This document shows positions 1 to 26,876 of a stretch of DNA of 26,876 bases, piece after piece. The notes beneath the pieces are model-generated. The model saw only the letters and a list, made by a program, of their open reading frames with translations, ran no database searches and had not been told where the DNA came from. The DNA lies in the IMG/VR virus record IMGVR_UViG_3300022217_000303, positions 1 through 26,876 of that record. One strand, 5' to 3'. The position numbers and the translations under genes are program-made. Positions within the stretch are counted from its first letter, which is position 1. The number at the start of each line of letters is the position of its first letter. The stretch is from a virus (lineage: Duplodnaviria > Caudoviricetes).

Positions 1-216
1 ATGGCGGATGATGCGGATATGGCACAAGTTAGTACGGAACAGCTTTTAGATGCAAAAATTGCGTCCTGCCGGTCTAGCGCGCAAAGTGGGTCGGGCAGCG
101 TGGAGTGTGTCGACTGTGATGAACCCATCCCTGCCGCCCGAAAAGAAGCGGTGCCGGGATGTGTGAGGTGTATTGATTGCCAGGATGAATTTGAGGAGGA
201 GGGGGGAATCTTATGA
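1..216 (+). CDS. TraR/DksA family C4-type zinc finger protein
   Basis: N-terminal MADDADMAQ (DxxDxA) and CVDC...IPAARKEAVPGCVRCIDC zinc finger. Confidence 0.9.
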   Translation: MADDADMAQVSTEQLLDAKIASCRSSAQSGSGSVECVDCDEPIPAARKEAVPGCVRCIDCQDEFEEEGGIL

Positions 217-584
217 CGGCCCAGGAACTGACGGCACTCGTTAACCTTCTGGCCCTCTTTAAAAGCTATCCCATGATTCTGGCCATGATCATCTTTTTTG
301 TTCTCCCCTGGGTTGTTGTTTTCTTCTCCTCCCGGAATGGCCTGAAGATGGCTGCAATCCATGATCAGCGCTCAATTGAGATGGTGGCCTCTATAAAGGA
401 AAGCTTCACCAAGGTGGAAAGGGCCAATAAGGAGCGTTTTGAAGAAGTACTTTCCATGTATGAAAAAAATGTCGAGCTCGTCAAGGATTATGAAAAGGTG
501 GCCGGTGATCTGGTTAGCGTTATTCAGCTTAATACCCAGGTATCGACAAAGCTGGCTGAAAGGATTAAGAAAAATGGGACTTGA
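213..584 (+). CDS. Membrane protein, putative holin-like or lysis-region protein
   Basis: N-terminal hydrophobic segment followed by a coiled coil; ATGA overlap with the upstream gene; position between TraR/DksA and terminase genes. Confidence 0.5.
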   Translation: MTAQELTALVNLLALFKSYPMILAMIIFFVLPWVVVFFSSRNGLKMAAIHDQRSIEMVASIKESFTKVERANKERFEEVLSMYEKNVELVKDYEKVAGDLVSVIQLNTQVSTKLAERIKKNGT

Positions 585-819
585 AAGGGCGGCCATGCTG
601 GGCCGGTTAACAGAGTTGAAGCAAGAGCGGGAAGCGCTTCTTTTACGTATCGAGGGGAATTGTACTGCTGTCAGGCAGGGGCTCAATACGGCGCTAACAC
701 CTGTAGATGATCTGGATGTCCCTGTTGTCGGCTCTCAAATGAAGGAACTGGAAGAGGCATTCATGAAGAAGATCAACGTTGATAGCCAGATAAAGCGTCT
801 GGAAAAAGAGCTTGCCTGA
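574..819 (+). CDS. Hypothetical coiled-coil phage protein (start reassigned to ATG 574, MGLERAAM...)
   Basis: Overlaps the upstream stop, and its own stop overlaps the next ATG. The longer 439 start overlaps another gene. Confidence 0.7.
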   Translation: MGLERAAMLGRLTELKQEREALLLRIEGNCTAVRQGLNTALTPVDDLDVPVVGSQMKELEEAFMKKINVDSQIKRLEKELA

Positions 820-1325
820 TGGGTAGTAAAGGCGACAGGCAGGCAAAGGAAGGGCTGGCAAAGGACCTCTATGCCGAGGGGCTTAACCTGGAAGAGATAT
901 CGGGACGCCTCGATATTTCCGTTACCTCTCTTTCCAAATGGAAGAAAGAGAGTAAATCACCGGATATGGACCTTGACGACTGGGACCTGGCCAGGCAAAC
1001 GCACCGGGACTTTGTAGACGGACTAAGGAAGCTCTTCAGGGAGCAAATGGAGTATGTCCAGAAACTTCCGGCAAAGGAGCGGACGCCCTCTGATTTCGAC
1101 GCCCTTTCAAAGGCGGCATCCATTGTCAGGAAGTATGAAGAGATCAGGAAGGCGGAAAAAGCGGAAAACGAGAGCGGCATTGAGATCGACAGGCCTGCGC
1201 TCTTTTTGGAAAACCTGGACTGGCTGGCAAGGACACTTAAAGACCTCGATCCGGAAGGTTTAAAGGTACTGGCAAGAAACTTTGACTGCCTCATTGTGCA
1301 GTTTAAAGCTGAGTTTAGCTCTTGA
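819..1325 (+). CDS. Putative terminase small subunit, HTH protein (DUF1804/Mu gp27-like position)
   Basis: N-terminal HTH (AKDLYAEGLNLEEISGRLDISVTSLSKWKK); lies upstream of the large terminase. Confidence 0.7.
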   Translation: MGSKGDRQAKEGLAKDLYAEGLNLEEISGRLDISVTSLSKWKKESKSPDMDLDDWDLARQTHRDFVDGLRKLFREQMEYVQKLPAKERTPSDFDALSKAASIVRKYEEIRKAEKAENESGIEIDRPALFLENLDWLARTLKDLDPEGLKVLARNFDCLIVQFKAEFSS

Positions 1326-1441
1326 AAAGAGCTTCTACGAAACTTATGCCCTTTGGGTATAAAGCGGAGTTTAGCAGCAACTAAAAAACCATAAGGAGGT
1401 AAAAGGAAGATGATTAAAAAAACATTTAGGAGGTACAGGGT

Positions 1442-1819
1442 ATGAAGTTCAGAAAATGGGAAGGAGGCGTTTTTTTGCTGGTAGCGCTGCTTGTCTGTCT
1501 GTCCTGGCAGCCTGTCGCGGCCAGGGAGATACAAACAGATCGGGAGGCGGCGGTCAGCTTTTCCGTTGATGACAGCGGCCCCCTTGTCTTTGCCTATACC
1601 GGGCCTGTCCTGGCATCGGCCTGCGACAAGGGTGAAGAGGCGAATTGTTCCTCATGTCATGGCGCTGGAATTGTCGAGAGTGGAGAAAGAAGGCTCCTGG
1701 TCGGCAGCAGCGGTGATGATCCGGGCGGCTGGCTAGCAAAGGAATATCCCCTTTTTTATAAAGACATTGTTGAATCAGGTGAACCGGCAGGCTCTAAGAT
1801 GAGAGCTTCGCCTGTTTAA
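1442..1819 (+). CDS. Predicted exported protein with a single CxxCH motif (moron-like)
   Basis: AGGAGGT RBS; signal peptide MKFRKW-hydrophobic core-PVAA; CSSCHG motif; followed by a terminator. Confidence 0.7.
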   Translation: MKFRKWEGGVFLLVALLVCLSWQPVAAREIQTDREAAVSFSVDDSGPLVFAYTGPVLASACDKGEEANCSSCHGAGIVESGERRLLVGSSGDDPGGWLAKEYPLFYKDIVESGEPAGSKMRASPV

Positions 1820-1840
1820 TTTGATAAGCAGGTAATTTAA

Positions 1841-1873
1841 AAGCCCTCTTCCCGAGGGGAGAGGGCTTTTTTT
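1841..1873 (+). terminator. Intrinsic terminator
   Basis: AAGCCCTCTTCCC-GAG-GGGAGAGGGCTT stem followed by a T tract. Confidence 0.8.
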
Positions 1874-1947
1874 AAAAAACATCTTTACTGTCTTTCCGGA
1901 AAGGACCGGGGAGAGATTAAAACTGTTTTTAACAAGCGAAAGAGGCC

Positions 1948-3474
1948 ATGAGAAAAAGACCTAAAATTACAGAGAATAAGTTCGATAAATTTGCATCGGA
2001 CCTGAAGGAGTGGATCGCCGATTCGGTAAGCCCTTTTGAAAATGATTCCCCTGAAAAGCAGGAAGCCAGGAAAGCGCGGGCCGGTGAGGACCTGCTCTTT
2101 TTTTGCAAGACCTACCTGCCTCATTACTTCCCTTCTGCATTTGGTGAGTTTCATGAGGAGTGGGAAGAGGTTACTGAACTGGAAGATGAGGTTTTTCTTC
2201 TTGGCGCTCCCAGGGAACATGCAAAATCCACCTTTTTTAGTTTCGCCGTTCCTCTCTGGCATATCTGTTACCAGCGGAAACGCTTTCAACTTCTTATTAG
2301 CGATACCAGCGATCAGGCAAAGGGCTTTACTCTACCTGTCCGAATGGAGATTGAAGACAACCCCAGAATAAAAAATGACTTTGGAAATATGCGGGGATCC
2401 CGTTGGCAAGAGGGTGATTTTTTCGCCAACCATACACGGCTGCTGGCAAGGGGGCATGGGGATAAGGTAAGGGGGCTTAAATATAAACAATATCGGCCCG
2501 ATTACGCCTGCGTTGATGACTTTGAAAATGACGAAAACGTAGAGAACCCCAAACAGGTGATAAAGGGGCTAAAGTGGCTTAGAAGGTCAGTTATTGGCTC
2601 TATGGGACTAAAATATCTGTTTGTTATGGTGGGAAATCTCTTTCACCCTAAGGCTATTCTTTCTCAGCTTATTGCCGAAAAAGATGAGGACGGTAGTCCT
2701 CTCTATCTCTCCAAGGTTTACCAGGCATGGATCGATTACGGCAAAGCTGATCAGCGTCCCTTGTGGCCTGCCAACTGGTCTCCTGAAAGGCTGGAGAAGA
2801 AAAAACGGACCATGGGAACCAGGGACTTTAATGCCGAGATGATGAACCTCGTCGGTGATGAGGACTCTCCCTTTCCGGAAAGCTGGTTTAAGTATTTTGA
2901 GCGTTCCCATCTTGCCGGTAAGACGCTTCAGGTCGCATCTTTTGATGATCCTTCTGCCAAAAACGGGGAAGCCAATGACTATAAGGCAATTGTAACTGTT
3001 GGTCTTGATCGTACCGAAATGAAATTTTACTGCCTCCATGCCTGGATACGCCGGACCAGTCCGTCCGGAATGTTTGAGGCTGCTTACAGGTTAGTTGATG
3101 AATATGGCGGGGTGATCGGTATCGAGGAAAACATGCTTCATGATTTTCTTCATGATGCCATTATCAACTATGCCAAAGAAGTGGGCCGTTTTCTTCCCTG
3201 GATGCCGGTTATTCACAGCACAAATAAGGAAGCCAGAATTATCGGCACGCTCAGTTATCTGGTGGAGCATGGCAGGCTCTTGTTTGAGCGTGGCCACTCC
3301 GATCAAGACCTTCTTATTGAACAGCTCATTTATCTGCTTAATAAAAATATTAACGATGATGGCCCGGACGCCCTGGAAGGAGCCGTCAAGCTTTTACAGG
3401 GTAAGGCGGCTCCACAAAAAGTACACACGTCGGGACCGAGAGAAACGGAAGCTATGACAGCGGGGTATTGTTGA
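1948..3474 (+). CDS. terL: Terminase large subunit
   Basis: Walker A APREHAKST, Walker B CVDDFE, RGLK coupling region, RNase H-like nuclease residues (FDDPS, ND, DDGPDALEGA). Confidence 0.93.
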   Translation: MRKRPKITENKFDKFASDLKEWIADSVSPFENDSPEKQEARKARAGEDLLFFCKTYLPHYFPSAFGEFHEEWEEVTELEDEVFLLGAPREHAKSTFFSFAVPLWHICYQRKRFQLLISDTSDQAKGFTLPVRMEIEDNPRIKNDFGNMRGSRWQEGDFFANHTRLLARGHGDKVRGLKYKQYRPDYACVDDFENDENVENPKQVIKGLKWLRRSVIGSMGLKYLFVMVGNLFHPKAILSQLIAEKDEDGSPLYLSKVYQAWIDYGKADQRPLWPANWSPERLEKKKRTMGTRDFNAEMMNLVGDEDSPFPESWFKYFERSHLAGKTLQVASFDDPSAKNGEANDYKAIVTVGLDRTEMKFYCLHAWIRRTSPSGMFEAAYRLVDEYGGVIGIEENMLHDFLHDAIINYAKEVGRFLPWMPVIHSTNKEARIIGTLSYLVEHGRLLFERGHSDQDLLIEQLIYLLNKNINDDGPDALEGAVKLLQGKAAPQKVHTSGPRETEAMTAGYC

Positions 3475-3485
3475 TGTTTACAAAT

Positions 3486-3511
3486 GTAGGGGCAGACCTG
3501 CGTGTCTGCCC
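3486..3511 (+). repeat. REP-like palindrome with GTAG head
   Basis: GTAG-GGGCAGAC-CTGCGT-GTCTGCCC, intergenic. Confidence 0.7.
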
Positions 3512-3538
3512 TGATAACCACAAAGAGCAGGCAACTGA

Positions 3539-5092
3539 ATGAAGCAAGGCATATACATCAATCCACATGATTTTGTTGAACTGGGTGAGCTTTCTAATAA
3601 GAGGGAGCTTTCCTGTGAAATCGCTTCAAGAAGCAAGGCCTGGGACTGGACGGACCTGACGGGCCTTCTTCCCGATCCTGATCCCATCCTTCAGAAAATG
3701 GGCCAGGGCGTGGAAGTGCTGGAGTCGCTCACCTCTGACGGCCATCTTTGCGGTGTTATACAGCAAAGAAAGCTTGGCAGCCTTAAGAAAGAATACCGGT
3801 GGGAGCCGGGAACGGTTGGTGATGACGAGCCGACAGAGCAGGCCAAAAAGCTCTGTGAGGCATTACGGGAAGATATGAAAGGGATAGACGTTTATAACCT
3901 TCTGTCGGCCATGCTCGATACGCCCTATTACGGCATGTCTCCATTTGAGCTGATCTGGGAGCCTGACAGCAGCCGCATAAAGCTGAAGGATGTGAGAGCG
4001 CTTCCCTGCCGCTGGTTCGGATTCGATGCAGAGAACGAAATCCGTTTTAAATCTCTGGACCAGCCTGAAGAGGGAGAGGAAATCCCTTACGGCAAGGCGG
4101 TTATTGCCCGCCACTTTCCCACTTATGACAACCCTTATGGGCTCCGGCTCCTGTCCCGCTGTTTTTGGCCGGTGGCTTTCAAAAAGGGCGGCATCAAGTT
4201 CTGGCTCATGATGACGGAAAAATACGGCATGCCCTTTCTCCTCGGCAAGTACCGGCAGGGAGCAACGGAGGCCGAGCAGCAGGAAATGCTTGACCGGCTC
4301 AACGCCATGGTCAAGTCGGCAGTGGCCGTCATTATGGAGGGCGGGTCCATAGAGATGCTCGATGCAAAAGGGAAAGGGGCTTCAGCTGACCTTTATAAAG
4401 GTCTCAAGGACGCAATGGATTATGAAATGTCCAAAGTCATCGTCGGGCAAACATTAACTTCACAGACCGGCGAAGACGGCGGCGGATCATACGCCCTGGG
4501 AAAGGAGCATGGCGATGTGCTCAATGATTTCAGGATCGGTGACCAGAAGCTTGTCAAGAACAGCATGAACCGGATTGCAGAGATCTATGCCGCAGTCAAT
4601 GCACCCGGTGTCGAGCCGCCCGAGTTCTTCTGGTTTGAAGAGGAAGACCCTAAAAAGGAATTTGCCGAGCGGGATAAGACTGTTTCTGAAACTGGCGTCA
4701 AGTTCACTAAGGAGTATTACGTGCGCCGGTACGGATACAAGGAGGATGAGTTTGAGATTTCAACCACCCCTCAGTCCCCTCCTGATCCAGGAGGGGAAGA
4801 TAAGAGTGAGTTTGCCGAGCATAAGGGGGGTAAACGGTTTAGCCCTCAGCAGCAGGCCATCGAGGAGCTGGTTGAAAAAGTAACGAAGCTTGCTGCCGGT
4901 GCGCTGGAAGGAAATGAAAAACTGCTGATGGATATCGTCCTGAAGGCGGAGAGCTACGAAGAGGCCTTTGCTGCATTGCTGGAGGCTTACCCTCAACTGA
5001 AAACTGACGAGCTGGAGGAAGTGGTTTTTCAGTCGGGGTTGAATGCTCATCTTTTTGGCCGGTATACGGTGCAGGAGGAAGGGAAGGAGTGA
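3539..5092 (+). CDS. Mu gp29-like portal protein (DUF935)
   Basis: LPDPDPIL, NPYGLRLLSRCFWP, EKYGMP and SKVIVGQTLT...GSYALGKEH motifs; follows terL. Confidence 0.93.
   Translation: MKQGIYINPHDFVELGELSNKRELSCEIASRSKAWDWTDLTGLLPDPDPILQKMGQGVEVLESLTSDGHLCGVIQQRKLGSLKKEYRWEPGTVGDDEPTEQAKKLCEALREDMKGIDVYNLLSAMLDTPYYGMSPFELIWEPDSSRIKLKDVRALPCRWFGFDAENEIRFKSLDQPEEGEEIPYGKAVIARHFPTYDNPYGLRLLSRCFWPVAFKKGGIKFWLMMTEKYGMPFLLGKYRQGATEAEQQEMLDRLNAMVKSAVAVIMEGGSIEMLDAKGKGASADLYKGLKDAMDYEMSKVIVGQTLTSQTGEDGGGSYALGKEHGDVLNDFRIGDQKLVKNSMNRIAEIYAAVNAPGVEPPEFFWFEEEDPKKEFAERDKTVSETGVKFTKEYYVRRYGYKEDEFEISTTPQSPPDPGGEDKSEFAEHKGGKRFSPQQQAIEELVEKVTKLAAGALEGNEKLLMDIVLKAESYEEAFAALLEAYPQLKTDELEEVVFQSGLNAHLFGRYTVQEEGKE
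4763..4797 (-). repeat. REP-like palindrome inside the portal CDS
   Basis: Perfect 10-bp stem TCCCCTCCTG-ATC-CAGGAGGGGA. On the minus strand it is followed by CTGAGGGGTGGTT, the same layout as the intergenic repeats at 7532 and 11171. Confidence 0.6.
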
Positions 5093-5215
5093 GGCCGGAA
5101 TTTAGCCTCTAATGGGTTTTGTTGTGTTTGTGGGGTAATGCCCCGGAAAATAAAAAAAGCCGGATTTATCGGGATTTTAAAAACGGTTTAAACAGGGTTG
5201 TATAAGGAGGTTGAA

Positions 5216-6112
5216 TTGAAAAAAGGACTTAATGGCTGGATAGAGGTATTCAGGGCGGGAAAGCATACCGATAGCAAGGGTCGGGTGAGGAATTTTACAG
5301 AGACTGACCTCGATCTCATTGCAGGTAAATATGATCCGGCAGGACATGAGGCTCCTGTTGTGATCGGTCACCCCAAATCGAATGGCCCGGCCTATGCCTG
5401 GTTGGAGGGATTAAAACGGGCCGGTAACGTGCTGCTGGCCAAATTTAAGGACGTTAATAAAGACTTTAATGAAATGGTCGAGAGCGGGGCTTTTAAAAAG
5501 CGATCGATTTCCCTCTACCCGGATTTAACAGTTCGACATGTTGGATTCCTGGGAGCCCAGCCGCCGGCCATTAAAGGTCTTAAGGATATCAGCTTTAACG
5601 AAGGTGAGGAGTTTAACGAATATAACTATGAGGAAAAGGAGGAAACAGATATGCCGACAGTAGAGGAATTGCAGGCGCAACTGGATGAGGAAAGAAAGAA
5701 ACGGGAAGCGGCGGAAAAGAACGCCAATAATTTCAAGGAAAAGGCGGACGGTCTGGAGCTGTCTTTCTCAGAGCAGGAGGAAAAGCGCCGCAAGAAAGAT
5801 ATCTCTGATTTTGTCGAGCAGGGTATCAAGGACGGCAAGATTCTTCCCGCCTGGAAAAAGCAGGGACTCGTTGAATTTTTGGAGGCTCTTGAGGGGACTG
5901 AAGGAGAATATGAATTCTCTGAAGGTAAAGACAAGCAGACACCTGCTGCCTGGTTCAAGGGTTTTATCTCTTCATTTTCCGAACATCCGCTTTTTAAGCA
6001 GATGGCCAGGCCGGAGGAAGATGACAAAACGGGTGAAGCTGCCGAGTTTGCCGAGTGTGAAAAGGTGGGTGAAGAAATGGCGGCTATGGTTAATCCGCCG
6101 TCAGGGGATTAA
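5216..6112 (+). CDS. Mu gpI-like prohead protease/scaffold (probable TTG start at 5216)
   Basis: WIEVFRAG, APVVIGHP, PAYAW, FKKRSISLY and HVGFLGAQPPAIKGL motifs; AAGGAGG upstream of TTG 5216; coiled-coil C-terminal half. Confidence 0.88.
   Translation: MKKGLNGWIEVFRAGKHTDSKGRVRNFTETDLDLIAGKYDPAGHEAPVVIGHPKSNGPAYAWLEGLKRAGNVLLAKFKDVNKDFNEMVESGAFKKRSISLYPDLTVRHVGFLGAQPPAIKGLKDISFNEGEEFNEYNYEEKEETDMPTVEELQAQLDEERKKREAAEKNANNFKEKADGLELSFSEQEEKRRKKDISDFVEQGIKDGKILPAWKKQGLVEFLEALEGTEGEYEFSEGKDKQTPAAWFKGFISSFSEHPLFKQMARPEEDDKTGEAAEFAECEKVGEEMAAMVNPPSGD
5651..6112 (+). CDS. Putative nested in-frame scaffolding protein (Mu gpZ-like)
   Basis: AAGGAGG at 5636-5642, 8 nt before an in-frame ATG at the protease/coiled-coil boundary. 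Confidence 0.6.
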   Translation: MPTVEELQAQLDEERKKREAAEKNANNFKEKADGLELSFSEQEEKRRKKDISDFVEQGIKDGKILPAWKKQGLVEFLEALEGTEGEYEFSEGKDKQTPAAWFKGFISSFSEHPLFKQMARPEEDDKTGEAAEFAECEKVGEEMAAMVNPPSGD

Positions 6113-6122
6113 AACGTAAAAC

Positions 6123-6150
6123 GGGCAACCACAGGGGGATTGCCCCAACA
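6123..6150 (-). repeat. REP-like palindrome
   Basis: Minus strand reads TGTTGGGGCAATCCCCCTGTGGTTGCCC; related to 9860-9881 and 3486-3511. Confidence 0.55.
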
Positions 6151-6167
6151 AAAAAATGGAGGATTAA

Positions 6168-6494
6168 ATGACGACCGAATATACAAAGGACAATAAGGCT
6201 TATATAGCTGGGAATTATACTCCACTCACTAAAACTATCGGAGCAGGAGCCAATGAAATTAAGGGAACTATTATGGGCAGGCAAACGGTGGATGGCAAAC
6301 TCTATGCCTATAACTCAGCCAATATTGACGGTACGGAAAATCCCGTTTGTATCCTGGGAGAGGATGCTGCTGCCGCTGCCGCTGATGTTAAAGCTGAAAA
6401 CTGGTTTGCCGGTGTTTATGTAGAAGCAAACATGACCGGTCTCGATGCGGCGGGGAAACTTGCCCTGGAAGCCAGGGGAATCTATTTCGTTTAA
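6168..6494 (+). CDS. Head decoration protein (lambda gpD-like)
   Basis: GTIMGR...DGTENPVCIL motif and LEARGIYF C-terminus; directly upstream of the capsid gene. Confidence 0.8.
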   Translation: MTTEYTKDNKAYIAGNYTPLTKTIGAGANEIKGTIMGRQTVDGKLYAYNSANIDGTENPVCILGEDAAAAAADVKAENWFAGVYVEANMTGLDAAGKLALEARGIYFV

Positions 6495-6526
6495 TTCTTA
6501 ACTTATTAATTTTGGAGGTTTAAAAA

Positions 6527-7516
6527 ATGGCAGATACAGTTTTTAATTATCGTACGCTTACAGCGGGGATTAATAAGATGAGGACCGTTAAAACACCGGT
6601 GCTCGATAAGGTTTTTGGTCGAAAGAAAAGACAGCTCTCGTCAATGTTTAAGTGGGACATTAAGTCGAATGCCGAAAGAATCCTAAAAAATATCAAGGTC
6701 AGTGCTCCTGCCCAGGTGCAGGACAAAACAGGGCGCAAGACCGTTACTTGTGAAGCGCCCAGGTATGCGCCTAAACGCTTCATAGCAACGGGAGATCTGG
6801 ACGCAATGCGTGCCTATGGTTCTGAAGCCCCTGAACTTATGAAAGAGCGTGTTGCCGAGGAACAGTCTGACATGAAGGAAGATGTCGATCGCACCCGTGA
6901 ATTCCAGGCTGTTGAGGCAATAAAGGGAACGGTAGTGGATGAAGAAGGTAATGTCATTGTGAGTTATAACTTTAGTGCTGAACAAATGCCTGTGTTGGCA
7001 GGAATTGAGCTCTGGACTGATCCGGCTAGTAATCCGGTAAAAAAAATAAGGGGTTGGAAAAAGTGGATTTCACACAGGGTCACTGTCGATAAGTTTATTG
7101 CCTTTTGTGGAAGTGGTGCTATGGATGCCCTTATTGATAATCCGAAGGCCCTGGAACTACTCAAATATAATGCAGGGAAGCAGATAGCTGAAGAAGGCCG
7201 TATTGCATCCCTCGCGGCAGTTGATATTGAAGAATATTTCGGGACTTATAAGAATGCTGCTGAAGACATAATAGAGATGATTCCTGATGACGCCTTTATT
7301 CTTATTGGTCTAAGTGCTAAAGCTGCCGCCGAACTCTTTGCACCTATTGCTGATTCTAAAGCGGCGGGAGGCATTGGAAATGGCAAGCCAGGGCAGGTTT
7401 TTGCATCAAAGGCCTGGGATGAGGAAGATCCTGATGGTAAGTGGATCAAAGCGGAAAGTCGTCCACTGCCGGTACTATTTATGCCTGAGTGCGTCGTCTA
7501 CGCCAGGGTAATTTAA
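6527..7516 (+). CDS. Major capsid protein (lambda gpE-like family)
   Basis: 329 aa; LTAGIN, RTREFQA, WTDPASNP and EEDPDGKWIKAESRPLPV motifs; strong RBS. Confidence 0.88.
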   Translation: MADTVFNYRTLTAGINKMRTVKTPVLDKVFGRKKRQLSSMFKWDIKSNAERILKNIKVSAPAQVQDKTGRKTVTCEAPRYAPKRFIATGDLDAMRAYGSEAPELMKERVAEEQSDMKEDVDRTREFQAVEAIKGTVVDEEGNVIVSYNFSAEQMPVLAGIELWTDPASNPVKKIRGWKKWISHRVTVDKFIAFCGSGAMDALIDNPKALELLKYNAGKQIAEEGRIASLAAVDIEEYFGTYKNAAEDIIEMIPDDAFILIGLSAKAAAELFAPIADSKAAGGIGNGKPGQVFASKAWDEEDPDGKWIKAESRPLPVLFMPECVVYARVI

Positions 7517-7531
7517 CAAAAACCTCTTTTG

Positions 7532-7565
7532 TCCCCCTTTAGTAAAGGGGGATTGAGGGGGATTT
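7532..7565 (+). repeat. REP-like palindromic repeat
   Basis: TCCCCCTTT-AGT-AAAGGGGGA-TTGAGGGGGATTT, nearly identical to 11171-11204. Confidence 0.75.
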
Positions 7566-7582
7566 AAAGGAGGTAATAATTT

Positions 7583-7993
7583 ATGTCTGAAGAAAAAATC
7601 TATTACGGCAAGGTCAAGACCGGCATGATCGACCTGGGACCGAAGGAGGAAGACAAATATCTCCCTGGTTCTATGGTGCCGCTCAGTAAAAAGGACTATG
7701 ACCGGCTGCTTAAGAAGGGAGTCATTTCTCCCGGTAAAGCGCCTGAAGAGAAATCCGATGCAGGAGATATGACGGGAAAGGCAAAGGCCCTTCTCGATGC
7801 TTCCACTGTTGAGGGTGGCCCTGAACTTTCTCCGGAAATCAGAGCTTCCCTGGAAGCGGTTGTGGCCGGTGAGGTGATAGGTTCGGGTAAGCCTAAAGTG
7901 GAAACACTGGAGGCGATCCTGAAGCGGGAGATGGACGCTAAAGAACGTGATGCTATCTGGAAAGACGTGGAGAAGCTTTTAAGTGAAGGTTAA
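7583..7993 (+). CDS. Hypothetical post-capsid protein (Mu gp35 position)
   Basis: AAGGAGGT RBS; C-terminal GKPKVETLE...ERDAIW module; position after the capsid gene. Confidence 0.7.
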   Translation: MSEEKIYYGKVKTGMIDLGPKEEDKYLPGSMVPLSKKDYDRLLKKGVISPGKAPEEKSDAGDMTGKAKALLDASTVEGGPELSPEIRASLEAVVAGEVIGSGKPKVETLEAILKREMDAKERDAIWKDVEKLLSEG

Positions 7994-9236
7994 ACCTGAA
8001 CCGTTGACGAATAAAGAGGCCGTCGCTTTCTGGGGAGATAAGATCCTTCTCTCCCCAGGCGACTATGCCTCACTTACGGATGAGGCGAAACTCCATGCCT
8101 TTTCCGTTTCCGGTATTGCCAGAGGTTCGGAGTTGACAACGGTCTATGAATCGCTGCAAAAGGCCCTGAATGACGGCATTACTTATGACCAGTTCAAAAA
8201 GTCTGCAGCCGAAGTTTTTGAGAAAAGAGGCTGGACGGGAAAGCGTGCATGGAGGGTAGATAATATCTTTCGAACCAACGTCCAGCAGGCCTACAGCATA
8301 GGCCGTTATAAGCAGATGAAGGCTGTTACCGATTTGCGGCCTTACTGGATGTATGACGCTGTTAACGACAGTGGAACGAGGCCGACACATAGGGCATTAA
8401 ACGGCAAGGTCTATCCGGCTGATCATCCCTTCTGGGATACCTGGTATCCGTTAAACGGATTCAGGTGCCGTTGCGGTGCGACAACATTGTCTGAAAGACA
8501 GCTTAAAAAGAAAGGTCTCAAGGTAGAGACAAAAGATTTAACGGGAATGCTCATCGAACCTGAATTGCCGAATGGGACAAAACTTCCGGCCAGGCTTTTA
8601 ATGCCTGATCCCGGTTTTTCCTACCATCCGGGAAAGCAGGTTTATGGCGGGCTCGTTGAAAATGAAAAGCCGGGTGTTTGGAGATCTCTTCCCGGCATAA
8701 AAAAACCTGCCCATTACAGGCGACGGGATTTAAAGAACGTCCGCCCGGCAGATATCGATGATATTAGTGCAACGCAACTCCTTAAGAAGGGGGAAGGTGA
8801 TGCTTTTTACAAGAGTGAATTTATCAAGCGCTACGGTGAAGAGAAGGTCTTAACGGATGCTAACCGTGATCCGGTTATTTTATCGCTCAGATCATTCCTG
8901 GTTGATAAAACGCCGGGAGCAAAAGAGGTATGGAAGTTCGGCAAATCGGGACACGGGGAAAGCATACCCCTGCTGGCTGAAATGATCGAAAAGCCCTATG
9001 AAATATGGCTGACGCCCCAGGTGAATGAAGACGGCAGGATCAGGTTGAGCAAGCGCTATGTTTCGCTATGGAAAAGCCCTGACAAGAAGAAAGTGGGCGG
9101 CTTGATGGTCTTTGAAGTGGATGGCGGCGTATTCAGGGGCGTAACGGCCTTTATCCCTTTAAAGAAAGGTGAGCCTGATTTGAAATATGCGGAAAGGGTA
9201 AGGGAAGGTTTATTGCTGTGGGGTAAAGGGCGTTGA
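7983..9236 (+). CDS. MuF/SPP1 gp7 head morphogenesis protein with C-terminal PBECR2-like predicted RNase domain
   Basis: IFRTNVQQAYSIGR, YDAVNDSGTRPTH and YPLNGFRCRC MuF motifs. The C-terminal extension has PYEIW, KRYV, GVTAF and REGLLLW, a pattern recognised by eye as BECR-fold PBECR2. Confidence 0.82.
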   Translation: MKVKPEPLTNKEAVAFWGDKILLSPGDYASLTDEAKLHAFSVSGIARGSELTTVYESLQKALNDGITYDQFKKSAAEVFEKRGWTGKRAWRVDNIFRTNVQQAYSIGRYKQMKAVTDLRPYWMYDAVNDSGTRPTHRALNGKVYPADHPFWDTWYPLNGFRCRCGATTLSERQLKKKGLKVETKDLTGMLIEPELPNGTKLPARLLMPDPGFSYHPGKQVYGGLVENEKPGVWRSLPGIKKPAHYRRRDLKNVRPADIDDISATQLLKKGEGDAFYKSEFIKRYGEEKVLTDANRDPVILSLRSFLVDKTPGAKEVWKFGKSGHGESIPLLAEMIEKPYEIWLTPQVNEDGRIRLSKRYVSLWKSPDKKKVGGLMVFEVDGGVFRGVTAFIPLKKGEPDLKYAERVREGLLLWGKGR

Positions 9237-9312
9237 CCGGCCTGACGCACAAACCGGCAGCTTGCAGCTGTTCAGGCCGGGGTGGTCCCCCTACACTGCA
9301 AGTTCCCTCAAT
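9228..9312 (-). ncRNA. Candidate pseudoknotted small RNA convergent with the MuF-nuclease gene
   Basis: Interleaved stems 9237-9245/9272-9280 and 9261-9267/9296-9302, plus a GGGG-N4-CCCC hairpin, directly downstream of a minus-strand promoter. Confidence 0.55.
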
Positions 9313-9318
9313 AAAACA

Positions 9319-9347
9319 AGTATAACCTCCCTTTAATGAGAGGTCAA
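9319..9347 (-). promoter_or_regulatory. Antisense sigma70-type promoter
   Basis: Minus strand TTGACC (9347-9342), 17-bp spacer, TATACT (9324-9319). Confidence 0.72.
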
Positions 9348-9360
9348 GAGGAGTAAATCA

Positions 9361-9780
9361 ATGCTTTACTGTGACGCAGGCGACATGACGGACCACGTGC
9401 TGCAAGCCTATATTGACAAGGCGAATGAATTGAATGCGGGCGCTGACAACAGGGCCATTAGTTCCGTCTCCGGAGAGATCGATGACGCCTTACGGCCCTG
9501 GTATGAATTGCCGCTTTCAACAGTCCCTGAAACACTGAAAGTGCTTTGCGCGGTTCTTTCCGCCTGGCGGGTGATAGCGCCAATCGCTTCCCTCATGAAT
9601 GAGCAGGAATTTAAACACATAAAGGAAGCGGAACGGGTGCAGAGGGAAAAGCTAAAAAGCATCGCCAAAGGCCTCGATGTGGGCCTTACGAAAACAGGGG
9701 CAGTCAGTACCGATAAATCATCATTTCAAACGATTTCTCCGGAGAGGACCTTTGATGATGATTTGCTGGATAAATATTAG
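9361..9780 (+). CDS. Mu gp36/J-like head-tail connector (DUF1320)
   Basis: MLYC...AISSVSGEIDDALRPWYELPL..VPETLK...LKSIAKG pattern. Confidence 0.82.
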   Translation: MLYCDAGDMTDHVLQAYIDKANELNAGADNRAISSVSGEIDDALRPWYELPLSTVPETLKVLCAVLSAWRVIAPIASLMNEQEFKHIKEAERVQREKLKSIAKGLDVGLTKTGAVSTDKSSFQTISPERTFDDDLLDKY

Positions 9781-9881
9781 CGCCTTAGAAATAAAATTCT
9801 ACATCTTTTAGCAGAATTTTATTTCGTGAAGGCGCTTATACCCGAAGGGTATTACAGAAGGGCAACCCCCCCTGGTTGCCC
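9779..9881. repeat. Cluster of three tandem inverted repeats
   Basis: Long stem 9779-9836 (AGCGCCTT/AAGGCGCT and GAAATAAAATTCT/AGAATTTTATTTC), ATACCC-GAA-GGGTAT, and GGGCAACC/GGTTGCCC. Confidence 0.65.
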
Positions 9882-9914
9882 ATAAATTGCGACAGACAGG
9901 ATGGAGATTTTAAA

Positions 9915-10409
9915 ATGGCCGGATCATCGATGAAAATGGATTTGAGCGAATTTAATAAAATGACGGGATCTGTCTTTAAAGGCCTGAAGGAAACGCATAA
10001 ACTCACCGCTGCCATAGGTGAGATGGGCGTTTCTTCCATCCGCCGGCGCTTTAAAGATGAGGAAGGCCCTGACGGTGAGGCCTGGGAAAAATCGGGCAGA
10101 GCGGAAGATGAAGGGGGCCAGACGCTTACCAAAACGGCAAAGCTGAAGAATTCCCATACGTATGAGGCGACGGCAACAGAGGTGGCCATAGGAACAAATG
10201 ACGAACGTGCGGCCATTCATCATTTCGGCGGGGAGATTACACCCAAGAAAGGAAAATTCCTGGTCTTTCCGGGAAGGGACGGAAAGCCGGTCTTTGTTGA
10301 AAAGGTAGTTATGCCTGCAAGGCCCGCTGTAGGTTTTAGCGATGATGATCTGGAGGAGATAAAAGACATGACGGCTAATTATCAGAAAAAGATCTTTGGT
10401 GGTAAATGA
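9915..10409 (+). CDS. Phage virion morphogenesis protein (Mu gpG / P2 gpS family); start at ATG 9915
   Basis: RRFKDEEGPDGEAW, LTKTAKLKNS, IGTN..AAIHHFGG and MPARPAVG motifs. Confidence 0.88.
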   Translation: MAGSSMKMDLSEFNKMTGSVFKGLKETHKLTAAIGEMGVSSIRRRFKDEEGPDGEAWEKSGRAEDEGGQTLTKTAKLKNSHTYEATATEVAIGTNDERAAIHHFGGEITPKKGKFLVFPGRDGKPVFVEKVVMPARPAVGFSDDDLEEIKDMTANYQKKIFGGK

Positions 10410-10917
10410 GAGCGCTTGCCAAATCGATAGTTGAAACGGCTGCGAGTGCGGCAGGTATGCCGGTAGCAAATGTCATGGAAAAGCCTGATAAAGCCAGCGC
10501 CCTTCATCCTCTGCCCAGGCTTGAATTTGAAACGCCGGATCAGGACGTTAAGCGTAATAAACGGCTCTTTTGCAAACTTCCCGCGGCTGATCCCGATTAT
10601 GTCGTTCACCGCTATATTACCCATGACATTACCGTCAAGGCGCGGGTCGAGATTATCGGAGATAGCGCTGATTACGTGGAAAGCTTTTTTGTGGCATTTA
10701 TGCAGGCCCTGCCGGGCAAGACCGTTGATGCCGGGAATAACCTGGTAACGGTCAGGCCCGAGCGCGCCGCTACGGGCGGTTATGAATACAGGGCAATTGA
10801 CGCCTTTCCGAAAGGCGCATACCGGTTTGGATAACAGTTAAAGGGGGGCTTTATGAAGATGTAGAAGTCCCTTATGTAAAGAGTATTAACCTGGTTGACG
10901 GTATTAACTATAAATAA
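10406..10917 (+). pseudogene. Neck/tail-completion-position gene with an apparent -1 frameshift near 10810-10820
   Basis: Frame 0 stops at 10834. The -1 frame continues RRIPVWITVKGGLYEDVEVPYVKSINLVDGINYK to TAA 10915-10917, which abuts the next gene's RBS. Confidence 0.6.
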
Positions 10918-10928
10918 GGAGGAAAACT

Positions 10929-11165
10929 ATGGCAAAGGGAAAAGATGAGAAGGGAAAGTCGGTGCAGAAGCCCGTTAAAAAGCCGGTTAAAGAGCCTTTG
11001 AAGGCCGTTGAAGATCTGGCGGCGGAAAAGAGTTTGCAAAGATGGGAACTTGCTGCCCTTCGGCATGCAACTGGCTGGCTGGAAGGAAAGCAGGTAAAAG
11101 CATCGGAGTTTGATGATGCCCTTGAAAGGTTTAGGTGCCGCCGTCAGGGATCGGGAAAGTTATAA
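10929..11165 (+). CDS. Small hypothetical protein preceding the tail sheath
   Basis: TAAGGAGG RBS; 78 aa; position in the tail operon. Confidence 0.75.
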   Translation: MAKGKDEKGKSVQKPVKKPVKEPLKAVEDLAAEKSLQRWELAALRHATGWLEGKQVKASEFDDALERFRCRRQGSGKL

Positions 11166-11170
11166 AAACC

Positions 11171-11253
11171 TCCCCCTTTGAAAAAGGGGGATTGAGGGGG
11201 ATTTTCTGAGTATATGCCAAATCCCCCCTGGCCCCCTTTACTAAAGTGGGGGA
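11171..11253. repeat. Inverted pair of REP-like repeats (REPIN/BIME-like doublet)
   Basis: 11171-11204 is a forward copy and 11219-11253 an inverted, diverged copy of the 7532 element. Confidence 0.7.
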
Positions 11254-11290
11254 TTAAGAATTGTAAATAAAGGATTTAAGGAGGTAAGAA

Positions 11291-12979
11291 ATGGGAGACG
11301 TTTTTGAATATTTGGTTGACGGCACTTCCGGACTTGCGCCGGGAGGCGTCGAGGGAGCCGCCATCGTTTGCGGTGTTTGCTCACTGGGAGATGTGGGCAA
11401 GGGATATCTGCTCGGTAAATCATCGGACCTTGAGGGTATCCTCGGGGTTGGCCCGCTTGTTGACAGGGTAATGGATGTTTTTGCCGCAGGCGGTCAGAAT
11501 CCCGTTGTTATTGCCGTTCCCGTAGCGGGTCAGGATGGCGGTTATATTACCGCCCTGGAGCATACCGGCACAGGTCCTGAAGCTTCGCTTTCCGGTGTGC
11601 CTGCCGGTAATGCCGATGTTGTTGTCGAGATTGTCCTTGGCGGAGCCCTGGGTGTAGCTACCTACAAGCTCAGTGAAGACGGCGGGCAGAATTTCAGTGC
11701 TGATACAGCGACGCCTGCCGATGGCCAGATTGCCGTTGGAGCGACGGGCGTAACGATTACCCTGGGCGGCGGTTCGGACCAGGTAGCGGCTGATCAATTC
11801 ACCTTTAATGTGCGGACGGCCATCGGTCCTGTTACAAAGACAGGCACCGGGCCGGATGTTACAGCGGCAGGAACGGTGAAGGCGGCGGCGAGCGTTCTCT
11901 TGCAGATCGTCAAGGGCGGCGCAAGGAATGTGGGAACATATAAACTCAGTGAAGACGGAGGAGACAGCTACGGCGCTGAAAAGACGATCCCTGTTGACGG
12001 GCTTGTTTTAATCGGCAGTACGGGCGTCACTATTACCGTTCCCGACGCCGTCGATATGGTTGCCGGTGATACTTATGACTTTACGCTCAATGCGCCTGTG
12101 CCTTCCATTACAGATGTGATGACGGCCCTTGAGACGCCGCTTAGCCTCTATGACGTGGAATTTATCTATGTGGTCGGGCCGTCTGATTCTGTCGACTGGG
12201 CGGCCATGGGCGTTAAGGCTGATGAACTCTGGAACCTTCACAGACCGACCTTCTTTATCTGTGAAAGCCGGTTGCCCTGGGACGGTGAAACCATCGACGA
12301 ATGGACGGCGGCAATGGTGGCTGAAAAAGCAAGCTACTCTCATCGCTTTGTCAGTGTTTGCGCCGCTTATGGAGAAGTGACGGACAGGACCGGCAAAAGG
12401 ATTACAAGGAACTGGGCCGGTCTTCTGGCCGGGAGATTGCTCTCTATCCCTGTTATGCGGGCCATTGGCAGGGTAAGGGATGCCGGAATTTCCCAGGGGG
12501 CTTTACCGGATAGCTTTAGTTCGGCACATCAGCAGACGCTGGAGGGGGCCGGGTATGTAACGGCCAAGCATTATGCCGGGCTAAGTTCGGTCTACTGGGG
12601 TGATGCAAAGACGCTGGCTGATGTGACTTCCGATTATCAATATATCGAAGTCTTAAGGACCGTATTCAAGGGAGTCAGGAAGGCCCGAATTGCAGCGCTG
12701 GGTTCCATGTATGACGAGGCCGGTGATCCCCTGTCCGAGGGCGGTGCAAGCGGGCTCAACTTCCTGAAGGCAAAAATAGAGAATGGCCTGAATACGATGG
12801 TTGCCGCCGTGCCGCAGGAGATGGCGGCTCATGTCGTCATCATTCCTGACGGACAGGATATTGTCAATAACGGGGTGGCTGTGGAGATGGATTTTATCGG
12901 TATCCCCATTATCAGGAACATCAAGCTCTTTGCCAGCTATAAATATGCCGGATCGGGTTTTGATCCGAGATTGAAATAA
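11291..12979 (+). CDS. Contractile tail sheath protein (DUF2586-like)
   Basis: 562 aa; LGVGPLVD N-terminus, SDYQYIEVLRTVFK..R..R, and C-terminal IPIIRNIKL; upstream of the tube gene. Confidence 0.82.
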   Translation: MGDVFEYLVDGTSGLAPGGVEGAAIVCGVCSLGDVGKGYLLGKSSDLEGILGVGPLVDRVMDVFAAGGQNPVVIAVPVAGQDGGYITALEHTGTGPEASLSGVPAGNADVVVEIVLGGALGVATYKLSEDGGQNFSADTATPADGQIAVGATGVTITLGGGSDQVAADQFTFNVRTAIGPVTKTGTGPDVTAAGTVKAAASVLLQIVKGGARNVGTYKLSEDGGDSYGAEKTIPVDGLVLIGSTGVTITVPDAVDMVAGDTYDFTLNAPVPSITDVMTALETPLSLYDVEFIYVVGPSDSVDWAAMGVKADELWNLHRPTFFICESRLPWDGETIDEWTAAMVAEKASYSHRFVSVCAAYGEVTDRTGKRITRNWAGLLAGRLLSIPVMRAIGRVRDAGISQGALPDSFSSAHQQTLEGAGYVTAKHYAGLSSVYWGDAKTLADVTSDYQYIEVLRTVFKGVRKARIAALGSMYDEAGDPLSEGGASGLNFLKAKIENGLNTMVAAVPQEMAAHVVIIPDGQDIVNNGVAVEMDFIGIPIIRNIKLFASYKYAGSGFDPRLK

Positions 12980-12990
12980 GGAGGTTTTAA

Positions 12991-13419
12991 ATGAGTATTA
13001 ACGGAAATTTATACGACTGGGAATCGGTGGAGATCGTTCTTCCATCCGGTGTGGCCATCGGTGTCGAGGAAATCAGCTATACCGATGAGCAAGGCATCGA
13101 GGGGAGATATGGAAAAGGCTCTACAGCACGAGGCTATGGCAGAAAAAACTATAAGGCATCAGGGAGCATGACGCTCGATAAAGACGAAGCGGCCAGGCTT
13201 CGCTTGTTGCTGGGAGGTTCCGTTTATAAGGCCGTTCCTTTCCCTATTATTGTCAGCTATAGCAATGATGATCAGCCGACCATGGCGGATGTTTTGCCCG
13301 ATGTAAAGATAACCAAGTCCGATACGGGGGCAAAGCAGGATGAAGCCAATGTGGGGAAAGAAAAGTTTGATTTCGAGATCCTATCCCCTATCAAGTGGAA
13401 CGGTATAGACGCCGTTTAA
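12991..13419 (+). CDS. Tail tube protein
   Basis: INGNLYDWESV and YGKG...GYGRKNYKASGSMTL motifs; follows the sheath. Confidence 0.8.
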   Translation: MSINGNLYDWESVEIVLPSGVAIGVEEISYTDEQGIEGRYGKGSTARGYGRKNYKASGSMTLDKDEAARLRLLLGGSVYKAVPFPIIVSYSNDDQPTMADVLPDVKITKSDTGAKQDEANVGKEKFDFEILSPIKWNGIDAV

Positions 13420-13444
13420 TAACTTTTAACTGAGAGGTTCGATT

Positions 13445-13756
13445 ATGAAAAAGGATGGACGGCAGGAAGGGACTGAAGTGCAATATAAGGAATTTAAGTC
13501 GGAGTTTACGGATTTTAGCGATGAGGAAGTTACTTTTTCCTTCCGTTTCCGTAAGCCCAGACCGGCAGAACTGGACCGGTCTAATAAGGAGTCACAAAAG
13601 AACCCTGCAAGGGCCTTTAAAAATCTCTGTCTTACGCTTATCGATCCTGAGCAAAAGGATAATTTTAATGAGGCCGTTAAAGAGTATCCCGGTTTGTCCA
13701 TGAGTTTTGCCAACGAGATTTATGAGCGCATGGGTTTCGGCAGCCTGGGAAAGTAA
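13445..13756 (+). CDS. Tail assembly chaperone (gpG-like)
   Basis: Between tube and tape measure; FRFRKP motif; ends in G GGA AAG TAA. Confidence 0.8.
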   Translation: MKKDGRQEGTEVQYKEFKSEFTDFSDEEVTFSFRFRKPRPAELDRSNKESQKNPARAFKNLCLTLIDPEQKDNFNEAVKEYPGLSMSFANEIYERMGFGSLGK

Positions 13757-13944
13757 TTGCCCGCCATAAGGAGGAACTGTCTGAAATCGGGCAGTACTCC
13801 TCCCTCATCAGTTGCTGGCTCAAGGAATCGCCTGATGATGATATGGACGGGTTTACGGAACAGGCGGCAAAGGCACTGTGGTTGGAAGAGCGTTTTTTTA
13901 AAAGCCTGGCAAAGATAATGTCAGGGTTAATTGGTGGAGTGTGA
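13445..13944 (+). CDS. Tail assembly chaperone G-T fusion via programmed -1 frameshift at GGGAAAG (13747-13753)
   Basis: Lambda-identical slippery heptamer; the -1 frame is open for 63 codons to TGA 13942-13944, overlapping the tape measure start. Confidence 0.8.
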
Positions 13945-16439
13945 TGAATGGTGTAGCGTTTAAAGTTGCGTCGATTATGTCACTGGTCGACAAGATCAGC
14001 GGTCCCTTAAGATTTATCAAGGGGCGCATGGGTGACGTTGAAAATAAGACGCGCTCTGTAACGGCGTCGCTTGCCAATTTTACCCTGAAAATGGCGAAGG
14101 CGGCGGCTGTTGGCGGTGCTTTTCTTGCCGTGCTGGGCGGTGTGGCGCTGACAACCATCCCCACGGGCCGGGCGCTGGGTGAACTGGCCTCTGTCGGTAT
14201 TACCGATATGCAGGCCCTGGAGTCCGCCGCCTCCGATTTCTCCAATCAATTTGCCGGTACGTCAAAGGTTGATTTTCTCTCTGCCTCTTATGACATCAAG
14301 AGCGGGATCGCGTCGCTCTCTGACGAAGGGGTGGCCGGGTTTACCAAGCTTGCGGCAATGACGGGCAAGGCGACAAAGTCAACGGTCAACGAGATGACCA
14401 GTCTCTTTGCTACCGGTTACGGGATCTATAAGGAGCAATACGCCAGGCTGAATGACTTCCAGTTCGGGGAACTCTTCAGCGCCGGGATTGCCGCCAGTGT
14501 CCAGCAATTTAAAACGACGGGCTCAGGGATGTCGCAGGCCATATCAACATTAGGAGCGACGGCAACGAAGGCCACCGTGCCGCTACAGGAACAACTGGCG
14601 GTTATGGGAATGCTTCAGGCCACTATGACCGGCTCTGAAGCGGGCACCAAGTACAAGGCCTTTATTATGTCGACGGCCAAAGCCGGTGATCAGTTGGGGC
14701 TGAACTTCCTCGATGCAAACAAGCAGGTTAAATCCCTGCCTGCCGTTCTCGATGTTTTAAAATCGAAATTCGGCGAGACGCTGGACGCCGCTGAAAAAGT
14801 CGATATCCAGAAGGCCTTCGGCAGGGAAGAAGCGGTGGCCGTCATCGATCTGCTCTACAGCAAGACGGGTGCGCTGAGAGACAACATCAACTCCCTTGGC
14901 GGAGCGCTGCAAAAGGGAAAAGGCTTTACCCTGGCCATGGCGCAAACCATGAATAAGGACCTTGGCGCTACTATCGACACGGGACGCCAGAGAGTTCGTA
15001 ACCTGGTCGAGATGATCGGCAGTATGTTTGCACCGACGCTTAATAAAATCATAGGCGTAATCAGCGGTGTTCTCATGTTGATTATGGGATGGATAGGCAG
15101 AAATAAGGAATTGGTAAAAACAGTCCTTTCCGTCGCCGCCGGAATCGCTGCCGCCGTCGTCGGTGTGACGGCCCTTTCAGCAGCCGGAGCGGGTTTGGGT
15201 TTTGTTATGACCTGGCTGGCGGGAACTGTGGCAATGATCAGCTGGCCCCTCTGGGCCGTTATGGGCGCTGCGACTCTTCTTTATATTGCCTGGCGCCGTA
15301 ACTTTGGCGGCATGGCCGACAGCATTGCCGGTTTCTACAAAAAGGCCTCACTTGTGGTCAGGGGCGTTATCGCGCTCTTTAGAACCTTAGTCAATGGCCA
15401 CGGCACTATCAGCGGACAGCTGGCTGAAGATATCCAGGCTGCGGGCCTGGTGGGACTGGTAACGACGGTGGGCCGTGTTGTTTACCGGGTGCAGCAGTTC
15501 CTCGGTGGATTATGGGAGAGTTTTGTCTTTACAGCGTCGGGGATCGACCATATTTTCATGCCTGTTGTTGATTCTCTTATATCGGCCCTTGATCCTTTCT
15601 ACGCTATTTTAACAAGCCTGACGGGTGGGCTCATTGGGGCGTCGGCAGCAACAAAGAGCAGCAGCTGGCGCACATTCGGAGAGGTACTCGGTATGGTTGC
15701 CGGATCAGGGCTGAGACTGATTGCCTGGGGAATACGGATCATGCTCTACCCGCTCCAGGGACTCCTCTGGCTGGTCGGTTCCGGAGCGCGGTTGTTTGTC
15801 GGACTGGGCGAGGCGCTGGGAACGGTGACAGCCATAATATGGGGAACTGTGGAACCTGCTTTTAACGTTTTGTGGACCATAGCAAAAGGCCTTCTCGGCG
15901 CTGTCGGGAAAATTGCGACGGCCCTGCCTGACGCCTTTATGAAAGTAAAGGAAGCCGTTAGCGGGATCAACCTTTATGAGTCGGGAGCCAGGTTAATGAG
16001 TACCTTTTCCGAAGGGATTAAGGCAAAACTGTCGGGGCCTGTGGACGCCGTGAAAGGGGTTTTGGCAAAGGTCAGGAATTACCTGCCTTTTTCCGATGCT
16101 AAAGTCGGCCCCCTTTCTCAGCTTACGGCCTCGGGTATGGCCGTCATGGATACGCTTGCTGCCGGTATGGTGAAAAATCAGAATACCATCAGGAATGCCG
16201 CCGCTGCCGGTATGGCCGGGATTGCGCTTTCCGTGGCTGTGCCTGATCTTGCCCCGGCATCGGATATTCCCGGTGCCGGTTCTGATAGGTCACCTGATGT
16301 CAGTAAAGAAGTTGTCCGGGAGAAGGATGGCGGCAAAAAGATCATTATTGAAAATATGCATATTAGCCTGCCCTCTGTCAGTGACGGGGAAGGGTTTGTG
16401 AGAGATTTAAAGAAACTTGTGGAGGGATTTGATGCCTGA
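13944..16439 (+). CDS. Tail tape measure protein (TP901-type core)
   Basis: About 830 aa, Ala/Gly-rich; SLVDKISGPL, GSEAGTKYKA and LPFSDAKVGPLSQLT motifs; hydrophobic segments. Confidence 0.92.
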   Translation: MNGVAFKVASIMSLVDKISGPLRFIKGRMGDVENKTRSVTASLANFTLKMAKAAAVGGAFLAVLGGVALTTIPTGRALGELASVGITDMQALESAASDFSNQFAGTSKVDFLSASYDIKSGIASLSDEGVAGFTKLAAMTGKATKSTVNEMTSLFATGYGIYKEQYARLNDFQFGELFSAGIAASVQQFKTTGSGMSQAISTLGATATKATVPLQEQLAVMGMLQATMTGSEAGTKYKAFIMSTAKAGDQLGLNFLDANKQVKSLPAVLDVLKSKFGETLDAAEKVDIQKAFGREEAVAVIDLLYSKTGALRDNINSLGGALQKGKGFTLAMAQTMNKDLGATIDTGRQRVRNLVEMIGSMFAPTLNKIIGVISGVLMLIMGWIGRNKELVKTVLSVAAGIAAAVVGVTALSAAGAGLGFVMTWLAGTVAMISWPLWAVMGAATLLYIAWRRNFGGMADSIAGFYKKASLVVRGVIALFRTLVNGHGTISGQLAEDIQAAGLVGLVTTVGRVVYRVQQFLGGLWESFVFTASGIDHIFMPVVDSLISALDPFYAILTSLTGGLIGASAATKSSSWRTFGEVLGMVAGSGLRLIAWGIRIMLYPLQGLLWLVGSGARLFVGLGEALGTVTAIIWGTVEPAFNVLWTIAKGLLGAVGKIATALPDAFMKVKEAVSGINLYESGARLMSTFSEGIKAKLSGPVDAVKGVLAKVRNYLPFSDAKVGPLSQLTASGMAVMDTLAAGMVKNQNTIRNAAAAGMAGIALSVAVPDLAPASDIPGAGSDRSPDVSKEVVREKDGGKKIIIENMHISLPSVSDGEGFVRDLKKLVEGFDA

Positions 16440-16953
16440 AATAAGCTTTGATGATGGGATAGTAAAGCTTTCCGGCATTGAATTGCCGGGTATTTTGAAA
16501 CGGCTTTCTATCCGGGGAAGAGTACAGTTTGACATGGCCGAGGCAGATGGAGCAAGCGGCAAGATAAAGAAGTTTATGGGCTGGGATGACAGTGACATTT
16601 CCCTGACTATCGAGCTGCTTACCGATGAGGAGTCGGACTGTTATGACAAGCTGCTACAGATAAATGGGCTCTTTAAATTAACTGATAATAACACGGCGAA
16701 TCCTGTTCTTTATACGGTAACTAACCGACACTGTCTGGCACGTGAAATTAATACGGTTTATTTTGCGGGACTCAATTCCGATGAAAGCGACAGTGATGAT
16801 GTGATTGTCTGTATGCTGAACTTTATTGAAGATGATCCGCCTGTTGTTCCTTTGGAAAAGCAGGTGATTGCTGCACCGGATTCAACACCGGTTGTCTCTC
16901 CCTCGGGAGATATTAAGGCTTCTGAAACTGTACTGGAATTAGATGTGGATTAA
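16432..16953 (+). CDS. Putative tail tube initiator / baseplate protein
   Basis: Directly after the tape measure; GGAGG RBS before ATG 16432; translationally coupled. Confidence 0.55.
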   Translation: MPEISFDDGIVKLSGIELPGILKRLSIRGRVQFDMAEADGASGKIKKFMGWDDSDISLTIELLTDEESDCYDKLLQINGLFKLTDNNTANPVLYTVTNRHCLAREINTVYFAGLNSDESDSDDVIVCMLNFIEDDPPVVPLEKQVIAAPDSTPVVSPSGDIKASETVLELDVD

Positions 16954-17726
16954 TGAAGATCTTAATCAACATAGGTGACTATAGCTTTCACCGCTGCCCG
17001 AGACTCAAAATAAGCGGGAAGCGAGGGGAGCCTTTGAATAATGCAGAGATTACATTACCTGATCCTGCCGGTGAACTGTATCAAAGTATGAAGGAAGATG
17101 ACGTTGCCTACCTTGAATATGGTTATCGAAGTGAGGCGGCGGGAAGCTGGACAGGTACGGTGAAAGATATAAAACAGGTTAGCAGGGGGCAGATCTGTGT
17201 AAAGGCAATCGGTCCGGAGAGGGTATTGAGTGAAACAATAATTAACCAGGCCTGGAAAGATGACAGTCCTGAAGCAATCGTAAAATATGCCATTAATCGA
17301 ACAGGCCTTGACTTGGGAACGATTGAAAAGCCCGGTCCTGTCTTTCCTCATTTTGTGGCCTCGTCTATTCCCGTGTGGCAAGTAGCCAGTCAATGCAAAG
17401 AGACCTGTGAAAAAGGGTTCGGTAAAGACCTCACTAAATGGGCGCTTTGGTTGGGCGTTGATGGTGTCAACTGGGGGGATTTTGATGAGCCGGGAAGCGA
17501 ACCGGTTTTTAAAACTGGAGCGAATATTATTGAGCATTTGCCGGGGCTCTATATGAATGAGCTGAACTTTCTGGAGACTTTCCTGCTGCCGGGATTTTCT
17601 CACTCCATGGTTTTTTCACTTAAGGATACCAGGCGCGGCATTGACGGCAGCTTCAGGGCTGAGACGGTGGAGCATATCATCCTGCCGGATAAGGCACGCA
17701 CATTTATAGGATACGGGAATGAGTAA
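16953..17726 (+). CDS. Putative baseplate hub protein (gpD/gp44-like)
   Basis: AEITLPD...LEYGY...WTGTV pattern; lies before the spike gene. Confidence 0.6.
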   Translation: MKILINIGDYSFHRCPRLKISGKRGEPLNNAEITLPDPAGELYQSMKEDDVAYLEYGYRSEAAGSWTGTVKDIKQVSRGQICVKAIGPERVLSETIINQAWKDDSPEAIVKYAINRTGLDLGTIEKPGPVFPHFVASSIPVWQVASQCKETCEKGFGKDLTKWALWLGVDGVNWGDFDEPGSEPVFKTGANIIEHLPGLYMNELNFLETFLLPGFSHSMVFSLKDTRRGIDGSFRAETVEHIILPDKARTFIGYGNE

Positions 17727-18321
17727 AGAGGAACTTAAAAGACTGTTAAAGCGCGTGGTGGAACTGGCTATGCCCGATCTAAGGAGTTATTACCGGGTAG
17801 TGAAAAAGGCCCGTGTCGAGAAAACCTATGCCAGTGATGGACAGTACTATGCCGATGTTCAGCCGCTTAGAAATGATAATTCCGTCGATGAAAAAGAGCC
17901 CGTTATAAAGATGGTGGAAATACCGGTCATATGGGGAGGCCCTGACAGGGGCGTCATTTGTCCACCTGCCGCAGGGGTTTATTGTGACCTGGAATATTAC
18001 GACGGGGACCCCAACTACCCGAGAATCTCAAATTTCAGGTGGCTTAATCAGGGAGCCCCGGCCTGCGGTATTGGAGAATTTATTATCCAGCAGGGAGCAG
18101 GGGTATTTGTCAAGATCGATGCAGCTGCAAATGTGACTGTTAAAACGACGGGGGATATAACGCTGGACAGGGGCGCGCAAAAGATTGTCCTCGATGATTC
18201 CGGAATCAGTATCGATGGAGGGAGCGGGCTCCTGGACGGCGTAATAACAGGCAAATGTTTGTGTAAACTTGACGGCTTGCCTATTTCAGATAAGTCGGCA
18301 GACGTGAAAGCGAGTAAATAA
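17719..18321 (+). CDS. Baseplate spike protein (gpV/gp45-like)
   Basis: OB-fold-type N-terminus (ADVQPL, IPVIWGG...PAAG...YYDGDP) and beta-repeat C-terminus ending VKASK. Confidence 0.75.
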   Translation: MSKEELKRLLKRVVELAMPDLRSYYRVVKKARVEKTYASDGQYYADVQPLRNDNSVDEKEPVIKMVEIPVIWGGPDRGVICPPAAGVYCDLEYYDGDPNYPRISNFRWLNQGAPACGIGEFIIQQGAGVFVKIDAAANVTVKTTGDITLDRGAQKIVLDDSGISIDGGSGLLDGVITGKCLCKLDGLPISDKSADVKASK

Positions 18322-18323
18322 CG

Positions 18324-18527
18324 ATGGCGCTGAATAAAGCGGTTCTGGAGGCTGCAATAATAACGGAAATCCAGGCACAAGGTTTTGATACGGCTAATGA
18401 GCATTCCAAATTTCCCCAACTGGCGAAGGCTATAGCCAATGCCGTGGTGGATCATTTTACGGCCAATGCAGTCGTTACTACAACTTCAGGCGCTCCTGAT
18501 GAGGAGCATACAGGGGTAATATCATGA
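18324..18527 (+). CDS. Small hypothetical baseplate-region protein
   Basis: Tightly coupled ORF; LAKAIANAVVDH...A.V motif. Confidence 0.7.
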   Translation: MALNKAVLEAAIITEIQAQGFDTANEHSKFPQLAKAIANAVVDHFTANAVVTTTSGAPDEEHTGVIS

Positions 18528-18973
18528 ATGATAATGATCTCAACGATCTATATGGGCAGGACATAAAAATCGATTTTTCCACCATGCAGGCGGTTATTGC
18601 CGCTAATGGTGAAGCGGTTTTGACGGAAGGGACTGAGACGCCCATACAAAATATCTTGCTCAGACTCTCCACGCCGCTGGGCTCCCTTTTTTATGATACG
18701 GGCTATGGCAGTGAAGTCTATAAATGGGTGCAGGAAGAAAACACAAAGGCAAACCGCAACGGTCTGGCGGCTGAGATCAAGCGCCGGATTGCCCTGGAGC
18801 CGACTGTTGTTTTTGGGTCGGTATCGGCAAGGGTAATTAGCTGGGATGAATCGGGTGTTACTGTTGACGCCGGGTTCCGGCTCATTGCGGAGGACCATCC
18901 CTTTAACCTGGTTATTAATATTAATGATGATGGAAAAATAGAAGGGGTGATGAACGATGTCAATACCGATTAG
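18524..18973 (+). CDS. Baseplate wedge protein (gpW/gp25/gp46-like)
   Basis: QNILLRLSTPLGSLFYDTGYGS motif. Confidence 0.85.
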   Translation: MNDNDLNDLYGQDIKIDFSTMQAVIAANGEAVLTEGTETPIQNILLRLSTPLGSLFYDTGYGSEVYKWVQEENTKANRNGLAAEIKRRIALEPTVVFGSVSARVISWDESGVTVDAGFRLIAEDHPFNLVININDDGKIEGVMNDVNTD

Positions 18974-20096
18974 TAAAACGCTCGACCAGGTCAGGCAAGA
19001 CCTCTTCGACAAGATATCCTCTGTGCAACAAGAAGGCTGGTTGCCGTCAAAGCTGAACCTGAATAAGGGTATAGTACGTGGCATGATAGAGCTGTGGGCA
19101 TGGGGGCTTTTTCAACTCTATGCCTTTCTGGCCACACTGCTGAAACAGGCATTTCCCTCAACGGCCACCGGTCCCTGGCTTGTACTGCATTGTGATGGGG
19201 TAGGCGTAAAAAAACTGCTTAAGACAAAGGCAAAAGGAAACGTTAGATTTTACCGGACCGGCTCGACGGGCAATGTCAATATCGATGCCGGGTCGGTTGT
19301 AAAAACGCCAGTCGATGCGCTCGGTAAAGTTTACCGCTTTGTTACCCTCGCCGATGCCGTGCTCCTCGATGGAACGACGGAGATCTATGTCGAAGTGGAA
19401 GCTGAGGAATATGGCTCCGGCAGTAACGTGACCGTTAACCAGATTACGGAGATTGTCACCTCCCTGCCCGGCGTCGACGGCGTTGATAATGCTGCTGACT
19501 GGCTGACTTCCGAGGGGGCCGATGCCGAGGAAGATGAGCCGCTGAGAGAGCGTTATTACCTTTCATGGAAAGACATTAACGGATCGACAAAATACGCCTA
19601 TGAATCATGGGGGCGGTCAGTAACGGGTGTGGCTTCAGTAACTATTGTTGACCAGCATCCCAGGGGACAGGGGACGGTCGACGTTGTTATTGTGGGAACT
19701 GCCGGTGCACCTACGCCCACACTTATTGCCGCTGTTCAGGCTGTTATTGATAATAATAAACCGATTAATGATGACGCTCTCGTAATCGGACCGACTGAGA
19801 TTCCCCTGGATATTACTGTTGAACTGGAGCTTGTGTCCGGTGATGAAAGCACCATTATTTCAGAAGTCGATGGCCGGATCAGGATGCTCTTTGATTACAG
19901 CAGCATGGGGAACGAAATAACACCCCTCGATATCGGTGATGATCTGCCGCTTGATCGTATTACCGTCTGCGGCATGATCGACGGCGTCAAGAAGGTTAAT
20001 ATTACAGCGCCGGTAGCTGATACGTCAATTGCGGCCAATGAGGTCGCAACACTTAATAGCCTGACTGTTACGGCTGTATGGGCAACGGAGGAGTAA
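18957..20096 (+). CDS. Baseplate J/gp47 family protein
   Basis: FPSTATGPWL, GADAEEDEPLRER and PRGQGTVDVVI motifs. Confidence 0.93.
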   Translation: MSIPISKTLDQVRQDLFDKISSVQQEGWLPSKLNLNKGIVRGMIELWAWGLFQLYAFLATLLKQAFPSTATGPWLVLHCDGVGVKKLLKTKAKGNVRFYRTGSTGNVNIDAGSVVKTPVDALGKVYRFVTLADAVLLDGTTEIYVEVEAEEYGSGSNVTVNQITEIVTSLPGVDGVDNAADWLTSEGADAEEDEPLRERYYLSWKDINGSTKYAYESWGRSVTGVASVTIVDQHPRGQGTVDVVIVGTAGAPTPTLIAAVQAVIDNNKPINDDALVIGPTEIPLDITVELELVSGDESTIISEVDGRIRMLFDYSSMGNEITPLDIGDDLPLDRITVCGMIDGVKKVNITAPVADTSIAANEVATLNSLTVTAVWATEE

Positions 20097-20098
20097 TC

Positions 20099-20641
20099 AT
20101 GTTTTGGGATTATTTTAAAAAGAAACTTCGCTTTTTGCTTGTATGGTTTTCAGGGCCGCTGGCACAGATGGCAAAGGGCGGCGCTCAGGTTCTCGATGAT
20201 ACCGCCGAGGATATGAGGTGGCTGAGAGACCAGTTTTTCTCGTCAAAGGCGGATGCTGCCTATCTGGCAGAATTTGCCAGAAGCCGGGGGCTGTATCGAT
20301 GGCAAAACGAGAGTGACACTTCATGGTTAAGCCGGGTGGTTTACGCTTACCTTTATTGGAAGGCGGGCGGCACAACGCCGGGCATGATAGATGTGCTGGA
20401 AAAGATCGGAGTTCCCGGCGCTGCCATTGAAAATATAGGCCTTACCGATCAGGCACGATGGGCAGAGTTCAGGGTGTACGGTGATACCTATGACGGTAAT
20501 CCTTATGCTGAATATATTATCAGGGTAATTAATGAGATTAAACCGGCCAGGTCGAAATTATCTGAATTAATCCTGTCAAGCAATCCTGTGGTGGGAACGC
20601 TGGGTTTAGGTTGTGTCGTATCAACACATATTGAATGTTAA
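20099..20641 (+). CDS. Baseplate/tail protein (P2 gpI / Mu gp48-like); start at ATG 20099
   Basis: LAEFARSRG...ESD...R...GGT..G and INEIKPARS motifs; follows the J gene. Confidence 0.78.
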   Translation: MFWDYFKKKLRFLLVWFSGPLAQMAKGGAQVLDDTAEDMRWLRDQFFSSKADAAYLAEFARSRGLYRWQNESDTSWLSRVVYAYLYWKAGGTTPGMIDVLEKIGVPGAAIENIGLTDQARWAEFRVYGDTYDGNPYAEYIIRVINEIKPARSKLSELILSSNPVVGTLGLGCVVSTHIEC

Positions 20642-20657
20642 TTTAAAGGAGATTTAA

Positions 20658-21872
20658 ATGAGTGACGGAATATGGACTGATGAGGGGATCGCGCTTATCG
20701 ATGCTGCCTTTGGAGCGGCTGAGACGGTAAACCTTAATGAATTTATTATGTCGGGATCTGTGCTGATTGGCGGGCTGGCCGCTTTCAACCTGGACCCGCT
20801 GATGACGCATGCCACCTTTCCGGCAGAGCAATACCGGGCGGCGGTGCATAATTCATTCATCGATGTTGACGGTTATCTTGTCGTTGAATGCTGGATCGAG
20901 GGAAATATACCGGACGCTTTTTTCTCAAACGGCATCGGGATTGTTCATGATGACGGAGTGGGAACGAAAACTTTAATGGCCATTGCCCAGGTTCCTGTTC
21001 AGGAAAGGTTTTTAACGGTCTTTCAGAAGTTCCTGGTCAAATTGCCGGTGACCGGGAATATCGGGGTTACTATCGATGTTACCTTCAGGGCTGAAGATGC
21101 GGTAACACATGCCGAACTGTTGGCGGCTGATGTTGATAGGGTTGACGGGATTCATGCCTCGGCAACGCCGGAGGCGAATAAGCTGCTGGCGCTTGATGGT
21201 GGGGCTAAAATACCAACGGCAGCGATACCTGCACTGGCTATAGGGGAAATATTTCCTGTTAATTCCGAAGCTGAAATGCTGGCATTAACAGCGCAAACCG
21301 GGGACGTGGCTAAAAGGATGGACTTGGGGAGATCGTTTATGTTGCAGGTCGAACCTGCCACCGTTCCTGGAAACTGGCTGGTAATGACCGATGATTATAC
21401 ACCGGCGAGTCATTTAGGTGATACTGGTAATCCCCACGGTGTTACGGCAGCGCAGGCCGGGGCGGCACCATCGAGCCATGTTGGATCAGGGGACTCAGCG
21501 CATGCGCTGGCCACTGAAACAGCGCACGGGTTTATGGATAAAGCAGATAAAAAAAAATGTAATTCTATTAATAAAACTTATGGGTCAGCTTTTTCTTTAG
21601 CGGCAGGTGATGAGCTCGGATTTTCTGCCACTTACCCACATTGCTTTGGAACTATAATGTTATCTGTGCAAGGAAGTGTGAATTCAAATGTTAGTGTTTG
21701 CGCCACTTACAAAGATACTTTTGGACGATTCTGGGCTATGACTCAAGGGAGAGGAACAATGCCGAGTTGGCCTCCCGATCCGGTGGCAAATGAGAATATA
21801 AAGGTAAGAGTAAGGAACAATCACTCTTCAGCCCAAGATGTGTCTTATAGAGCTGTTTCTTTGTCAGACTAG
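20658..21872 (+). CDS. Tail fibre protein
   Basis: N-terminal WTDEG anchor; VDGIHAS and SHLGDTGNPHGVTAAQ fibre motifs; AT-richer variable C-terminus. Confidence 0.75.
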   Translation: MSDGIWTDEGIALIDAAFGAAETVNLNEFIMSGSVLIGGLAAFNLDPLMTHATFPAEQYRAAVHNSFIDVDGYLVVECWIEGNIPDAFFSNGIGIVHDDGVGTKTLMAIAQVPVQERFLTVFQKFLVKLPVTGNIGVTIDVTFRAEDAVTHAELLAADVDRVDGIHASATPEANKLLALDGGAKIPTAAIPALAIGEIFPVNSEAEMLALTAQTGDVAKRMDLGRSFMLQVEPATVPGNWLVMTDDYTPASHLGDTGNPHGVTAAQAGAAPSSHVGSGDSAHALATETAHGFMDKADKKKCNSINKTYGSAFSLAAGDELGFSATYPHCFGTIMLSVQGSVNSNVSVCATYKDTFGRFWAMTQGRGTMPSWPPDPVANENIKVRVRNNHSSAQDVSYRAVSLSD

Positions 21873-21886
21873 TAATGGTGAAATAA

Positions 21887-22264
21887 ATGAAAAACATGAC
21901 TGTATATAAATACCTCCCCGTCACCATTGAATACACAGACGACCTCCCTGAGCAGCATACCGGATATGCCGAGGGATTTAGAGTCAAAATCCGTCCCTCT
22001 CACCGTAATGACAGGGGTCTCCTGGAGCATGAGATTATCCATGTCAAACAGTGGTATCGGACATTCGGGCTGTATTCTCTCCTTAATAAATATAGTAGAA
22101 AATATAGGCTTAAATATGAACTGGAAGCGTATAGAGAACAGCTCAAGCATTATCCTGATGCAAACTATGCGCGTCTTGTTGATCGTTTTGCAGGGTTTAT
22201 TGCTGACAAGTATGAGCTGGGAATTTCGAAGGAAGAGGCAAAGGATTTATTATGCAGGAAATAA
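21887..22264 (+). CDS. Small HExxH zincin-like metallopeptidase-domain protein
   Basis: LLEHEIIHVKQW and a downstream ELEAY third-ligand motif. Confidence 0.7.
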   Translation: MKNMTVYKYLPVTIEYTDDLPEQHTGYAEGFRVKIRPSHRNDRGLLEHEIIHVKQWYRTFGLYSLLNKYSRKYRLKYELEAYREQLKHYPDANYARLVDRFAGFIADKYELGISKEEAKDLLCRK

Positions 22265-22341
22265 TTCACAGACGCGATTGGGATCGCAAGGAGTATTACC
22301 GGGACTTGCTACAAAAACAGACCTTTTAAGTATGTAATAAA

Positions 22342-22438
22342 GACGGACAGCAATCCAGGGAATGGCCTCCCTGAAAACCAGGTGTGCAGCACACACCAGA
22401 CGGGATAACCCGCTGCCGTCCGCCACCCACGTAGGCGG
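22342..22438 (-). ncRNA. Candidate cloverleaf structured RNA upstream of the methyltransferase (strand inferred from promoter)
   Basis: Closing stem 22342-22351/22412-22420 encloses three hairpins; an extra CCGCC/GGCGG hairpin follows; minus-strand promoter adjacent. Confidence 0.55.
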
Positions 22439-22443
22439 AAGAA

Positions 22444-22472
22444 AGCATAGCAGGGCTATCCTTTAAAATCAA
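22444..22472 (-). promoter_or_regulatory. Antisense sigma70-type promoter
   Basis: Minus strand TTGATT (22472-22467), 17-bp spacer, TATGCT (22449-22444). Confidence 0.55.
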
Positions 22473-22496
22473 CTATGACATAAGGAGGTCACGGCT

Positions 22497-23258
22497 ATGT
22501 CAAAACCTGTTATTCCATGGATCGGCGGAAAACGCCGACTTGCAAAGAGAATTCTTCCCCTTTTTCCTGATCATGAATGTTATGTAGAACCCTTTTGTGG
22601 GGCTGCGGCATTGTTTTTCATGAAAAAACCGGCACAGTCGGAAGTGTTGAATGATATTAACCTGGAACTGGCCAGTTTTTACAGGGTATTAAAACACCAT
22701 TTAGATGAGTTTATAAAACAGTTTAAATGGACCCTGGTTCACAGGGAAATCTTTAAATGGCTCCAGGACACCCCGCCGGAAACACTCACCGATATCCAAC
22801 GTGCAGCCCGGTTTTATTATCTCCAGAAACTCGCATTTGGCGGTAAGGTAGATAGCCAGACCTATGGCACCGCAACAACTAGTAAACCACGTCTCAATCT
22901 TCTCCGTATTGAAGAGGACCTTAGCCAGGCATGGCTGAGGCTGGCCAGAGTTCATATAGAAAGTATGGACTGGAAGAAGTGTATTTCTAAATATGACCGC
23001 AAGCACACTCTTGCATATTTAGACCCTCCTTATTACGGCACAGAAGGATATGGCGTCGCCTTCAATCTTGAGGAATATAGCATAATGGCAGATATGGCCA
23101 GATCGATTAAAGGAAAGATGATCATCAGCGTAAACGATATCCCGGAAATGAGAAGAGCCTTTAAAGGGTTGAGTATGGATACGGTGAAAATTAAGTATAC
23201 AGTCGGAGGCAATGATAAGGCAGTGAACAGGAGGGAACTGATTATCAAGAGCTGGTAA
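22497..23258 (+). CDS. dam: D12-class N6-adenine DNA methyltransferase (Dam-like)
   Basis: PWIGGK, YVEPFCGAA (SAM binding), EVLND and YLDPPY (catalytic) motifs; TAAGGAGGT RBS. Target specificity unknown. Confidence 0.9.
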   Translation: MSKPVIPWIGGKRRLAKRILPLFPDHECYVEPFCGAAALFFMKKPAQSEVLNDINLELASFYRVLKHHLDEFIKQFKWTLVHREIFKWLQDTPPETLTDIQRAARFYYLQKLAFGGKVDSQTYGTATTSKPRLNLLRIEEDLSQAWLRLARVHIESMDWKKCISKYDRKHTLAYLDPPYYGTEGYGVAFNLEEYSIMADMARSIKGKMIISVNDIPEMRRAFKGLSMDTVKIKYTVGGNDKAVNRRELIIKSW

Positions 23259-23289
23259 TCAGATTAAAATCATGTTAAAAAATGCATTG

Positions 23290-23339
23290 TTGGTTCCAAA
23301 GGGCGTGTAAATTGGTTCCAAACCGCGCGGCTTGCTACA
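23290..23339. repeat. Prophage right end: two putative transposase-binding repeats and terminal ACA
   Basis: TTGGTTCCAAA at 23290-23300 and 23312-23322 (22-bp period), followed by ...GCTACA at 23334-23339. Confidence 0.72.
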
Positions 23340-23352
23340 CTTTTAACTCTAA

Positions 23353-23371
23353 CCCCGCCCAAAAGACGGGG
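23353..23371 (-). terminator. Probable terminator hairpin of the host gene
   Basis: Minus strand CCCCGTC-TTTTG-GGCGGGG about 30 nt after the stop of the GGDEF-EAL gene; weak U tract. Confidence 0.45.
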
Positions 23372-23399
23372 ATTTCAAAGATTAATTAAAAGATTAAAC

Positions 23400-26300
23400 C
23401 TACCCCCTTTTAATCTTTTCTATCCTCGGTGACGGTTTTCCGATGAGATAGCCCTGGGCATAATCGACGTCATAAGCTCTCAGAAGCTCCAGTGTTTCTT
23501 CCTTTTCGACAAATTCGGCGACTGTTTTAACGCCCATACCTTTGGCCACATCAGTGATGGATTTAACCACGATCTGGTCATTTTTGTTTTTATGGAGGTT
23601 TCTGATAAAGGACCCGTCAATTTTTATATAGTCTACGTTCATTTCTCTCAGGTAGACAAAGGAGGTAAATCCTACGCCAAAGTCATCGAGTGAGAACCTG
23701 CATCCCAGTTTTTTCAGGTCATTAATAAATTTTACAGCGCGGTTCAGGTCTCTTACGGCAGCTGTTTCAGTTATTTCAAAAACAAGGTGGCTCGGATCGG
23801 CTCCCTTGGCTTCAATGGTTTCCTTCAGGAAGTTAAAGATCATTTCATTGCCCAGGTCTTTGCCGGAAAGGTTGACGCTAAGAGTGATTTTCATTCCCTT
23901 TGCAAATAACCTGGATTGGAGTTTGATGGCCTTTTCAGTGACCATCCTGTCTATCCGGCCGATGAGCCCCACTTCTTCAGCTACGTTTATGAATGCGCCG
24001 GGAAGCAGTATTTTACCCCCTTCGTCACGCATTCTGACGAGCACTTCATAGTGATGGACTTCGTCCTGTTTCAGGTTAAGAATGGGCTGGAACCAGAGTT
24101 CAAAACGGTCTTCCGACAGGGCCTTTTCCACTTTTCTTTTCCAGTCGACCCTGGTGTGAATTTCTTCAAGATATTTATCGTCACTGCTGTAGAGGTGACA
24201 TTTGTTGTATCCCAGTTCCCTTGCCCTGTAAAGGGCCGCATCACCTTTTGAAAAAAGCTGCTTCATATCTTCACCATGGTCGGGAAAAAGGACGATGCCG
24301 ATACTTGCCGTTGTGGAAAACTGCATTTCTCCGATACGAAATTCACCGATGCTTCCTCTAATCAGTTCTGCTGCTTCAAGGCCCTCTTTTTCGCCGCGCA
24401 TGGGAAGGAAAATGACAAACTCATCACCCCCTGCGCGGCAGATGAAACTGCTCTGACTGACTTTATGCATTTCATCGAGGTCGAGGAGCAGCTTGTTAAG
24501 AAGGTTTGCTGTGCGCCTTAAGTAATCATCACCGGTAACATGGCCGAAATTATCGTTAATGTATTTAAACTCGTCAATATCAACCATGAGAAGTGTTCCC
24601 TTGTGACCAAAGCTTTTTGCCGTGTACATCCACTCTTTCAGCAGGTCCATGAACCTTTGCCTGTTGACAAGGCCTGTCAGTTCATCGTGAGTTGCAAAGT
24701 ATTCAACCATCTCCTGTGACTGGATCCTGTCGGTAATATCTGCCTGGATTGCAAGAAAATGGGTGATTTTACCGGACTCGTCCTTAATCGGTGATATGAG
24801 AGATCTGACCCAGAAGTACTGGCCGTTCTTTCTCCTGTTTTTAAGCTCTCCTTCCCACACATTTCCTCTGAGGATGGCATCCCATAATTCTTCATAGACG
24901 GTTTCATTAGACTCGCCTGAAGAGAGAATGCGGGGGTTCTGGCCGATGGCCTCATTTCTTGAGTACCCTGTAATTTCCTCGAAGGTTTTATTGACATACT
25001 CTATATTGCCGTTAACGTCCGTAATAAGAACGATGTTTATACTGTGTTCAATGGTTGCGGAAAGTTTTTTCAGTTCATGTTCCGCTTCTTTGCGTTCAAT
25101 GATTCCGGCCAGCGTATTTGCCGCGGCGCTGAGGAATTCCTTTTCCGACCGGTCTTCTATGTGTCCTTCTTTTAGATAGACATTGATAATACCCATAATC
25201 CTTGATCCCGATTTGATGGGAACACAATAGTGACCGTGGGGTTCCATCCCCTCATAAATGATGTCATGCCTCTCGTCAATGGTGGAGACAAAGAGTGTTT
25301 CTCCCTCGGCGGCAGCTCTGCCGCAGATGCATTTACCGAAAGGAATTTTGCTGCAGTGCTTGATTTGTTCCTCCGTAATGTTTCTTCCGCCTTTAAGCTC
25401 CAGCAGGTCTGGTTCATTGCCCACAAGGTAAATGGAGCCCTTTGATTTGTAAGCCAGCCAGGGCATGGAGAGAATGACATCGAGAGATCTGTTAAGCTGT
25501 TCATCCAGTGAAAGGGGCCGCAGGGAAAGTTTGAGTATGGAGGTAATGGCCTGCTGAGACTGGTAGCTCTTTCGTATTTTTTCTTCTGCCAGTCTTTCTT
25601 CCGTCACATCCTGCACGGTCCCGATCATTTTCGAGACATTACCCTTTTTATCGAAATAGACTTGCGCCTGCTCCTGAACGGTTCGTTCCTTTTCGTCTCT
25701 CCTTATAATACGATGGTTCATTTTATAAGGTATCTTTCTTTCAATAGCGGCATTGACGGCCTCTTTTACATAGTCCACGTCATCGGGATGGACATGGGAA
25801 AGAAAAACCTCGTAGTTAAGATCAATCTCCCCCGGTTTATAGCCGAAGATCCGGTAAGCTTCATCGGACCAGCTTATGGTGTTATCGTTTATATACCATT
25901 CCCAGTTTCCGATATGAGCTATCTGCTGGGCTACTTTGAGGCTGGCTTCGCTCTTCATATAAGCTGTGGCGGTGTTGTTTATTTCTGAAACCATGTAATT
26001 AAATGCGTCAGACAGGGCGCCTATTTCGTCCTTGCTTTTAACGGGGATGTTAATGTCATAATTACCCTTTGCAAGCTCTTTCGATGCGTCGGCGATTCTC
26101 CTGATGGGAGTAACAACGGTCCGGTTGAAAAAGATAAACATGACAAAGATAATTCCGCCGAGAATGAACATGGCGATAATAGCGTCGCGAAGCATATATT
26201 TTGTGGGGGACATGATTTCTTTTTCATCGATTTTCACAATGAGGGTCCATCCCGTCATTGTAAGGCACATGGATGCTCCGCCCACCGGGACGCCCCTGTA

Positions 26301-26876
26301 GTCCCTGTAAAAGCCTGTCACTTCAGTTCCTGATTCAATGCACGCCCTGACGGGTTTTGTGTCGACACGCTGCTTGAGAATCGCCCTTTCAATAAAAATT
26401 GAATCGGTGATCATGACCTTGTCCCTGTTAACTATATAAGCGTCAAAGGTCCGGTAATCATGCGTGTGTGACGACAGCGCGCCCAGTTTTATGAAGAACA
26501 CTTTTTTGAGGATTTCATTGAGTTCGGAAAGGAGGAGGTAGTTGGCGAGAATTCCTATGACTTCTCCCGACGCTCTATTTTTTACGGGAGTAGAAATAAC
26601 AATGTACGGTTTCCCGCCCAGATGGGTTGTTGTGTCTGTTACAGAGGGTGATAAGAGGCCTCTTTTAAAAAAAGTTTCCTTCGAGAGGTCTTTTCCAATA
26701 GCAGAAAGGTCAGTCGATGCGATGATGGTGCCTGTTTTCGATAAAACAACTATTTTCTTAATGGTTTTGTCGAGGACTATTTTATTTTTAAGGAGGTGTT
26801 CACTGAGGGCCTTGTTCTCTTCAAAATAAATGCCTTCATCAATTTCCAAAAGTGCCTTGATAATGGTTCCGTCACT
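23400..26876 (-). CDS. Host membrane sensor diguanylate cyclase/phosphodiesterase (Cache-TM-HAMP-PAS-GAF-PAS-GGDEF-EAL), 5'-truncated by the window
   Basis: HAMP (DEIGALSDAFN), PAS (VHPDD; ITDVNGNIEYVN), GAF, intact GGDEF, and EVLVRM/DDFGVG/IKIDGSF/QGY EAL motifs. The frame stays open to the window edge. Confidence 0.95.
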   Translation of the reverse strand, partial: SDGTIIKALLEIDEGIYFEENKALSEHLLKNKIVLDKTIKKIVVLSKTGTIIASTDLSAIGKDLSKETFFKRGLLSPSVTDTTTHLGGKPYIVISTPVKNRASGEVIGILANYLLLSELNEILKKVFFIKLGALSSHTHDYRTFDAYIVNRDKVMITDSIFIERAILKQRVDTKPVRACIESGTEVTGFYRDYRGVPVGGASMCLTMTGWTLIVKIDEKEIMSPTKYMLRDAIIAMFILGGIIFVMFIFFNRTVVTPIRRIADASKELAKGNYDINIPVKSKDEIGALSDAFNYMVSEINNTATAYMKSEASLKVAQQIAHIGNWEWYINDNTISWSDEAYRIFGYKPGEIDLNYEVFLSHVHPDDVDYVKEAVNAAIERKIPYKMNHRIIRRDEKERTVQEQAQVYFDKKGNVSKMIGTVQDVTEERLAEEKIRKSYQSQQAITSILKLSLRPLSLDEQLNRSLDVILSMPWLAYKSKGSIYLVGNEPDLLELKGGRNITEEQIKHCSKIPFGKCICGRAAAEGETLFVSTIDERHDIIYEGMEPHGHYCVPIKSGSRIMGIINVYLKEGHIEDRSEKEFLSAAANTLAGIIERKEAEHELKKLSATIEHSINIVLITDVNGNIEYVNKTFEEITGYSRNEAIGQNPRILSSGESNETVYEELWDAILRGNVWEGELKNRRKNGQYFWVRSLISPIKDESGKITHFLAIQADITDRIQSQEMVEYFATHDELTGLVNRQRFMDLLKEWMYTAKSFGHKGTLLMVDIDEFKYINDNFGHVTGDDYLRRTANLLNKLLLDLDEMHKVSQSSFICRAGGDEFVIFLPMRGEKEGLEAAELIRGSIGEFRIGEMQFSTTASIGIVLFPDHGEDMKQLFSKGDAALYRARELGYNKCHLYSSDDKYLEEIHTRVDWKRKVEKALSEDRFELWFQPILNLKQDEVHHYEVLVRMRDEGGKILLPGAFINVAEEVGLIGRIDRMVTEKAIKLQSRLFAKGMKITLSVNLSGKDLGNEMIFNFLKETIEAKGADPSHLVFEITETAAVRDLNRAVKFINDLKKLGCRFSLDDFGVGFTSFVYLREMNVDYIKIDGSFIRNLHKNKNDQIVVKSITDVAKGMGVKTVAEFVEKEETLELLRAYDVDYAQGYLIGKPSPRIEKIKRG

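Follow-up and report, generated by a model that had tools for sequence, protein, structure and literature searches.

A predicted antisense RNA gene with a kissing-loop fold behind the MuF-PBECR2 gene of a Mu-like prophage: a candidate RNA antitoxin for a predicted virion-borne nuclease

Genes for MuF proteins with toxin domains usually have an immunity ORF directly behind them, and the available part of PMC5576092 reports a small downstream ORF after 89.4% of 191 MuF toxin genes. What stands in this place when the ORF is missing is the question raised by the locus described here. The window, i.e. the whole stretch of 26,876 nucleotides that was analysed, corresponds to the late part of a Mu-like prophage, with portal, capsid, muF, gp36 and tail genes. 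The muF gene (7983-9236, plus strand) sits in the late operon and encodes a 417-aa protein, in which Pfam recognises only Phage_Mu_F (aa 53-165, E 2.9e-20) and a C-terminal PBECR2 domain (PF18810; aa 279-413, positions 8817-9221, plus strand, E 1.6e-19), a predicted RNase. The window thus holds the combination typical of MuF toxin modules, MuF with a C-terminal toxin domain in a temperate phage, and no small immunity ORF was found directly 3' of muF. Beyond a gap of 124 bp, the next gene (9361-9780, plus strand) encodes a Mu gp36-like head-tail adaptor (PF07030, E 7.4e-11) instead of an immunity protein. ORFs of 30, 33 and 64 aa are the only ones that reach into the gap, and none of them is conserved. 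A preliminary description, made from the sequence alone, had proposed a MuF-PBECR nuclease gene that lacks an immunity ORF and is paired with a pseudoknotted antisense RNA as a candidate antitoxin. The gene for a predicted nuclease and the missing ORF were both borne out, and the search of the C-terminus against the PBECR families, which it had suggested as a check, returned PBECR2 at 70.7 bits (cut-off 27.1).

According to the available part of PMC5512222, PBECR domains (PF18810) carry a His in a helix and a Thr in a strand, their activity is predicted only, as many as 26% of polyvalent proteins contain them, and these proteins are predicted to be packaged and injected. The muF product is a member of this group: His324 and Thr388 fall on the conserved positions of the PBECR2 family (His/Arg in the helix, Ser/Thr in the strand) and are nearly invariant across 72 aligned homologues. 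The AlphaFold (AF2) model of the nuclease is confident (pLDDT 90.8), and a structure search with this model gave ribonuclease toxins in the top rows, as weak matches (best Z 3.5); no relative with a solved structure was found by sequence. The same part of PMC5512222 calls the Mu gp30 domain inactive and mentions no RNA partner of PBECR proteins (0 occurrences of 'noncoding').

Three further observations concern the surroundings of the gene. In the window, muF comes after the capsid genes and before gp36 (3539-9780), whereas in Mu it directly follows the portal gene; with this different placement, the RNA described below has moved along with muF. The phage tail region ends with an adenine methyltransferase gene (22497-23258), and a host diguanylate cyclase gene comes next. 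Two intergenic sites (7532-7565 and 11171-11204) carry the same 34-nt palindromic repeat, of which there is also an inverted copy (11223-11250).

The comparison of homologous loci predicts a structured non-coding RNA of ~82 nt on the minus strand of the gap (9227-9308), folded as a three-way junction with a kissing loop (covariance-model match of 41.6 bits, E 2.7e-8). Its 5' end is predicted near 9312-9309, and at the 3' end it extends into the final codons of muF; a terminator was not found there, either in the window or at the homologue loci. In the homologues, with pairing values taken from the alignment made by the covariance model described below, the closing stem P0 (9308-9305 with 9230-9227; 90% of cells paired, 4/4 pairs compensatory) overlaps the last muF codons. 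Stem P2 (9302-9296 with 9267-9261; 95.3% paired, 8/8 compensatory) carries the hairpin P3 (9279-9290; 98.7% paired), in which 3 bp close the 6-nt loop L3 (9287-9282). The 8-bp hairpin P1 (9236-9258; 92.7% paired, 8/8 compensatory), with its 7-nt loop L1 (9250-9244), adjoins the stop codon. All of these elements are on the minus strand.

The homologues came from scans of viral, metagenome and genome collections, which gave 220 loci. Among these, 147 were unique loci whose ORF was closed and whose downstream sequence was present; 58 of them are close and 89 distant, and 53 of the 58 close loci were aligned after excluding one truncated locus, two without an anchor and two with the RNA deleted. 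Over the whole fold, 92.9% of 1343 cells in the alignment made by the covariance model were paired, against 70.4% after shuffling, and 24 of 25 pairs had compensatory changes, both values leaning high because the alignment was fitted to the structure and the sequences are related. The kissing pairs between L3 and L1 are absent from the covariance model; they were paired in 93.5% of 263 cells, with compensatory changes in 4 of 5 pairs, a result matched by 0 of 500 shuffles. With a hand-set register, which covered 46 of the 53 rows and omitted the other 7, kissing pairs formed in 94 of 96 cases (0 of 10000 permutations); in the MAFFT register, which is off by one in most rows, the count was 85 of 156, equalled by 66 of 5000 permutations. 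A compensatory change in the kiss is present in the window itself. G-U pairs favour the minus over the plus strand by 35:5 in P1 and 6:0 in P3, and the RNA was therefore assigned to the minus strand.

A covariance model trained on 10 sequences, with the window left out, recognised the RNA in 56 of the 63 loci searched, most of which are close homologues, and found the window once, at 9308-9227. The misses were L014, L082, L087, L089, L094 and L142 (L numbers denote loci) as well as L267, a chance pattern match. There was no significant match in 97 distant or control loci or in 80 further MuF loci, which marks the fold as clade-specific, and a covariance-model search with the window RNA gave no match to an Rfam family or to tRNA.

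Chance hairpins beside a chance promoter match would explain why the window fold taken alone (79-91 nt) does not go beyond chance (z -1.3 to -1.6), and 4.1 promoter-like sites are expected by chance in 4 kb. This explanation is refuted by the covariation and is further opposed by the covariance-model matches, the kissing pairs and the conservation of the promoter in homologues, so its probability is negligible. The evidence for the fold is comparative. Single-sequence z-scores separate the locus groups poorly (medians -0.1 to -1.3), RNAalifold on the plain alignment recovered P1 and P3 only, and a 150-nt rod fold of the window (z -4.4) relies on an unconserved 9-bp stem. These comparisons between homologues show a conserved RNA gene on the minus strand of the window, tertiary fold included.

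This fold agrees only in part with the one first drawn, an H-type pseudoknot made of a 7-bp stem (9296-9302 with 9261-9267) and a 9-bp stem (9272-9280 with 9237-9245). Both stems are present in the window. The 7-bp stem, which is P2, is conserved and covaries (mean 6.45 of 7 pairs versus 4.59 with swapped partners, 53 loci), and the proposed AGGG/CCCU closure proved to be the conserved P0. Of the 53 loci, 1 has a perfect 9-bp stem, namely the window, and conservation thus does not extend to the H-type pseudoknot; the pseudoknot shared by the homologues is the kissing loop (9282-9287 with 9244-9250). An inner hairpin does exist, and consists of 3 bp closing a 6-nt loop instead of GGGG-ACCA-CCCC. 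A guide function, also considered at that stage, is unlikely, since all variable sequence of the RNA is base-paired and no unpaired variable stretch is left.

A sigma70-type antisense promoter, TTGACC-17-TATACT, is present on the minus strand at 9319-9347 as first described (-35 at 9347-9342, -10 at 9324-9319; 10 of 12 matches). Homologue promoters were rated by our own promoter score with a threshold of 11.5. A score of at least 11.5 was found 5' of the RNA in 44 of 55 homologue loci, compared with 1/55 on the opposite strand and 0/53 farther off, and the -35 region starts with TTG in 53 of 55 loci. The antisense promoter is conserved among homologues. Of the four outcomes named beforehand as refuting the earlier reading, a lack of structural conservation 3' of homologues was thus not observed. 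The frame opened by a conserved loop triplet (GUG) extends over 2-174 codons across 56 homologues, and the length of the RNA takes all three values modulo 3; the gap therefore has no conserved coding sequence, and an antisense ORF starting at this GUG was rejected on the same grounds. A hairpin over the promoter spacer (9323-9346) has a terminator-like score on the minus strand and may be an operator or chance. Another minus-strand promoter-like site (10/12) lies in the tail region at 10907-10935. At L165, a 98-aa antisense ORF was observed between the muF stop and the RNA (~20-320 nt past the stop). As it lies 3' of the RNA on the RNA's strand, the transcript can run on and the promoter can carry a cargo gene.

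The converse question, which MuF genes carry an RNA, was approached with the best 80 of 600 MuF loci, chosen on the N-terminal domain alone: 29 short, 49 long and 2 cut off. The long ones, grouped by Pfam and by eye, comprised 20 MuF_C-like (14 with a Pfam match), 19 PBECR3-like (11 with a match), 8 PBECR2, one other and one truncated PBECR2 without RNA. Short MuF genes in this set were followed by a gap of at most 58 nt in 29/29 cases, by a promoter-like score in 1/29 and by no RNA. Where the MuF_C protein lacks the HxDSxKH motif (8/8), the gene runs directly up to its neighbour and has no RNA, and the Mu gene does the same, with the inactive domain kept; the RNA is absent from Mu and BcepMu. 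MuF_C genes with the motif had an antisense RNA in 12/12 cases within this set (the gap measured 85-127 nt in 11 of them, and L300 was judged by eye), with a T-loop in 9/12 and a promoter score in 9/12, versus 0/8 without the motif. The preliminary description had called for comparison with nuclease-less MuF genes, and in these and the His-less genes structure and promoter were indeed absent; a second of its four refuting outcomes, an RNA equally present beside such genes, was therefore not observed either.

The RNAs of the sister MuF_C family resemble tRNAs. Three of nine searched loci with the motif exceeded the Rfam tRNA (RF00005) cut-off, at the stop codon and on the minus strand, and RefSeq labels one such antisense RNA after a His-intact gene 'tRNA-OTHER'. 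These tRNA-like RNAs directly follow His-bearing MuF_C genes and are missing in Mu and other His-less relatives. They keep the D- and T-loops, and differ from tRNA in lengthened acceptor stems and irregular anticodon arms, whereas the window RNA has no tRNA match and Watson-Crick kissing loops. Lengthened acceptor stems were seen in tRNA-like antisense RNAs at L302, L305, L325, L326, L333, L336, L338 and L351:1239-1326.

Complementary loops on a three-way junction recall the phi29 pRNA, and the RNA lies among head genes, so a general structural or packaging RNA with intermolecular loop pairing, or a regulator of the downstream gene, was also considered. Its absence from the 29 short-MuF and 8 His-less loci, from Mu and from BcepMu, and its constant linkage to muF irrespective of the next gene (gp36, G or protease), largely refute this explanation, which we regard as very improbable. 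In a DNA pattern scan that was blind to the protein, 13 of 14 viral matches lay beside MuF-PBECR2.

On the N-terminal tree, joint loss of RNA and motif required 5 changes, of which no fewer than 4 were forced; the C-terminal tree required 3, with 1 forced. RNA is also missing at L143/L144, where the conserved Arg and Thr are changed. Across MuF families, the presence of such RNAs tracks that of an intact catalytic motif. At L082/L083 the whole RNA is lost and the promoter decayed, and the C-terminal 190 aa are identical to those of L009 at 189 positions; at L087 the RNA is cleanly deleted with His and Thr intact. The deletion in L082/L083 is clean, between 6-nt direct repeats, beside an intact-looking protein. 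Defective prophages could tolerate such RNA loss with an intact protein.

An orphan copy was found by targeted search. Over 151 genomes screened with stricter filters, the covariance model matched only the window's genome and G016, a complete genome in which no homologue of the nuclease domain was found. The match lies in contig C1 of G016 in an oversize insert of 141 nt (L353:7929-8069, also L352:1501-1583), which occupies unit 51 of a CRISPR array that is type I-E-like and has 69 repeats, and the last 3 nt of the repeat before it are missing. The insert contains the whole RNA, its promoter, two muF codons and the start of the next gene. This single case shows the RNA unit kept without its protein gene.

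We consider it somewhat probable that the RNA is a trans-acting antitoxin or decoy for the virion-borne predicted RNase, and the RNA-antitoxin interpretation of the preliminary description is to this extent partly supported. The RNA would take the place of the immunity ORF usual after MuF toxin genes, a position that the conserved RNA occupies in MuF-PBECR2 loci. Its host-type promoter would keep production constant in the lysogen, and the RNA would bind the nuclease, presumably a toxic RNase, directly by its shape, as a decoy of a tRNA-like target; this tRNA mimicry is borrowed from the sister MuF_C family, as the RNA of the window family has no tRNA match. Such binding would protect the cell during MuF synthesis and packaging, and the lysogen from nuclease injected by kin phages, and the nuclease would enter a naive cell free of RNA. 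Since no terminator follows the RNA, the nuclease might also trim its 3' end. The loss of the RNA with an apparently intact protein in L082/L083 and L087 runs counter to an antitoxin and is what a cargo model predicts as well; joint loss would be equally expected if the RNA were a substrate or cargo. A counterpart of the RNA was not found for RcapMu by sequence in the sRNA table of the available part of PMC5546546.

It is less likely, with a probability that still deserves attention, that the RNA is itself a payload or cofactor, which PBECR binds and trims from a longer antisense transcript and which is packaged and injected as an RNP, one possible role being that of a tRNA-shaped decoy for the host's anti-phage tRNases or for other defences that sense RNA. 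The absent terminator, the RNA being lost first from L082/L083 and L087 with the protein intact, and the packaging and injection predicted for such proteins in the available part of PMC5512222 agree with a payload, and joint loss with the His motif fits it equally well. However, late packaging needs no constitutive host-type promoter, the RNA is placed where immunity genes sit, the nuclease-free G016 orphan would be without a maturase, and Mu retains its inactive domain without RNA.

Rather improbable, in our judgement, is a type I-like effect in cis, in which convergent transcription into the muF 3' end shuts off toxin mRNA that leaks through in the lysogen, with the fold serving only to stabilise the RNA. 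An RNA that overlaps the muF stop without a terminator, the ORF at L165, by which the transcript can continue, and the tracking of active toxins would all be expected of it. Every antisense RNA can pair with the mRNA opposite it, which leaves the covarying kissing loop and the retained tRNA elbow unexplained; moreover, muF is in a late operon, and the G016 orphan has two muF codons and no target. The structured part of the window RNA is convergent to muF and overlaps it by about 10 nt. Toxins of type I systems are small hydrophobic peptides, whereas the muF product is a 417-aa virion protein.

Known systems close to the proposed trans-acting antitoxin include type III toxin-antitoxins (ToxIN, CptIN, TenpIN), which, according to the available part of PMC3401426, share with the locus a protein RNase (predicted here), a small pseudoknotted RNA, a constitutive promoter (host-type here) and the lack of an antitoxin ORF. 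Compared with that same source, the window RNA is single-copy, downstream, convergent and separately promoted, without tandem repeats or an intervening terminator; the predicted toxin, a BECR domain, forms part of a virion protein, and the fold is a kissing-loop junction and not an H-type pseudoknot. No tandem repeat array was found near muF, and Pfam finds MuF and PBECR2 only and no ToxN/AbiQ-family toxin, whereas a pseudoknotted non-coding RNA partner, of kissing-loop type, is present. By analogy, the system may work like a type III antitoxin, yet it fails the locus criteria of that family. The likeness to ToxI drawn in the preliminary description thus holds as an analogy and does not extend to copy number, position, orientation, promoter or repeats. 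With the MuF polymorphic toxins in the available part of PMC5576092, the locus shares MuF with a C-terminal predicted toxin, the head module of a temperate phage and a partner right after the stop, but the partner here is an opposite-strand non-coding RNA and not a small ORF. The DUF3800, drum and skipping-rope RNA motifs (available part of PMC5737381) also tie several unrelated folds to one protein domain in either orientation; their protein is different and they often end in a terminator, and the window RNA has no Rfam match. The window architecture is matched by no system compared.

No report of this RNA was found in the literature, although it may exist as an unnamed entry in the viral candidate-RNA catalogue PMC10690425. 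The term 'RNA antitoxin' has no occurrence in the available part of a BECR preprint (10.64898/2026.08.28.747851). If the antitoxin reading is true, the RNA would be the first RNA immunity factor for a virion-carried toxin; we know of no earlier one. The PBECR domain would gain a testable partner and, in the tRNA-shaped RNA, a hint at its target, and RNA antitoxins would extend from abortive-infection operons to virion-delivered polymorphic toxins. It would also account for the antisense 'tRNA-OTHER' annotations in Mu-like prophages and for the missing partner of the inactive gp30 domain of Mu, and several new RNA folds would be co-evolving with one protein fold. More broadly, we see an even balance for and against the proposal that virion-delivered BECR RNases with a tRNA-derived or tRNA-shaped RNA form a widespread, undescribed class in Mu-like phages, with clade-specific folds from near-tRNA to kissing-loop junction, in which the RNA is the immunity factor and can be captured by hosts as an orphan defence gene.

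Other structured blocks follow distant PBECR2 and PBECR3-like genes, where promoter scores were found in 42/89 and 6/19 loci. PBECR3-like genes have a conserved structured block of their own behind the stop, with a long closing stem and a recurring 5-nt loop complement (L280, L287, L293, L294, L329, L342, L225, L229, L230, L253). An automatic loop-complement test, suggestive only, was positive in 23/87 distant PBECR2 loci (near-duplicates included), 9/51 close loci and 0 elsewhere. PBECR4 was found in 0/401 genomes, and a viral scan with a single protein as query gave no matches. Weak stand-alone PBECR2-like matches at L049, L053, L056 and L057 are followed by an overlapping same-strand ORF and no RNA, an arrangement that resembles type II toxin-antitoxin pairs. 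Finally, two distinct structured units in tandem were seen by eye before the promoter at L020, L028, L150, L164, L168 and L170, and these might be stacked immunity RNAs.
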